A DNA stretch of 64,000 nucleotides, taken from the NCBI GenBank assembly GCA_050287085.1, contig JBNKBE010000007.1, positions 32,001 to 96,000 on the forward strand. Reading direction: 5' to 3'. The notes beneath the pieces were generated by a model that worked only from the letters and a program-made list of their open reading frames with translations, did not search any database and was not told the DNA's origin. The stretch is from Polyangiaceae bacterium. Lineage in GTDB: Bacteria; Myxococcota_A; Polyangia; Polyangiales; Polyangiaceae. The position numbers and the translations under genes were made by a program. Within the stretch, counting starts at the first letter, position 1. The number at the start of each line of letters is the position of its first letter. Below, in pieces: positions 1-64,000 of this stretch.

Positions 1-2
1 GA

Positions 3-791
3 CACTTTGGTCTCGCTTCCGACGCGTATGTGCACTTCACCTCGCCGATACGGCGCTACCCCGACTTGCTCGTGCATCGGGCGGTGAAGCGCCTCATCCG
101 CGGACAGCGCGCCGAGCGATCTGCCGACGCTCTGGAGGCGCTAGCGGAGGCCGCCACCTTGGCCAGCGCCCGCGAGCGCGCCGCGATCAAGGTGGAACGC
201 GAAGTCGTCGATCTCTACCGCGCCCTCTACATGCGCGACCACATTGGTGAACACTTCGAAGCCACGGTCACCGCCTTCAGCGGTAGTGGCTTGTTCGCAG
301 CCGTGACCAACCCCTTTGTCGACATCATGGTCCGCTTCGAGGCCCTGGGGAAGGAACGCTTCGAGCTCGCCGACGATCAGCTGAGTTTGGTGGCCGAGCG
401 CAGCGGCGAACGCATCTCGCTGGGTGATACGCTTATCATTCGCGTGGAGGACGTGTCCGTCCTCAGACGGCAAGTGTACGGCACGCGCCTTGCGTATTCC
501 CTGGGCGCTCCCTCACCCTCAGACAGTCATGGCCGGCCAGCGCGGCCGATTGTCGCCAAGTCCGGAGGCCGCACCCAGCAAGGCACCCCCAAAGCCCGCG
601 ACCGCAAACCGTCAACGCGGCGTGGTGACGAGCCCTCTGAGCGCCGCGGCGCAAAGCCCGGAACGGCCAAGGTGGCTCGGCCCCAGAGTTCCTCCCGCAC
701 AGGCGCAAAGAAGAGCGGCAGGAAGAAGCCGAGCGCCGCCGCGGAGCAACCCGGAGCACGCAGGGCGACGACGCGGCGCAAGCGCAAGTAA
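3..791 (+). CDS. rnr: Ribonuclease R, C-terminal part (5' end truncated by the window edge)
   Basis: RNB motif HFGL...HFTSPIRRYPDLLVHR (frame open from base 3), then an S1 domain and a K/R-rich basic tail typical of RNase R. Confidence 0.93.
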   Translation, partial: HFGLASDAYVHFTSPIRRYPDLLVHRAVKRLIRGQRAERSADALEALAEAATLASARERAAIKVEREVVDLYRALYMRDHIGEHFEATVTAFSGSGLFAAVTNPFVDIMVRFEALGKERFELADDQLSLVAERSGERISLGDTLIIRVEDVSVLRRQVYGTRLAYSLGAPSPSDSHGRPARPIVAKSGGRTQQGTPKARDRKPSTRRGDEPSERRGAKPGTAKVARPQSSSRTGAKKSGRKKPSAAAEQPGARRATTRRKRK

Positions 792-828
792 GCGCCCTCC
801 GACGCGGCCCAGGCCGTCCGGCAAGAGC

Positions 829-2148
829 TCAGTGCGCAGGCACTATCAGGTCGGTCCCTACCCAAGGCCGCAGCACCTCGGGCACCACCAGACTGCCGTC
901 CGCCTGCTGATACTGCTCGAGCACAGCCACCAGGGCGCGCCCGACCGCAACCCCCGAACCATTGAGGGTGTGCACCAGCTCCGGTTTGCTCTTCGGCTCA
1001 GTCCGGAAGCGAATCTTGGCTCGGCGCGCCTGGAAGTCACCACACCAACTGCAGCTCGAGATCTCACGATACGCCCCCTGTCCCGGAAGCCAGACCTCGA
1101 GATCGTAGGTCTTGCGCGCCGAGAAGCCGAGGTCGCCACTGCACAACTCCACCACGCGGTAGTGCAAGCCAAGCCCTTGGAGCACCGCCTCGGCGTGGCT
1201 TGTCAGCAGCTCTAGCTCCGCCAGCCCTTGCTCGGGTTTGACAAGACGAACCAACTCGACCTTTTCGAATTGGTGTTGGCGAATGAGGCCCCGCACGTCC
1301 CGCCCGTACGAGCCCGCTTCACTGCGAAAGCACGGCGTTTGCGCCGTATACGCCAGTGGCAGTTGGGCTCCGTCGACGATCTCGCCTGCGTGCAGATTCG
1401 TCAGCGTCACCTCCGCGGTCGGGATCATGTACAACACATCTTCGCCGTCCTGCTCGCTGTCAGGGCCGCGCCGCGAAGTCCGGAAGACGTCTTGTTCAAA
1501 CTTCGGAAGCTGACCGGTGCCATATAGCGCGCTGGCTCGCACCAAATACGGTGTGTACACCTCGGTATAGCCATGGCGTTCCGTATGGCACTGCAGCATG
1601 TACTGCGCGAGCGCACGACCCAGCCGAGCCCCAAACCCCATCAGCACGGCAAAGCGCGATCCGGAAAGCTTCGCCGCCCGCTCGAAGTCAACGAGACCAA
1701 GGCCCTCCGCAACGTCAAAGTGCTCTCGCGCTTCAAACGACAACTCCGGCTTCGTGCCCACGACCCGCACCACCCGATTGTCTTTTTCGCTCGTACCGAT
1801 GGGAACGCTCTCGTGAGGGAGATTCGGCACCACCGCAAGCGCGGCTTCCAAATCCCCCTCGAGCGCCGAAAGCTCCGTCTCCAGGCGTTTCACTTCCGCG
1901 GAAAGTGCCTTCAGTCGCTCCCGATGCTCGGCGAAGGCTACCTTGTCTCCAGACTTGGCAAGCTCGGCCATCGCCTGATTGGCCTGATTGCGTTCAGCTT
2001 GCAGCCCCTCGGTCTTCTGCACCAGGGCTCGCCGGCGTTCGGCAAGCTCCGCGGCTGGCGCCAACTGCGCCGCCGCCTCAGGCGAGCGACGAGCTAACCC
2101 CGCGGCGACCTCATTGAAGTGCTCAGCGACATAGCGTGGATCGAACAT
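829..2148 (-). CDS. serS: Serine--tRNA ligase
   Basis: N-terminal coiled coil, then PTAEV, FRSEAGSYGRD..GLIRQHQFEKVE, EISSCS and HTLNGSG motifs. Start set at ATG 2148 (MFDPRYV). Confidence 0.97.
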   Translation of the reverse strand: MFDPRYVAEHFNEVAAGLARRSPEAAAQLAPAAELAERRRALVQKTEGLQAERNQANQAMAELAKSGDKVAFAEHRERLKALSAEVKRLETELSALEGDLEAALAVVPNLPHESVPIGTSEKDNRVVRVVGTKPELSFEAREHFDVAEGLGLVDFERAAKLSGSRFAVLMGFGARLGRALAQYMLQCHTERHGYTEVYTPYLVRASALYGTGQLPKFEQDVFRTSRRGPDSEQDGEDVLYMIPTAEVTLTNLHAGEIVDGAQLPLAYTAQTPCFRSEAGSYGRDVRGLIRQHQFEKVELVRLVKPEQGLAELELLTSHAEAVLQGLGLHYRVVELCSGDLGFSARKTYDLEVWLPGQGAYREISSCSWCGDFQARRAKIRFRTEPKSKPELVHTLNGSGVAVGRALVAVLEQYQQADGSLVVPEVLRPWVGTDLIVPAH

Positions 2149-2243
2149 GGGCGCCTGTGTAGCGGCATTCGCCGCGGCAGTCGAGCCCGCGAGCCACGGG
2201 CTCACTCAGTGCGCGTCGTGGCTCGCGTCAGGGAGCTCGCCCG

Positions 2244-2882
2244 TCACCACATCCAGTAGTTCGGATACCAGTAGTTCGGGTGATAGGGCAGCCGCGGAAC
2301 CGGGGCAGGCGCCGCGTTTGGTGGCGCTGCCGCCTCTACGGCATCGAGCGCGAAGAGCTGAGTAACCAACGTGCACAAGCGTTGCGCTTCGCCCGAGCAC
2401 CCCACCCACGTGCCAGCTTCTACGATCTGGTCTTCGCCAAAGAGGAAGACGCTGCCGTCGCCTTCCACGCGCAGCCAAGCCACGCCCGACCAGGGCGGCG
2501 CAGCGTTGTGGGTGCCAAGACGACCGAGCGACTCCGCGCCCGGCCCCACCAGGTAGCCGTCTGCCTTGAGCAAGGCGAAGGGCGCGCCGTCCCGATCGCG
2601 AACGCGGCCCGCGCGATCCACGCTGTAGACAAGCTCACCCGCGACGCTGATTTGCCCCAGACGATTGATGGCAACATCACGCCCCATACCGCCGTGCCAG
2701 AACGCGTCGGCCAGGGCTAGCGTCGCGCCGCCCTCGGGCCATTCAGGCGCCGGCATGCCGACACACCCGCTCAGGCCCGCCAGCGCGAACCCACTCGTGA
2801 CCCAATTCCAGAAGGCACCCCGCAAGGACCCCCGGCCGGGCCTACGCCCGAACCGCGATCGCCGCCAGACCGAAGCGCTCAT
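2244..2882 (-). CDS. Hypothetical lipoprotein
   Basis: Arg-rich N-terminus, hydrophobic stretch and lipobox LSGC, then a beta-rich body and a Tyr/Trp/Pro tail. Confidence 0.65.
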   Translation of the reverse strand: MSASVWRRSRFGRRPGRGSLRGAFWNWVTSGFALAGLSGCVGMPAPEWPEGGATLALADAFWHGGMGRDVAINRLGQISVAGELVYSVDRAGRVRDRDGAPFALLKADGYLVGPGAESLGRLGTHNAAPPWSGVAWLRVEGDGSVFLFGEDQIVEAGTWVGCSGEAQRLCTLVTQLFALDAVEAAAPPNAAPAPVPRLPYHPNYWYPNYWMW

Positions 2883-2939
2883 GACGCGAGGGTATCCCTT
2901 TTTTTGCCCGCACGCCAGCGTAGCCCCTACCACGTCAAG

Positions 2940-3908
2940 ATGACATTCTGGCGACCCGGCTGCGCAGAATTCCCAAACGACAACCCCGCCCTGCACGCAG
3001 GCGTCCGCTGGCTGCCCACCTGGACCCGTGGCTTCCCGCAAGCGCAGGGGGCCGCGGAAAGCGGTGGGGAGCAAGCGCCAGCGCCCGCGGCTCTCAGCGG
3101 GAACCTAGCCGCACCTGCGGGCCTGGCTGCCCCGAGCCCATCCGCTGAACGAGACGAGCCGCGCGCGCTGGCCCCTCACGCCGCGGTGGAGCCCCTGGGG
3201 GTCGCGTTGGAGCCGGACGTTCCCGAGGTGCAGGAGTCCGCCCCGGACGAATACGAGACTGGCCCCGGGTCTGAATCCGCAGCGGAGGTCGACCCCTTCA
3301 TCCTGGAGCTTCAGGCCTTGGTGGCGCCGGTTCTGAAGACTGAGACCGGAACATCCTCCACCCCCTGCGATGCTCTGAAGCAGCCCCTACTAACGGAAGC
3401 TGCAAGTGCCCTGCGCAGCTCCACGCCCTTTCGCGTCCCACACCCGAGCCAAGTGATGTCCCCGCTTACGCACCTCACCGCGTCAGCGACTCTCGAGCTG
3501 GACCTAACACCCCCGCCGCCAGGTTGCGAAGGTTGGCAGCAACTGTTGGCGAAGCTCTCCGACTACCTGCTCGCGCGCGGTGCCACACGCGCGGCGGCTG
3601 CCGTTGGACCGCTCCTTTCGGGCGAACGCGTGGACTTGACGCGCCTCGGACCCCGGGTCACGAGCGCCCTCGTCGCCAGCGGCATTGTCGACCGCCATGG
3701 CCGCACCCTCAGACCGAGTGTCCGCTTCCAGGCCGCCGCCACCGAACTCCGGGAGAGCTTCTCCGCCGGGGGCGGCAACCCGCGCGGCGCTAAGGACCTG
3801 TGCGTAACCCTCGTCACCGGGCTACTCGCGAGCGCCGCGGGCCCCGAAACGATCAGCGCGCAGCTGCGTCAAGCTGGTCTCGACGCCCTGCTCGACCGCG
3901 CCGCCTAG
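2940..3908 (+). CDS. Hypothetical protein (Pro/Ala-rich N-terminus, helical C-terminus)
   Basis: Long ORF filling the gap. Start taken at ATG 2940. No family recognised. Confidence 0.6.
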   Translation: MTFWRPGCAEFPNDNPALHAGVRWLPTWTRGFPQAQGAAESGGEQAPAPAALSGNLAAPAGLAAPSPSAERDEPRALAPHAAVEPLGVALEPDVPEVQESAPDEYETGPGSESAAEVDPFILELQALVAPVLKTETGTSSTPCDALKQPLLTEAASALRSSTPFRVPHPSQVMSPLTHLTASATLELDLTPPPPGCEGWQQLLAKLSDYLLARGATRAAAAVGPLLSGERVDLTRLGPRVTSALVASGIVDRHGRTLRPSVRFQAAATELRESFSAGGGNPRGAKDLCVTLVTGLLASAAGPETISAQLRQAGLDALLDRAA

Positions 3909-4001
3909 GTCCTCCCCGCGCCCGGACGACTAGCCCGGGCGAAAGGGATCCGGGGCGCCGCGCTTTCACAGCCGGGTGAGGCCCGTGTACAGTTTGCAGT
4001 C

Positions 4002-5684
4002 ATGTCAACACACGCCTCCCTGCGCCGGCGAGCAGCCGCGGTCCTCCTGGGTCTGTTGATGTTGTGTGCGGCCATGCCCTGCGGGGCGGCGCCTCAAGCC
4101 GACGACGCCAACCCCTCCGCGATGACGGAAGCCCTGGACCGCGGCCTGGAGCGCTTCAACGGCTGGGTAGCCGGCGCGCTATTCTTCAGCGTCACGGGTG
4201 ACCTCATCACGGCTCCCCAAGTCGACGATCACATGCAGCCGGTGTTGGACACCCATGGCAAGCCGAAACGCGTTCCGGTCGGCTTCCCATTCATTGTCTT
4301 CACCCTGGTCAGTGGCGGCCTGCTGCTGACCTTCTACTACGGCTTCGTCAACGTGCGCGGCCTGCGCCACGCTCTCGATGTCCTCCGCGGCCACTACGAC
4401 GATCCCAACGACGACGGCGACGTCACGCACTTCCAGGCCCTGACGGCAGCGCTCTCCGCAACGGTTGGGCTCGGCAATATCGCGGGCGTGGCGATCGCAA
4501 TTCAAGTCGGTGGCCCAGGCGCGATGTTCTGGATGTTCGTCGCCGCCTTCCTCGGCATGAGCTTGAAGCTAACAAGCTGCACTCTCTCGCAGATCTATCG
4601 ACGCCAGAACCCCGACGGGACGATCTCGGGTGGCCCGATGTACTACCTCGAGGCCGGCCTCAGCCACCTCGCCCCCGGCAGCCCGATCGCGAGGCTCGGC
4701 AAGGTGCTCGCAGTCGTCTACGCCCTGATGATCATCGGTGGCTCCTTTGGGGGCGGCAATATGTTTCAGGCCAACCAATCCTTTGGCGCTCTCCAGGCTG
4801 CCTTCGGCCTAAGCGACGCGATGGGACATCCCGTCGGCATCTTGCTTGCGACCATGGTCGCGATCGTCATCTTAGGAGGTATTCGGCGCATCGCTTCCGC
4901 AACGTCGCGCATCGTGCCTCTGATGGTCCTCACCTACGGCGCCGCGTCCCTCTACGTGGTGCTCGCCAACCTGTCCAACGTGCCGACTGCGCTGGAGAAC
5001 GTCTTCACGATGGCCTTCACCGACAACGCTGTTTACGGCGGCATGCTCGGCGTGGTCGTCAAGGGGTTTCAACGGGCTAGTTTCTCCAACGAGGCAGGCG
5101 TCGGCAGCGCCGCGATCGCTCACGCAGCGGCACGCACCGACGAACCCGTCCGCGAGGGACTCGTAGCCATGTTGGAGCCGGTGATCGACACGATGATCGT
5201 GTGCTCCATGACCGCGATGGTGGTCATTGCGACCGGCGTCTGGAACGATCCGGTCCTCGCTCAGGCGAGTGGCGACTTGCGTGGCGTGGAACTGACCGCC
5301 GCTGCGTTTGCGACCGCCCTGCCGTGGTTTCCCGCGGTGCTCACCGGCTGCGTGTTGCTATTTGCCTATTCCACCATGATCAGCTGGGCCTACTACGGCG
5401 AACGAGGCTGGATCTATCTCGTCGACCACCTCGGGTCCGGCTGGGGTCATCGCTCGCTGGTATTGTATCGGCTCGCCTTCGTTCTCTTCGTTTATGTTGG
5501 AACCGTGACAAAAGCGGAAAACGTTCTCACCTTCAGCGATCTGATGATCTTGTGCATGGCTCTGCCGAACATCCTCGGGGGACTCATTTTGGCCCCCTCG
5601 GTCAAACGCCACATCGACGACTACCTCAACCGGCACCGCGCCGGCACCATGGCCACCGCATCCGCATCCTCGGGCGGGGACTAG
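4002..5684 (+). CDS. Alanine/glycine:cation symporter (AGCS family)
   Basis: ATVGLGNIAGVA, GGPGAMFWM, GGPMYY, FSNEAGVGSA and IDT..VCSMTA motifs, many TM segments, N-terminal signal-like extension. Confidence 0.95.
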   Translation: MSTHASLRRRAAAVLLGLLMLCAAMPCGAAPQADDANPSAMTEALDRGLERFNGWVAGALFFSVTGDLITAPQVDDHMQPVLDTHGKPKRVPVGFPFIVFTLVSGGLLLTFYYGFVNVRGLRHALDVLRGHYDDPNDDGDVTHFQALTAALSATVGLGNIAGVAIAIQVGGPGAMFWMFVAAFLGMSLKLTSCTLSQIYRRQNPDGTISGGPMYYLEAGLSHLAPGSPIARLGKVLAVVYALMIIGGSFGGGNMFQANQSFGALQAAFGLSDAMGHPVGILLATMVAIVILGGIRRIASATSRIVPLMVLTYGAASLYVVLANLSNVPTALENVFTMAFTDNAVYGGMLGVVVKGFQRASFSNEAGVGSAAIAHAAARTDEPVREGLVAMLEPVIDTMIVCSMTAMVVIATGVWNDPVLAQASGDLRGVELTAAAFATALPWFPAVLTGCVLLFAYSTMISWAYYGERGWIYLVDHLGSGWGHRSLVLYRLAFVLFVYVGTVTKAENVLTFSDLMILCMALPNILGGLILAPSVKRHIDDYLNRHRAGTMATASASSGGD

Positions 5685-5902
5685 ACCGGTCCAAGATCCC
5701 GACCTGGCTGTTCAACAACTGGCGCTCGCGCGCGATTGCCTGCTACGGTAGCCGGTCCACCCTGCCCGTCGGGCAAGTAGGTAGTCGTGCTGCGCAAGGA
5801 ACACGAAACAATACGAGACGACCGACTCGGGCGCCCGGGCCCCGCTGACTCCGCAAAGACGCGCCGGGATTCGCTTTCGAGATCGTCGTTCGAGAGGGAC
5901 GC

Positions 5903-6754
5903 ATGATAGTCGTGATGCATGAGAACGCCCCCGAGGGGGCCATTGAAAACGCCATCTCCTGGCTGGTCGCCGCGGGCTACGACGTGCACCGCTCGAGCGG
6001 CGTAACCCGCACCACGCTCGGCGTGGTGGGCCCAACCAGTTCGGACGACATGAACGTCATCCGCGAGTTCGACGGCGTCGCCAAGGTTGTACGTGTTAAC
6101 GAACCCTTTCACCTCGCCTCGACGCACTTTCGCAGTACCCCCACCGTCCTCAACGGCGCCTGGGGAACCATTGGCGGCAAGATTCCATGGATTGCCATTG
6201 AGCCAGTAGGCATGGCGCCCGGCGCTGCCCTCGCCCAGCGGCTCTCCGCAGGTAAGCCCTTTGACGCCGCCGTGGTGCGTGACCGCGTTGCACCTGCCGC
6301 ATTGGGACCCCTGACGTGCCTATCACTGCACAGCTCTCCGCAGGAGCAGAAGTTCCCGCTCCTATTCGTTACCCGCCCTCCCTCCGCCGGAGCAGACCAG
6401 TGGATCTCCGCTGCGGAGAAGGAGTTGCAGCGTAGTGAAAACTCCGTTGTTCTGGTGGAGGCCGGCGGCCAATACCCAAGTGGCGCTCGCACCCTGGAGG
6501 TCGCCGCCATCGCTCGAGCCAAGTTGCGAACGCATCTGCCCATCGTGGTGGACGTTCCCACCATTGCCCAACAGGCCCGCTACTCCGCACCCGTTGCCTC
6601 GGCCGCGATCGGCGCAGGAGCCGACGGAGTGATTCTGCGAGTCTGGGTGGGTTCCAGCGACGAACCAACCCGCGTGCCGGCCACCCTCACCTGGCAAGCT
6701 GCAGCGGAGCTCGCCCAACGCCTGCGCGCCATGGCGCGCGCACTCCGAGGTTAA
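5903..6754 (+). CDS. DAHP synthase type I-beta homologue with N-terminal ACT-like domain, catalytic residues degenerate
   Basis: N-terminus MIVVM...VHRSSGVTRTTLGVVG...PFHLAS and C-terminus THLPIVVD/AGADG resemble AroF I-beta. GPCS, KPRT, ERG and DPSH motifs are missing. Confidence 0.8.
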   Translation: MIVVMHENAPEGAIENAISWLVAAGYDVHRSSGVTRTTLGVVGPTSSDDMNVIREFDGVAKVVRVNEPFHLASTHFRSTPTVLNGAWGTIGGKIPWIAIEPVGMAPGAALAQRLSAGKPFDAAVVRDRVAPAALGPLTCLSLHSSPQEQKFPLLFVTRPPSAGADQWISAAEKELQRSENSVVLVEAGGQYPSGARTLEVAAIARAKLRTHLPIVVDVPTIAQQARYSAPVASAAIGAGADGVILRVWVGSSDEPTRVPATLTWQAAAELAQRLRAMARALRG

Positions 6755-6759
6755 CGTCG

Positions 6760-7605
6760 GTGCCGGTGGACGGGGCTTTTGCGTCGGTCGCCGTGATCGG
6801 CTTTGGCTTGATCGGGGGTTCCATCGCCGCGGCCGTGCGCAGGGCCGCGCCGAACACACGCATCCTCGCCCTCGACCGCCCGGCGACCCTCGCCCAACCC
6901 TGCGTCCAGTCCTTGGCCGACGCGTTCGTGAACGCCGAGGACGAAGCGGCCACCGCGGCGGCCCTCGCTGCGGCCGACCTGACGTTGGTAGCCACGCCGG
7001 TCGATATCATCCAGCGGCACCTTCCCCGCTGGCTGGACCACGCACAACGTCTCACAGACTGCGGCTCGACCAAAGGAACCATCTGCTCTGCGGTCGCAAC
7101 CCACCCCAGGCGAGCGCTCTTCGTGCCTGGTCATCCCATGGCCGGCTCTACGCAACACGGAGCGCAGCACGCTCGCGCCGACCTTTTCGACGCCCGCCCC
7201 TGGCTCATCTGCCCCACCAGCGCTACGGGCCAAGAGCCCAAGCAGCGTGTCATCGACTTCGTCGCACGCTTGGGCGCGCAACCCGTTGAGCTGACCCCGG
7301 ATGCTCACGACGAGGCCGTAGCGATCACCAGTCACGTACCCCAGCTGATCGCCAGTCACCTGCTCCTCCAGTGCTATCAGCACGCGGCCGAACCCACCGC
7401 AGGCCCTGGCTTCCATAGCAGCACCCGTGTGGCCGGCGGTAGCTCCGCCATGTGGGAACCCATCTTCCGAGCCAACGGCCCCGCCGTCGCGCGCGCCGCA
7501 AGAGAGCTCGCCGCGGCCCTCACAGCCTCCGCTGACGCCCTCGACCGGGGCGACGTTGAAGCAGTGACGGCCGTCCTGGAGGCTGCGCGGCACAAGCGCC
7601 GCTAG
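6760..7605 (+). CDS. tyrA: Prephenate/arogenate dehydrogenase
   Basis: IGFGLIGGS Rossmann motif, TDCGSTK, GHPMAG, HDEAVA..SHVPQ, TRVAG..MW. Confidence 0.93.
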   Translation: MPVDGAFASVAVIGFGLIGGSIAAAVRRAAPNTRILALDRPATLAQPCVQSLADAFVNAEDEAATAAALAAADLTLVATPVDIIQRHLPRWLDHAQRLTDCGSTKGTICSAVATHPRRALFVPGHPMAGSTQHGAQHARADLFDARPWLICPTSATGQEPKQRVIDFVARLGAQPVELTPDAHDEAVAITSHVPQLIASHLLLQCYQHAAEPTAGPGFHSSTRVAGGSSAMWEPIFRANGPAVARAARELAAALTASADALDRGDVEAVTAVLEAARHKRR

Positions 7606-7680
7606 ACCAGAGTCGTTCGACGGCGAGAAGACGCCGTCTCTAGCGTCCTGGAGGCTGCGCGGCACAAGCGCCGCTAGACC
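7572..7680 (+). repeat. Perfect 37-bp direct repeat (7572-7608, 7644-7680) duplicating the 3' end of tyrA, with a 35-bp spacer containing a hairpin
   Basis: CGTCCTGGAGGCTGCGCGGCACAAGCGCCGCTAGACC occurs twice. The spacer contains GACGGCG-agaaga-CGCCGTC. Confidence 0.92.
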
Positions 7681-7831
7681 CCCGGGGCGGCTCTTGGTGA
7701 TAGACTCCGACACTCCGATCGGCTTGCATGCCAGAGTGTGCCAGACGCGCTGGCTCAGCCTGGTGAGACAGCACCTTCCCGGCCACTTCGCGTCGCCGCC
7801 GACTTGGCGCGACTTGTGCTACACTGGCGGT

Positions 7832-8200
7832 GTGCGCTGTCTGGTCTTGCTCCTGCTGCCCGGTGTCCTCGCCACCGCCTGCCTGAATCCCTTTGGCGAA
7901 GATCCAAGCGCCGCAAACGAGCTATCCGCCGGGCCAGCGGAACCCGACATCGCAGTGCCGACCGTGAGCGACGACAACAGCTCACCTCGAGGCGACATGG
8001 ACTATGGCGCCGACGGCGGGGCGCCCCCTGAAGGGCCCCGAACGTCCCCGTCGACATCTGCCGACGCAGACGGCCCTGCCGACGCAGACACGCCCACCGA
8101 CGCGGGCGGCAACCCACCCGACGCTGGAGTGGCTGACGCTAAGCCAGCGGACCGTTCCGAGCCAGCCACGGACGAGACCACCACCCGGGGACCTGAGTGA
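7832..8200 (+). CDS. Small acidic/Pro-rich disordered lipoprotein
   Basis: GTG start, hydrophobic signal, LATAC lipobox, LNPFGEDP motif, PDAG-type low-complexity tail. Confidence 0.65.
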   Translation: MRCLVLLLLPGVLATACLNPFGEDPSAANELSAGPAEPDIAVPTVSDDNSSPRGDMDYGADGGAPPEGPRTSPSTSADADGPADADTPTDAGGNPPDAGVADAKPADRSEPATDETTTRGPE

Positions 8201-8655
8201 TGGCTTGGCGCAAGACCACGTGGGCGCTCGCCTTGCTGACGTTGTTGCTGCTCGCTGCCTGCAACACCCTCGACGTCCTGAATCCCAAGGGCGAGGATCC
8301 CGGCATCAGCGGCGACGCCGATCCGATCAACGCCGCTTCCGGTGGTCGTCCCAGCGCACCGAACGCCAGCGGGGCACCCCCGATCGGCGAAGGGCCGGGC
8401 GCGGCAGGCGGTACAAGCTCGGACGGTTCTAACCCAGGCGGCGCGGGCGGTGGGGCAGCGCCGCCTGCTGCCGGCGGCGCGGCCGACAATGGTAACGATC
8501 TTGGTGCTGGCGGCGCAGGCGGGACGGCCGCCGCGGCCGGTGGCGCCGCCGCCCCCGGCGACTCGACGGAGACCGCCGACGACATGGCAGACCCCACAGC
8601 ACTGGACGCCAGCACACCAGACGCGGGGCTGGATGCAGGGGCCGCAGAGCTCTAG
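8197..8655 (+). CDS. Small Gly/Ala-rich disordered lipoprotein
   Basis: MAWRKTTWALALLTLLLLAAC signal/lipobox and LNPKGEDP motif. Overlaps the stop of the previous gene. Confidence 0.75.
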   Translation: MMAWRKTTWALALLTLLLLAACNTLDVLNPKGEDPGISGDADPINAASGGRPSAPNASGAPPIGEGPGAAGGTSSDGSNPGGAGGGAAPPAAGGAADNGNDLGAGGAGGTAAAAGGAAAPGDSTETADDMADPTALDASTPDAGLDAGAAEL

Positions 8656-8725
8656 TGGAGCTCCGGGCCGACCTAACCATCCAGGTTGGCCCGTGCTCGA
8701 CAGCCCCGCTTCAGCCAGCCCTGCT

Positions 8726-9139
8726 TCAGCCAGTCGCGCGGAGCTGACGCGCCAACTCTCGGGCCACGTTCAGGACGAGCAGGGAGTAGGCCCGTGCGTC
8801 CGCGCGGTAAAGACGATCCAGATCCGTCGCCCCGATCGCCAGCACCGTGCTGACCTCTAGAGCCCGGGCAGACCATTGCCGTGGCTGGAAGTCGATCAGA
8901 CCCACCAGGCCAAATGCCTCGTTCATCGCCACCGTCCGCCGCCGTCGCCCGCGCTCATCACAGATCTCGACGGCGCCACCCAGCAAGACAAAGCAGGTAT
9001 CGGCGTGTTCCCCCGCGCGAAAGACCCAGTTGCCTGTAGCGATCCGCCGCTGCGCGGTACTGGCCAGCAACACATGCAGCGCGTCCGATCGCAACCCGGC
9101 AAAGAGGGGCACGTCTGCGGCGCGGGCGTGGTCAGTCAC
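8726..9139 (-). CDS. Stand-alone cyclic nucleotide-binding domain protein
   Basis: VPLFAGL, VFRAGEHADTCFVLLGGAVEI, EAFGLVGL..PRQWSARA. No HTH domain. Confidence 0.85.
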   Translation of the reverse strand: MTDHARAADVPLFAGLRSDALHVLLASTAQRRIATGNWVFRAGEHADTCFVLLGGAVEICDERGRRRRTVAMNEAFGLVGLIDFQPRQWSARALEVSTVLAIGATDLDRLYRADARAYSLLVLNVARELARQLRATG

Positions 9140-9579
9140 GACTGCCCCGGCGCAAACTCGCAGCTGTACACCCAGCGCCCGCGTCCCGGCCCCGCATAGT
9201 CCTGCACGAACGTGCCCTGGAGCCCGCGACGCATTACAAAGTCACGACCCGTGTTGTTGTCGTCGCTAGCAACCGCTTTCAGCCCCTTGCAGCCCCCATC
9301 CCGGCACGCCTCCTCAAAGGCTTGCCAAAGCGCAAGTCCTACCCCCTCACCGCGACGGTCTGGATGCGCCGCCAGTTCTCTTACGACGCCCCACTCCTGG
9401 GCCACAAAACCAAACAAGTATCCAATCAGCACGCCCTGATCCTCGAGCACCTTCGCGGTACTCCCGAGGTCGTAGAAGTACGTAGGGTCCAGCGTCGTCG
9501 CGGCGTCCCGCCCCAGCCAACGCTGACGGCATTGGACAATCTGGTCGAAGTCCGCCTTGACCATCGCGCGAACGAACAT
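9136..9579 (-). CDS. GNAT-family N-acetyltransferase
   Basis: Motif A HPDRRGEGVGLAL and motif B DNNTGRDF..RRG. Confidence 0.88.
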   Translation of the reverse strand: MFVRAMVKADFDQIVQCRQRWLGRDAATTLDPTYFYDLGSTAKVLEDQGVLIGYLFGFVAQEWGVVRELAAHPDRRGEGVGLALWQAFEEACRDGGCKGLKAVASDDNNTGRDFVMRRGLQGTFVQDYAGPGRGRWVYSCEFAPGQS

Positions 9580-9694
9580 ACGCCCGTCCTATCAGAATCT
9601 CCCGCCCCTTGCCCACCCGCCAACGCTCTCCACCTCTGAACCCGGTCCTCCGTCGGGGCTGGCAATACGGCCTCGTATCGACTAAGGCGGTGCC

Positions 9695-10360
9695 GTGACC
9701 GACCTTGAGATCGCGCCCTCCATCCTCAGCGCGGACTTCGCTCGCCTCGCCGATGAGATTGCCCAGGTTGAGGCAGCCGGCGCCGATCTGCTGCACGTCG
9801 ACGTGATGGACGGGCAATTTGTCCCAAACATCACACTGGGACCGGTTGTGGTGTCGGCCGTGCGTCGCAGCACGCGCCTCCCCCTAGACGTCCATCTCAT
9901 GATCCAGGACCCCGACCGCTACCTGAATGACTTCGCGTCCGCAGGAGCGGACGGACTCACGGTACAGTACGAGGCCTGCACCCATCTTCAGCGCACCCTC
10001 GCGCGCATCCGGGCCCTCGGTAAGAAGGCAGGGGTCGCCCTCAATCCCCACACCCCGGAAAGCGCACTCGAATACCTCTGGGGCGACCTGGACCTGATCT
10101 TGGTCATGACCGTCAATCCCGGGTTTGGCGGGCAGGAGTTCCTTCACAGCCAACTCGTGAAGATCGAAAGGGTCGCAAAGCGCCTGCAGCAACTGGGCGC
10201 ACCCGCGATCTTGGAGGTGGACGGCGGCATCAACGTCCAGACCATCGCTTCGGCGCGCGCAGCGGGAGCGCAGCGCGCAGTCGCGGGCGCCGCCGTCTTC
10301 AGCCAGCCCGATAGGGCCGCTGCCCTGCGTGCGCTCCGCGCCGCGTGCGCGGCGAGCTGA
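9695..10360 (+). CDS. rpe: Ribulose-phosphate 3-epimerase
   Basis: IAPSILSADF, HVDVMDG.FVPN, DVHLM, MTVNPGFGGQ, EVDGGI. Confidence 0.97.
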   Translation: MTDLEIAPSILSADFARLADEIAQVEAAGADLLHVDVMDGQFVPNITLGPVVVSAVRRSTRLPLDVHLMIQDPDRYLNDFASAGADGLTVQYEACTHLQRTLARIRALGKKAGVALNPHTPESALEYLWGDLDLILVMTVNPGFGGQEFLHSQLVKIERVAKRLQQLGAPAILEVDGGINVQTIASARAAGAQRAVAGAAVFSQPDRAAALRALRAACAAS

Positions 10361-10481
10361 GGGAAGCATCACCTGTTCAGCGGTCGAAATCGCCCCACCG
10401 GGGTGTCTTTCACCCGGGGCGTCACGAAGCGAAACACTCGCGGGGGCTGACGCGTACCATAAGCAAGTCCCCACAGTCCTT

Positions 10482-10531
10482 TGGCATCGGCCCTGCAACC
10501 CGTGACGGACCAAGGTGGCACGGATACTGCT
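10482..10531 (+). promoter_or_regulatory. Two tandem sigma54-type -24/-12 elements
   Basis: TGGCATCGGCCCTGCA (10482-10497) and TGGCACGGATACTGCT (10516-10531), compared with consensus TGGCACG-N4-TTGCW. Confidence 0.6.
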
Positions 10532-10543
10532 TTACTCCCCCTC

Positions 10544-10990
10544 ATGACAACTTCCACCGTCTCGCGCACATCTACCCAGCGAGTCCAATGGTCAGTGCTT
10601 GTCGCGTCGACCGCGGGCCTGACCACCCACCGCGCGGACGTGGAAGTCGACCTGCCCAAGGAGGGTGGTCTCCCGTCTCGCCTCATAGTCCAGGTCTATG
10701 ATCGCTCACCCGGCGTTGGGGCTCAGCGCGTTCGCTACGCGCGACCGGTTGCGGCGTCCGCCACGGTGGCACCTGGCGACCGAGCGCGCGCCACCTTGTC
10801 GCTCCCTACGGACGCGCTTCTCACCGGGGGATACGCGGTAGCCTGGCTGGAACCGGGAGCCCCGGAGGAACTTGAGTTCGGGGGTCTCGAGCGACGTCCG
10901 CCCGCCAAGGCGCGTTGGGCCACGGCCCCGCTCCGTCGCGGCCGGGCCCACCTGAGCCTCACAACAACAGACCCCTCGCGGGCGGCCTGA
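10544..10990 (+). CDS. Hypothetical protein
   Basis: ORF downstream of the sigma54-like boxes, ATG 10544, beta-rich, ends RAA. Confidence 0.6.
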   Translation: MTTSTVSRTSTQRVQWSVLVASTAGLTTHRADVEVDLPKEGGLPSRLIVQVYDRSPGVGAQRVRYARPVAASATVAPGDRARATLSLPTDALLTGGYAVAWLEPGAPEELEFGGLERRPPAKARWATAPLRRGRAHLSLTTTDPSRAA

Positions 10991-11053
10991 AGGGACGCCG
11001 GACGGTGGTTAGCCCCCGTCCCAGACACACCGCCCCCCCGGCCCAGATCGGCG

Positions 11054-13195
11054 CTACGCGGCTACCGACGTCCGGCCGGGCTGCTGCGAGCGCCGCAGCT
11101 CCCTCAGGGCCGCAACGCGCCGCCTAAAGTCCAACCGTTCCTCCGCGCTCAGCGCTCGACCCCCGAAGCGAGCAGCGAGGTAGCGCTCGGTCAGCGACAG
11201 AATCTCGTCCGCACCCGGGGCATTCATTTCGACCAGGGCCCTAGCGTGTGCCAAAGGCGGCGTCTCGGGTCGCCGCTGAACGCCGAGCTCTCGCAGGACC
11301 GCCTCGAGTCGTAGGTAGAGGGCTGCGGCGTGTTCCTCGGCGCGGCCCATGAGCTCCCCGCGGCTCCCTAGGATGTGGCCTCGGCGCCCCTTCTGCCAGC
11401 GGAGCCAGCCGAAATAAGCCGCGCCGCCAGCCGCGCCCGCCGCGGCCAGCCACTTCAGATAGTCAACGAACCGTGTTGAGGACCCCTGCTCGCTCGACAG
11501 CCCGCTTCGGAGCTTCCGGAGCAGCCCAAGTTGCTGCTGCAGATCGTAGGAGACGACGTGCCGCTCCCACCTCTCGCCAGCAGCTTCCACGAGCTCCCGG
11601 AAGAACGAGAACATCCCCTGCGCATCGCCAAAGGCATCCGTCTCCGAGCCCGGCGTCGGATCGAAGCGAGTCCACCCAACCCCGTCGACAAAGACCTCAA
11701 CCCAGCTATGGGCATCTCCCTGCCGCACCGCGTAGAAATCGCCGAACCGGTTCAAGGTGCCCCCTATGAAGCCCGTGACGTTTCGGGTCGGCACGCCCAG
11801 CGCCCGAAGCATCGTCGCCATGGCCGTCGAGTAGTACTCACAATGCCCCCGCTGGGACACGAAGAGAAAGTCGACGAGCGGATTGCGCGCACTGCCCGAC
11901 GGCGATTCCAAGTCGTACCGAAATCCGCGCCGCAGCTTGCGCTCGATGCGCGATGCCATCTCGCGGGGGTTGGTGCTCGATCCCACCCAGCTGCGAGCCA
12001 GCTCCGTCACCCTCGGCTCCCAATCCGGCGGCAAGGTCAGGTAGCGTCCCCGCTCCGCTCCTTCGAGACGCGCCGCCCGGCGCCCTTGCCCCCCAAGGGC
12101 TCGATAGCGCAGCCCGGACTCGTGAGGTAACGCGTAGCTCACATCACCTTCCTGGCCACGGGTTATCACCAGGCCGTCGGCCTCGCGCCCCTCCGCCAAG
12201 ACCTCGAACGCCGCCGCACCGCTCGGCAGGAAGAGCACCGGCGGCTGGATCGGCTCAAGCGCGATCGTCATGAGCTCCTCGCCCAGAGCCACCGGCTCAA
12301 GGGCCCAAATATCGCGTGACAGTCGTTGAGCGGGAAAGCGTCCGCGATCGCGCGACCAGCTCTTGCCGTCATAGGTGTCGAACGCGGTGCCCCGAAGATA
12401 TAGCGGCAAGCGCACAGGCCGCTCTTCATCGCTAGGAGGCAGATAGACACGCATGGCGATGGTCGGATCCGAACGCAAGCGCCCCACCTTGCCCAGGTCC
12501 ACGCGGTCCGAGAAGCCCACCATCCTTCCCGAATTTCCGTGATTGCGGAGCAACATGGAAAGGCCGACGCGCGGGAAAGCGACAAAGAGGCCCGCCGTGA
12601 ACACGAAGATGGGAACGGCGAGCGAGCTCGTGATCAGCAGGAAGCGCCCGCTCACCACGCGCCGACTCCGCAGAATCCTTGGCACATCGACGGGTAGCCC
12701 CGTGCGATCGCGCGCCCCCTGCCGGTAATTGCCCTCCACCTCGCGGCGCAGGTGACTGAGAACGAGTGCGCCAGGGGCCACAACCAAGAAGCCGAAGAAG
12801 CACAACGCGTAGGCGAGCCCCCCGCCCAAGACGGTTCCGGCCACCAAGTGCAGCAGCGCAAGCAGAACTATCTGTTGGTCGTGAGCTCCCCCGCGACGGG
12901 TCCCAATGCGCACTATCTGGAGCCCCGCCGCGAACTCAACGGCAACCGTTAGCGGATCGTGACCGAGAAAGAGGCGGGCCCCGTTCAGCCCGAGCAACCC
13001 GATCGACAACACGAGCCCCGCGGTTCGCATCTTCGGATGCAACTGGACTCGGTCCGGCACGATCAGCGCGAGCACCAGAAGCAAGCTCAGCGACCAGCGC
13101 GAGCCAACCCCAAGCTGCCCGCTGGTCACCAGCGCCGCCATACCAAGCACGGCAAGCGCCCCGGTCATGATGCGATGAATGAGTCCGAACCTCAT
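11054..13195 (-). CDS. Membrane-anchored transglutaminase-like protein (TgpA type: DUF3488 + TGase + DUF4129-like)
   Basis: N-terminal TM bundle, FPR/GFSD motifs, YLRGTAFDTYDG, and an intact triad GHCEYY / HSWVE / FDPTP. Confidence 0.92.
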   Translation of the reverse strand: MRFGLIHRIMTGALAVLGMAALVTSGQLGVGSRWSLSLLLVLALIVPDRVQLHPKMRTAGLVLSIGLLGLNGARLFLGHDPLTVAVEFAAGLQIVRIGTRRGGAHDQQIVLLALLHLVAGTVLGGGLAYALCFFGFLVVAPGALVLSHLRREVEGNYRQGARDRTGLPVDVPRILRSRRVVSGRFLLITSSLAVPIFVFTAGLFVAFPRVGLSMLLRNHGNSGRMVGFSDRVDLGKVGRLRSDPTIAMRVYLPPSDEERPVRLPLYLRGTAFDTYDGKSWSRDRGRFPAQRLSRDIWALEPVALGEELMTIALEPIQPPVLFLPSGAAAFEVLAEGREADGLVITRGQEGDVSYALPHESGLRYRALGGQGRRAARLEGAERGRYLTLPPDWEPRVTELARSWVGSSTNPREMASRIERKLRRGFRYDLESPSGSARNPLVDFLFVSQRGHCEYYSTAMATMLRALGVPTRNVTGFIGGTLNRFGDFYAVRQGDAHSWVEVFVDGVGWTRFDPTPGSETDAFGDAQGMFSFFRELVEAAGERWERHVVSYDLQQQLGLLRKLRSGLSSEQGSSTRFVDYLKWLAAAGAAGGAAYFGWLRWQKGRRGHILGSRGELMGRAEEHAAALYLRLEAVLRELGVQRRPETPPLAHARALVEMNAPGADEILSLTERYLAARFGGRALSAEERLDFRRRVAALRELRRSQQPGRTSVAA

Positions 13196-14226
13196 CCTGC
13201 GCCCGGCGCTCCTTCCCCGGCCTCCGCGGCTGGCGCCACCAGCGCCAAAAAGCGAAGCAGCGGATCAGCTCCCAGCGCGGCGTCCACGCTCACCCCAAGC
13301 CCGTCGGCCGTTCGCACCCTAACCGCGTCCCCGCGCAAGAGATGGGCTACGGCCCGCGACGCGATATCCCGAACGTGTATCTCGAAGCGCTGCTCCCACC
13401 CGGGCTCGTCCCGCCTTCGATTGTCCAATACGAAGTCGACCTCCTGCCGGGTCTCCGCGGCGCGCTCCCGCACGACCAGCGCATGGGCGCTCTTGCGCCA
13501 ATAGATGTCGCGCACGTCATCCCCCTCCCGAAGGGGCCGAACGGTCAAGACGTCGAAGCCGCGTCCACGGCTCAACGCCGACTCGCCACTGGCCTGGCCG
13601 GCCCCGCCTATCGGCGGAAGCGTTACCGCGTCGACCGCTGGATAGATGATCAGCTCACCGTCGCAGCGGAGCTCGCGCGACTTCTCGAAGAAGCCAAACG
13701 GAAAGCGGGTTGCGACTCGGAAGCCCACGTGTCGATCCACGCCGCGTTTGGCAGGCGTACGCCGATAAGCCGCCACCTGCAGCGATCCCGGACTGATCTT
13801 GAGGAAGAAGCAGCGCTTGTCCGCGGGCTGGTCCTCCCTGAGATCCTCGATTTCGACCGCGTAGCTCGGGATCCGCCCCTTCAGATTGTGCACTTCGATC
13901 TCTACCAGATGAGGACGACCCACCTGCGCGCGGGGCGGCAGCCGCCGCACCACGCTGAGCTCTCGCAGACTGAGCTCGCTCATAACGCTGGAAACGACGA
14001 TCAGCGCCAGCAGCATGCCGAGCAACAGATAGAGCAGATTGTTGCCCGTATTGATCGCAGCAAAGCCCACCCCCAGGGTAATGCCGATGAAGTACTTACC
14101 CTCGCGGGTGATCTTCAGCTTCCTGGGCAGCCTCCAGCGCTGCCGAAGACCTGGACCGGCATGACCTTCCTGGACACGCGAATCGCCCGTGACGCCCCCA
14201 GGAAGCGCCGGCGGCTCCGCCATCAT
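13192..14226 (-). CDS. DUF58 domain membrane protein
   Basis: AAINTGNNLLYL, FPFGFF, IYP and R.L.EGDD.R.I.WRKSA motifs. Lies between MoxR and TGase genes. Start approximate. Confidence 0.9.
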   Translation of the reverse strand: MMAEPPALPGGVTGDSRVQEGHAGPGLRQRWRLPRKLKITREGKYFIGITLGVGFAAINTGNNLLYLLLGMLLALIVVSSVMSELSLRELSVVRRLPPRAQVGRPHLVEIEVHNLKGRIPSYAVEIEDLREDQPADKRCFFLKISPGSLQVAAYRRTPAKRGVDRHVGFRVATRFPFGFFEKSRELRCDGELIIYPAVDAVTLPPIGGAGQASGESALSRGRGFDVLTVRPLREGDDVRDIYWRKSAHALVVRERAAETRQEVDFVLDNRRRDEPGWEQRFEIHVRDIASRAVAHLLRGDAVRVRTADGLGVSVDAALGADPLLRFLALVAPAAEAGEGAPGAG

Positions 14227-14251
14227 CTCCGCGCCCATAGCTGCCGAGCTC

Positions 14252-15217
14252 TCAGAGCGGCACCGGTACCCGAGCCACAATATCCCGAATCACCGACTCG
14301 GACTCCTCGCGCGTGGGCACGTAGCCCTGCGCGTGCGCCGCGAGCCGAACGCGATGCGCCAGCAATGGCACGACCAGGTCATGAATGTCGTCAGCGATGC
14401 AGTAGTCCCGACCGGACAACAGGGCGCGAGCCCGGGCAGCACGGGCCAAGCTCTTGGCCGCACGCGGACTGGCTCCCACGGACAGGGTCGCAGCGCTCCG
14501 CGTCGCGCCAACCACGGCTTGCAGGTACGTGGCCAACGCGTGGTCGATACGCACCTCATCGACGGCGGCCTGCACCTGGCGCAGACCATCCGGCCGCATC
14601 ACCTCGCGCACGCGCCCCAGGCGATCGGTTTCGGGCTCCAGAATGAGCCGAGTTTCAACCTGAGGCGGCGGGTAGCCGATGCTGAGCCTGACCATGAAGC
14701 GATCCAGCTGCGACTCGGGCAGTGGAAATGTGCCGGCAAAGTCCTGAGGATTCTGGGTAGCCAATACGATGAACGGTTCCGGCAGCGTAAGCGCCTGCCC
14801 ATCGAGCGAAACCTGACCATCGTTCATCGCCTCGAGCAGGGCGGACTGAGTCCGCGGGCTGGCTCGGTTAATCTCATCCGCTAAGAGCACGTGGGTGAAG
14901 ATGGGCCCCTTGCGCAGCTCGAAGTCCCCCCGCGTTTGGTCGAAGATCGACACCCCCAGCAGGTCACTGGGCAAGAGATCGCTCGTGAACTGAACCCGGA
15001 TCATCTCGGCGCCGAGTGCCTTCGCGAGCGCACGGGCCAGGGTCGTCTTACCAACCCCCGGAACGTCCTCGATCAGAACGTGCCCGCGCGCTAGCAACGC
15101 GATGATGGCGAGCTCCACAACCTCCGCCTTGCCCTCGAGCGCTGCACAGACCGCCTTCTTGAGCTCTCCGAGGAGCTCGAGCCGGGCGGATTGGCTAGCC
15201 AAGGCAGATGATGTCAT
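14252..15217 (-). CDS. MoxR-family AAA+ ATPase
   Basis: GHVLIEDVPGVGKT, DLLPSD, ADEINRA, ATQNP, LPESQLDRF, GASPRA. Confidence 0.97.
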   Translation of the reverse strand: MTSSALASQSARLELLGELKKAVCAALEGKAEVVELAIIALLARGHVLIEDVPGVGKTTLARALAKALGAEMIRVQFTSDLLPSDLLGVSIFDQTRGDFELRKGPIFTHVLLADEINRASPRTQSALLEAMNDGQVSLDGQALTLPEPFIVLATQNPQDFAGTFPLPESQLDRFMVRLSIGYPPPQVETRLILEPETDRLGRVREVMRPDGLRQVQAAVDEVRIDHALATYLQAVVGATRSAATLSVGASPRAAKSLARAARARALLSGRDYCIADDIHDLVVPLLAHRVRLAAHAQGYVPTREESESVIRDIVARVPVPL

Positions 15218-15342
15218 TGGGCAGATACTAGCACGGGACGACACGTTGGCCTCCAGACTGAAGGGCCGAAGCGCGTGGGTCGAACGCTGAGAGGCTGGCC
15301 GAAATCCCCTTGGCGGCGCGCTCGTCCTGCTATGACGCCACC

Positions 15343-16008
15343 GTGCCCAAGATTGCGCGCATCGAGGTGGTTGGGGTCACACGTCTGTTTGGCGCCACGG
15401 CGGCCCTGCGCGGCGTCAGCTGCTCCTTCGACGCGGGAACCATCACCTTCGTTCAAGGCGCCAACGGTGCTGGTAAAAGCACGCTGCTTTCGATCATCGG
15501 CACGACGCTCCGTGCGACGTCCGGACACGTCAGCTACCCACCCTTCGGGCGCAGCCTCAGAGCGGCGCGCGAGCGCCTTGGTTGGGTCGCCCACGAATCC
15601 CATTGCTATCCAGAGCTGACCGGCCGCGAGAACGTTACCCTCGCGGCGCAACTGTACGGCGTCGGTGATGCAGGGGCTGTTGAGGCCATGGCTGAGCGAG
15701 TGGAGGCCGGTGCCTTCTTCGATCGCCCAGTCAGGACGTTGTCCCGCGGTCAACGCCAGCGCGTCTCCTTGGCCCGCGCTTTGGTGCACCAGCCCGACAT
15801 CGTCTTGCTGGACGAGCCGCTGAGTGGCCTCGACGCCGCCAGTAGCACTCGCTTTCGCGAGGTCGTGCAAGAAGAGAGCCGGCGAGGCGCTATCGTCGTC
15901 ATCGTCAGTCATCGCGACGACTGGGTCAGTAGATTCGAGGCGCGGAAGCTGCGCCTCGAGCGCGGCCGACTTGTCGCAAGCCCCACGCCTCATCCAGCCC
16001 CCCCCTGA
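15343..16008 (+). CDS. ABC ATP-binding protein (CcmA-like)
   Basis: Walker A GANGAGKS, signature LSRGQRQR, Walker B LLDEP, H-loop VSH. No permease gene adjacent. Confidence 0.88.
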   Translation: MPKIARIEVVGVTRLFGATAALRGVSCSFDAGTITFVQGANGAGKSTLLSIIGTTLRATSGHVSYPPFGRSLRAARERLGWVAHESHCYPELTGRENVTLAAQLYGVGDAGAVEAMAERVEAGAFFDRPVRTLSRGQRQRVSLARALVHQPDIVLLDEPLSGLDAASSTRFREVVQEESRRGAIVVIVSHRDDWVSRFEARKLRLERGRLVASPTPHPAPP

Positions 16009-16026
16009 AGCGTCCCGCGCAAGGCT

Positions 16027-16695
16027 TCATGCCCGCCGGCCCCAGCTTTCCTCCGCGATGGACAAGAGCTGCAGAGCCGCGTCCGGCGCGCCCATCGAAA
16101 TCACGGGCGTGTCGATCAGGCGAGCAAGCTCAGCACCATTGCCGTCGCTGGAGTGATCGGGCGCTACGTCGTTGAGCACGACCGCGTCGGCCTCCACCCC
16201 ACGGCTGGCTAACGCCGCCAGCGTTGACAATACGTCATGCAACACCCCGAGCCGATTGCTCGCGACGAGGACCACCGAGCAGCCGGGCAGCGCCAACGCC
16301 ACATCCAGCATGCGTTCGCTCTCGCTCAAGGGTGAGAATGCACCGCCCGCGGTTTCGACCCAAAAGCGCGGGCGCGACAGCACGTGTGCCGCCCGCTCTG
16401 CCCAGGCCGCCAGCTCTCCCGCCCGAAGCGTGAGCCCGCGTTCCCGCGCGACCCAATGCGGGCTGACCGGCCGCGGCGCCGTGAAGCACGGTGTCACCAG
16501 CTCGTGGCCCGCCGCCGCGGCCAGAGCCGCCGCATCGCTCGAGGCCGCCTTGTACCCCGTCTCGGCGGGCTTCAGCCCAGCCCAAAGCTCCCGACGACCC
16601 GCCGTCGCGGCCAGGACTTGCGCACCCACGTAGGTCTTCCCTACGTCCGTGCCCGTACCCAGGACCACTACACCGCTGAGCGCTGGGCCGCTCAC
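16027..16695 (-). CDS. bioD: Dethiobiotin synthase
   Basis: GTGTDVGKT, KPAETG, SPH, ETAGG, RLG.L motifs. GTGA overlap with bioF. Confidence 0.93.
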   Translation of the reverse strand: MSGPALSGVVVLGTGTDVGKTYVGAQVLAATAGRRELWAGLKPAETGYKAASSDAAALAAAAGHELVTPCFTAPRPVSPHWVARERGLTLRAGELAAWAERAAHVLSRPRFWVETAGGAFSPLSESERMLDVALALPGCSVVLVASNRLGVLHDVLSTLAALASRGVEADAVVLNDVAPDHSSDGNGAELARLIDTPVISMGAPDAALQLLSIAEESWGRRA

Positions 16696-17900
16696 AGCTG
16701 TTCACCCGCCGCGGACATCGCCGCCGAGAATCCCAAGACGGCGTCCGCAACACGCTGGATGTCGTCCCAGGTGAACGTTGCCTTGACGGTCAGCCGGATC
16801 CGGGCGGCCCCCTCCGGGACCGTCGGAGGCCGGATGGCGACAGCGCGGATCCCCTGCTGGGCCAACCAGGCCGCGCAGGCCAGGGCCCGTCGCTCGTGCC
16901 CCAGAACCACCGGCACAATGGGCCCCCGTCCGGCAACAACCTGCGCTCCACCAGCCGCCAACGCGCTCCGCAGGGCCGCCCCAAGCCCTTCAAGTCGCCT
17001 TCGGGACGCCTCTGCCGCCCGTACCTGCCCCAAGCGCGCTTCCACAGCCGCGCAGAGCGTCGGCGACGGAGCGGTGCTGTACACAAACGACCGCCCGCGG
17101 TTCCAGATGAGGCGGATCAAGTCCGCGGAGCCCGCAACAAAGGCGCCCTGGAGACCGAAGGCCTTTCCAAAGGTACCCACCAGGGCTGTTGGCCTGATGC
17201 CCGCTTCGGCACACAGGCCACGGCCCTGAGGGCCGAAGACACCGAGCGCGTGCGCCTCGTCCACTATCAGGCCTGCGTGGTGCCGGTGTGTGAGGCCGGC
17301 GAGGGCCGCGAGCTCGGGCACGTCGCCGTCCATGCTGAAGTAGGACTCCGTCACCACCCACTTCGCTCCCGAGGAGGGCACGCGCAGGGCTTCGTCCACC
17401 GCTTCAACGCTGAGGTGGGGGCAGACGGTCCGTGCTGCGCCGCTCAAACGAACTCCGTCGATCAAGGAGGCGTGATTGAGCGCGTCGGCAACAACATGGT
17501 CTTCGGGTAGAGCAAGCGCCCCCACAACCGCCAAATTCGCGGCATAGCCGGACGAGAATAGGACTGCGCACTCGGTCCCCAACCAGCGCGCCACGGCTGC
17601 CTCGAGTCGCCGATGGGCTGGTTTGGTGCCGAAAACGAGGCGGCTCGCGCCCGCCCCGGACCACGTTTCACGTGGAACATGCGTCAGGCCCAGGTAGTCG
17701 TTGCTCGCCACGTCCAGGGCGGAGCCCGACCGATCTGGCTTGCGTAGGGCGCCTGCGTCGCACACCCGATAGCGATCGCTCCTCAGCATGGCCACGACCC
17801 GCTCCCGCAGCACCCCGCCGATCGCGCGGCGTTGCTGCACACGACGAGCGATTGCCCTCCTGAGGAGCCCCGCTCTACCCACGCCACGACGCCACTGCAT
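16692..17900 (-). CDS. bioF: 8-amino-7-oxononanoate synthase (start uncertain)
   Basis: SNDYLGL, SGYAAN, NHASLIDG, ESYFSMDGD, DEAHA, GTFGKAFG, IRPPTVP..RIR. Confidence 0.93.
   Translation of the reverse strand: MQWRRGVGRAGLLRRAIARRVQQRRAIGGVLRERVVAMLRSDRYRVCDAGALRKPDRSGSALDVASNDYLGLTHVPRETWSGAGASRLVFGTKPAHRRLEAAVARWLGTECAVLFSSGYAANLAVVGALALPEDHVVADALNHASLIDGVRLSGAARTVCPHLSVEAVDEALRVPSSGAKWVVTESYFSMDGDVPELAALAGLTHRHHAGLIVDEAHALGVFGPQGRGLCAEAGIRPTALVGTFGKAFGLQGAFVAGSADLIRLIWNRGRSFVYSTAPSPTLCAAVEARLGQVRAAEASRRRLEGLGAALRSALAAGGAQVVAGRGPIVPVVLGHERRALACAAWLAQQGIRAVAIRPPTVPEGAARIRLTVKATFTWDDIQRVADAVLGFSAAMSAAGEQL
17664..17679. other. parS-like ParB-binding site inside bioF
   Basis: CGTTTCACGTGGAACA, 14/16 to the consensus TGTTTCACGTGAAACA. 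Confidence 0.75.
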
Positions 17901-18593
17901 GCGCCGGTGCTACACCTAGTCCGCCGCCGCAGCAATACCGCCAGCTCGCTCCTTCCCGGCACACAGGACCCCCCCTGCGCCCAGCGCGGGCCGCGCCAGG
18001 CTCACCGAGCGCGGCCCGGCCCGCGACAGACCCAAGTACCAGCCAAGTACAAGCTCTCCCCCGCGCCGCAGCGGCCGCCGAGGCGGCCCGGCGACGCTAC
18101 GCACCACGCCCGAGCACGCGCCCGAGGGCCCCTCGTTCCGCACCCACCGCGACGCAAACGCCTCAGAAGGCACCGCCCTTCGAGCTCGAGGGCGTCTAGG
18201 GCGTCTAGGGCGCGAGCTTGGCGACGCCAATCGCCACCAGGATCTTCAATGGCGCGAAGACGCCACCGTGGGAACCCTCACGCAACGGGCGCCGGCCCCT
18301 GAATCCGGCCCGAGTCGGCCGGGGCCCGCCGGGCTGCAGCGCGTCCTGCCGACTTTCGCCCGCCAAGGGCCCCGAGAGCAGCCCATCGAGCATCAGCCCT
18401 TCCAGCGTGGCGGCGCCGGGGAGGCCGCCCGACGAGCCCGACGCACGCGGAAGGCCCTCGCGGCCGCTTCGTGCACCGCGGAGCGCGCTCGCCCGAGCCT
18501 CGCGCCCTGCGTAGGGCCCCCACACCTCACGCCCGCGCAGGGCGCGGGCGCCAGCTGGACGCCCCGCGAAGGGCCTCACGCGACGCCGACGCC

Positions 18594-18659
18594 TCGTGAA
18601 GGACGCTCACCGTCGTGAAGGACGCCCACCGTCGTGAAGGACGCTCACCGTCGTGAAGG
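18594..18659. repeat. 19-bp tandem repeat, about 3.5 copies
   Basis: Unit TCGTGAAGGACGCYCACCG at 18594, 18613 and 18632, partial copy at 18651. Confidence 0.92.
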
Positions 18660-18865
18660 CCCCTCCTACCAGCCTAAGGCGGACGGAGCGGGCTCACGCG
18701 AGCTGGACGCCCGGCAGAAGGCCCCCACGCGACGCCGTGAGGGCTGCTCAGGCCCGCTCACGCGCACGGGGCGCGCTCACGCGGTTGTGACGCCCGGCGC
18801 AAGGGCCTCACGCGAAGCTGACGCCCACGGAAGGCCCCCCACGCTCGGAACCGCTGCGCCGCGCC

Positions 18866-18937
18866 GCCCGTGACTGCAGCCCGTGACTGCAGCCCGTGAC
18901 TGCAGCCCGTGACTGCGGCCCGTGACTGCGGCCCGTG
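18866..18937. repeat. 13-bp tandem repeat, about 5.5 copies
   Basis: Unit GCCCGTGACTGCR at 18866, 18879, 18892, 18905 and 18918, partial copy at 18931. Confidence 0.95.
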
Positions 18938-19022
18938 GCTTTCGCGCACCCGTCTCCTGACGCCGGAGTTTCGGAGGCGTGCGGACCTCGCCCCCCAGCC
19001 TTCATGGGCGAACGCCCGGCGA

Positions 19023-19038
19023 TGTTGCACGTGAAACG
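19023..19038. other. parS-like site in non-coding DNA
   Basis: TGTTGCACGTGAAACG, 14/16 to consensus and one mismatch from the reverse complement of the site at 17664. Confidence 0.65.
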
Positions 19039-19810
19039 TTCGTTGCCACGCACCGCCGCTGCCGCGCCGCCTTACCACGCCCCCCGGTGCCGCACCGGCT
19101 CCTGCCACGCACCGCGACGCTCTTCCCTCGCCGCCGGCCCCCTCAGCCGCTAGCCCGATCCGCGCTGATTGCGGCCGAAAACCGGCTCGGCGCGACGCGC
19201 CAAGCCATCGCGGCGGGGACCGCACATCCCCGCCCGCAGGCTGTGCGGAGCCTACCGCCCCAATCCGTGCCTCACTCACCCTAAGGCCCCAATAGCGCGG
19301 TGCCGTGCCTGCGAACGACGTCCGGCGAGCTTCGGACGTTGCTGCGAAGGCACACGCCCTCTCATGCGCCCGCAACGCCCCGTCCGCCGCGCCCACCTCG
19401 GCCTGATGCTCCCTAGCCGCCGAGGCGCCCAGCTCTCCACCACACCGGATGCTCCCCACCGCGCCGTGAGCCGCCGCCACTTAGGCGTCGCGCCGCCGCC
19501 CTGCCCCCCGGGAACACCTCACGTCCAGCGTCCGACCAGCTCCGACGCTGCCGCTATCATCGCCCAGGCGCCCCTTTCGCCTGCGAAGAACCTCAACGGC
19601 ACCCACCCCTCGGCTCCGACGGGACCCCACGCTCCAGGTGACGCCCTGCAGTCCTCCGAAAGCGCCGCCCAGGAGGCCGCGACCCATGGACCACGGCGCA
19701 GCTCTCGGCGCCCCAACCCCCGGGGGCTCGCGGTCAAGACGCGCAGCTTGCACGCCCCAATCCGCAGCCCGCTCCCCCTCCGGCGCCTCTGGAGTCCGCT
19801 AAACGCGCCA

Positions 19811-19885
19811 TAACTATGCATAATTATTGGCTCTTTCAAGACGGCCTAATAAGAACATCGCCGTCTATATCAAAGCTTGTCTTGA
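19811..19885. promoter_or_regulatory. AT-rich promoter/operator region with palindromes upstream of the TetR gene
   Basis: TAACTATGCATAATTA near-palindrome (19811-19826), plus inverted pairs AGACGGC/GCCGTCT and TCAAGAC/GTCTTGA. Confidence 0.5.
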
Positions 19886-19914
19886 GCCCCATAAAGACAC
19901 TAGCGTTCTGCACA

Positions 19915-20484
19915 ATGTATGCGCCGCGCAGAGGCACCTACGACCGCTCTGCCAGTGCCTCTGAGCGCGCCCGTCGCCAGCGCGAGTTGCTCCTGGCGCG
20001 CGGCGCCGAAGTTCTCGCCGCTCATCTCCCTGAGTCCTGCTCCGTAGCGGACGTCTTAGGCGCCACCGGCCTGGGTCGTGCAACCTTCTACGGACACTTT
20101 CCCGACGTCGGAGCCTGGCGCGACGCCGTCCTCGAGAACCTGCTCGCCGACCTAGCTGCTGCCTTGCAGCTGGGCGACGCCGACGTGACGCCGGTCGCCC
20201 GTCTCACCGCAGTGGCCACCGCCTGGCTCGGGTGGGCAGCGCGCCACGGCGACGCCTACCGCTGCCTGGCGGCCTGGCGTCGTGATGCGCTCGTCCACGC
20301 GGCGCGCCTCGCTCTCACCGACGCTCAAACGCTGGCGGCCGCTGCCGGCTTAAGCCCGGCAGAGGGGTCACCTTGGCGCCTCATTGCTGGCGCCGGGGTA
20401 CTGCTCGCGCTCGGTGACGCGGCGGCCGAGGCCCTTGCCCAGGGCCCGCACGCTCTTGACCCGCTGATCCGCGTCTTGTTCTAA
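19915..20484 (+). CDS. TetR/AcrR-family transcriptional regulator
   Basis: HTH SVADVLGATGLGRATFYGHF, followed by a helical C-terminal domain. Confidence 0.85.
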   Translation: MYAPRRGTYDRSASASERARRQRELLLARGAEVLAAHLPESCSVADVLGATGLGRATFYGHFPDVGAWRDAVLENLLADLAAALQLGDADVTPVARLTAVATAWLGWAARHGDAYRCLAAWRRDALVHAARLALTDAQTLAAAAGLSPAEGSPWRLIAGAGVLLALGDAAAEALAQGPHALDPLIRVLF

Positions 20485-20744
20485 GGGCGCGCGAGTAGGC
20501 CCGTTACCGTACGCCCACCGCTCCTCTTGCGCTGACGGGTGACCGCGTGGCCACGCTCCGCGCACTACTCAAGCCGCCGGGCAACACGCGCTGCTCAGCA
20601 CGCCCACCTCGCGGCGACCTCCACCCGCTCGGGACGGAGTCCCGGAGCCCGCACGCCTTACGTCGCTCCAACGGCACCACGGCAAGCGTAGAGGGCGTCG
20701 TTCCCACCCATCTCGCCTCCTGTCCGAACACCGTGAACTGAAAC

Positions 20745-21485
20745 CTACGGTGCGTAACGACACACGTCTAATGCGGCAGCGCAGAAGCGGCAATCCACCG
20801 CGCTGTCCTGTCCGAGCTGACACGGCGCGTCCTCTTGGAAGGCACCACCGACGTCACTGCATACGGGTCCTTCGGGACTGTCGTCGATCGCGTCGAGCGG
20901 AAAGACGATCGAGCAGCCATAACAGACGTCAATCGCAAACGAGAACTCGGACGAAGTCACCGGCACGCCGCCGAGGGTCGTGCCGAATACCCGGCTGTAG
21001 GCGACCAAGGTCGCCGAGCCGTCTTTGGTCACTGCGTCGAGCACCCGGGTCGACGTCCCGACGCGGTCGGGGACCAGCGTAACGTGTGCAGCCCCGTACC
21101 CGGGCTGCGGTCCGCTCGCCGGCTTCACGAATCCGCCGAACTCGACGCTGAACTCGTCGACGACGCGGCCATCCAAGGTGACACGCACCTCGGCGCCCTC
21201 AAGGTTGATGCTCTGCGTCTCGGTTCGGAGCTGCGCCTTGTTGCCGCGTGGGGTGAGCTGGTTGCCCACCAAAAGCGTCGCGTCGTAGCGCGTGCGAAAG
21301 GCCAAGTCCAAGGACCCTCGGAGAAGTCGCAACGCGTCCCCGCTGGGAGTGACCGTACAATCACTAGACGACGGCACAAGAACACCTTCGAGCGTCACGC
21401 TGCTCTCGTTCTCGGCGCAGGCGGCCAGAGAAATGGCGGCGGCGGCCACGCATAAGGGGCGAAAGATCGGGGCGGTCTTGACCAT
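20745..21485 (-). CDS. Cys-rich lipoprotein
   Basis: Lipobox LAAC, beta-rich body, C-terminal cysteines (CYGC, C, C, CRFC, C). Confidence 0.8.
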   Translation of the reverse strand: MVKTAPIFRPLCVAAAAISLAACAENESSVTLEGVLVPSSSDCTVTPSGDALRLLRGSLDLAFRTRYDATLLVGNQLTPRGNKAQLRTETQSINLEGAEVRVTLDGRVVDEFSVEFGGFVKPASGPQPGYGAAHVTLVPDRVGTSTRVLDAVTKDGSATLVAYSRVFGTTLGGVPVTSSEFSFAIDVCYGCSIVFPLDAIDDSPEGPVCSDVGGAFQEDAPCQLGQDSAVDCRFCAAALDVCRYAP

Positions 21486-21587
21486 GACACCCAATTCTAC
21501 GCCCGAACTGCTGGGGCAGCCAAAAGATGCGCGAATCCTTTGGCCTGCGGCTCCGCCGCCGCGCCAAAAGCCCTCAAATTGCGCCTA

Positions 21588-23159
21588 CTATCGGCCCAAG
21601 GTACGCATGTGCTCCATGAGCTCTGCAAGGGCCAAGCCCCGGAACTCGACCCGTCCAGGCTCCGGGCAGAGCACAAAGCGCACGCTATCGCCCCCGCGCT
21701 TCTTGTCATTGACTAGCAGCTTTGCCGCATCCTCCATGGGTTGGGCGGACAAGTCGGTTGGGAGCCCGACCGCAGCCAGCAACCGTGTCGCTCGCGCCCC
21801 CAAGGACTCGTCGGTCAATCCGAGCCTTGCCCCCAGCTTCAACGCGGCGACCAAGCCCAACGAAACCGCCTCCCCGTGCATCAGCCCGCCATAGCCCCCG
21901 TACGCCTCGAGAGCGTGCCCGATGGTGTGCCCGAGATTCAGGGCGGCACGCAGCCCGCCTTCCCGCGGGTCGCGGGAAACGATCCGCGCCTTGGTGGCGA
22001 CGCAGCGCCTCACGATTTCCAGAACGATCTCCGGATCCCGAGCGGAGACGGCGCGTATTTCGCGCTCCAGCAGGTCGAAGAGCACGGCATCCCCTAACAA
22101 GGCAGTCTTGACCGCCTCCGCCATGCCCGACCCGAAGCGCCGCGTCTCCTCGGTCGCCAGATACTCGACGTCGCAGAAGACGCGCTGGGGTTGCCAGAAC
22201 GCGCCCACGCAATTCTTTGCCCCCGGCAGATCCACCGCGGTCTTGCCCCCCACGGACGCGTCCACCATACCGAGCAACGTCGTTGAAACGCTCAGCCACG
22301 GCACGCCCCGCATCCAGGTCGCCGCCAGGAAGCCCGCGGTGTCGGTCACTACGCCGCCCCCGAACCCCACCACCTGGGTCGTCCTGTCGGCCCCCTTCGA
22401 CAGCGCAAAGTCCCACAGCTCCGCCAACGTGGCCGGTGTCTTGTGCTCCTCGCCGGGGGTCAGCACAAACTCAGCGCACGTGTCGCCGAGCGCCCCGAGC
22501 AGCGGCTGCCCGTGGATGGCCCGGACCGTGGAGTCTGTAACCAACAACGTCTTCGAGCTCCCCTCGGCGCAGACCTGAACCCGCGTCGGGGCCATAGCGC
22601 GGCCAACTTCTACGCTATAGGAATCCTCGCCTGCCAACACCCCCACCGGATCGCGCTCCCAGATCTCGAGCACGTCCGCCACGACGGCAGCCAGCTCACG
22701 CCCCTCGGTCTCAACCTGATCGTGGGCCTCCACGTAGCTGGCGCGCCGCGTTTCAAGCAGTCGCTCAATCCAGGCAAGCGACGCTCCCTTAACCAGGGGC
22801 CGGGTGTCGCCGTCGCGCTGCGTGCGCCGCTGCGCCTCTTCCGCGCCGACGCGGAGGTGCAACAAGATCGCCCGATCCGCCACCTCCAGTCGCGCGCTGC
22901 GCTCGAGAAGCGCGCCGCCGCCTACCGCCACCACGACCGGCCCCTCCAAGGAGAGCACAGAACTCAGCTCCCGACGCTCCAACTCCCGGAACCTCGCCTC
23001 GCCTTCCTGGGCAAAAAGCGCGGGTATCGATTTGGCGACCACCGACTCGATGCGCCGATCCAGGTCGATAAACGGAACTCCGACGCGACGAGCCACCTCG
23101 GCTCCCACAGATGACTTCCCACAACCCATGAACCCGTTTAGAACAAGCGAACGCCGCAT
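21588..23159 (-). CDS. aroB: Bifunctional shikimate kinase / 3-dehydroquinate synthase (AroK-AroB fusion)
   Basis: GFMGCGKS and GE..FR..E for AroK. GGGVVTD, TTLL..VDASVGGKT, LNLGHTIGHA and HGEAV for AroB. Confidence 0.96.
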   Translation of the reverse strand: MRRSLVLNGFMGCGKSSVGAEVARRVGVPFIDLDRRIESVVAKSIPALFAQEGEARFRELERRELSSVLSLEGPVVVAVGGGALLERSARLEVADRAILLHLRVGAEEAQRRTQRDGDTRPLVKGASLAWIERLLETRRASYVEAHDQVETEGRELAAVVADVLEIWERDPVGVLAGEDSYSVEVGRAMAPTRVQVCAEGSSKTLLVTDSTVRAIHGQPLLGALGDTCAEFVLTPGEEHKTPATLAELWDFALSKGADRTTQVVGFGGGVVTDTAGFLAATWMRGVPWLSVSTTLLGMVDASVGGKTAVDLPGAKNCVGAFWQPQRVFCDVEYLATEETRRFGSGMAEAVKTALLGDAVLFDLLEREIRAVSARDPEIVLEIVRRCVATKARIVSRDPREGGLRAALNLGHTIGHALEAYGGYGGLMHGEAVSLGLVAALKLGARLGLTDESLGARATRLLAAVGLPTDLSAQPMEDAAKLLVNDKKRGGDSVRFVLCPEPGRVEFRGLALAELMEHMRTLGR

Positions 23160-23189
23160 CCGCTCGCTCTTATGCTAGGAGCGCCCGTC

Positions 23190-23981
23190 GTGCAAATGGA
23201 CTTCGCGAAGTATCAGGGTCTCGGAAATGACTTCGTCATCGCCGAGGGGAACGTGCAGAACCTGCCTGCAGCGGAGCAGGTTCGTGCTCTATGCGACCGC
23301 AGGCACGGGATCGGCGGCGATGGTCTGCTTTGGATCACCCCCAGCGCGGCGGCCGAGGCGCGTATGATAGTCATCAACGCCGACGGCAGTCGCCCCGAGA
23401 TGTGCGGCAATGGCCTGCGCTGCGTCGCGCGCTATCTCGCAGACACGCGCGGCACCGGCGGAAGGTTTCAGGTGGAAACCGACGCCGGCGTCCTGAGCTG
23501 CGAACTCTTTCCCCGAGGAGAAGCCACTTGGGTGCGGCTGGGCCTGGGCCAAGCCATCCTTCTGCCCACGATCACTCCCACCTGGGAGGGTCAGACGCTC
23601 CGCTTTCGCCGGGTGAGCACGGGCAATCCACACGCCATCTTATTCGACGCCGACTTCACAGACGCCGCTATCGATCAGATCGGCCCGTGGTTGTCGGCGC
23701 AGATCCCTGGCGGCGCTAACGTTGAGTTCGTGAGCCAAGTGGCACCCGAGCACCTGGCCGTGGTCGTTTGGGAACGGGGCGTTGGGCGTACCCTGGCCTG
23801 TGGCACCGGGGCGGCCGCGGTTGTGGCTGCTGCCGCTGCCGAAGGGCGCGTCCGCTTCGACAACTCCGTCCTGGTATCGCTGCCCGGCGGCGACCTTGAG
23901 GTGTCCGTTCGCAAAGCGGACCACACCCTCACCCTCGCCGGACCCGCCGAGCGCGCCTTCGGCGGCTCTGTGGATCTCTGA
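23190..23981 (+). CDS. dapF: Diaminopimelate epimerase
   Basis: KYQGLGNDF, EMCGNGLRC, GNPH, WERGVGRTLACGTG. Confidence 0.96.
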   Translation: MQMDFAKYQGLGNDFVIAEGNVQNLPAAEQVRALCDRRHGIGGDGLLWITPSAAAEARMIVINADGSRPEMCGNGLRCVARYLADTRGTGGRFQVETDAGVLSCELFPRGEATWVRLGLGQAILLPTITPTWEGQTLRFRRVSTGNPHAILFDADFTDAAIDQIGPWLSAQIPGGANVEFVSQVAPEHLAVVVWERGVGRTLACGTGAAAVVAAAAAEGRVRFDNSVLVSLPGGDLEVSVRKADHTLTLAGPAERAFGGSVDL

Positions 23982-24128
23982 TCGAGGGCGGCCCGCCACA
24001 GCGCACCGCCACGCGGGACGCTTCGCGTCCGCGCGGCGGGACAACAGGAGATCGGGCGCGCTGGACAACAAAGTGGCGTGTTCTGCCGAAAACTCGGGCC
24101 GCGCGACGGGCTGTGATAACCGGAGGCC

Positions 24129-27092
24129 ATGGAAGCTGCGCCCTCGAGTCCCCTGGTGGCCGCCCAAGGTCGATTCCTCGATTCTCTTGAGCCGCGTATG
24201 GCGGCGCTCACAACCGAGCTCGAGACCCTCACCGCCAGCGCCGATCCGGAGGTCGCCAAGGGCCGGCTCCGACGCCGCCTGGAGGCCATGTCCGAAACGG
24301 CCCGCGCCCTGGATCTCGACGCGGTAGCAAGCGCCTTCGCGAGCGCGGAACTGGTGTTGGCCCAGAGCGTAGACTGCCCGACGCAAGATGAGGTGCACTC
24401 GGTCGCTGCCATCCTCAAACTGGTACCGAGCCTTTGCCCTCCGCCCGTCGCGCCTGGCCCCACCCCCACCCCGCCCCTCGCCTCAGAAGATCCAGCGAAA
24501 CTCTTCGAACGCGCGTGGGCAGAGGCTTCGAACCACACGCCGACGGCCGCCTTGGCGCCCCCGACTGTACACACGCCGGCGCCGAGCAACGCCCGGCCAG
24601 CGCCCGCTCCCTCGCTCGCCGCGCCGGAGGACTCAAGAGCGGCAAACACACCCGCAGCCGTCGACCCGATCGCGCGAGCCCAGCTCAACTCCCCGGACGC
24701 GCCGGCGCTCCGCGCGCCCGAGCCCAAGTCCAGCCGCGTCTCAGACCTTGGCGGTGAAAGAACTGACTCGCTCGCGCAGGGGCGTCAGCGGCGCGCCGGG
24801 GCCACCGGGACCTCGCTCGCGGAGAGGCGCATCGTAGTTGCGCTGAAGAGCCCTGACTCGGCGGTCCGATCCCTGGAAGCCGCGGGCGCGTCGGTGACTT
24901 CGACCGCGACGCGGGGCGCGCTCGAGGCAGCGCTCTACGACGTCGGCGCGCCCCCGGACGCGCTGCTACTCCAGCTCCGCATCGACGACGTCGACGGCTT
25001 TGCACTGGCGCGCAAACTGAGCGGCGATCTTCTTCTCCGCGACGTTCCCGTTCTGCTCGTCGACGACGACGAGCAAGCCCTCAAGCGAGCGGACGAGCTC
25101 GGCGCGGGCGCGGCCGCCTACGTTCCCACAGCGGCCTTGGACAGCGCAGCGAGCTTTGCAAGCGATGCACTACACGGACGCATGGGCCTAGCCGCGCGTC
25201 TGGCGCGGCAGGAAGTCGTGATGGGACGGCTGGACGGGCTGACCGCAGCGCTCCTCGTCCGCTTGGCGATGGAGCACGCGCGGGCCACCCGGATCACGGT
25301 TCGCGATGCGGCCTTCGAACATGAGCTGGTGACCCGCGGCGACGAGGTGATCAGCGCCACGCGACACTACCGCGGCGGCGCGTCGGTTACCGATCCAAGG
25401 TCGGTCCTGAGAACATTGATCGGCACCCGCGCCGGTAGCTTCTGCGTCGAGCGGGTCGAACCCGACTCCGCGACGGGCGAGCCCTATGCCGCGCTGCTCA
25501 CACCCTTGGTGGAGCGCGCGCGCGAGCTGGCGCAGCGCGTAGCCGAAGGCGCCCTGGCCAAGACGGACGCGGTCGACATCGACTGGGACGTCGCGGAGCC
25601 CTATCTGGCGACATCACCCCAGTCCGTGACGCGCCTCGCAAACGGCCTGGCCGCGGGTCGCGCGCCGCGTGAGCTCCTCGCCCAGGGCGATGCCGCCTTG
25701 CTCGAATCTCTGCTCCTAGACTTGATCGGCCGCGGTGCGGTCCTCGCGCTCGGCTCCGGCGCCGAGACCCGACGTCAGCCCTTTCAGCTCGGCCATCGGG
25801 GGCCGCGAGACCGGCCGAGCCGCGCTGTCGCGCCGGCCCCGCATGTTCAGCCCGCCGCGAGCAGCACAACACCTGCAGCATCGCCCCAGCTTGCCCCCGC
25901 GTCTGCCGCCGCACCTGCTACCGCCCGCGTCGCCGCACCTGCTGCGGCTGCGCCGTGGTGGGACGTGGACCAAAGCACAGATCTCTCGCTGCTCATTCAG
26001 CGCCGACTCGAGCACTCTCCGGTCGCTGCAGCGCCCGTGCTGGACAACGAGGCAGCCGCCGCGCCCCGCCGCTCCAAGGGCTCTCGCGGGGCTCGCGATG
26101 GGGTCCCTAGCCCCGCCATCCGGAAGCGCACCAGCCGCCCGGCGCCGCCCAGCGGGCACGCCGCTGCAGCCCCCGATCCCGATCTGGCCAGCGATGCCGC
26201 TCTTGGCGCGCGCGGGGAGGGAAGCGGGCCGAGCCGAGCCCTGGGCTGGTTCAAGGGGCGCCGCGACCAACTACGAGGAGTTCTGGACCGGCATCGCTCA
26301 GCCTATCTGGCCGCTCACCCAGCCCACGCGCCGCGCGATTCGAGTCCAGCTCCGGAAACCTCCGAACCTACCGCCGACGCCGACGCTGCGATCGCCACCA
26401 CCGACTCGCCAAACGCCGATGCGGACGCTGCCCGAAGCGACTCCGCGGCCACAAGCCCCGAGCTCATGGCCGGCAGCGCCGTTCCCGAATTCCACGACAC
26501 GCTACCGCACTGCCAGCCCGCACCCGGACCCACGCGAAGACGACCAGCACGCGACCTGCTGGCCAGCGCGCGCCACAAGCTGCCGCGAATCATCGCGCCG
26601 GCGCTCGTTCTTGGCGTCACGGCGTTTGGCGCTCATTGGACCATCTCCCGGCTCACGCAGAAGGTCGAACTCGTAACCGCCGAGCTCGAGCCCGCCCTCG
26701 ACCCCGCCCTCGAGCCGAGCCCAGCGCTGGCAACGTCTGGCGCCGCCGCCCCTCCCCAGCAGTCCAAGAACTCGCTGCTGGAACGCCCGGGCTCAAGCCC
26801 CAAAGCCGAAGCGGGGGAAAGTCAGCTCGACCTTCATCCGATAGCCATGGATTTGCCGCCCGGAGTCATGGTGGACGAGGGAAAGGGCCTGCTGGAGATA
26901 AACACCGGCGACACGCATCGAATCGAAATCGACGGGACCTTCATCGGTCGCGGACCCATCCGGCGCGTGCCGCTCACGCCCGGAAAGCACGCGGTGGCGC
27001 TTCGCTCCAGCACCAAGACGACCAGACTCGAGGTCGAGATAACGGCCGGCAAGCGCACTCGCTTGCAACCCCTGGCCCAAGCCGCTAAGTGA
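24129..27092 (+). CDS. Large multidomain membrane protein: Hpt-like bundle, degenerate receiver, DUF4388-like domain, TM helix, PEGA-like C-terminus
   Basis: PDALLLQL..VDGFALAR..DVPVLLV receiver-like segment, GRLDG..LVRL, one TM helix, and IEIDGTFIGRGP..LTPGKHAV. Confidence 0.75.
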   Translation: MEAAPSSPLVAAQGRFLDSLEPRMAALTTELETLTASADPEVAKGRLRRRLEAMSETARALDLDAVASAFASAELVLAQSVDCPTQDEVHSVAAILKLVPSLCPPPVAPGPTPTPPLASEDPAKLFERAWAEASNHTPTAALAPPTVHTPAPSNARPAPAPSLAAPEDSRAANTPAAVDPIARAQLNSPDAPALRAPEPKSSRVSDLGGERTDSLAQGRQRRAGATGTSLAERRIVVALKSPDSAVRSLEAAGASVTSTATRGALEAALYDVGAPPDALLLQLRIDDVDGFALARKLSGDLLLRDVPVLLVDDDEQALKRADELGAGAAAYVPTAALDSAASFASDALHGRMGLAARLARQEVVMGRLDGLTAALLVRLAMEHARATRITVRDAAFEHELVTRGDEVISATRHYRGGASVTDPRSVLRTLIGTRAGSFCVERVEPDSATGEPYAALLTPLVERARELAQRVAEGALAKTDAVDIDWDVAEPYLATSPQSVTRLANGLAAGRAPRELLAQGDAALLESLLLDLIGRGAVLALGSGAETRRQPFQLGHRGPRDRPSRAVAPAPHVQPAASSTTPAASPQLAPASAAAPATARVAAPAAAAPWWDVDQSTDLSLLIQRRLEHSPVAAAPVLDNEAAAAPRRSKGSRGARDGVPSPAIRKRTSRPAPPSGHAAAAPDPDLASDAALGARGEGSGPSRALGWFKGRRDQLRGVLDRHRSAYLAAHPAHAPRDSSPAPETSEPTADADAAIATTDSPNADADAARSDSAATSPELMAGSAVPEFHDTLPHCQPAPGPTRRRPARDLLASARHKLPRIIAPALVLGVTAFGAHWTISRLTQKVELVTAELEPALDPALEPSPALATSGAAAPPQQSKNSLLERPGSSPKAEAGESQLDLHPIAMDLPPGVMVDEGKGLLEINTGDTHRIEIDGTFIGRGPIRRVPLTPGKHAVALRSSTKTTRLEVEITAGKRTRLQPLAQAAK

Positions 27093-29368
27093 GCGGCGTG
27101 CGCCGTGTCGTTTCGTTGCTCCTACTGGCGTTGGCGCCCGCGTGTTCGCGAAGCGAAGCTCCCCAGCCCACGCCCGCTGCAACTCCGCAAGAAGAGCCGT
27201 CCACCGAAGTCCGCTCTCGGCCGGTGAGTGGTAAACACTTCGAGCTTCCTCTCATCGACCGTCTGCGCTTCTGCGAAGTACGTCACGACGGCATCTTCAT
27301 CGACACGGGATCGGAGCTGTCGGACGCGCATCGCAACTTTCATCCCGGACCCTTCGACCGCAGCGAAATCAAAAAGAGGGCAGGGCAGCCCTCTGCCTTC
27401 CTCACCGATCGGCGCCGCAGCTACGATTTCTGGCTCGATGCCGAAAACGCGGAGGTCACGGTGTCGCTGCGCGTTCGGGGCGACGCCGCAAGCCGCGTCT
27501 ACGCGAGTTTGGACGGGCGCGCCCTTGGAGCTCGCCGGCTCAACATGACGGAGGCGACCGTCGTTTCGTTCGGTCCGCTTGCCGAGCCCCTCGCCCCCGG
27601 CCGGCACACCGTTGGCCTGCGCTTTTCGGGCCGGCGTAAGGCTACACAGGCCTACGCGCAGCTAGACTGGATCCGCGTTCACCTGCCGATGGGGGACGGT
27701 CTGCACTACGTGCCTCCTACCGCCCGCACGCTGCAGCAGGACATCGTCCTGGGCGCCGCCCCCCGCCGCAGCATTGTGCTGCGCGCCGACAGCAGCGTGC
27801 GCTGCCCCTTCGTGCCGCGTCCCGGCGCCCGTTTGCGACTGGACGTCGGCTACCGCGGCACCGGAAGCGGCGTCGCCCGAGTGGCCGCGCGGCTCGACTC
27901 TGGACAGAGTGTCGTGCTCGCCGAACATCGCTTGGAGGGGGGTCGCGACGCCACCTGGCTGCCGCTGGACCTTGCCTTGGACGCCTTCTCTGGCCGCATT
28001 GTCGCCATCGAGTTCTCCACCTTGGCTGCCAAGCAGGGTGGGCTTATCGCCTTCGGAGAGCCTCGTCTGTTGCAATCAAAAGCCCGGCCGGCTCCCATCG
28101 AGCCGAAGTTGGTGGTTGTCGTAGTCAGTGCCGGACTGCGCCCCCAGTCGGTCCCTCCGTGGGGTGAGCGCAGCGGGCTGTCCCAAATCTTTCGACTGAC
28201 GCAGGCCGGGACGACCTTCGAGAACTACCGCGTACCCACCACCTTTGCCGCCGGCGTATTGGCCACCTTGCTCACCGGATTGCCCTTGCACCGTCACAAG
28301 GTGCTGGATCCTGGAGCGGCACTGCCCGCATCTGTTCCGACCCTGGCGGACGCATTGCGCCAGGTTGGAGCTCGCTCGGCGTTCTTCAGCAACGTTCCGT
28401 ATAGTTTCAGAGCCTTCGGCTTCGCGCGCGGCTTTTCGGTCGCGGACTTCATCTCACCAGCCCAGGACCGTCCCGGTTCAGCCCCGCTGTTGCGCGCCAA
28501 GCAATGGCTCGAGGCCGAACTTGCCGACGAGGAAACACCGCTGCGCTTCATCTTGGTCCACGAGGCCGGTGGCCACCCGCCCTGGGACGTGACCCGCGAC
28601 GAAGCGGCAATGCTGGAACCACACGACTACAACGGCATCATCGAGCCACGCCGCGGCGCGGTAATACTGCGCCAAGTGCGTGGTCGACAACGCAGGTCGA
28701 GTCGAAAGCTAGGACCCAACGACTGGCGCCGCCTCGAAGCACTTCAGCACCGCGCCCTAGCCAAACAAGACACCGCTCTCGGTCATCTCGCTGAGCTCAT
28801 CATCGAGCGCGGCCTGTGGCAAGACACCCTCTTCGTATGGATGGGTGATGTGTCGATGGGCCAGCCCCCGGAAATCCCTTTTGCACCCCTCGGCGACCTC
28901 GACGACGGGCACCTTCTGGTCCCTCTGATCGTCAAGTTTCCTGGCGCCGATCAGGGCACCCGCTACACGGGCGCAGTCGGAACCCCCGACGTCGCGCAAA
29001 CGCTACAGAGCGCGATTCTGGGAGCGTCCGGCGAGCAGGAGCTCGAGACCCTGGGTGACTATGTGGCCGGGGCTGCGGAGCCGATCGAGCGCGGACAGCT
29101 CGCCCTCAGCGGCGCTGAATACACCTTCGACCTCGGTCGCTATCGACTGCATGGCGTGCTGGGGCGACAGCCCGCGTTGTGCGAGCGCACCGTCGATCCC
29201 GCCTGTGAGCTCGACCACTTCGGCGAAGATCCGTTCGTCAGCAAGTGGCTGTGGCGCTTGGCGCTGGAGCAGTTGGTGCGGGAGTTCGGCTCGTCAGAGG
29301 TCGTGACAACCCAGCCGGCGAAGCTCGACCGAGATACGCGCGCAGCCCTCACCGTCTTCGGGCTCTAG
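27089..29368 (+). CDS. Sulfatase/alkaline-phosphatase-fold lipoprotein with a degenerate active site
   Basis: Lipobox APAC, ATLLTG..P..H, TLADAL, GF.RGF, H.PW, VPLIVK.PG and DVAQT motifs. Confidence 0.78.
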   Translation: MSGVRRVVSLLLLALAPACSRSEAPQPTPAATPQEEPSTEVRSRPVSGKHFELPLIDRLRFCEVRHDGIFIDTGSELSDAHRNFHPGPFDRSEIKKRAGQPSAFLTDRRRSYDFWLDAENAEVTVSLRVRGDAASRVYASLDGRALGARRLNMTEATVVSFGPLAEPLAPGRHTVGLRFSGRRKATQAYAQLDWIRVHLPMGDGLHYVPPTARTLQQDIVLGAAPRRSIVLRADSSVRCPFVPRPGARLRLDVGYRGTGSGVARVAARLDSGQSVVLAEHRLEGGRDATWLPLDLALDAFSGRIVAIEFSTLAAKQGGLIAFGEPRLLQSKARPAPIEPKLVVVVVSAGLRPQSVPPWGERSGLSQIFRLTQAGTTFENYRVPTTFAAGVLATLLTGLPLHRHKVLDPGAALPASVPTLADALRQVGARSAFFSNVPYSFRAFGFARGFSVADFISPAQDRPGSAPLLRAKQWLEAELADEETPLRFILVHEAGGHPPWDVTRDEAAMLEPHDYNGIIEPRRGAVILRQVRGRQRRSSRKLGPNDWRRLEALQHRALAKQDTALGHLAELIIERGLWQDTLFVWMGDVSMGQPPEIPFAPLGDLDDGHLLVPLIVKFPGADQGTRYTGAVGTPDVAQTLQSAILGASGEQELETLGDYVAGAAEPIERGQLALSGAEYTFDLGRYRLHGVLGRQPALCERTVDPACELDHFGEDPFVSKWLWRLALEQLVREFGSSEVVTTQPAKLDRDTRAALTVFGL

Positions 29369-29371
29369 CCC

Positions 29372-30070
29372 TCAGCGACCGCGCGCATCACCCCACGCCG
29401 CGACGTGCAACCTTGGCGAGAAGCCAAAACCCGCGGCACGACACCAGGTCACCACGTCACGGCTTCGCTCGCGAAGCGTCTCGCGCTCTACCGCCTGCGG
29501 CTGCAGCAAAACCCGCTCGTGCGCGAGCTTCAAACTGGCGCGCAGAGCCTCAACCGCCGCCACGTCACTTTCCTGCTCAACCACGCACTTCAGCCACATC
29601 CGGCCGCTAGCTCGCAGCGCTGCGAGCGCGGGTTGCACCACGGCGACCCGCCGCGCTTGGCCTGAGTTGCCTAGCTTGACCGACACATTCCACTGGTCGA
29701 CGCGCGCAAGTAGCGCCTGCTCCGGAACGATCGTCCCGTTGGTTTCCACTTCCAACACTTGCTCAGGAGATAGACCCGCCACCAACTCCACCAAACGGCG
29801 CTGCTGCAGCAGAGGCTCGCCTCCCGTCAACACCACCCCAGCGGACCCCTTCAGGCGCTGCCCAAGCTCCGCAACCGACACGCGCCGCGTCTCCTTGGCT
29901 TTGTCAAATCGGTTAAAATCCCAGGAGTAGGGCGTGTCGCAGTAGCTGCAAGTGAGATTGCAGCCTGCGAGGCGCACGAACGTCCGCGGCGCGCCCGCAG
30001 ACGCCCCTTCGCCCTGGATGCTATCGAACACCTCGCTCAGGGTCAGCACAAGGTCTGTATCCGGGGGCAT
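29372..30070 (-). CDS. queE: 7-carboxy-7-deazaguanine synthase (radical SAM)
   Basis: SIQGEG, FVRLAGCNLTCSYCDTPY, TGGEP, ETNGT, SPRLH. Confidence 0.92.
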   Translation of the reverse strand: MPPDTDLVLTLSEVFDSIQGEGASAGAPRTFVRLAGCNLTCSYCDTPYSWDFNRFDKAKETRRVSVAELGQRLKGSAGVVLTGGEPLLQQRRLVELVAGLSPEQVLEVETNGTIVPEQALLARVDQWNVSVKLGNSGQARRVAVVQPALAALRASGRMWLKCVVEQESDVAAVEALRASLKLAHERVLLQPQAVERETLRERSRDVVTWCRAAGFGFSPRLHVAAWGDARGR

Positions 30071-30165
30071 TGTTTCAGGCCCTAGTCGGCGACCCAGGTG
30101 ATGACAAGCCCCAAGCGCAACGGGCGTCGTTGGCGCCCCGGGACGGGCGTGCTATGCGGACCACC

Positions 30166-30927
30166 ATGATCCAAGACAAGCGCGGCGGACGGCCGCTCGA
30201 CGAGCCTCGGCCTGTCGAAATCGTAGTCGGCTACCACCGCCTTGCGGAGGGATCGGCGCTCTATACCTGTGGCGGCACACGGGTGCTCGCCACCGCGAGC
30301 GTCGAGGACTCGGTCCCCCGCTTCTTGGAGCAAACGGGGCGAGGCTGGGTTACAGCCGACTACCAGATGCATCCGCGCGCGAACCCGAAGCGTCGCGAGC
30401 GACGCGACGGGCGCGAGAAGCCCGTCTCCGGTCGGGCGAAAGAAATCGAACGTCTGATTGGGCGCGCGCTCCGCGCTTCAGTCGACCTCAAGCGTTTGGG
30501 TGAACGCACGATATACGTCGATTGCGAAGTGCTGGAAGCCGACGGCGGTACCCGCACCGCATCCGTCACGGCCGGCTTTGTCGCACTGGCTCAAGCAGCG
30601 CAGCGCCTCTACCATCTGGGACTCCTGAAAGGACCGCTGCTCGAAGATCAGGTCGCAGCCATCAGCGTCGGCCACGTCGACGGAACATACGCGTTGGATC
30701 TCTGTTATGCCGAGGACAGCACCGCGCGGGTCGATCTCAATGTTGTCGCCACCGCTGGTGGGGACATCGTTGAACTGCAGGGCACGGCCGAAGGGCGAGC
30801 GGTACCGCGCGCAGATGTCGACGCCATGCTCAGCTTGGGCCTTGCCGGCATCGCCAAGCTCTGCGAACACCAGCAGAGCGCCCTGACGAGCGCGGGCGTT
30901 GACCTCAAGGCCCTGATCAAACCCTGA
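30166..30927 (+). CDS. rph: Ribonuclease PH
   Basis: AEGSAL, GWVTA.Y, SGR..EI.RLIGRALR, ADGGTRTA, ELQGTAEG. Confidence 0.96.
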   Translation: MIQDKRGGRPLDEPRPVEIVVGYHRLAEGSALYTCGGTRVLATASVEDSVPRFLEQTGRGWVTADYQMHPRANPKRRERRDGREKPVSGRAKEIERLIGRALRASVDLKRLGERTIYVDCEVLEADGGTRTASVTAGFVALAQAAQRLYHLGLLKGPLLEDQVAAISVGHVDGTYALDLCYAEDSTARVDLNVVATAGGDIVELQGTAEGRAVPRADVDAMLSLGLAGIAKLCEHQQSALTSAGVDLKALIKP

Positions 30928-31217
30928 TGACCTTGGGCAACGTCACACCCAAGACCGGCGGCCGTATGCACGCGGTGCTCGACGTCTGCCACGAGCAGTC
31001 CGCCGAATACCGCGTTACGCTGCGCGCGGCCGACGGCGAGTGGACGGGACGCGCGAGCGTGACGACCGCCGGCAGTGCCGACCTGCAGATGTCCGAAGCG
31101 GGTGCTCCAGATTGGTTGACGGCACTGGCCACAACGGTACTGCGCACCGCCTGCCGCGGCCTGGCCATGACGCAGTGGCCTCGGCGTGTCACGCGCTGGA
31201 GGGCAGCGCGTGACTAG
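30927..31217 (+). CDS. Small hypothetical protein
   Basis: Coupled to rph (TGATG) and overlaps the next gene. C-terminal WPRRVTRWR. Confidence 0.7.
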   Translation: MTLGNVTPKTGGRMHAVLDVCHEQSAEYRVTLRAADGEWTGRASVTTAGSADLQMSEAGAPDWLTALATTVLRTACRGLAMTQWPRRVTRWRAARD

Positions 31218-31989
31218 GAAGACTCGCGCACCGAACCTCGTCACGTTGCTGACGGACTTCGGTGCGCAAGACCCCTACGTTGGAGTCCTGAAAGGGGTGA
31301 TCGCAAGCACCCACCCCGACGCACGCTGGGTCGACCTTTGCCACAGCATCACACCCCAGGACATCCGCGGGGCTGCGTTTTGGCTATCGTTGGTGTTTAC
31401 CCATTTCCCGCCCGGCACGGTTCACCTCGTGGTCGTCGATCCAGGGGTCGGAACGGAGCGCAGGGGCCTGCTCGTGGAGGCCGCGGGTCATGCCTTCGTC
31501 GGTCCAGACAATGGGGTACTGACTGCCGCGCTCGACCAAAGCGGGGCCGTGGCCTACGCGTTGCCGCGCAAACGCGGCGCTACCACCTTCGATGGCCGAG
31601 ACCTCTTCGCGCCGGTGGCCGCGGCGCGGGCCGCGGGTCCGCTCCCAGGCCTGGTACCCGTGAGCCACCCCATTTGCCTGCCGGCCCACACGCTGCGCGC
31701 GGCGGACGACGCCGAGCTCGGGTTGGTGATGACCGTGGACCGATTTGGCAATCTGCTGACGAATCTCCCGGGCACCACGCGCCGCTTCACGGCCGTGGAG
31801 GCGGCAGGGACGCTCTGCCCCTGGGTTCGCTCCTACTCGGAAGCCGCGGAACGATACCCGGGCGCGCCAACTGCCCTCTGCAACGCCTGGGGATTGGTTG
31901 AGCTCACCGTGGGCGGTGGCTCAGCGGCGCAAAACCTTGGGCTAGGCCCCGGGACACGGGTCCGGCCGGTGGTCGCGCCCGCGCGCTGA
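31210..31989 (+). CDS. SAM hydroxide adenosyltransferase / SAM-dependent halogenase family (DUF62)
   Basis: TLLTDFG..DPYVG, VVDPGVGTERR, GPDNG, TFDGRD.F, DRFGN. Confidence 0.92.
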   Translation: MTRKTRAPNLVTLLTDFGAQDPYVGVLKGVIASTHPDARWVDLCHSITPQDIRGAAFWLSLVFTHFPPGTVHLVVVDPGVGTERRGLLVEAAGHAFVGPDNGVLTAALDQSGAVAYALPRKRGATTFDGRDLFAPVAAARAAGPLPGLVPVSHPICLPAHTLRAADDAELGLVMTVDRFGNLLTNLPGTTRRFTAVEAAGTLCPWVRSYSEAAERYPGAPTALCNAWGLVELTVGGGSAAQNLGLGPGTRVRPVVAPAR

Positions 31990-32029
31990 TGATTTGACGA
32001 TCCGCAAGCGAGCGGCATCATGAGACGGT

Positions 32030-34861
32030 ATGCGCCGCTGCTCTCTTCGACTCATCTGGCTGCTCTCGCTCCTGGCGAGCAGCTGTGTGGGCCAGACGGC
32101 GCCCGGCTCACCGCCAAGCGCGATGGCCACGCCCAAAGCGGCGACGGCAAAACGCCACCAGCCAGCAGTCAACGCCCTCGCGCAGGGCGCCGTCCGCACG
32201 CCCGCCGAAGCTGCCGCCGTCCTGCGCGCAGACCTCCGCAGCGGACGCTACGAAGAGGCCCTCGTCGCGGCGCGCCACCTCCGCCAACTTGCCGCCGCCG
32301 AACGCCAACTCGTGGTCGAATCGCTGGTACTCGAAGCCGACGCCCTGCGCGCACTAGGGCGAACGCCCGACGCGGTCGCGTTGCTTGAGGCTGAACAGGG
32401 GACCTCCTCCGACCCGGCCCTCGCGCTTGCGTTGGGAGCCTCCCTGCTCGAAGCCGGCCACAGTCGCCAAGCCCGCCCGGTTCTGATGACGCTCGTCAGC
32501 GCCTACAACAGCGGCGCGCTGTCCGAGCAAGACGCTCGCGCCTTGACGTCGTTGGGCGAAGCGGCCCGGCTGCTGCGCAGTGTGGAAGACGCAAACGACG
32601 CCTTCGATCTCGCCGAGGCGGCCGGCGGTCAGTCCCGCGCTCTGCTGCTTGCCCGCGCCCGGCTCTTCTTCGAGAACCACAACACGCGAGACGCCACCAC
32701 CGTACTCGAGGAACTCCTGAGCTCCGCGCCGGACGATCCGGACGCGCTGCTGCTCTTGGCTCGCGTGCAACTGGCCGATGCCTTGGACTTCGACGGCGCG
32801 CAGCGACTCGTAGGCGCCGCCCTCGCGGTCAACCCCCACGCGACGGATGCCTTCGCGGTCCTCGCCCGGATGGCGCTGCACGACGGTCGTTTCGAACGCG
32901 CCGAGGAGGCCATTGCACAAGGACTCGAAACCAACCCCAAACAACTCGAGTTGCTGAGTCTACGCGCCGCGGCCGCGCTCCTCCGGGGCGACTCCACGGG
33001 CTTCGCCGCGGCGGAGCGGGCAGTACTCTCGCTCAATCCAGAATATGCACAATTCTACGAACACGTAGCCACCTTTGCGGAATGGGAGCATCGCTACCAG
33101 CAGCTCGTAGAACTCTCCGACAAGGCCCTTGCTATCGACCCCGAAAACGGGGCTGCCTTCGCCACTCGCGGACTGAATCTCATTCGCGTTGGGGATGACG
33201 TGCGCGGCGTCCTGGCACTCCGCTCCGCGTTTGACATCGACCCCTACAACGTGCGCGTGTACAACACCCTCGAGCTTTTTGAGAAGGTCATCCCGACGCA
33301 CTATACGTCGACGTCCAGCGGCCACTTCAAGCTACGATATCCGGCACTGGAACAGCCGCTGCTCGAGCGCTACGTTCCTAAGCTGCTAGCGGAAGGCTTC
33401 GCGACCTTCTCACGGCGACACAACTTCGTTCCGGAGACGCCCATCGGCGTCGAGCTCTATTCCGATCGTTCGCATTTTGCGGTTCGAACGAGCGGGTTGC
33501 CTCGAACCGCCATCTCCGGAGTGTGTTTCGGCCGCACCCTCGCAACGATGACGCCGCGAGACGAGCACTTCAATCTGCCGCTCACCTTGTGGCATGAGCT
33601 CGCCCACGTCTTCCACATCCAGAAGTCGAAGAGCCGAGTTCCGCGTTGGTTCACCGAAGGGCTCGCTGAATACGAAAGCGAGCTGCTTGACGCAGAGTGG
33701 AAGCGGGAGCTCGACATGGAGCTCTACGTGGCACTGCGGGATCATCACTTGCCGCGGGTAGAAGCGATGAACGAAGCGTTTACCCACGCCCGCGACGTGG
33801 GCGACGTGAGCGTGGCCTACTACGCCGCCTACAAGCTCGTTCGCATGTTGGGGCAGCGCTATGGGCTACCCAGCATTTCGCGCATGCTCGAGCTCTGGGG
33901 CGAAGGGCACCCAACGCCCGCCGTCTTCCGCCAAGCCCTGGGGCGCACGCCGAAGCAGATCGACGACGAGTTTCGAGGCCTGCTCACGGCGGAGCTCAGC
34001 CCCTACGCCGGCCAGTTCGTTCCGGACCAACGCACGGACGACCCAGCGGCCATCGAACGCGCCGCGCTCGACCAACACCCGCCCGCTGATGCCCTGGCGC
34101 GCTGGGCGTGGCTGCTTCTCGGCCAGGGCAAGCTCGCCAAGGCGAAGGCAGCCGCGGCGCGTGCAGTCGCCGCCAACACGCCCCAGGCGCTGTGGGTGGA
34201 CGGCCAGGTCGCTCTCGCCGGAAGGGACTTCGCGCGCGCGGTACGCCGCGCCACCGCGCTGCAAACGCAGGGAAGCGATGGCTACGCGGCTGCGGTGCTT
34301 CTGGCCCGCGCCAAGGCGGGCGCCCGGGACCAAGCTGGGGCGCGCAGCGCCTGGCAACGCGCCCACTACTTCGATCCTGTCGCTAGTGCCCCGCTCACCG
34401 CCCTGGTGCACGACGCCGCCGTGCGCGCCGACAGTGACGCTGAACTCGAATACTTGCGCAAGCTAGCCGCCTTAGATGAACACGATGGTAGGCTAGCGCT
34501 GCGCTTGTCACAACTGCTGCTAGCTGCGGGTAATGCACGAGACGCCAGAGCGGCCGCGCAGAACGCGGTGTGGGCGGATATCGAGAACGCCGCCACCCAC
34601 GAACACTTGGCGACGCTGCTCGCCGCGGCCGGCGACAAGGCGGCCGCGATGGACGAATGGAAAAGCGCCGCCGCGTGCCCCGGCCCGGCGGACGCACGCC
34701 GTCGTGCGCTCCTCGCCCTCGCCCTCATCGCCGAAGGTCAGGGCCGACCGGCTGAGGCGTCTCGGTGGCGTGAAGAAGCGAAAGCCGTGTTGCCACACCC
34801 CGGAGACGAAACTAGTGTCACCGTGCCGGAAGCGAAGAAGGCGGGTCCCAATGGGCCCTAG
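32030..34861 (+). CDS. TPR-rich lipoprotein with a central gluzincin (peptidase MA-like) domain
   Basis: ASSC lipobox, TPR repeats, HELAH followed by PRWFTEGLAEY. Confidence 0.85.
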   Translation: MRRCSLRLIWLLSLLASSCVGQTAPGSPPSAMATPKAATAKRHQPAVNALAQGAVRTPAEAAAVLRADLRSGRYEEALVAARHLRQLAAAERQLVVESLVLEADALRALGRTPDAVALLEAEQGTSSDPALALALGASLLEAGHSRQARPVLMTLVSAYNSGALSEQDARALTSLGEAARLLRSVEDANDAFDLAEAAGGQSRALLLARARLFFENHNTRDATTVLEELLSSAPDDPDALLLLARVQLADALDFDGAQRLVGAALAVNPHATDAFAVLARMALHDGRFERAEEAIAQGLETNPKQLELLSLRAAAALLRGDSTGFAAAERAVLSLNPEYAQFYEHVATFAEWEHRYQQLVELSDKALAIDPENGAAFATRGLNLIRVGDDVRGVLALRSAFDIDPYNVRVYNTLELFEKVIPTHYTSTSSGHFKLRYPALEQPLLERYVPKLLAEGFATFSRRHNFVPETPIGVELYSDRSHFAVRTSGLPRTAISGVCFGRTLATMTPRDEHFNLPLTLWHELAHVFHIQKSKSRVPRWFTEGLAEYESELLDAEWKRELDMELYVALRDHHLPRVEAMNEAFTHARDVGDVSVAYYAAYKLVRMLGQRYGLPSISRMLELWGEGHPTPAVFRQALGRTPKQIDDEFRGLLTAELSPYAGQFVPDQRTDDPAAIERAALDQHPPADALARWAWLLLGQGKLAKAKAAAARAVAANTPQALWVDGQVALAGRDFARAVRRATALQTQGSDGYAAAVLLARAKAGARDQAGARSAWQRAHYFDPVASAPLTALVHDAAVRADSDAELEYLRKLAALDEHDGRLALRLSQLLLAAGNARDARAAAQNAVWADIENAATHEHLATLLAAAGDKAAAMDEWKSAAACPGPADARRRALLALALIAEGQGRPAEASRWREEAKAVLPHPGDETSVTVPEAKKAGPNGP

Positions 34862-34920
34862 GAAAGTGTTGAACGCTACTTCTCTCCCCAAGGCGACCCC
34901 CAATACGGTTCGTATGTCCC

Positions 34921-36570
34921 ATGGTTGCAGCAAGACCTGACGCGCGCGGCACGCTCGGTGACAAGCCGCTCGTACAGCTGCTCGTATACCTGCTGGATCA
35001 CAATCTTAGCGGATCTCTCGTGCTCGAGACCGACGCGGGGGCGCGTTCGGCAATCACCTTTCTGGGCGGCGCGCCCACCAAAACCTTGTACCCAGCGGAG
35101 CAAACACGCTTGGGAAACCTGTGTGTCGACTACGGCCTGCTCACGGCGGCTGACGTCAGCGCAGCGCTTGCCAGTGCCACCCCCGGGCTCATCGGCCAGC
35201 GCCTCGTCGCTTTGGGCAAGCTGAGCGACGACGAGCTCGCGTCTGTCTTGCGAGAGCAGCTCTACGTGCACCTCGAAGGCATGGCGCAACTCCCTGCCAC
35301 AACCCGCTACGGCTTCTACCGAAACAAGGACTTTCTCGAGACTCGCCTTGCGTCCACCGAGTCGGCCGATGCTCTCACCGCTCTGTGGCGAGTCGCTCAG
35401 GCAGCGCCTCCGGCGGGGGTCGCAGACTTCGCGCAGCGGGCACAAGCGGTTGTCATGAAGCTACATCCCCAGTCGCGCGTGGGTCGCTTTGGCTTCGCGC
35501 CTGAGGACCGCGCGGTGACGGATGTCCTCCGCGTTCGCCCACACCGCTTGGATGAGCTGCTCGCGAGCGGGCTTCTGCCTCGCGACCGCCTGGAACTGGT
35601 CCTCTACGTGCTGGCTCTTTCGCGCCATCTCGACTTTGGACACAATGCCTTTCCGCTCGGCGTCGACCCGACGGAGATCAAGACATTGCTACCCCGTCCG
35701 AACACCCGTGCGCCGCGTCTACCCGGCTCGGTTGCACCACGTAGCAGCCAATACGGAGCGCGCAGCGGTCATCAGCCAGCGCCTGCCAGCACGGGGCAGC
35801 GGCCCGATTCGACGGCCCCGCACTCCCGGGATCAGATCGAGGAACTGCTGCAGCGAGGTAAGGCTACCGACTACTACGAACTGCTTGGGGTCACGCCACA
35901 GGTCGACACAACGGCGGTGTCGCATGCCTTCTTTCAGCTTGCTAAGCGCTGGCACCCCGACAAGCTCGACCCGGAGCTAGGCGCTGACCAGAGAGCACAG
36001 ATCACCAAGATCTTCTCGCGGATGACCGAAGCTCACCAAGTGCTCACCAGCCCGGAGCAACGCGCAGAATACGACCGCTTGGTTGCCGAGGGGCACAATA
36101 GCGACGACGAACAGCTGCGCGTGCAAGAGATTCTGAAGGCGGCCACCCTATTTCAGAAGGCTGAGGTCCTCGCGCGCCGCAGCGACTGGACTGCTGCGGC
36201 ACGACTCGCCCAAGAGGCCGCGCAGCTGGACCCAGATCAAGCAGAGTACCAGGCGTTGCTGGCGTGGGTGTTAGCCAAAGGTGGATCGCGAGGCGCCGCG
36301 GTCGATCTCAACGCGTTGCTCGCAACCCTGACCGCAGCATCGAATAAACACCCCCACAACGCGCGCATGCGTCACTATCGGGCTCAAGTCTTGCAACTCG
36401 CCGGCAAGACTCACGAGGCGATCCGTGAGTATCGCCGCGTGGTCGAGCTCGACCCCCGCAACGTCGACGCGCAGCGCGAGCTCCGGCTCTTTCAAATGCG
36501 GCGCGCAGACTCGCGGAGCCCCTCGCCAGAAAAGCAGGGCCTGCTGGGAAAGCTCTTCAAGAAGAGCTGA
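34921..36570 (+). CDS. J-domain protein with DUF4388-like N-terminus and C-terminal TPRs
   Basis: DYYELLGV...AKRWHPDK...RAEYD J-domain and TPR-like tail. Confidence 0.9.
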   Translation: MVAARPDARGTLGDKPLVQLLVYLLDHNLSGSLVLETDAGARSAITFLGGAPTKTLYPAEQTRLGNLCVDYGLLTAADVSAALASATPGLIGQRLVALGKLSDDELASVLREQLYVHLEGMAQLPATTRYGFYRNKDFLETRLASTESADALTALWRVAQAAPPAGVADFAQRAQAVVMKLHPQSRVGRFGFAPEDRAVTDVLRVRPHRLDELLASGLLPRDRLELVLYVLALSRHLDFGHNAFPLGVDPTEIKTLLPRPNTRAPRLPGSVAPRSSQYGARSGHQPAPASTGQRPDSTAPHSRDQIEELLQRGKATDYYELLGVTPQVDTTAVSHAFFQLAKRWHPDKLDPELGADQRAQITKIFSRMTEAHQVLTSPEQRAEYDRLVAEGHNSDDEQLRVQEILKAATLFQKAEVLARRSDWTAAARLAQEAAQLDPDQAEYQALLAWVLAKGGSRGAAVDLNALLATLTAASNKHPHNARMRHYRAQVLQLAGKTHEAIREYRRVVELDPRNVDAQRELRLFQMRRADSRSPSPEKQGLLGKLFKKS

Positions 36571-36718
36571 GACGTCCTGCTTCAAATTCGACGGGTAGGG
36601 GTCCGCTCATCAGCCAGGCGGTGCTGCAACCGGCCCCCAAAAGCCGAACCCCTCCCACCGGCCGCACCCCAAAACCGCGGGAGCGAGCAAGCTCGCTCCG
36701 TCAAAGCAGAGTTGTCCG

Positions 36719-37246
36719 CTACTGCTTGACGGCCCCGTGCAGGGCTCCCACCTGACGAAGCGCCTCAAACAAGGCAATGGCAACGCTATTGGCAAGATTG
36801 AGGGAGCGCACGGGACCCAGCGTCGGGATCCCGACCACCCGATCCGCGAAGCGCTCCAGCACTTCCGGACCAAGCCCCGTACTCTCTTTGCCGAATACGA
36901 GCGCGTCACCCGGACGGAACTCAACGTCCAGATAGCTCCGCTCAGCGCGGCCGCTGAACAGCCATAGGCGCTCCGTCCCGCCTTGCGCGAGACTGAGTTG
37001 GGCCACAGCGAAGTCCGCATGGGTGTGCACCGTCGCCAGCGGCCACGTGTCGACGCCCGCACGCCGCACGGCGTGTTCATCGATCGAAAACCCGAGTCGC
37101 CCAACGAGGTGCAGGGGGCTCTGCGTCGCTGCGCACAGGCGCACGATGTTGCCGGTGTTGGGAGGAATCTCGGGCTCAACCAACACCACGTGAAAGGGTC
37201 GCTCGAGGCCGGTGCCACGCAGGCGTTGGGCATCGTGGTTGCTCAT
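36719..37246 (-). CDS. trmL: tRNA (cytidine/uridine(34)-2'-O)-methyltransferase
   Basis: PEIPPNTGNI.RLCA, RRAG.D, FGKESTGL, RSLNLANS. Confidence 0.94.
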   Translation of the reverse strand: MSNHDAQRLRGTGLERPFHVVLVEPEIPPNTGNIVRLCAATQSPLHLVGRLGFSIDEHAVRRAGVDTWPLATVHTHADFAVAQLSLAQGGTERLWLFSGRAERSYLDVEFRPGDALVFGKESTGLGPEVLERFADRVVGIPTLGPVRSLNLANSVAIALFEALRQVGALHGAVKQ

Positions 37247-37271
37247 GGGCTGGACTTACTCGCTGTGCGTT

Positions 37272-37937
37272 TCAATGCACAGTCTGACCTGAACTCGTTT
37301 CGGCTTGCGCACCGGGACGGAGCTCCCGACCCAAGTCAGCGGGCAAGTCGTCGATGCGACCCCCCAAGAGAGGACTCAAGCCAACGCCCAGCGCCCCCAA
37401 CGCCGCGGCCAGATAGAAGCCCGCCCCCCAATGGTATGAAACCGGAACAAGCGCCCGCGAAGGGGGATGAAGGGTCAACACGAGCGCCTGCAAGACCGGA
37501 CAGGCACACAAGATGGCCACGATCAAGCGGCTCCCGCGCATGGCGCTGACGCTGCGCCGCGAGACAACCACCGCGAGCAAGACCAAGAATCCGACGCCCC
37601 CGCCAGAAAACCAGAAGCCGCGAGCGCGGATCAGCGCAAGACCAGACAGCTCGCGCACTTCGGGCGCCGAGAGCACCAGCCATGGCAAGGTGTAGGAGGC
37701 CAGCCCCAAGATCGAAAGGGCAAAGAAGAGGCCCCGGCCACGCCCCAAGTAGCGAAGCGGCAGTCGACGATCAGCCGGATGAGTCTGCTCCCACTCGCTC
37801 AGCGCCTCCGATGTTGTCTCGTAGGATGGCGGTAGGTCCCATAGCGGCTTGAGCGGCACATCACATTCCGGACATGATTGCGTCTCGCCGCGCGTGTACA
37901 GCGTTCGGCAAAACGGACAAGCAAGTAGCTCGGACAT
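37272..37937 (-). CDS. Membrane protein with an N-terminal zinc ribbon
   Basis: CPFC-x10-CPEC followed by about four TM helices. Confidence 0.78.
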   Translation of the reverse strand: MSELLACPFCRTLYTRGETQSCPECDVPLKPLWDLPPSYETTSEALSEWEQTHPADRRLPLRYLGRGRGLFFALSILGLASYTLPWLVLSAPEVRELSGLALIRARGFWFSGGGVGFLVLLAVVVSRRSVSAMRGSRLIVAILCACPVLQALVLTLHPPSRALVPVSYHWGAGFYLAAALGALGVGLSPLLGGRIDDLPADLGRELRPGAQAETSSGQTVH

Positions 37938-38038
37938 GCGCTCCAAGGTTACCAAGCAATTCCAGCGCACGCCATCAGCCCCCCTCTGAACGGATGTGAG
38001 GGCACGCAGCCGAGGGTTTTCTGCTAGTCTCGCGCCGC

Positions 38039-38713
38039 ATGAGTGATCGCGTTGCCGCGCTATTCGGCTTGGATCCGGACTCGCCGCTTTTTCGCCAGGC
38101 GCTGACCCATCCGACCTACGCCAATGAGAGTCGCGCAGCCGGTCACAACCAACGGCTCGAGTTCCTTGGCGACGCGGTGCTCCAATTGTGCTCCAGCGAA
38201 CTGCTTTTTGCGGCCTTTCCGGAGGCCAGCGAGGGGCAGCTGTCCCGACGACGAGCCAGCATCGTCAACACCGACTCGCTGGCGGCCTTCGCGCGCCAAC
38301 ACGGGGTGGAAGAGGCACTCCTGCTGGGCAAAGGCGCTGAAGCGGGAGGCCTGCGCAACAGCAGCAACGTCCTCGCCGACACCGTCGAGGCCCTACTTGC
38401 GGCCACATACCTCGAGCGGGGATTGCCAGCCGCTCGCGAGCGCGTTGAGCTCCTATTGCAGCAGGTCGACGCCACCACCGAACGCGATGCAAAGACGGCG
38501 CTGCAGGAGCTCGCCCAGGCCAGAGGGCACAATCCTCCGGCCTACGTTTTGACGGACTCCGGAGGTCCAGACCACGAGCGTTGGTTTCAAGTGTCGGTCT
38601 CCGTCGGCGGCGAAGCCGTAGGGGAGGGGAGGGACCGCTCCAAGCGGTTGGCAGAAATGGCGGCCGCGCATCAGGCCTTGCAACGGCTCGACAGCGAGGG
38701 AGGGGAGAGATGA
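38039..38713 (+). CDS. rnc: Ribonuclease III
   Basis: ALTH, NQRLEFLGDAVL, EGQLS, LADTVEA, then dsRBD DAKTALQE..GPDH..F..SK..AE..AA. Confidence 0.97.
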   Translation: MSDRVAALFGLDPDSPLFRQALTHPTYANESRAAGHNQRLEFLGDAVLQLCSSELLFAAFPEASEGQLSRRRASIVNTDSLAAFARQHGVEEALLLGKGAEAGGLRNSSNVLADTVEALLAATYLERGLPAARERVELLLQQVDATTERDAKTALQELAQARGHNPPAYVLTDSGGPDHERWFQVSVSVGGEAVGEGRDRSKRLAEMAAAHQALQRLDSEGGER

Positions 38714-39117
38714 AGCGACGACTCTTCCTTTGCGGCGTGGCTGTCGTGGGCACGGCCACACGCCCCGCGTTCGCCGGCAGCTACCTCGACCGTGCGGCCC
38801 TCTTGGTGCACGAATCGGCCACGGCGTCATATTTTCTTCGCAAGCGTCTCTACGATCTGGAGTCCGCCAAATTGGTCCACGGCTTGGCGCTTGCGCGAGT
38901 GCAATTTGCGAGTGCCATGGACGTCCCCGCAGAGGTTCAACAAGCGCATCCGCACCTGCTCTTGATGCTTGAGAATCACGAACGTGCAGCCGCTGCAGCG
39001 GTGGAGCGGCGCGCCTCAGACTTCCTGCGAGCCCACAGCCTAGCCCTGGATGAACAGGGGCTCTTCGTCACCATTCTCAAGCACCTTGGCTGGACGCTTC
39101 CGAAACTCAAGATCTAG
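38710..39117 (+). CDS. Exported hypothetical protein (Tat-like signal)
   Basis: MKRRLFL...AFA signal, helical body with HPHLLL. ATGA overlap with rnc. Confidence 0.75.
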   Translation: MKRRLFLCGVAVVGTATRPAFAGSYLDRAALLVHESATASYFLRKRLYDLESAKLVHGLALARVQFASAMDVPAEVQQAHPHLLLMLENHERAAAAAVERRASDFLRAHSLALDEQGLFVTILKHLGWTLPKLKI

Positions 39118-39152
39118 CGTCCTTGCAGGCAGGGGGCGCCCGCGGCGGCGCT

Positions 39153-40145
39153 TCAGCGCTCTCCCCAGGGCCCGGTCACAGGCGCCGGTCCCACCTGGGC
39201 GGGATGTGGCGCCCGCACCACACCGCTGCCCATGTCTTCCTCGGAGGCCGCGTACTCAACTCGCTCGATAGCGTCCAAGTCCACGTCGCGCACGCGCTCG
39301 TCTCGAAGCCCTTGGAGCAGTTGTTGCCGATCGCGTGTGGCCGTCTCGCGACGCGTCAGAACCTCCACTTCGGACCAGGCCTCCGCCAAGGGCACTTTCT
39401 GCTCGGGGCGAGCCCCGCGCCGCCACACGACAGCGTAGCGGTCGCCCTCAGAGACCGGATCTGGCACGAGTTGGCCGTCCTCGACGCGGGCCGCAGCCGC
39501 GAACAGCGCAGGGCGCACGACCACCTGCGCTGCATCCGTATGACCGGAGGCCTGCACGTAGCCAAGCGATCCGTGCCGAAAGGCCGTCGCGCTGTCCAAC
39601 GAGTGTTCGCGCGCGAGTGCCGCGAAGAGAGCTGCCCGCGGCTGAGCTCCCAACTTGGATATAAGCCCCCGCGCGGTCGCTTCGTCTCTGACCAGAATAC
39701 GTTGCAGAAGCAACGCCCGTGGCCGCTGCCAGCGTCCGCGGTGGAGCTCGTAGAAGCGCTGTACATCATCCGCCGACACCCGCGCGCCTCGATACAGCTC
39801 CCGCTCGAGCGCCAGCTGCAGTTCACGGTTTTCCAGATAGCGGCGTGGGATCTTTGGATCCTTCCGCCCCAGAGCGCCCAGCAAGAGCTCTGGCACCAGC
39901 ACGCTTTCGATAAACGCCTTGGGCCGCGCTGCCGGCTCCGAGTGCAACTCGGAAAGGGCCGCGGAGCCCAGTCGGTCGAGGCGCCGCTGCGCCGCTGCAA
40001 GCCGAAGGGAACGCTCACCCACACGAACAAGCTCCGGCTCCGCGGCAGATACGACCGAGCTCGCTGCAACAAGCATAACGCCCACTCGTCGCCCCACGCC
40101 AGGCGAGAGCCGGGTGCGCCCTCCTAACATCAGGCTCCAGATCAT
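39153..40145 (-). CDS. PpiC/parvulin-type peptidyl-prolyl isomerase, exported
   Basis: RILV, FAALAREHSLD..T...GSLG, LFAAA...G..PV. Confidence 0.85.
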   Translation of the reverse strand: MIWSLMLGGRTRLSPGVGRRVGVMLVAASSVVSAAEPELVRVGERSLRLAAAQRRLDRLGSAALSELHSEPAARPKAFIESVLVPELLLGALGRKDPKIPRRYLENRELQLALERELYRGARVSADDVQRFYELHRGRWQRPRALLLQRILVRDEATARGLISKLGAQPRAALFAALAREHSLDSATAFRHGSLGYVQASGHTDAAQVVVRPALFAAAARVEDGQLVPDPVSEGDRYAVVWRRGARPEQKVPLAEAWSEVEVLTRRETATRDRQQLLQGLRDERVRDVDLDAIERVEYAASEEDMGSGVVRAPHPAQVGPAPVTGPWGER

Positions 40146-40282
40146 GCCTCCTGGTAGCGATTACCGGAGGCCGCCGCAAGTTGGCGACCACTTCGGCGAC
40201 CGGCCGCGCCACCTATGAGCCGCTGCGCTGAGCGCGGTCTTGGAAGCAATCGCGTTGGCACGCCAAATGCTGGTGGGGTTTC

Positions 40283-42748
40283 GTGGGGACCCATCGCCCG
40301 TTAGCCCGCCCGCTGCGTATCGCGTTTGTCGCCGCGGCAGCCCTCTTCGCGCCCCTGGCTCTAGCGTACCCTCTGCTCTGCGCTGCACTCTTCGTGTTCG
40401 CAACGCTCACGGCGCGCCCGCCGGCCTCGACACTGTGGCTGACCCTGGCTCTCGCAGGGCTCACCACGCTGCGCGCCCACTCCGAGCTGGGCCAGTACCG
40501 CGCATCGTGGGAGACGATGCGCACCCAGTTCGGCGCGCCACAACGCTGCGCGATCACCGGCCGCGTGCTGACGTCTCCCACCCAACGCGGCGACACCTTG
40601 ACGTTCTCAGCCCGGTTGAGCAACTTCGACTGCGAGGGGCAGCGGCCTGCCGACTCCGTCATCGCGCGGCTATACGGCGGTCCTCCGGCGCTCGTCCGGG
40701 GCGCCGCATTCGAAGGTGTCGCTCAACTGGGCGTCACTCGACTCTTCCGCAACCTGGGCGAGAGCGACCCGGTGCAGCACTACGCCCGGAGCGGCGTTGT
40801 GCTCAGTGGCACTTTGCTGGCCGCCCACGTCACCGCTGAGTCCAATTCGCCGGGCGCCTGGGTGGACCGCGCTCGCCGGCACGTGCGAGAGCGGATCCAA
40901 GCCACTTTCCTGGGCTCCGTCGCTCCCCTGGCGCGAGCCTTGGTGCTCGGCGAGAACGATCTTGAACCGGAGACGGCTCGCGCTTTTGCGCTCAGCGGTC
41001 TCAGCCATCTGCTTGCCGTCAGTGGCACCCACCTGGTTTTTGCCGTCGTCTCCCTGGTGAACGCCCTCGAGTGGTTCCTGCGGCGCATTCTCGTGGTCGC
41101 TGAACGCGCCAGGCCCGACCTAGTGGGCGCGGGCTTCGGCGCGCCGCTAGCCCTGCTCTACGCGGACTTCGCGGGAGGCAGCGGCTCGGCGTGGCGCGCA
41201 GCGTGGATGCTGGCAACGGTCTACGTCGCCCGCCTCCTGGGCCGAAGCTCCACCGCCGGCCTCACCCTCGCGGGTTCGGTCTTCGTCGGTGTCCTCGCCG
41301 AGCCCCTGGTCGTATCCGACCTGAGCTTCATGTTGTCGCTGGCCGCTACGCTCGGTCTCCTAACCCTGGGACGCGTCGCTGCTCGGCATGTCAACAAGCT
41401 CTCCTCAAAGCCCCTGCGGCTCTTCGGCGCGGGCGTCCTGGCGACAGTTGCGTCCCTGGTCCCGTGCTCGCTGCTGCTCGCCTTCCTCACGCCAAGCCTG
41501 TCGCTCTTTGGTGTGATAGCCAACGTCTTCGTGGCGCCTTTCGGGGAAGCCATCGCCTTGCCTCTATGCCTGACCCACGCGTTTCTCGCGCCCTGGCCAG
41601 CGCTCGAACGTGGGGCGGCCCTCGTCGCGTCGGGTGCCCTGAGCGTGGTCAAGGCCGCCGCGCTACAGGTGACAACGTTGGGGCAAGAATGGCCCTTGTT
41701 CAGCGTTCCGCTCTTTCCGCCAACCGCGCTTCAGCTGGCCGTTGTTATCGCGGGTGCATTGGCGGCAACTGCTGCCCTCTGCTGGCGCCCTCCCAAGCGA
41801 TGGATTGGGCTTGTCGTGACCAGTATTGCGGCACTCAGCGTGATCGCTACCGAGGCCAGGTTACGCACCCAGATCGCGGCAGCCGGCTGCTTGCGGGTCA
41901 CCATCGTAGACGTCGGGCAGGGAGACGCCTCTCTCGTGGACCTGCCCAGCGGCGAACTCATGATCATCGACGGAGGCGGCTTCGTGGGTTCCCCGGTCGA
42001 TCCGGGTGCGCGGGTACTGCTGCCAATACTCCGGTCCCGACGGCGTGAGCAGATCGACTACATGGTGCTTTCACACCCTCATCCCGACCACTTCGGAGGA
42101 CTCGTCACGCTCGCCCAGGAACTGCGTGTGCGAGAGTTCTGGGATACCGGTCAGGGCGAACGAGACGGGGCAGGTCCCGACTACGACGCGCTCCTTTCGG
42201 CTCTACGTGCCCAAGGTACCCGCATCGTTCACCCGGATGCCCTGTGCGAACGCTCTGAGGTTGGAGGCGCCAGACTGCGCGTCTTCATGCCCTGTCCGGA
42301 TCTCGTGCCCGGCAGACACGCCAACGACAACTCTTGGGTCTTTCGCATCGAGCATGCGGGCAGCTCGATTCTCTTCACGGGCGACGCCGAGCTCGCCACA
42401 GAAGGCGACCTGGTCGCTCGCTACCGGGAAGAGCTCCCGGCTCAAGTCCTCAAGATCGGCCACCATGGCAGTCGCACCTCGACCACCCCGGCCTTCGTTC
42501 ATGCCGTACGGCCAAGGCTCGCCACCATCTCAACGGGTGTCCGCAATCGTTACGGCCACCCCCATGCCAACACCCTGGCTACCCTACACGCCCAAGGTGT
42601 CGCAACCCTGCGGACCGATCGAGACGGTGGCATCGAGCTCCGCGCCACAGGCGGCAGCTGGGAGGTGACGACCTACCGCGGACTCGAGCGACGTCCCCTC
42701 AGGGCGCCTCGGCCCACGCCACACCGTCCGGCCATCGCTGGACTATAG
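40283..42748 (+). CDS. comEC: DNA uptake competence protein ComEC/Rec2
   Basis: GLSHLLAVSGTH competence domain, then MBL domain DVGQGDA, SHPHPDH.GG, FTGD, HHGS.TS, NRYGHP. Confidence 0.96.
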   Translation: MGTHRPLARPLRIAFVAAAALFAPLALAYPLLCAALFVFATLTARPPASTLWLTLALAGLTTLRAHSELGQYRASWETMRTQFGAPQRCAITGRVLTSPTQRGDTLTFSARLSNFDCEGQRPADSVIARLYGGPPALVRGAAFEGVAQLGVTRLFRNLGESDPVQHYARSGVVLSGTLLAAHVTAESNSPGAWVDRARRHVRERIQATFLGSVAPLARALVLGENDLEPETARAFALSGLSHLLAVSGTHLVFAVVSLVNALEWFLRRILVVAERARPDLVGAGFGAPLALLYADFAGGSGSAWRAAWMLATVYVARLLGRSSTAGLTLAGSVFVGVLAEPLVVSDLSFMLSLAATLGLLTLGRVAARHVNKLSSKPLRLFGAGVLATVASLVPCSLLLAFLTPSLSLFGVIANVFVAPFGEAIALPLCLTHAFLAPWPALERGAALVASGALSVVKAAALQVTTLGQEWPLFSVPLFPPTALQLAVVIAGALAATAALCWRPPKRWIGLVVTSIAALSVIATEARLRTQIAAAGCLRVTIVDVGQGDASLVDLPSGELMIIDGGGFVGSPVDPGARVLLPILRSRRREQIDYMVLSHPHPDHFGGLVTLAQELRVREFWDTGQGERDGAGPDYDALLSALRAQGTRIVHPDALCERSEVGGARLRVFMPCPDLVPGRHANDNSWVFRIEHAGSSILFTGDAELATEGDLVARYREELPAQVLKIGHHGSRTSTTPAFVHAVRPRLATISTGVRNRYGHPHANTLATLHAQGVATLRTDRDGGIELRATGGSWEVTTYRGLERRPLRAPRPTPHRPAIAGL

Positions 42749-42856
42749 AGACCACCAGCGGCCGGACCGCTGACGCGACCATCACAAGGGTGGGAGCCGC
42801 AATCCGATCCTTCCAGCGCGCGAGCGCGAGTGCACCTCCCGCCATGACGAGCCGCG

Positions 42857-43291
42857 CTACTCTGGAAGGCCACAACACGACGCCGGTGCGTAGCGGGCAC
42901 ACGAGACGCCATGGGGCGCTCGCCACGTTTCAACGTGACACCGGCTTTGGCAGCCGCCCACGTCCAGCCCGCAGTCGGCATCAAACTCCAGCGTCGTGCC
43001 ATCCTCGTTCTCCGCCGCCGAATCGCAGACCCCAGCGGGTTCATCACCGCCCCCGCAGCAAGAGGACGGACTGCAGGTGCGGCATCGACACTCCCGCGTC
43101 GCACTCAGACTTTGACCCGGCTTGTAGCGTGGCCCCATAGGCGCTGCGGACCTCCGCGCTTCGCTCGCACAGCCCCCTGAGACTCCGGCGCAGCCGCACG
43201 CGCTGAGCAGGCTCACCCATGCCAGTACCCGCCGTCCGGGCCAGCTCAATGCAGGCCTCCGCCGCGACGCACGCCTGAACGACTCGCTCAT
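42857..43291 (-). CDS. Small Cys-rich lipoprotein-like protein
   Basis: Signal with LSAC and a mature part with about 13 Cys (CRCRTC..CC, C, C, CQSRC, C, CC). Confidence 0.6.
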   Translation of the reverse strand: MSESFRRASRRRPALSWPGRRVLAWVSLLSACGCAGVSGGCASEARRSAAPMGPRYKPGQSLSATRECRCRTCSPSSCCGGGDEPAGVCDSAAENEDGTTLEFDADCGLDVGGCQSRCHVETWRAPHGVSCARYAPASCCGLPE

Positions 43292-43468
43292 GTCACCTAT
43301 TCCGGTCTTGTTGCGCCCCGATATCGAGGGCGATCACGTGGCATGCCAGCGCAGCTCGCTATCCCTTGAGGTGTTTTGCCTTGGCTTGCCACGCCATCGA
43401 AGGTAGGCCTATTGACGCTTGTATGCCAACAAGATCCGTTGTGCGCGCCTGAGAACCGATCCGCAGCC

Positions 43469-44035
43469 ATGGCACCTTCGAACGACGCTCACCCAGACCC
43501 CAGTCAGTTCCGCGTGTTGATCGACGAGCCCACCCTCAGGGCACGCTGCTGCGAGCTGGGAGCCGCTATCAGCCGGGACCACGCTGGAAAGGCCGTCGTC
43601 TTCGTCTGCGTTCTGCGCGGCGCATTTGTCTTCGCTGCAGATCTCGTGCGTGCTGTCACGGTGCCCACCCGCATCGAGTTCGTGCAGGCCAGCAGCTACT
43701 CGGACGGCTCACGCTCGACTGGACAAGTGACCCTCGAGCAGGACATCTCCGCTCAGCTAGAAGGCCGACACGTCGTCTTGGTGGAAGACATCGTCGACAC
43801 CGGCCTCACGAGCCAAACGTTGCTGTCGTTGCTGCGCTCCCGCGGCGCGGCGAGCGTCAGGCTCGCCGCCTTGTTGCACAAGCCCGCGCGCCAAGTCCGA
43901 AGCGTGTCGATCGATTATCTGGGGTTCACCATCCCTGACGAGTTCGTCGTCGGATACGGCTTAGACCTCGCCCAGGCGTATCGCAACCTGCCCGACCTGC
44001 GCATCTTTCCCGCGGCGCTGGTACCCCAGCCCTGA
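43469..44035 (+). CDS. hpt: Hypoxanthine phosphoribosyltransferase
   Basis: VLRGAFVF.ADL, SSY, VLVEDIVDTGLT, FVVGYGLD...YRNLP. Confidence 0.96.
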   Translation: MAPSNDAHPDPSQFRVLIDEPTLRARCCELGAAISRDHAGKAVVFVCVLRGAFVFAADLVRAVTVPTRIEFVQASSYSDGSRSTGQVTLEQDISAQLEGRHVVLVEDIVDTGLTSQTLLSLLRSRGAASVRLAALLHKPARQVRSVSIDYLGFTIPDEFVVGYGLDLAQAYRNLPDLRIFPAALVPQP

Positions 44036-44129
44036 TGGGTAGTCGGTCCGAGCGCTGCATCACCGGGTTCTGTCGATTCATCAGTCTCGAGCCTTCAAGG
44101 AAGACGCCCGCCCATCCTGCGTACTTCGT

Positions 44130-45470
44130 TCACTTGGCTCGACCCCGCGCGCTCCTCAGGCGCGCCAAACGCTCCCCAATAGCCTGCTCCAGACCTTGCT
44201 CGGACGGCTGATAGTAGCGCTCTCCAACCAAGGCGTCCGGCAGGTAGACTTCGCCCGGAACGACCGCTCCCGGATAGTCGTGAGCATAACGGTAGTCTGC
44301 CCCATGGCCCTGCTCCTTCATCAGCCTGGTAGGCGCATTCCTGAGCTTGAGGGGCACTGGCAAAGCCCCGTGCTTCTCGACCGCCGCGCGCGCGCCCTGC
44401 CATGCCAGCTTGACCGCGTTCGACTTCGGACAGCTCGCCAAATAGAGACAGGCGTGCGCCAGTGGGTAGATCCCCTCCGGCATGCCCAAACGGCGAAACG
44501 CCGCGTCCGCATCCAAGGCTACGCTCAGTGCCCGCGGATCGGCGTTGCCCACATCTTCGCTAGCGAAGATGATCAGTCGTCGCGAGACAAACAACGGATC
44601 CTCGCCGCCCTCGAGCATTCGCATCATCCAATAGATGCCCGCATCCGGATCGCTGCCGCGCAGCGACTTGATCAACGCGCTCACTACGTCGTAGTGCTGA
44701 TCTCCGCTCTTATCATACTGAAGCGCCGCAGCTTCCCCGTATTGCTGCACGTCTTCAATCGTGACTGCCCTCTTGCCAGCGTGGCCTGCGTGAGCCACCA
44801 GATTTTCCAGTGCAGAGAGGGCGCGACGCCCGTCGCCCCGTGCGCTACTGGCGATAGCCGTGAGCGCCTCTGAGTCGACCGAAACCGCTCCCCCATAACC
44901 GCGTGCATCCGCAAGCGCTCGGGACAGCAACGTTTGCACCTCGTCGACTTCTAGCGGCTTGAGTCGAAACACCGTAGCGCGCGACAGCACCGCGTTATTG
45001 ATCGCAAAGGACGGGTTTTCAGTGGTGGCTCCGATCAGGATCACCGTGCCATTTTCCACATGCGGCAAGAACGCGTCCTGCTGGGCGCGATTGAAGCGGT
45101 GAATCTCGTCCACGAACAACAACGTCCGCCGCCCGCGACCGCGCATTCGCTCTTTGGCTCGAGCGATGATCTCGCGCAGTTCGGCTACGCCGCCCAACAC
45201 GGCGCTGAACGCCTCGAACTCTGACTGCGTGGAGCGGCTGATGACGTGTGCGATCGTCGTCTTACCACACCCCGGATCTCCCCATAGAATCATCGATGGC
45301 ACACGGTCCTCGACGATGGCTCTACGAAGCGCTCCTCGGGGACCCAGCAAGTGCTGTTGTCCAACCAATTCGTCGAGTGATACCGGTCGCATGCGGTCCG
45401 CTAGCGGCGCGGGCGCCCCCAGCTTGCCCCGCTGCGCGGCATGGCTGAACAGCGACTCCGCGTCGCTCAC
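44130..45470 (-). CDS. rarA: Replication-associated recombination protein A
   Basis: PLADRMRP, G.PGCGKTT, DEIHRFNRAQQD, ATTENPSF, SALIKSLRGSDPDA, SEDVGNADP. Confidence 0.97.
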   Translation of the reverse strand: MSDAESLFSHAAQRGKLGAPAPLADRMRPVSLDELVGQQHLLGPRGALRRAIVEDRVPSMILWGDPGCGKTTIAHVISRSTQSEFEAFSAVLGGVAELREIIARAKERMRGRGRRTLLFVDEIHRFNRAQQDAFLPHVENGTVILIGATTENPSFAINNAVLSRATVFRLKPLEVDEVQTLLSRALADARGYGGAVSVDSEALTAIASSARGDGRRALSALENLVAHAGHAGKRAVTIEDVQQYGEAAALQYDKSGDQHYDVVSALIKSLRGSDPDAGIYWMMRMLEGGEDPLFVSRRLIIFASEDVGNADPRALSVALDADAAFRRLGMPEGIYPLAHACLYLASCPKSNAVKLAWQGARAAVEKHGALPVPLKLRNAPTRLMKEQGHGADYRYAHDYPGAVVPGEVYLPDALVGERYYQPSEQGLEQAIGERLARLRSARGRAK

Positions 45471-46135
45471 GCGCGCGCTCCGAAAAGGGCGGTGCCAATT
45501 CTAACAAGCGACGCGCCTTCTTCGATGGCTATCTCGAAGTCACCGCTCATGCCCATGCTGAGCGATGACAATCCGCGCGCAGCCGCCAGCGCCCTAAGGC
45601 GCTTGAAGTAGGGACGCGCGGCGTCGGGCGTCTCGACCGCTGGCGGTATGGCCATCAAGCCGAGGAGCTGGACCTCGGGTGCCGCGCTGCAGGCAGAGAC
45701 CAAAGCGTCCAAGTCTTTTTCTACTACGCCGTGCTTCTGAGCCTCGTCTCCGAGATTTACCTCAATATGGACATCTAGAGAGCGACCCAGCACCGCGGCG
45801 CGACGGCGTACCCGATCCAGTAGGCGCAAGGAGTCGAGGGTCTGCAGACCTGAAATATGAGGCAATACCTGGCCGATCTTATTGCTCTGCAAGTGGCCGA
45901 TCAGATGCCACCGCACCCCCAGGTCACGGAGAAGCTCAGCCTTGCTCACCAGCTCCTGGACATAGTTTTCGCCAAAGTCCACGAATCCGAGGCCCGCAAG
46001 CGCACGAATGCTCTCCGGTGGATGATGCTTGGAAACCGCCACGATGCGAACCTCGTCGGGGTGCCGACCAGCACGGGCGCAAGCCGCTTCGACCCGAGCG
46101 CGGATCGCGCTGGCTCGTTCTTCGAGCGTGCTCAC
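45467..46135 (-). CDS. yggS: PLP homeostasis protein (YggS/PROSC family)
   Basis: VAVSK, FGENYVQE, WHLIGHLQSNK, LSMGMSGDF, VRIGTALFGAR. GTG start 46135. Confidence 0.96.
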   Translation of the reverse strand: MSTLEERASAIRARVEAACARAGRHPDEVRIVAVSKHHPPESIRALAGLGFVDFGENYVQELVSKAELLRDLGVRWHLIGHLQSNKIGQVLPHISGLQTLDSLRLLDRVRRRAAVLGRSLDVHIEVNLGDEAQKHGVVEKDLDALVSACSAAPEVQLLGLMAIPPAVETPDAARPYFKRLRALAAARGLSSLSMGMSGDFEIAIEEGASLVRIGTALFGARA

Positions 46136-46779
46136 GGCGTTGTCCCTCCCCGTTCGGCTGGATCGAGCCGCTGAGGTCCTGTGCCGCCAGCGCCATTGCC
46201 CAGCCCAGGACCCGCTGCGAGCAGGCGACTGCTGCCGTGGCGCACCAGCCGCGCGTCGCGGGTCGCCAGACTCAAAGCACAGTCCCAAGCGCTGCCCTGC
46301 GCGCTACAACTCGCCACGCCGCCAAAGCTGCTGGGCCCTTCGCGCTCCGGTGTCAGATCAAACGTCAAGCGCTCCTCGTCGGCAATGCCTGTCAACACGT
46401 GCTTACCCATGGATCCACTGGCAGTCCCGCTAACGCTGCCCGACGACGCAATCTGCAGCTGAATCTTTCCTTCTAGCTCCTGGTCCGTCTTGTCGCGTAG
46501 CCAGGCCGCCATGTAGCCCACCTCACCGCTCAGTTTGATAGCATGCCGAGATGCGCGATAATCTCCGGCAAAGCGACGCGAGGACGCCTCGGCGGCGGCG
46601 CCACCAGAGCTCGACGCCAGAGCAGGGGGCGCGACTACCCGACCCGAGTCGGCGCGTGCACCTGTGCCGAGCGGCACGGCGCCTTGTTGAGGCGCAGCCT
46701 CCTCGGGCGTGGCGTCTCGTGTGGTCGTCCGACACGCAGAAGCCATCAGCACAAGCAAAGCCACCAACGCTGCCGCCAT
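46132..46779 (-). CDS. Hypothetical lipoprotein
   Basis: Signal and MASAC lipobox, beta-rich mature region, coupled to both neighbours. Confidence 0.75.
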   Translation of the reverse strand: MAAALVALLVLMASACRTTTRDATPEEAAPQQGAVPLGTGARADSGRVVAPPALASSSGGAAAEASSRRFAGDYRASRHAIKLSGEVGYMAAWLRDKTDQELEGKIQLQIASSGSVSGTASGSMGKHVLTGIADEERLTFDLTPEREGPSSFGGVASCSAQGSAWDCALSLATRDARLVRHGSSRLLAAGPGLGNGAGGTGPQRLDPAERGGTTP

Positions 46780-47858
46780 CAGTCTTGCTTCTCGGGTGGT
46801 GACAAGCGCGTGATCCGCACCCCGAGTTCACCATCAACGACAACGAGGTCACCACTGGCCACGACGCGCCCAGCGACCCGCAAGGTAATGGGTCCGCCGC
46901 TTGCCAGACCCGTTTCGAGCACGTCTCCTTCGCGCAAGGAGAGCCAGTCCGCAGCCGATAGCGTCGCGCTTCCCATCTCGAGGCGCACGGTCAGGGGCGC
47001 GTCAAGAATCTGCTGCTCTCGCTCTTTGGCATCCACACCGTCATCAGTCATCGGCCACTCCTCTTCCTCGTGCTCCGCGTTTGCGCCTGGCAGTCGCATC
47101 CATTTTTTGCAGATCGTCTGCTGCGCACAATGGAAGGATAGACCGAGCGTACCGTTCTGCGCGACGCCAAGCCTGCGGCCCCAGCCCTTGTCGTCAATCC
47201 AAAGACCCGCGCCAACCATCCACACATCCCCAACCCGCAGGGACTCGAGCTCAGCGACCGTCAGCGAAGATAGCCCGACGACAAGCGGCAGGCATACCGG
47301 TACCTGTGCCAAGGGACGCCGAAAGGTTCCGGACGCAGGGGCCTTCAACACCTCGACGTACCCGTTGAAGGCCCGACGGTCCAGGCTCACCCAATAGTCG
47401 AAGCGGAGTCGAGGCTCATGCTCGCCGACCGCCGCGATCTGAGGCGGCTCCCCGATGGTAGCCCTCCGCAGCGCCTCCACCACCACCGCTCCAAACGCAG
47501 CCTCGAGGCCGGGCTCCAGCGACTTGCCGGAATCCACGTTCACGACATGCCCGAGCACCCGAGACACCAGCGCGACCGCGCCCGCGGGTTCGAGCGCAAG
47601 GCGTACGAGTCCACCGCGAAACGCCAAGTCCACCCGCGCCGTGGGCCCGAGCCTAGGTCCGAGCGCGAGGCCAAACTCCACGGCATCGTACGCCCCCAGC
47701 TCTCGCAGACTCGCAGCCAGACGCCCCCGGTCGACCGCAGCGAGGCCTTGACGCAAGCGGCGTTGCTCCCGAAGCTCGCTCCGCGAGAGGGTGGGCAACG
47801 CCAGCCAATCATAAGCCCTGACGCGCCCAGGGGACTCTGGCCAGTTCAGCGGAGTCAT
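46779..47858 (-). CDS. SctQ (YscQ/HrcQ)/FliM-FliN family cytoplasmic-ring protein
   Basis: Two SPOA-like segments: LTVAELESLRVGDV and APLTVRLEMG..LREGDVL..VASGDLVVVDGELGVRIT. Confidence 0.85.
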   Translation of the reverse strand: MTPLNWPESPGRVRAYDWLALPTLSRSELREQRRLRQGLAAVDRGRLAASLRELGAYDAVEFGLALGPRLGPTARVDLAFRGGLVRLALEPAGAVALVSRVLGHVVNVDSGKSLEPGLEAAFGAVVVEALRRATIGEPPQIAAVGEHEPRLRFDYWVSLDRRAFNGYVEVLKAPASGTFRRPLAQVPVCLPLVVGLSSLTVAELESLRVGDVWMVGAGLWIDDKGWGRRLGVAQNGTLGLSFHCAQQTICKKWMRLPGANAEHEEEEWPMTDDGVDAKEREQQILDAPLTVRLEMGSATLSAADWLSLREGDVLETGLASGGPITLRVAGRVVASGDLVVVDGELGVRITRLSPPEKQD

Positions 47859-50800
47859 GGCTCGCTCGCCGCGGTGGCGGGAGAGACCACCACCGGTGCC
47901 TCCAACAAGGCCGCTGCCCGGCGGACGAAGTCCGCAAACGCGGGATAGTCGCTCGCTGCGATGCGCGACGCCGGAAGCGTCAAGGCACGGTCGAGAATCA
48001 GTTGCCCACCTTCAAGCCGATCGGAGACCGCGACGCGGTAGCGCCCAAGTTCCACGCTACGCGGTGGCTCCACACGTGCCGAGAACCCTTCCGGCAAAGT
48101 GAGTCGCGCAATTGTCCGCTCTTCGCGACCAGGTACCAACAACATGGCCGTCGTTCGCTCCGATGTGCGAGCCAGCTGACTGACGCGAAAAGTGAACGGC
48201 AATTCCAGATACAACTCACGATTCGCGACCCGGGCAAATACCCCCGACTCGGCAGATATTCGCACCCGTACAGGCCTCCTAGGTGTGTCTACGCCCAGAA
48301 GCGAATGCCGGCTCACCCGCGCACCCGTGACTCCCGCCAGCTTGGCCTCGATCACCTCTCGCAGACGCTTCGGCGGGACCTCGCGCAACGCTTGCCTCAG
48401 CCCAGCCGCATACAGTCCCGTGTAGGTCTGCTCCAAGTCGTAGCTCAGGCTGCCGTCCGCCCCCAAGACCCCTGAGAGCTCGTACTCGATGGCGTCGGCG
48501 TGAGCTGCCTCGGGAAGCCGAACGGCCTGAGTCTCACCCGAGTCGAGCACATAGGCCTCGGCCCCACGCAGCCCCGGAGGCAGATAACCGTAGGGAACAT
48601 CATCGATCACGATCCAGTCCGGATCGCTCTCGCCCACGCGAAACACGGTACTGCTGTACGCCATGGCCCGCGCACCCGGCGTGGTCGGCTCGCGCGCGAG
48701 CCGGTTCCTACCCACCGCCCAGCGCACAGGCACGCCCACTGCATCCGCCAACGCTTTGAACGCCCGAAAGCGGTTGCCGTGCTTGCCGATGACAACCTTT
48801 CGCCCGTCCAGCTCGTCGCCGGCCTGCACATTGTCCACCACCCACTCAAAGAGCTTTCGTGCCCGTTGCTTCGCACCGTCCCGGGGCAGGCCGGCGACGA
48901 TGGCTTTTGCGATCCGTCGCAACCGCGGGTCAACGGGCACGAGTGGCCGCACGCTGCTGCCGAGCGCGTGTAGTCGGCGCCGCAATGTCAAACCCCAAGA
49001 CGCTTGCACGCTCGGTAGGGATTCTACCAAGGGCACGCTGAAGGGCTCGCTCGCAGCCGCCGGGGTATCATCCATCCGCCAGCGTCGCGCTACATAATAG
49101 CCCTCGTTCGTCACCACTGGCTCGACGACGCTTCCGGTAACTTCAATCTCCAACGGCTTATGCGCGGGAGTGAGCAGAACGAACTCGCTCCGAGCATAAG
49201 CCACGTCCGGCTCGCGGAACATCCAGCGGGGGCCTTCGTATGCAGCGCCGCCCGTCGGAGCCGTTGTCAACACGCTCTCCGTCTCGATGTAGTCACCCAC
49301 CGCGAGATGGGGAAATGTCACCGTCGGCTTCTCTGCCACGTGTTCCGGCTCGAACGTGCGACCGTCGGGCTTGATGACCCGCATGTTCAAGTACTCGCCA
49401 CGGAGCTCCAGCTCCGCGAAACGCGCGATCGATTCCTCGGTTTCAAGGCGAACAATCTCGTGCTCCAGGAGCTCACTCGATCCGTCATCACGCACCCGCA
49501 CGGCCATATAGTCCAGGATTCGCGCCGCGATTCCGCCTATCCTTCGCCCACTTGCCTCCCACTGACGAATTACGTCGAAGCCGTTCAGGCGGTACTGCGC
49601 CAACGGCGACACACCTTCGCGTACCTCCTGTGCCGTTTGCAGATTGCGCGTATCAGCCCCCGCCAACACGGCTTCCGCCCACACGCCTTCCGCTCCTTCC
49701 GGGTCGCCCTCCGCGAGGTGCAGGTCGTATAGCGCCAACACGGTGTCGGTATCGCGCGGCTCCAGCTCGAGCCGCTTCAACCACACATCCTTGACATCGC
49801 TTGGTCGACGGCTCTGGGTAACCGCAAGGCGGAAAGCTTGTTCGCGGAGCGCATCGTCGTCAGGCCTGCTGAGGCGCAGTCGTTCGAGTTCACGCTTGGC
49901 GACGCCAAAGTCCTCTGCGGCCAGCGCGCGCTGCAACACGATGCCGTTGTCCGGATCGATCGCCAGCGCGCGCTCCCGAAAGGACTCGGCTCCACCGCTC
50001 TGACCCCGCGCACTGAGCGCTTCGGCTGCGTCGAGCAGCGCTCCGGGCGAGGCCGGAAAGCGCCGCGCTCGTTGCAGCAAGACCGCCTCTTGTTCGACGC
50101 GCCAACCCAGCTCCCCGTACACCCTCGCGAGCTCCTCCAGGAACCCCGGCACCTCCGGATAGCGCTCCGCCAACGACACCAATCGCTCCGCCATCGCTAC
50201 CAATCCTTCGCTGGCGGTGTTGGCAGCCGCGACCTGCGTCTCGGACGCCCACAGATGAGGATCTCGTGCGATAGCCAGCTGATAGAGCTCACGAGCCAGG
50301 TCGCGTCGTTGAGAATCGTCGAATAGCGGGTCCTGAGCCGCGACGCGCGCCGCTAGCTCGAGCGCCGGGCCAGCCGCCTCCCGCGGCGCCTTGACCAGTG
50401 GCTCGAGCAAGAGCGCCGCCACCTCGGTTTCATCACGCTCCAAGCTGAGAAGGGCAGCAGCCACCGCCTTCAAGGGGTCGCGTGGCGGGTGTACATCTTG
50501 CTCCGTTACATAGCGCGCGAGCGGGTTGGCTTGGACCTGACCTGGAGGCGCCAACACGGGGAGCGTATGCTCCCACTCGGATAGCCACGTCACCGAGGCG
50601 GCCTTGCCGTCCGTAGCGAGGACACGAAGTCGGGTCTCCGCACTTGGCAAACGCGCTACCACCCGGTGAACACCCGACTCTAGACGCAGCCCCGCGAGCG
50701 TGTCGAGTCCCGTCGCCCAACGGCTTGGACTGCGATCTAGCACCAAACGGCCATCCACCCATACCCGGGCCGCGTTCTGGACCTCCAGCACGACGCTGCG

Positions 50801-51601
50801 AGCCTGCTCCAGCCGAAACATCGCGTCCACATAATACACCCCGGGCTTAGTCCCCGGAGCAAAGAGACGGCAGCCATGGACCTCTGCCCGACGAGTATCC
50901 GCTCGCTCAGCGCTGAGCGGATCCCGGTCGAATAGGCGAGGCCATACATCAAGCGTCTCGGGCGCAAAGCTGCGCCCCAGTTCCGCACTATGACCACCAC
51001 CGAAAGGCCCCGCGAAGCGCGCGTAGGGACCGCAGCCAAGCTGGTGAGCGACGAAGTTTGCGATGTCGCCTTCGCCGCTTCGCTGGCGCGCCCGCAGCGC
51101 GAACGAAACCAAGCGATCCCTGGCGCCCACCCCGAGACCCCCCGGCGCTTCCAACGCACCCAAGACCCAGGGGCCCCATTCATTCCAGAGCGCCTCATCG
51201 TCCACAGAGTAGAAGAGCGCCTGCTGAATCGAGAACTCGCCCAGCAGCGCAGCGTCCGGGCCGCCTACACGACGAGCCACTTCCGCCGCCCGCAGGAAGT
51301 GTCCTGGGGCGCTGACGAGACGGCCGTGAAAGGCCGCATCAAGCCCCCGCAACACGTGTGCTTCCAGGCTCATCGCTCGGCTGCTATCGAGCGCCGCGCG
51401 AGCCCGACTGGCCTGCACAGGATCACCCCCAGGCAGCAACAGCTCGCGCTTGAGCCAACGCGTCGCGTCGCTGGGCGTAGCGGCCCCCTCGTGGCGCCAG
51501 CGCTGGTCGGCGGCGGGCTCGTGGACCCGTCGCGCACTCCCCGTGCAGGCGCTCACCGCAAGCGCGATCGCCCAAATGAAGCCAGCGCAGCGAGTCGTCA
51601 T
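47855..51601 (-). CDS. Giant TPR + DUF3857 + transglutaminase-like lipoprotein lacking the catalytic Cys
   Basis: VSAC lipobox, GPF carbohydrate-binding-like segment, TPRs, VIKPDG/FP.L.VGDYIE (DUF3857). GNRFRAF sits where GxC is expected. Confidence 0.8.
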   Translation of the reverse strand: MTTRCAGFIWAIALAVSACTGSARRVHEPAADQRWRHEGAATPSDATRWLKRELLLPGGDPVQASRARAALDSSRAMSLEAHVLRGLDAAFHGRLVSAPGHFLRAAEVARRVGGPDAALLGEFSIQQALFYSVDDEALWNEWGPWVLGALEAPGGLGVGARDRLVSFALRARQRSGEGDIANFVAHQLGCGPYARFAGPFGGGHSAELGRSFAPETLDVWPRLFDRDPLSAERADTRRAEVHGCRLFAPGTKPGVYYVDAMFRLEQARSVVLEVQNAARVWVDGRLVLDRSPSRWATGLDTLAGLRLESGVHRVVARLPSAETRLRVLATDGKAASVTWLSEWEHTLPVLAPPGQVQANPLARYVTEQDVHPPRDPLKAVAAALLSLERDETEVAALLLEPLVKAPREAAGPALELAARVAAQDPLFDDSQRRDLARELYQLAIARDPHLWASETQVAAANTASEGLVAMAERLVSLAERYPEVPGFLEELARVYGELGWRVEQEAVLLQRARRFPASPGALLDAAEALSARGQSGGAESFRERALAIDPDNGIVLQRALAAEDFGVAKRELERLRLSRPDDDALREQAFRLAVTQSRRPSDVKDVWLKRLELEPRDTDTVLALYDLHLAEGDPEGAEGVWAEAVLAGADTRNLQTAQEVREGVSPLAQYRLNGFDVIRQWEASGRRIGGIAARILDYMAVRVRDDGSSELLEHEIVRLETEESIARFAELELRGEYLNMRVIKPDGRTFEPEHVAEKPTVTFPHLAVGDYIETESVLTTAPTGGAAYEGPRWMFREPDVAYARSEFVLLTPAHKPLEIEVTGSVVEPVVTNEGYYVARRWRMDDTPAAASEPFSVPLVESLPSVQASWGLTLRRRLHALGSSVRPLVPVDPRLRRIAKAIVAGLPRDGAKQRARKLFEWVVDNVQAGDELDGRKVVIGKHGNRFRAFKALADAVGVPVRWAVGRNRLAREPTTPGARAMAYSSTVFRVGESDPDWIVIDDVPYGYLPPGLRGAEAYVLDSGETQAVRLPEAAHADAIEYELSGVLGADGSLSYDLEQTYTGLYAAGLRQALREVPPKRLREVIEAKLAGVTGARVSRHSLLGVDTPRRPVRVRISAESGVFARVANRELYLELPFTFRVSQLARTSERTTAMLLVPGREERTIARLTLPEGFSARVEPPRSVELGRYRVAVSDRLEGGQLILDRALTLPASRIAASDYPAFADFVRRAAALLEAPVVVSPATAASEP

Positions 51602-54600
51602 AGCGAGACCGTCGCAGTCTCTGCCAGCGCCGCGTCCGCCGCCAGACAAAAGGCGCGAAAGGCTGGATAGTCGCGAGGCTCCACCCGTTGAACATCAAGC
51701 CACAGCTTCGAGTGGGCATGTAGGCTACCGTTTTCCACCGTAACGATCCGCTCGAAACCGCCAAAGCGCGTCCGCAGCGAAGCCTCCTTGGGCAAGCTAG
51801 CTACGCGCCCGCCGGGCGGGAGCCGAATGTGGTAGTCGCGCTCGACCGTCCCAAAAGCCTCCAGGTCCACGGGGTGCCGGCGCGTGGCCAGCGAAGCAAA
51901 GCGGTCGACAAGTCCCAACTTGGGCGCGAGCGGCACACGCGCAGTACCTGCCTCTCGCCAAAAAAGGCGGGGCACCACGCCACGCGCTGCACCCGTCACG
52001 GGGCGTTCGTAGTCCTCAGCTTGTAGCCGAACGCTGCTCGGTTGTATTTCGACGCCGGGAAACTCCGCGTTGAGCTGTCCCGCTAGACGCGCCGCGCGCG
52101 TCGAGGGCGATGCAAGTCGTTGACGCCACGCGCTTGCCCTTATGCCACTCACCTCAAACGTCGCATCAAACTCGGCCTGACCCTCCACTCCGAGCGCGAG
52201 GTGAACGCGCAGACTGTCACGGTTGTCACGCGCCGCCATCACCGGCAACACAACGGGACGCGCCTGCGCGGGCCCCACGCGAAGCGCCATTGCGCCCTGA
52301 TCCATAGCCGGGAGCTCCCCTGTTCCGGTCGCAACGGCGGTGCCGTCGAGGTATAGATCAAGACTCGGCACGTAGGCGATCGCGTGATCGAAGGGAGCCA
52401 GGCTGGCGACCTTCGAATCAAAGCGCCCGCGTAGTCCGGTCCGTACCAGAACCAGCTCGGCATCGATCCCCACCTCTTTGAGCAAGGCCACGATGACCGT
52501 CGCCTTGTCTTTGCAGTCGCCAAAGCCCCGCGCCACGGTCTGCACGCAGCGCCTTGGCTTGATGCCCCAAATGCCGAACTCCAGCGCCACATAGCGAGTA
52601 TTGTCGATCACCCAGCGGTAGATCGCCGCCACCTTCGCTCGCGCGTCAGGCGCGTCCTTCACCAGCTTGTGCGCCAGCTGTCGAGTCGTATCATCCAATT
52701 CAAACTGGTCTCGCACCAGGCCCCAGTACCAACGCCCCAGGGAATCATAGCTGTCGTAAGTCGACACATGCACAAAAGGAACCACCTCAGGCCAGGGTGG
52801 CATTCCAGGCTCGGCGTCCAAGGCAGGCACGGCATGTCGCTGAAAGCGCATGATGCGTTGCCCGTCCCGAACGAAGCTCGCCCTCTGCAGATCGGGCATG
52901 CCATGAACATCAATGTAGAAAGTTCGATGCTCGGGCGTAATCAGCACGTACTCGGCGCGCTGGATCGAGCTGCCATCCTGAAAGTAGTGGATGTCGCCAA
53001 AGTAGTCTCCGTGCTCATTGCGAGACGCAACGTCCTCAATCCGGTACTGAAGCTCCACGACATCGCCTGCTTCTAGCCGGGGGAATTGAACATTGTAGGT
53101 GCGAGCTGAAGTGTACATGGAGATCGACGGATCGTTGGCCTCACCCACGCCTGTTTCGATCGCCCGATCAACACGCCCATCGGTTCGATACACCTTGGCG
53201 CCCCGGAGCTGTACGCGCTGCGTCGAGGCCTCGAACTGGAAGCTATAACTGCGAGCCAGAGCGGCAGCCGCCGACGTCAGCGGCTGAAAGGCAATCTGCC
53301 TGAACTCGTGACTCAGGCCATTGTCGTAGACGGTCTTCACCGTCAGATCGAGCAGCTCACGGTGTACCTCGCCGGAAGCGTCTGCATTCCGCCTCGCTAG
53401 AAAGTCCGCTGCCGGAACAGCAAACGACTCATCCAGCTGGGCTGCCTGCGGCTCCAAGAAAGCAATATACTGCTGAACATCGCCATCCTGGGGTCGCAAT
53501 TCCGCCACGGCCCGGAGAGAGCGCAGCTGCTCGGCCCGATCTCCAAGCAGGCCCTGCAGATCCGCCAGCGCACTCAATACGCCTACGTCGTTCGGTGCAT
53601 AGAGCAAAGCGCGCTCCAACTCAGCGCGCGCTCGACCGTGTTCCCCGAGCTGCAGATAGGCATCCGCTACCTGCTCGCTCACCCACGCGCTATCTGGCTG
53701 TGTTTCGGCCAGCCGCTGCGCGAAGTGACGCACGGCGTAAGCGTGACCCCGATTGAGTGCCAGTTGCATGCGCGAGCGCAGATACTCGGGATCGTCCGCG
53801 CGAAACAGCGCATACCGATCCTCCGCCATGCGTGCCGCTTCCAGCATGCCTAGCCCGCGCAGCTCGCTCGCGTGCAGATTCAGCAAGTTGACGCAATATG
53901 GCGCTCGCTCAAGAGCGCGCTCAATAGCCACCAGCGCCACGCGCCGAAGCCCCACGCGTCGAAGAATCTCAACATAGCCCCCAAGCACCTCCACATCCGT
54001 CGGATGCTCTTGCAAGGCCTTCTCAAAGAGACGCGCTGCGCTGCGCCAATCCACGCTGCCGCGTTCGAGCTCAGCTCGGCCGCGGAGAACTCGATAATGC
54101 TCCTCGGCACTTGTCGCGACCGCTTCGGCCCGCTCGATCCACCGCCGCGCCTGGTTTCCATCCTCCGCCAATCCCGCGGCGAGCAACAACTCACGCGTCC
54201 CTGGACGAAGCTCTACGGCGCGCAGTGCGAGGTCACGTGCCTGCTCCTGCGCGGGATCCTCACCATGGCTTTGCGCAAGATATTTAGCAAATTGGTAGTG
54301 AGCATTCGCATCCTCGGGAGCCTTTGCGATCCACCCGTCAAACTCAGGCAATGTGCCCGTCACGGGGCCATGCGGGCGCACGGGCTGGCTCGGGGGCTGC
54401 ATAGCAGCCGCTAGTGACCAATCGGCCAGCGCGGTCACGGCTCCGCCCTGTGAGTCCGTTATGCGCAAACTCACGATCGGGGCCAACTCAGTCCCACAGG
54501 CCTTGAGCGTGATGGCGTGCAAGCCTGCCGGCGCGTCCACCTCACGTCGCAAACGATCGACGTCATGACCGCGATACGCCGCTTCTTCGAGCACGGTGAC

Positions 54601-55248
54601 ATCGTCAACATACAGTCGAAACGCGCCGCGCACGCCCGCACTCAAACGCAAGCGCCGAGGTTGCTCGAGCTGTACGTAGGTGCGCGCGTAGAAGCAGACG
54701 TTCTCAGCGGGACGAAATAGCGAAGCTGCGTTGAGCCACCCGAGCTCCGCTGCGCTCGTCGGAAGGCTCCGAAAGCGCACCGCACGCGACTTTCCGGAGA
54801 ACGCCCGCGCTTCGGATAGCGGTACGGTCAACTGGGCCTCCGGCCCGTAGCCCGTAGCGAATCCGTGCTTTCCTTCGTTATCGAACGGGCCAGCAACATG
54901 CCAACTGTTGACGTATCCAAGGGAGCGTATTGCGTCGCGAGCACCCGCAATATCGCCCAGACGTGTGCGGGCATGTGCGGCAAAGAACGCTGCGTATTCG
55001 CGTACCGACGACGGCAGGGTTTCATCGGAAGCCACGCGCCGAAGCGCTGCATCAACGGCCCGTGGGTCCTCACCGCTACCCCACTTGCCCCAAATCTCTC
55101 GGACAATGACGTAAGCTTCGGGGCCCTGCTGGACGTTGATCTGCTCAACCAAGTCTTCAACAGACGGTGGCTGGCCCCAGGCCCGGCCAGCCATGGAGCA
55201 GATGACCAACGCACAAATCAGCCAGAGGCGCAAATGCAACCCTACCAC
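51598..55248 (-). CDS. Giant TPR + DUF3857 + transglutaminase-like exported protein
   Basis: GGAGG + GTG start at 55248, W.VAGPFDN, TPRs, FPRLEAGDVVE, and an intact GDCKDKA / FDHAI / YLDGT triad. Confidence 0.9.
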   Translation of the reverse strand: MVGLHLRLWLICALVICSMAGRAWGQPPSVEDLVEQINVQQGPEAYVIVREIWGKWGSGEDPRAVDAALRRVASDETLPSSVREYAAFFAAHARTRLGDIAGARDAIRSLGYVNSWHVAGPFDNEGKHGFATGYGPEAQLTVPLSEARAFSGKSRAVRFRSLPTSAAELGWLNAASLFRPAENVCFYARTYVQLEQPRRLRLSAGVRGAFRLYVDDVTVLEEAAYRGHDVDRLRREVDAPAGLHAITLKACGTELAPIVSLRITDSQGGAVTALADWSLAAAMQPPSQPVRPHGPVTGTLPEFDGWIAKAPEDANAHYQFAKYLAQSHGEDPAQEQARDLALRAVELRPGTRELLLAAGLAEDGNQARRWIERAEAVATSAEEHYRVLRGRAELERGSVDWRSAARLFEKALQEHPTDVEVLGGYVEILRRVGLRRVALVAIERALERAPYCVNLLNLHASELRGLGMLEAARMAEDRYALFRADDPEYLRSRMQLALNRGHAYAVRHFAQRLAETQPDSAWVSEQVADAYLQLGEHGRARAELERALLYAPNDVGVLSALADLQGLLGDRAEQLRSLRAVAELRPQDGDVQQYIAFLEPQAAQLDESFAVPAADFLARRNADASGEVHRELLDLTVKTVYDNGLSHEFRQIAFQPLTSAAAALARSYSFQFEASTQRVQLRGAKVYRTDGRVDRAIETGVGEANDPSISMYTSARTYNVQFPRLEAGDVVELQYRIEDVASRNEHGDYFGDIHYFQDGSSIQRAEYVLITPEHRTFYIDVHGMPDLQRASFVRDGQRIMRFQRHAVPALDAEPGMPPWPEVVPFVHVSTYDSYDSLGRWYWGLVRDQFELDDTTRQLAHKLVKDAPDARAKVAAIYRWVIDNTRYVALEFGIWGIKPRRCVQTVARGFGDCKDKATVIVALLKEVGIDAELVLVRTGLRGRFDSKVASLAPFDHAIAYVPSLDLYLDGTAVATGTGELPAMDQGAMALRVGPAQARPVVLPVMAARDNRDSLRVHLALGVEGQAEFDATFEVSGIRASAWRQRLASPSTRAARLAGQLNAEFPGVEIQPSSVRLQAEDYERPVTGAARGVVPRLFWREAGTARVPLAPKLGLVDRFASLATRRHPVDLEAFGTVERDYHIRLPPGGRVASLPKEASLRTRFGGFERIVTVENGSLHAHSKLWLDVQRVEPRDYPAFRAFCLAADAALAETATVSL

Positions 55249-55514
55249 CCTATGCCTCCCACACCGGCCGAGATGGACGCCAGTCGGCTCGCGTGGCCGA
55301 TCCTCCCGTTTCGAACACAAGCCCCATTGGGACCGTCGATTCGCTTGCTGGCACTGCACGCAAAGGCTACAAAATGGCTCGGCATTTGGTGGTTCTCAAA
55401 GTTCGATTGCTGCATCACGCTTGGAAACGGCAGGGGCTCAGATGAACCGTCCATCTCTTCACACTTTTCTCTGTTCGACGCTTGGTGTGGTACGGAGCCC
55501 GCGAAGGAGCGCAA

Positions 55515-55997
55515 ATGGTTAATCCGCAGATGGTGATGTACGAGGAGGAGTTCAACCAGATCCAAGCCGTGGTTGAGCGCCTGGTCCGTGAGGCCAACGC
55601 CAAGGTTGTCTTCATTGTCGACAAGAATGGACAACTCATCTCCGCAGCTGGTGAGGTGGAGAACATCGACACGACGTCGCTCGCCTCATTGACGGCTGGC
55701 AATATCGCAGCCACCGGCGGGATCGCCAAGCTCCTACGCGAGAATGAGTTCGCAACTCAATTTCACGAAGGTGAAAACGCCAACATCCACATCCAGCTGG
55801 TTGGCAACCGCGTGATTCTCGTAGTGATTTTCGATTCAAAGTCGAGCCTGGGTCTGGTCCGGCTCAGGGTGCGCAAGGCCTCAGACGAACTCACCCGCAT
55901 TTTCGACGCATTGCTGTCCAAAATGCAGGAGCCGGGGAGCGACTCACCCTTCGCAGAGATCACCGATGACGACATCGACAACCTCTTCAACGATTGA
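55515..55997 (+). CDS. mglB: Gliding-motility regulator MglB (Roadblock/LC7 GAP)
   Basis: MYEEEF, LVDKNGQLI-like VDKNGQLI, TTSLASLTAGNIAATGG, SSLGLVRLR, FAEITDDDIDNLF. AGGAG RBS. Confidence 0.97.
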   Translation: MVNPQMVMYEEEFNQIQAVVERLVREANAKVVFIVDKNGQLISAAGEVENIDTTSLASLTAGNIAATGGIAKLLRENEFATQFHEGENANIHIQLVGNRVILVVIFDSKSSLGLVRLRVRKASDELTRIFDALLSKMQEPGSDSPFAEITDDDIDNLFND

Positions 55998-56009
55998 GGG
56001 CCAGACTCC

Positions 56010-56603
56010 ATGAGTTTCATCAACTACATGGCTCGTGAGATCAATTGTAAGATCGTCTACTACGGGCCCGGCCTCTGCGGAAAGACCACGAACCTTCAGC
56101 ACATCTACGAGCGCACGAACCCCGAAGCCAAGGGCAAGATGATCAGTCTTGCCACCGAAACGGAGCGCACTCTCTTTTTTGACTTCTTGCCCCTCTCGCT
56201 GGGAGAAATCCGCGGCTTCAAGACGCGATTTCACCTCTACACAGTCCCCGGTCAGGTGTTCTACGACGCCAGTCGAAAGCTGATTCTCAAGGGCGTCGAC
56301 GGCGTCATCTTCGTCGCCGATTCACAGATTGAACGCCTCGAAGCAAACCAGGAAAGCGTTGAAAACCTCCGGATCAATCTGGAGGAACAGGGCTTTGACC
56401 TGGATAAGCTCCCCTACGTCATCCAGTACAACAAGCGCGATCTTCCCAACGCCATGGAGGTCGAAGAACTCCGTTCTTTGCTCAACCCAACCAATGTGCC
56501 GGACTTTGAAGCTTCCGCGCGAACCGGGGAGGGGGTGTTCGACACCCTCAAGGCCGTAAGCAAGCTAGTGCTGGGCGAGCTCCGTCGAGGCGCTGGCGGA
56601 TAA
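56010..56603 (+). CDS. mglA: Gliding-motility Ras-like GTPase MglA
   Basis: [38 protein letters not shown]. Confidence 0.98.
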
Positions 56604-56615
56604 CGTCTTACGCCA

Positions 56616-56646
56616 CGCCCGCCCGCGTCAGCTGCGGGGGCGGGCG
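56616..56646 (+). terminator. GC-rich hairpin after mglA
   Basis: CGCCCGCCC...GGGCGGGCG inverted repeat 13 nt after the stop. No U-tract. Confidence 0.45.
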
Positions 56647-56722
56647 CAGCCGACTGGATACTGGCATCACCCCCCGAACGCGCACCCCAGGAAGGGCCAA
56701 GGCACGTCGGGAAGGGCTGAAA

Positions 56723-56740
56723 CGGAGAGCTGGCTCTCCG
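56723..56740 (-). terminator. Hairpin downstream of the small basic ORF
   Basis: CGGAGAGC/GCTCTCCG stem, followed by TTTC on the minus strand. Confidence 0.55.
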
Positions 56741-56747
56741 CAGCTTC

Positions 56748-56861
56748 TTACTTCTTCAGGCCCTGACGCCGACGGCGATTCTTTGCCTTCAGCTTTGCCT
56801 TCAACGTGCTGGTGGACTTGCGGCTCGTCTTGCGAGACTTCTTAGAGAGGGGAAGGTACAT
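56748..56861 (-). CDS. 37-aa highly basic protein (not in the ORF track)
   Basis: Hand translation MYLPLSKKSRKTSRKSTSTLKAKLKAKNRRRRQGLKK*. TAAAGT element upstream, hairpin downstream. Confidence 0.75.
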   Translation of the reverse strand: MYLPLSKKSRKTSRKSTSTLKAKLKAKNRRRRQGLKK

Positions 56862-56958
56862 GGGGCGCGCACTTTACGCGGGTCTGGCGTCGAGCGCAAG
56901 AGCGAGTAGTCAGCCTTCGCGCAGCAACCACGCGCGGGTGCCCGCTGGAATCAGGTGT

Positions 56959-57318
56959 TCAGTGCTCTCGCTTGGTGAGCAGCTTGGTGATCAGGTCCTG
57001 CGAATACCCGCTGAGCTCCTTGAATACGACGCCCATGCCTGACGGGCTGCTCTGCACGCGCACCACCTCGCCGACCCCCTGGATGCTCTCGATGCTGTCC
57101 ATGATGACAGTGAACTGCAGATCGACGCGCGTACCCACCGGCAACGGGGCGTCCGTCTTGATGAAGACACCGCTCTGCGAGATGTTGGTCACGTATTCCT
57201 GAATGAACTGATCAAAGGAGTCAAACTCCTTGTTGATCGTGACTCGTGCCTCTTGTCTGCCGCTAGGCTCCGAGACTTCGGCGAGCTCCTCAGCGCCCTT
57301 GAAGGTCGTATTGTTCAA
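56959..57318 (-). CDS. PilZ-domain protein (myxobacterial TIGR02266-like)
   Basis: RQEAR (RxxxR), NISQSGVFI, GEVVRV, GMGVVF. Start uncertain, overlaps the rne stop. Confidence 0.88.
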   Translation of the reverse strand: MNNTTFKGAEELAEVSEPSGRQEARVTINKEFDSFDQFIQEYVTNISQSGVFIKTDAPLPVGTRVDLQFTVIMDSIESIQGVGEVVRVQSSPSGMGVVFKELSGYSQDLITKLLTKREH

Positions 57319-60300
57319 TGTGGTACTCCTGTCTAGGAACTAGCTCGATGCGACGCACGTAGCGCCGCTCCGCCTCGACGAGCGCATCCTTGGCCTCAAA
57401 CTTGAGGAAGTCAACCACGGCGGGATGGGCCGCGACGCGAACGGAATAGCCCGGCAACGTTTGTCGCTCGCGACGAATCTGTCGCAGGATCTCATACGCA
57501 ATCGTCTCGCGAGACTGAATGAAGCCGGTTCCGTCGCAGTAGAAACAAGACTCGTGCATGATGCGACCGAGGCTTTCTCGCGTACGCTTTCGCGTCATCT
57601 CGATCAACCCAAGCTCGCTGATGCGATTGATCGTCGTCTTCGCCTTGTCCTTCGCTAGGTGCTTCTCCAGCGCACGCCAGACCTTCTCGCGGTTCTCAGC
57701 GCGCTCCATGTCGATGAGATCTAGGATCACAAGCCCGCCGATATTGCGGAAGCGCAGCTGCTGAGCGATCTCAGAAACGGCCTCCAGGTTGGTCTTCAGC
57801 GCAGTTTCCTCAAGGTCCTTGCTGCCCTTGCCGACGTACCGACCCGTGTTGACGTCAATAGCCGTCAGAGCCTCCGCTTGATCCATAATCAGCGAGCCGC
57901 CACTTGGCAGCGGTACTTTGCGACTCAGCGCACGCTTGATCTCGTCCTCGATGCCATAGGCGTCGAAGATTGGCTCGTCGCCGGTGTAGAGCTTGATGTC
58001 ACCAACACGCGACGGCATGAACATTTCGACGAAACGGACCAGGCGAGCGTACTGATCTTTGTCGTCGATGATCACCTCCGCGACCTCGTCGGTGAAGTAG
58101 TCCCGCGCGACTTTGAGAACGAGATCGAGCTCTTCGTAGAGCACCTCGCGGGCCCGCGCCGCCTTGCGTTTCTCCGCAATGTCTGCCCACACGCGGATGA
58201 GATAGCCCACGTCCGCTTTGAGCTGCTTCTTTGTCAGACCCTCGGCAACGGTGCGCACTATGAGTCCACCGGTAGGTGGTTTCAGCGCGTCAATGACCTT
58301 CCGCAGACGAGAACGCTCTCGTCCTTGACCAATTCGCTTGGAGATGCCCGTGTGCTCGACGGTCGGAAGATAGACCACGTAGCGACCAGGAAGCGAAACG
58401 TGACTCGTAACCCGCGCCCCCTTTGTTCCGATCGGCTCCTTGGTGATCTGCACCACGACTTGGTCACCCTCGCGTACAACCTCCGTGATCGGAACGGAAC
58501 GGGAAACCCTGGCGGGTACTTTCGTAGGATCGAGCTCGATCGCGTTCCGGGTGGACGTCTTCCTGGGCTCCTCACCAACGGCACTTCCGCGCCGACGACG
58601 ACGGCCTCGTCGTCTCTTGCCACGACGATCGTCGGCTGGCTCCTCATCGCCAGCGTCCGCCGACGACACCTCTTCGGGGGCCTCTCCGGCGTCACTGGCC
58701 TCTCTTACGACGCTAGCTTCGTCATCGCCGGCAGAAGCGCGACGACGACGACGACGGCGACGGCGATAGCGCGCCGGGGGCTCAGCGTCCTCATCCGCAA
58801 AGGACTCGTCCGCAGGGGCAACGGCCGGCTCACCATCAGCCTCTGGGGCGTCGCCGTCCGCGTCAGCGGATTGCACGGTTGCCGCATGATCCGTACGTCC
58901 CAAGCCAGCAGAGCGGTGGCGCGAACGACGACGGCCACGTCGGGTACGCCGGGCTCCAGCGCCGGTATCGGATTGTCGGTCTTCCGAGTTCGACGAGTCC
59001 AACGCACGATCGTCCGTTGCATCCTCGTCCGCGGACTCCGCTAGCTCAGCTGCATCCGAATCCCTATCGGCATCTTCCTCGGACTCCGCGTCTCGGCCCA
59101 GATCTTCGGCGGCGTCGTCTTCCTCGTAGTCTGCATCCCCGATCCCGTCCGCATCAGGCTCACCAACGCCCGATTCGTCGCCTTCGTCCTCCAGATCGTC
59201 CGCGGCTTCGTCATCGGCTGCCTCGTCGTCGAAGTCGTCCCCTAGATCGCCGTCTTCGTCTTCGTCGAAGTCGCTATCGTCGTCCGCTAGCTCGCCATCT
59301 TCGTCGTCATCTTCGTCGAAGTCGCTATCGTCATCCGGGTCGTCCGCTAGCTCGCCATCTTCGTCTTCGTCTTCGTCTTCGTCTTCGTCTTCGTCGAAGC
59401 CGTTATCGTCGTCCGGGTCGTCCGCTAGCTCGTCGTCATCTTCGTCTTCGTCGAAGTCCCGGTCGTCCAGATCGTCGGCAAGCTCGTCGTCCTCGTCGTC
59501 CGCCGCCTCATCATCATCCTCGTCGAAATACTCGACCTCGTCGTCGCTGATGGAATCGTAGTCGTCATCCAGATCGACGTCTGGGTAGTCCTCGTCGCTG
59601 TCCGCCTCGTCCTCGTCGCCGTCCTGAGCCGCTTCCTCGCTACCCACGTCGTCGCCGTCGTCGTCCGAAGCGTCGTCACCGTCGTCGTCCGAAGCGTCGT
59701 CACCGTCGTCGTCCGAATCGTCTGCGGGCGCCGCGGAGGCCCGACGCGTCGAGTCCGCTTCGAGACCCTCTCCCAACAGCCCATCGCTCGGGGCGGAATC
59801 CGCAGCCCCCTCGCTCAGCGCGTCTTCGTCCTGTTCCTCATCCGCCGCGCTCGAAGCGAGCAGAACACCGTCCTCGTTCCGCCCTGCGCCCGGTCCGCGA
59901 CGGCCGCCCCTCGAACGGCGTGAACGCCGACGCCGACGCCGTCCACCGCCATCTTCGCCGTCCACGCTTACAACGTCCTCAGCAGAGCTGGTCTTGGCCT
60001 CGGTCCCGGACGCCTCGCTCCCATCTCGTTGTTGGGTGGCCTTGGACAGTGCCTGGGTGTTCGCCGCCAGGTAAGCGTCGAAGTCCTTCGGTCGAATCAA
60101 GTCCTCGACGTGCAGAAAAGCCGCGCGCTCCTGCCCCACGTCGATGAACGCCGCCTGCATACCAGGCAGCACTCGAGTGACCTTGCCCAGAACGACGTTG
60201 CCGACGGTTCCCCGATGCGCGGAACGCTCGATGTGCAGCTCCGCAATTACCCCCTCTTGGATCAGCGCGACGCGCGTCTCCCGGAGGTCAACGTTAATAA

Positions 60301-60319
60301 CGATAATATCTTTAGCCAT
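57290..60319 (-). CDS. rne: Ribonuclease E/G with a very large low-complexity insertion in the S1 domain
   Basis: GKVTRVLPGMQAAFIDVG...QITKEPIGTKGAR, IDVNTG, QLRFRNIGG..D.IDM, EMTRKR, CFYCDGTG. Confidence 0.95.
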   Translation of the reverse strand: MAKDIIVINVDLRETRVALIQEGVIAELHIERSAHRGTVGNVVLGKVTRVLPGMQAAFIDVGQERAAFLHVEDLIRPKDFDAYLAANTQALSKATQQRDGSEASGTEAKTSSAEDVVSVDGEDGGGRRRRRRSRRSRGGRRGPGAGRNEDGVLLASSAADEEQDEDALSEGAADSAPSDGLLGEGLEADSTRRASAAPADDSDDDGDDASDDDGDDASDDDGDDVGSEEAAQDGDEDEADSDEDYPDVDLDDDYDSISDDEVEYFDEDDDEAADDEDDELADDLDDRDFDEDEDDDELADDPDDDNGFDEDEDEDEDEDEDGELADDPDDDSDFDEDDDEDGELADDDSDFDEDEDGDLGDDFDDEAADDEAADDLEDEGDESGVGEPDADGIGDADYEEDDAAEDLGRDAESEEDADRDSDAAELAESADEDATDDRALDSSNSEDRQSDTGAGARRTRRGRRRSRHRSAGLGRTDHAATVQSADADGDAPEADGEPAVAPADESFADEDAEPPARYRRRRRRRRRASAGDDEASVVREASDAGEAPEEVSSADAGDEEPADDRRGKRRRGRRRRRGSAVGEEPRKTSTRNAIELDPTKVPARVSRSVPITEVVREGDQVVVQITKEPIGTKGARVTSHVSLPGRYVVYLPTVEHTGISKRIGQGRERSRLRKVIDALKPPTGGLIVRTVAEGLTKKQLKADVGYLIRVWADIAEKRKAARAREVLYEELDLVLKVARDYFTDEVAEVIIDDKDQYARLVRFVEMFMPSRVGDIKLYTGDEPIFDAYGIEDEIKRALSRKVPLPSGGSLIMDQAEALTAIDVNTGRYVGKGSKDLEETALKTNLEAVSEIAQQLRFRNIGGLVILDLIDMERAENREKVWRALEKHLAKDKAKTTINRISELGLIEMTRKRTRESLGRIMHESCFYCDGTGFIQSRETIAYEILRQIRRERQTLPGYSVRVAAHPAVVDFLKFEAKDALVEAERRYVRRIELVPRQEYHIEQYDLQGR
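59250..59717 (-). repeat. Coding repeats inside the acidic insertion of rne
   Basis: 27-bp tandem units (DDDGDDASD) near 59647-59717, repeated ELADD..D..FDEDED blocks, and (TCTTCG)6 at 59358-59393. Confidence 0.88.
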
Positions 60320-61125
60320 TTACTGCGTAGAACGCAGCCGACTACCTGGTGCGATACCGCCGAGGTCAAACCCTTGAGATGTCGTCACGCCCAGTCTGGA
60401 CGCTGGATCCGCGGGGACCCAAGCGCCTACTGCGGGGAAGGGCATGAAACGCCCGTCCCTCGTCCTGGCCGACCCATGGCTCGCTGGTGGTGATTCGTGG
60501 CGCCAGTCCGCTGCCACAAGCCCAGCCAACGCGGTGGTACGACCCCTGACCGTTCGGCGCCGCGTATTGGACACGGCGAACAGCGATGCGGCAGACGGTG
60601 CAAAAACCACGATCATCTCTCGAAAGGCCTCAATCTCAGGACCTCGCTGGTCACCGGACCGCAAGCGAAGTCCCAATGGAATCAAACTACACAGGTACCG
60701 GCTGCCCGTTGGAGGTCCCGGTCCAAGGACCGTGACCGATGTGGGTTTCCGAGTGAGCCCCACAGGGACGGCACACCCGGTGCTAGTAACCAATTGAATT
60801 CTCTGGCCCTCGGGCTCTGAGCCCAGGGCGGCGGGACGACAGCCGAGACTGGAAGATCTCCTGCCGACCCGAAACACTTCTCATCAAACCTGGGAACGTG
60901 CCGTTTCATTCCGATGCCAGCACATTCCGCCCTGCCTTGGGCAGGGCCTACCCGCTGTCGCGGCAATAGCCTCGTCACTCGCCCACTCCCTAGAGTCGGC
61001 ATTGCTTGGCATCACCTGCGTTTCGACGGCTTTCCGCCGCCAACCTCCATACGGTCTAGTTTGGCATGGCCGCTGTCGCGACGAGCCTTGTCAAAGATTG
61101 CGGGCTCCCCAAAATAGAAGCCCTG
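60320..61125 (-). ncRNA. Candidate large structured RNA / 5' leader of rne
   Basis: No credible ORF. Many hairpins and long-range helices pair better on the minus strand via G-U. Upstream promoter-like element. Confidence 0.55.
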
Positions 61126-61132
61126 GGCTTCT

Positions 61133-61161
61133 GTGATAGCCCAAGGTCGGGAGTCGATCAA
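61133..61161 (-). promoter_or_regulatory. Putative sigma70-type promoter pointing toward rne
   Basis: TTGATC-17 nt-TATCAC on the minus strand, followed by the palindrome AGAAGCCC-T-GGGCTTCT (61116-61132). Confidence 0.45.
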
Positions 61162-61239
61162 CGCGTATCGACGGAAGCTTGACACTCCCGGCAGACCCGT
61201 CCGCTATTCAGGCCCTTGCGACTTCGGGTCCCGAGGCCG

Positions 61240-61980
61240 ATGCTGCCTGAAATGGACCGCACGACGCTGGTACTCGACATCGAAACCATCCTCGATCCCA
61301 ATCTGCCCCTGAACGAGCGGACCGAATCGGAGGGGCTCCCGGCGCCGCCACACCACTCGCTCGTCTGCATCGGTGTGCTCTGGCTCGACCAAGACCTAGC
61401 GGTCAAACGCCTCGGTATCATTGGCGAGGGCAAAGACGAGGCCGGAATCGTGGCCGACTTCGCACAATTCCTCGATCGTCACCGTCCAACCCTCGTCACG
61501 TTCAACGGCCGGGGCTTCGACCTCCCCGTAATCGCCGCGCGCTGCCTCAAACACGGTCAGCCCTTCACCTACTACTATCGCGATCGGGACGTGCGGTACC
61601 GCTTTTCTCCAGACGGACACCTGGATCTCATGGACTACCTCGCCGACTTCGGCGCCGCGAAGCGCTCGCGCCTGGACACGATGGCCCGCCTATGCGGCAT
61701 GCCCGGCAAGGTGGGCGTCGATGGCAAAGACGTCGGACCCATGGTGCATGCCGGACGCCTCGCAGAGGTGCAGAACTATTGCCTCTGCGACGTCGTACAG
61801 ACGGCTGGAGTATTCCTGCGCACACAGTTGCTTAGAGGTGAACTGGCACGAGAGCACTATCTGGTCGCCATGCGCTCTTTGATGAGTACCGCACGTGACG
61901 ATGAGCGAACCAGAGCCGTGGCAGACGCGTGGGAAGTTGACGTATTGCTCCTGGGCGAGGAGTTGTCCAACGACGAGTAG
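61240..61980 (+). CDS. 3'-5' exonuclease, PolB-exonuclease-like (DEDDy)
   Basis: LDIET, LVTFNGRGFDLP, HLDLMD, GMPGK, YCLCDV. Confidence 0.9.
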   Translation: MLPEMDRTTLVLDIETILDPNLPLNERTESEGLPAPPHHSLVCIGVLWLDQDLAVKRLGIIGEGKDEAGIVADFAQFLDRHRPTLVTFNGRGFDLPVIAARCLKHGQPFTYYYRDRDVRYRFSPDGHLDLMDYLADFGAAKRSRLDTMARLCGMPGKVGVDGKDVGPMVHAGRLAEVQNYCLCDVVQTAGVFLRTQLLRGELAREHYLVAMRSLMSTARDDERTRAVADAWEVDVLLLGEELSNDE

Positions 61981-62032
61981 ATGCGGCCACAGGACATCTG
62001 TAAAGCCGATGCCGTCATGCGCTACTCCGCGA

Positions 62033-62269
62033 TCAACTGACGGCTAGTCGTCGTCGCAGGGCCAATGCCGCCGACTGGATATCCGCAGCGCAGGGCTCGC
62101 AACCACCTTCGCAGCACTCCTCCCAGGTATCCATATCCTGATCCGCCACGGCGACGACGTCCTCCGCGTCGCGATCCGGATCGAGCCCTTTGGCCACACA
62201 GATTTCACGAGCCAACTGTGTCCGCCGCTCCGGACTCACCGCACCTTTCGCAGCCATTGCCCGCTTCAA
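62033..62269 (-). CDS. Small protein with CCxxGCxxC motif (oxidoreductase-like N-terminal domain type)
   Basis: ECCEGGCEPC. Start uncertain. Confidence 0.6.
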   Translation of the reverse strand: MKRAMAAKGAVSPERRTQLAREICVAKGLDPDRDAEDVVAVADQDMDTWEECCEGGCEPCAADIQSAALALRRRLAVS

Positions 62270-62459
62270 CTGGACACGATCTGGGGGTCCGTCAAGTGGC
62301 GAAGGGATAGCGGACGCTTTGATCGGCGCTGCGGGGAGCGAGCAAGCTCACTCCCGGCGGTTTGAGCGCCAAGAGCCGGTTCACCGAAGCGGACCGGGCA
62401 TGGTGATGAATCCGAAGCAACCCACCACGACCCGGAGCCGAAACCGATCAGAGGGTGCG

Positions 62460-62993
62460 CTAGAGCAGCCGCAGTCCGAGAAAGAGCCCCGACAGCAGTG
62501 ACAATCCGATCAGGATGAGGGGCGCAACGGGTGAGCGGAAGTCCTTAGCGCGTTGCTGTCGAGAATAGGTCACTGCCAAACTCGCCCCGCCGAGCACAAC
62601 CGCCAGAAACGCCAAGCCCAGTCCGGCAGTCAACAATGAGGTATCCCAGCCGTGTGGTCGAATGACGCCGAAGAGCCGATCGATCTTGAACTCAACTGGC
62701 TGCGCTTGATCGTAGCAGTACCAGGTGAGCAACCAAACGGTCCAGCCGACGAAGTTGAGCAAGAAGGCCACTCGCTCGCGTGGATCGACCTTGTCACGAT
62801 CCCTCTCCCTCCGGGCCGGCAGGATCGAAGGTGGCGTCGTATCCGGGGGCGCTCGCAACGACTGGGCCGAGAAGTTGGCGCGAGGGATCACAATTCTTTG
62901 CGACGACGGCTGTGAGGGAGACGACGCCGATATGCTCGCTTGCCGGGCGGCGGCGATGCTTTGCGCTAGAATCGGGGGCTGGGATTGGCTCAC
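62460..62993 (-). CDS. Hypothetical membrane protein
   Basis: Pro/Ser-rich N-terminus followed by three TM helices. Confidence 0.7.
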   Translation of the reverse strand: MSQSQPPILAQSIAAARQASISASSPSQPSSQRIVIPRANFSAQSLRAPPDTTPPSILPARRERDRDKVDPRERVAFLLNFVGWTVWLLTWYCYDQAQPVEFKIDRLFGVIRPHGWDTSLLTAGLGLAFLAVVLGGASLAVTYSRQQRAKDFRSPVAPLILIGLSLLSGLFLGLRLL

Positions 62994-63132
62994 GCGACTT
63001 TCACTCCGTCTAGATCGACGGCAGCGGTCGCCAAAGCATTAGAGTGATCGCACGAGCCGAAGCGCTATCTCCTGACTCACGCCGCGTGTCCCGGCCCTGG
63101 GATGTCTCTTCCCCCGTGAAGCGGGAGGCGCT

Positions 63133-63885
63133 ATGTACCTACTCGTGAGTGCTCAACTCAGTGTAAATATCAATAAAGTTGCTACGTTACGAAACTCTCG
63201 GGGGGCCGATGTCCCAGCTCTAGCGGACGCTATCGCTGCGATCGTACGGGCCGGATGCAAAGGGATCACAGTCCACCCCCGGGCGGACGAGCGGCACATC
63301 ACCCGCCGTGACATCTTCGACGTTGCCGCGTGCGTCCGCGCCTTTCCGGGCGTTGAGTACAACATTGAAGGCGATCCGCGACCGGAGTTGATGCGGGATG
63401 TCCTCGATGTCCGCCCCGACCAGTGCACTTTGGTTCCGGTCCGACCCGGAGAGGTGACCAGCGAGGCGGGGTGGGATATTCACGCGGAGCATCAATCGCT
63501 GAGAGCCGCGATCGAGGCCCTTCGCGCCCGGGGGATTCGCGTCAGTCTGTTCGTTGATGCCGCTGAAGACACTGTGCGCTGGGCCCACGCCCAGGGAGCC
63601 CAACGCGTGGAGCTCTACACGGAGCCCTTCGCTCGGGCTTTCTCCCGAGGCCCCGACGCGGCGCAAGCGTCGATGCAGCAGTTTCAGAGAGCAGCGTCAC
63701 TGGCCCACGAATTGGGCCTCGAGGTTAACGCAGGACACGACCTCGATCTCGACAATCTGCTGCTGTTTCGAGAACTCCAGCCCCTGCACGAGGTGTCGAT
63801 CGGGCACGCTCTGATCTCGCGGGCCCTATTCGTGGGGCTGGACACCGTGGTGCGCGAGTACCTCGATCTCCTGGCCACGGGCTGA
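63133..63885 (+). CDS. pdxJ: Pyridoxine 5'-phosphate synthase
   Basis: LSVNINKVATLRNSRG, GITVHPRADERHI, NIEG, VSLF, ELYT, NAGHDL, EVSIGHALI. Confidence 0.97.
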   Translation: MYLLVSAQLSVNINKVATLRNSRGADVPALADAIAAIVRAGCKGITVHPRADERHITRRDIFDVAACVRAFPGVEYNIEGDPRPELMRDVLDVRPDQCTLVPVRPGEVTSEAGWDIHAEHQSLRAAIEALRARGIRVSLFVDAAEDTVRWAHAQGAQRVELYTEPFARAFSRGPDAAQASMQQFQRAASLAHELGLEVNAGHDLDLDNLLLFRELQPLHEVSIGHALISRALFVGLDTVVREYLDLLATG

Positions 63886-64000
63886 GGTTTGGGCCAACAA
63901 GGCTCGACGCGTCCAGCCCGTCTGCGGCGCTAGGCGCGAAGCCCTAGGGGCTGTCCGGCCCGGTACACGGTAGCGGAGCCACGAAGAGAAACCGTATCCC

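Follow-up and report, generated by a model that had tools for sequence, protein, structure and literature searches.

The rne locus and its intergenic gap

The stretch of DNA analysed here (the window, 64,000 nt from a Polyangiaceae genome) contains on its minus strand a gene for a Rne/Rng family ribonuclease (57290-60319) which together with a divergent exonuclease gene bounds a non-coding gap at 60320-61251. The genome has a completeness of 97%, and the nuclease gene is the single PF10150 gene detected in it. The best equivalog of the encoded protein is RNase G, with 504 bits versus a cut-off of 594. The protein is devoid of a C-terminal tail and carries an acidic, Arg-patched insert of 524 aa at approximately residues 81-604 (26% D, 13% E, and 10% R), which probably falls within the S1 domain. 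The rne open frames of the same genus reach up to 1023 aa, and in the order's other families they comprise 509-718 aa. The rne-proximal part of the gap is most likely the 805-nt 5′ untranslated leader of the mRNA of this sole Rne/Rng gene. The features of the region are:

57290-60319, minus: Rne/Rng family ribonuclease, 1009 aa (PF10150, E 5e-100; TIGR00757 above cut-off)
60320-60348, minus: AUG-proximal segment without Shine-Dalgarno sequence, two mutually exclusive predicted folds
60349-60844, minus: 3′ block of the leader, lineage-private, window z at the level of shuffles
60829-60806, 60676-60636, and 60584-60549, minus: local hairpins of the 3′ block (full-ensemble folding)
60705-60692, minus: 5′ arm of a tentative long helix in the 3′ block, partner 60348-60334
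60845-61091, minus: 5′ block of the leader, lineage-private, stable hairpins (window z -2.1 to -3.7; pair probabilities 0.86-1.0), no homologue
61042-61024, 60947-60929, 60928-60893, and 60866-60837, minus: hairpins of the 5′ block (full-ensemble folding)
61092-61101, minus: conserved purine/U-rich linker GCAAUCUUUG, candidate nuclease entry site
61102-61123, minus: P1, 5′-terminal hairpin of 8 bp (pair probability 0.96-1.0 in 9/9 folding settings)
61124, minus: predicted transcription start (A of AGGG), placed by spacing
61133-61138, minus: -10 box TATCAC, 6-8 nt before AGG; L012 and L014 share the hexamer, the other relatives have variants that begin with TA
61156-61161, minus: -35 box TTGATC (predicted promoter); TTG(A/T/C).. 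stands 17-18 nt ahead of the TA box in 16/16 aligned relatives and here
61216-61244, plus: predicted exonuclease promoter, TTGCGA-17-GATGCT-7-ATG
61216-61980, plus: divergent exonuclease gene (PF10108), ATG at 61252, bounds the region

The gap measures 932 nt here, compared with a median of 276 nt (quartiles 229-442) in 53 other exonuclease-linked loci; in all, 54 distinct rne loci retain the divergent exonuclease. Two loci have a longer gap, which consists of extra genes in one case (L078) and of extra sequence upstream of the promoter in the other (L020). The original prediction had called the gene-free stretch unusually long. It is long and non-coding but not unique, as 113 of the 4,112 gaps that a rough gene caller found in the genome are at least 900 nt. 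The widest gap of the window, again by rough gene calling, lies between divergent genes at ~17840-19914 (2,074 nt) and may contain missed genes. On the other side of the region the exonuclease gene apparently has no leader; it starts at ATG 61252 and not at TTG 61216. Boxes of the type TTGAC/xATxCT are found 5-8 nt ahead of the exonuclease start in many relatives, and 7 of 54 loci show the strict pattern. The stretch is covered with zero differences and flat depth by one assembled contig of 15,078 nt, whose run is the only one found to contain this DNA and may be the source of the assembly. Among the public runs listed as containing it there is no RNA run. Among the contigs of three DNA runs no variant of the leader occurs, and hence there is no within-species covariation.

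The gap is non-coding, as computed from dicodon log-odds: all five ORFs scored in it are negative (-0.11 to -0.32 per codon), and eight neighbouring genes reach +0.06 to +0.40 per codon. A frame of 185 codons (60877-60320) might be read as a real gene coupled to rne, since it ends directly at the rne ATG, in the same frame, and since it was once called as a gene in a protein collection (its own record). This coding alternative, which the original prediction had itself named, fails, as the frame scores -0.19 per codon, finds only itself among 1,321 candidates, is present in 0/17 genus genomes, and has neither a Pfam match nor an Atlas match, though recognition was 2736. We regard a gene at this position as very unlikely indeed.

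The original prediction had proposed a comparison with Rfam and had not matched the stretch by eye to RNase P, tmRNA, SRP, 6S RNA, or a riboswitch. In agreement with this, none of 4,227 families (including riboswitches, introns, and large ncRNAs) reaches its gathering score within the window and none is found at E<=10 within 60000-61600. RNase P, SRP, 6S, and tmRNA models do not match at the stretch, and their copies are located on contigs C8, C22, C6, and C1, respectively. The 6S RNA candidate (G000:C6:37011-37200, L219) is a full-length match with 37.4 bits, below the Rfam cut-off of 46.4. Membership in RF00040, the rne5 family of E. coli and the Enterobacterales, was likewise rejected (the genome yields no match even at E<=1, and 60000-61600 none at E<=10); at the gathering score of 180 none of the 18 genus genomes passes, and the E. 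coli control was detected. Searches of the minus strand found neither a terminator inside the leader nor a second promoter. A terminator-like call at 61146-61121 was discarded since it overlaps the promoter, and none of the aligned relatives has an equivalent of a promoter-like call on the plus strand (61088-61115).

A conserved promoter, hairpin, and linker

The element TTGATC-17-TATCAC, which the original prediction had placed upstream of the leader, is present at 61161-61133 and is conserved ahead of rne in relatives. The 5′ features of the Polyangiaceae leader type are found here, namely the TA box, the distance of 6-8 nt, the terminal hairpin starting A-GG(G/A), and the purine/U-rich linker. 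The original prediction had furthermore assigned the RNA to the minus strand on the basis of its helices. This argument does not hold, as both strands fold beyond shuffles (minus z -2.8 and in a repeat -3.0, plus -3.2 and -2.4). We assign the minus strand because of the conserved promoter and not because of the folding.

Weights for promoter, P1, and linker were derived from 16 relatives (14 genomes of the same genus, one of the same family, and one named record); left out were L010 (98% identical to L007), L006 (where the -35 box alone is visible), and this genome. With this model the site scores 24.6 bits, the next best position in the gap 0.2; it ranks first of 12,365,642 genome positions, 0/1,000 shuffles score as high, and in leave-one-out runs the correct site was recovered in 16/16 cases. 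These figures are to be read with two reservations: the motif blocks were picked by eye when this sequence was already known, and the loci are kin. In the strict and relaxed descriptors the -35 box was dropped and longer hairpins were allowed. The strict descriptor is found in 20 of 132 distinct rne loci, with 0 in the reverse-complement control and 0-2 in five rounds of shuffles. A relaxed score of at least 14 is reached by 43/132 rne loci (26 training loci, 16 new ones, and this one) as compared to 1/264 shuffles and 1/132 reverse complements; the other 89 rne loci stay below the threshold. Within this genome the relaxed score picks out 101 sites, among which the leader site ranks second. 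A second site of the relaxed module in the window lies at ~21574 (minus strand, score 21.3), 80 nt before an ORF of 250 aa. In the relatives the hairpin equivalent to P1 is variable in sequence and 14-66 nt long, and when downstream sequence is co-folded its outer pair reaches a probability of at least 0.5 in only 21/43 loci.

The linker, which follows P1 at 20-60 nt into the transcript, is conserved across genera, with a family consensus of approximately R-A-A-R-x-Y-U-U-U (column counts, 43 loci). It is more open than the remaining leader in 37/43 loci and is here 0.81 unpaired in span-limited folding. According to PMC10989929, RNase E prefers RN/WUU. Within the linker RN/WUU occurs in 6/17 leaders and RN/WU in 14/17, and neither occurs in the linker here; elsewhere in the 805-nt leader there are eight RN/WUU sites, three of them with an unpaired probability of at least 0.7.

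The promoter, P1, and the linker are thus orthologous to those of the relatives. The original prediction had considered a lineage-specific leader as one possibility, and this possibility finds support in that the promoter, the predicted start near 61124, and the first hairpin are conserved ahead of the relatives' rne. The Polyangiaceae-wide 5′ module is a firmer new result than the 805-nt body.

Folding and relatives of the leader body

Among 190 loci with an rne match, 132 of them distinct, the implied leader lengths are 111-560 nt in 42 other loci and 805 nt here, which makes this leader the longest of the Polyangiaceae type within this sample; two weaker matches imply leaders of 771 and 780 nt, with scores (12-13) near background. 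In a tree of 20 loci this genome groups with six members of the genus (support 98/97), and the leaders of these six measure 146-162 nt, those of the closest clade 146-168 nt. Both the rne and the exonuclease of another record, L122, which is titled Propionibacterium sp., group within this Polyangiaceae genus; the record is probably a mis-binned contig. Eight short leaders share the order P1 - linker - P2 hairpin - P3 domain, the latter closed ~8 nt before the AUG. In these 76.7% of the cells are paired versus 68.9+/-2.1 and the covariation score is above 500/500 shuffles; double-sided pair changes are not above shuffles (83/500), and the structure was derived from the same eight sequences. A second clade of the genus keeps the 5′ module and a 3′ motif, and between the two its leaders vary from 170 to 419 nt. 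Twenty-six further leaders of the family have a mean z of -2.6 (16/26 at or below -2, 9/26 at or below -3), and many of them are closed by a hairpin only 0-4 nt ahead of the start codon. From these z scores and lengths it follows that long, structured, and fast-changing rne leaders are common in the family and that a z near -3 is not exceptional.

Some other loci deserve mention for their own sake. The leaders of L147, L156, L158, L166, L067, and L157 are 273-560 nt long with z down to -7.4, have internal motifs in common together with a GGGCGGGAAAG hairpin abutting the AUG, and suit a covariation study better than the 805-nt leader. A conserved element of ~90 nt that 19 loci of other genera share ahead of rne is SRP RNA (7/8 scanned) and not a leader motif. 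In the Labilithrix-like group a distance of 270-720 nt separates this small SRP RNA gene from the rne downstream of it, the two being on the same strand in 6/7 confirmed cases (L156:1860-1946, L158, L067, L083, L074, L044, and L155). Tandem repeats lengthen the upstream region of rne in L133, L141, and L009.

Beyond the first ~33 nt the leader of this genome is private. Its remaining ~770 nt are without detectable homologue, with nothing above chance in the 190 rne loci or in 382 family genomes, so that the 805-nt fold is known from one genome only. BLAST found the leader in 0/60 relatives at E<=0.001, and 44 of the 382 family genomes, with two candidates scored per genome, had matches at E<=0.05, all of them scattered stretches of 20-52 nt. 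A covariance model of the eight short leaders, which recovered its training set, duplicates, and L006 (E 0.004) and convincingly no other genus, has no significant match to the 805-nt leader, nor do five profile HMMs match it. The shared k-mer score is not above shuffles (59/300 and 47/300), the likeness of the 3′ tail to relatives ranks 403rd among 3,736 control upstream regions, and likenesses to the P3 arms of relatives seen by eye failed formal tests. The P2 hairpin of the closest clade and its CAGGGGC/GCCCCUG-type P3 were not detected here (model R1 without significant match; motif scans not above shuffles). No second copy of the leader is found in the genome, no tandem repeats account for it (there are two-copy repeats of 9-18 nt only), and its GC content is similar to that of the genome.

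The original prediction had described about 800 nt of dense structure. Over the whole stretch the above z scores apply (20 shuffles each for -2.8 and -3.2), but the structure is unevenly distributed. For the 5′ 400 nt z is -4.0, beyond all 83 control stretches, which were taken from 659 candidates in long gaps of this genome and have a minimum z of -2.9 (none at or below -3, six at or below -2); the 3′ 400 nt have z -1.9 and are ordinary versus these gaps. Among windows of 120 nt a z of -2 to -3.7 is confined to 61124-60845, those from 60924 downwards have -1.2 to +0.8, and 60844-60320 folded as a whole gives -2.9. The dense structure is therefore upheld for the 5′ half and not for the 3′ half. 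As for individual helices, the six local hairpins listed in the original prediction all exist, and the five internal ones have probabilities of 0.73-1.0 in the full ensemble. Its four long-range pairings are complementary as written (the fourth requires a bulge) but have mean pair probabilities of 0.000-0.009; they cost 2.9-7.7 kcal/mol each and 11.9 together, and are disfavoured because they compete with local hairpins.

At the start codon two predicted folds exclude each other, a hairpin at 60338-60322 which ends 2 nt before the AUG and the long helix 60705-60692/60348-60334, and they are only 0.3 kcal/mol apart. No other long-range helix of the leader is stronger than this long helix, but its probability varies between 0.12 and 0.84 across nine folding settings, and 697 of 1,000 shuffles contain an equally strong one (112 of 1,000 if its position is required). 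In one ensemble the leader forms two adjacent domains of ~350 and ~370 nt in the same order as P2 and P3 of the relatives, and such a two-domain fold may tentatively be modelled. A predicted pairing between the linker and codons 2-4 (probability 0.82) was dropped from consideration, its probability falling to 0.03-0.09 when more coding sequence is included. The lack of a Shine-Dalgarno sequence at the rne ATG, also remarked on originally, is true but ordinary: none of 18 related rne leaders has one, and it is found in only 20% of 3,736 roughly called genes.

Possible functions of the leader

Long rne leaders unrelated to this one are already known to mediate feedback in gamma- and alpha-proteobacteria (E. 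coli, Caulobacter) and in a cyanobacterium (Synechocystis). The E. coli leader measures 361 nt, folds into hp1, hp2, and a branched hp3, and confers 25-fold feedback, and the structure of this type is kept at ~70% sequence divergence (PMC13692253); its plan is hp1 - ss1 with the cleavage site - hp2 - hp3 (PMC13692253 and PMC11321048). The gene here likewise belongs to the RNase E family, and the P1 - linker - P2 - P3 order of the short relatives parallels this plan. In contrast to E. coli, the leader here has 805 nt, no Shine-Dalgarno sequence, no RF00040 match, and no element identified as hp2- or hp3-like, and its nuclease carries the acidic insert internally while lacking a C-terminal tail. 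The class II rne leader of Caulobacter and other alpha-proteobacteria is structured, stands outside Rfam, and mediates feedback; for this feedback the enzyme's disordered C-terminal region is required both in E. coli and in Caulobacter. The class II leader is reported to be alignable to the E. coli type, whereas nothing here aligns (PMC11321048). For length the best analogy is Synechocystis PCC 6803, albeit from a different phylum: RNase E cuts its rne 5′ UTR of 583 nt at a conserved U-rich element, its rne-leader transcripts accumulate separately, and Figure S1A of the same report presents further long cyanobacterial rne leaders (PMC10989929). The U-rich site lies ~230 nt inside the Synechocystis leader, whereas the conserved one here lies 24-33 nt inside. 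The rne-II motif RF01756 of the Pseudomonadales, a candidate cis-regulatory RNA which is specific to its clade and takes its name from rne (PMC2864571), is from another phylum, and no Rfam family matches at this stretch.

We suggest, as a reading with an even chance of being right, that the 805-nt leader is feedback-controlled and that the nuclease limits its own production. This suggestion is based on the position of the leader, the conserved and presumably transcribed 5′ module with its open U-rich segment, the structured bodies in the family, and the precedent of other rne leaders. RNA polymerase would start at ~61124, and leader and gene would form a single transcription unit which opens with P1, followed by the unpaired purine/U-rich linker and a fast-evolving, partly structured body, and which reaches a start codon without Shine-Dalgarno sequence flanked by structure. 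The nuclease would bind the structured body and cut the leader at the linker or at other U-rich unpaired sites, so that high nuclease activity would lead to faster decay of its own mRNA, and the hairpin adjoining the AUG might keep translation low. Against feedback count the linker, which lacks RN/WUU here, and the nuclease, which lacks a C-terminal disordered region.

An rne leader can also be imagined without feedback, its 5′ end serving promoter function and 5′-end stability and its body being tolerated filler from slippage and drift. This would fit the length range of 111-805 nt with bodies that are not alignable even inside one genus, the tandem repeats that visibly lengthen some upstream regions (L009, L133, and L141), the expanded leaders of the same genus with z between -3.2 and +1.2, and the 3′ 400 nt that fold like control gaps. 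Nevertheless, the linker is conserved downstream of P1 across genera, the 5′ 400 nt fold beyond every one of the 83 controls, the leaders of the family are structured on average, and tandem repeats do not explain the 805 nt, so that we consider filler unlikely, though it carries real weight. A foreign insertion, that is, a remnant of a mobile element or gene in a normal leader of 150 nt, with rne perhaps using an internal promoter, would account for the five-fold jump from the 146-168 nt of the closest clade, and a motif resembling the AUG-proximal one of the relatives is found at 60948, the expected end of the ancestral leader (22/300 shuffles score as high, not significant). Yet the sequence is single copy, has no six-frame match to the genome, the collected loci, or Pfam, has the GC content of the genome, and contains no second minus-strand promoter. 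A MITE or IS remnant was specifically rejected, there being no terminal inverted repeats, no phage match, and one plasmid match of 44 nt (E 0.02). We hold an insertion to be improbable.

The original prediction had in addition entertained an independent new large ncRNA. This part is not sustained, since sequence conservation ends after the first ~33 nt, the leaders of the relatives have 111-560 nt, no minus-strand terminator is found inside the leader, and the proposed long-range helices are disfavoured. In a wider sense a functional large RNA could be a stable RNA released by cleavage or termination, or a switch that senses a ligand or protein and in which the long helix alternates with the AUG-proximal hairpin. 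The z of -4.0 of the 5′ 400 nt, the near-tie of the two start-codon folds, and the separate rne-leader transcripts of Synechocystis (PMC10989929) speak for it, but the missing homologue in 382 family genomes and 190 rne loci and the missing terminator speak against it, SRP RNA, RNase P, tmRNA, and the 6S candidate sit elsewhere in the genome, near-ties are common in GC-rich RNA of such length, and the helix is not unusual; we find it quite improbable. Hardly more credit can be given to the idea that the ~770 private bases form a functional large RNA fold of recent origin, in which two modelled domains of ~350-370 nt, closed by 61054-61042/60717-60706 and 60705-60692/60348-60334, would have grown inside P2 and P3 of the clade. 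The nuclease or another signal would switch the AUG, which has no Shine-Dalgarno sequence, between open and hairpin-blocked, and a stable RNA of ~800 nt would possibly be left over. If true, this would be a regulatory RNA grown five-fold within one genus and the longest rne leader among the published ones compared.

Returning to the feedback-controlled leader, the specific 805-nt fold, found in one genome only, matters less than the conserved 5′ module. The Polyangiaceae rne leader type is previously undescribed; our search, which covered few subscription papers, found no published account of a myxobacterial rne leader. The conserved module is a testable candidate for RNase E feedback in the Myxococcota, and it would be a candidate for feedback with an enzyme whose disordered region is internal and not C-terminal. 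Furthermore, the lengths of 111-805 nt on a fixed 5′ end offer a natural series for locating which part of the leader matters.
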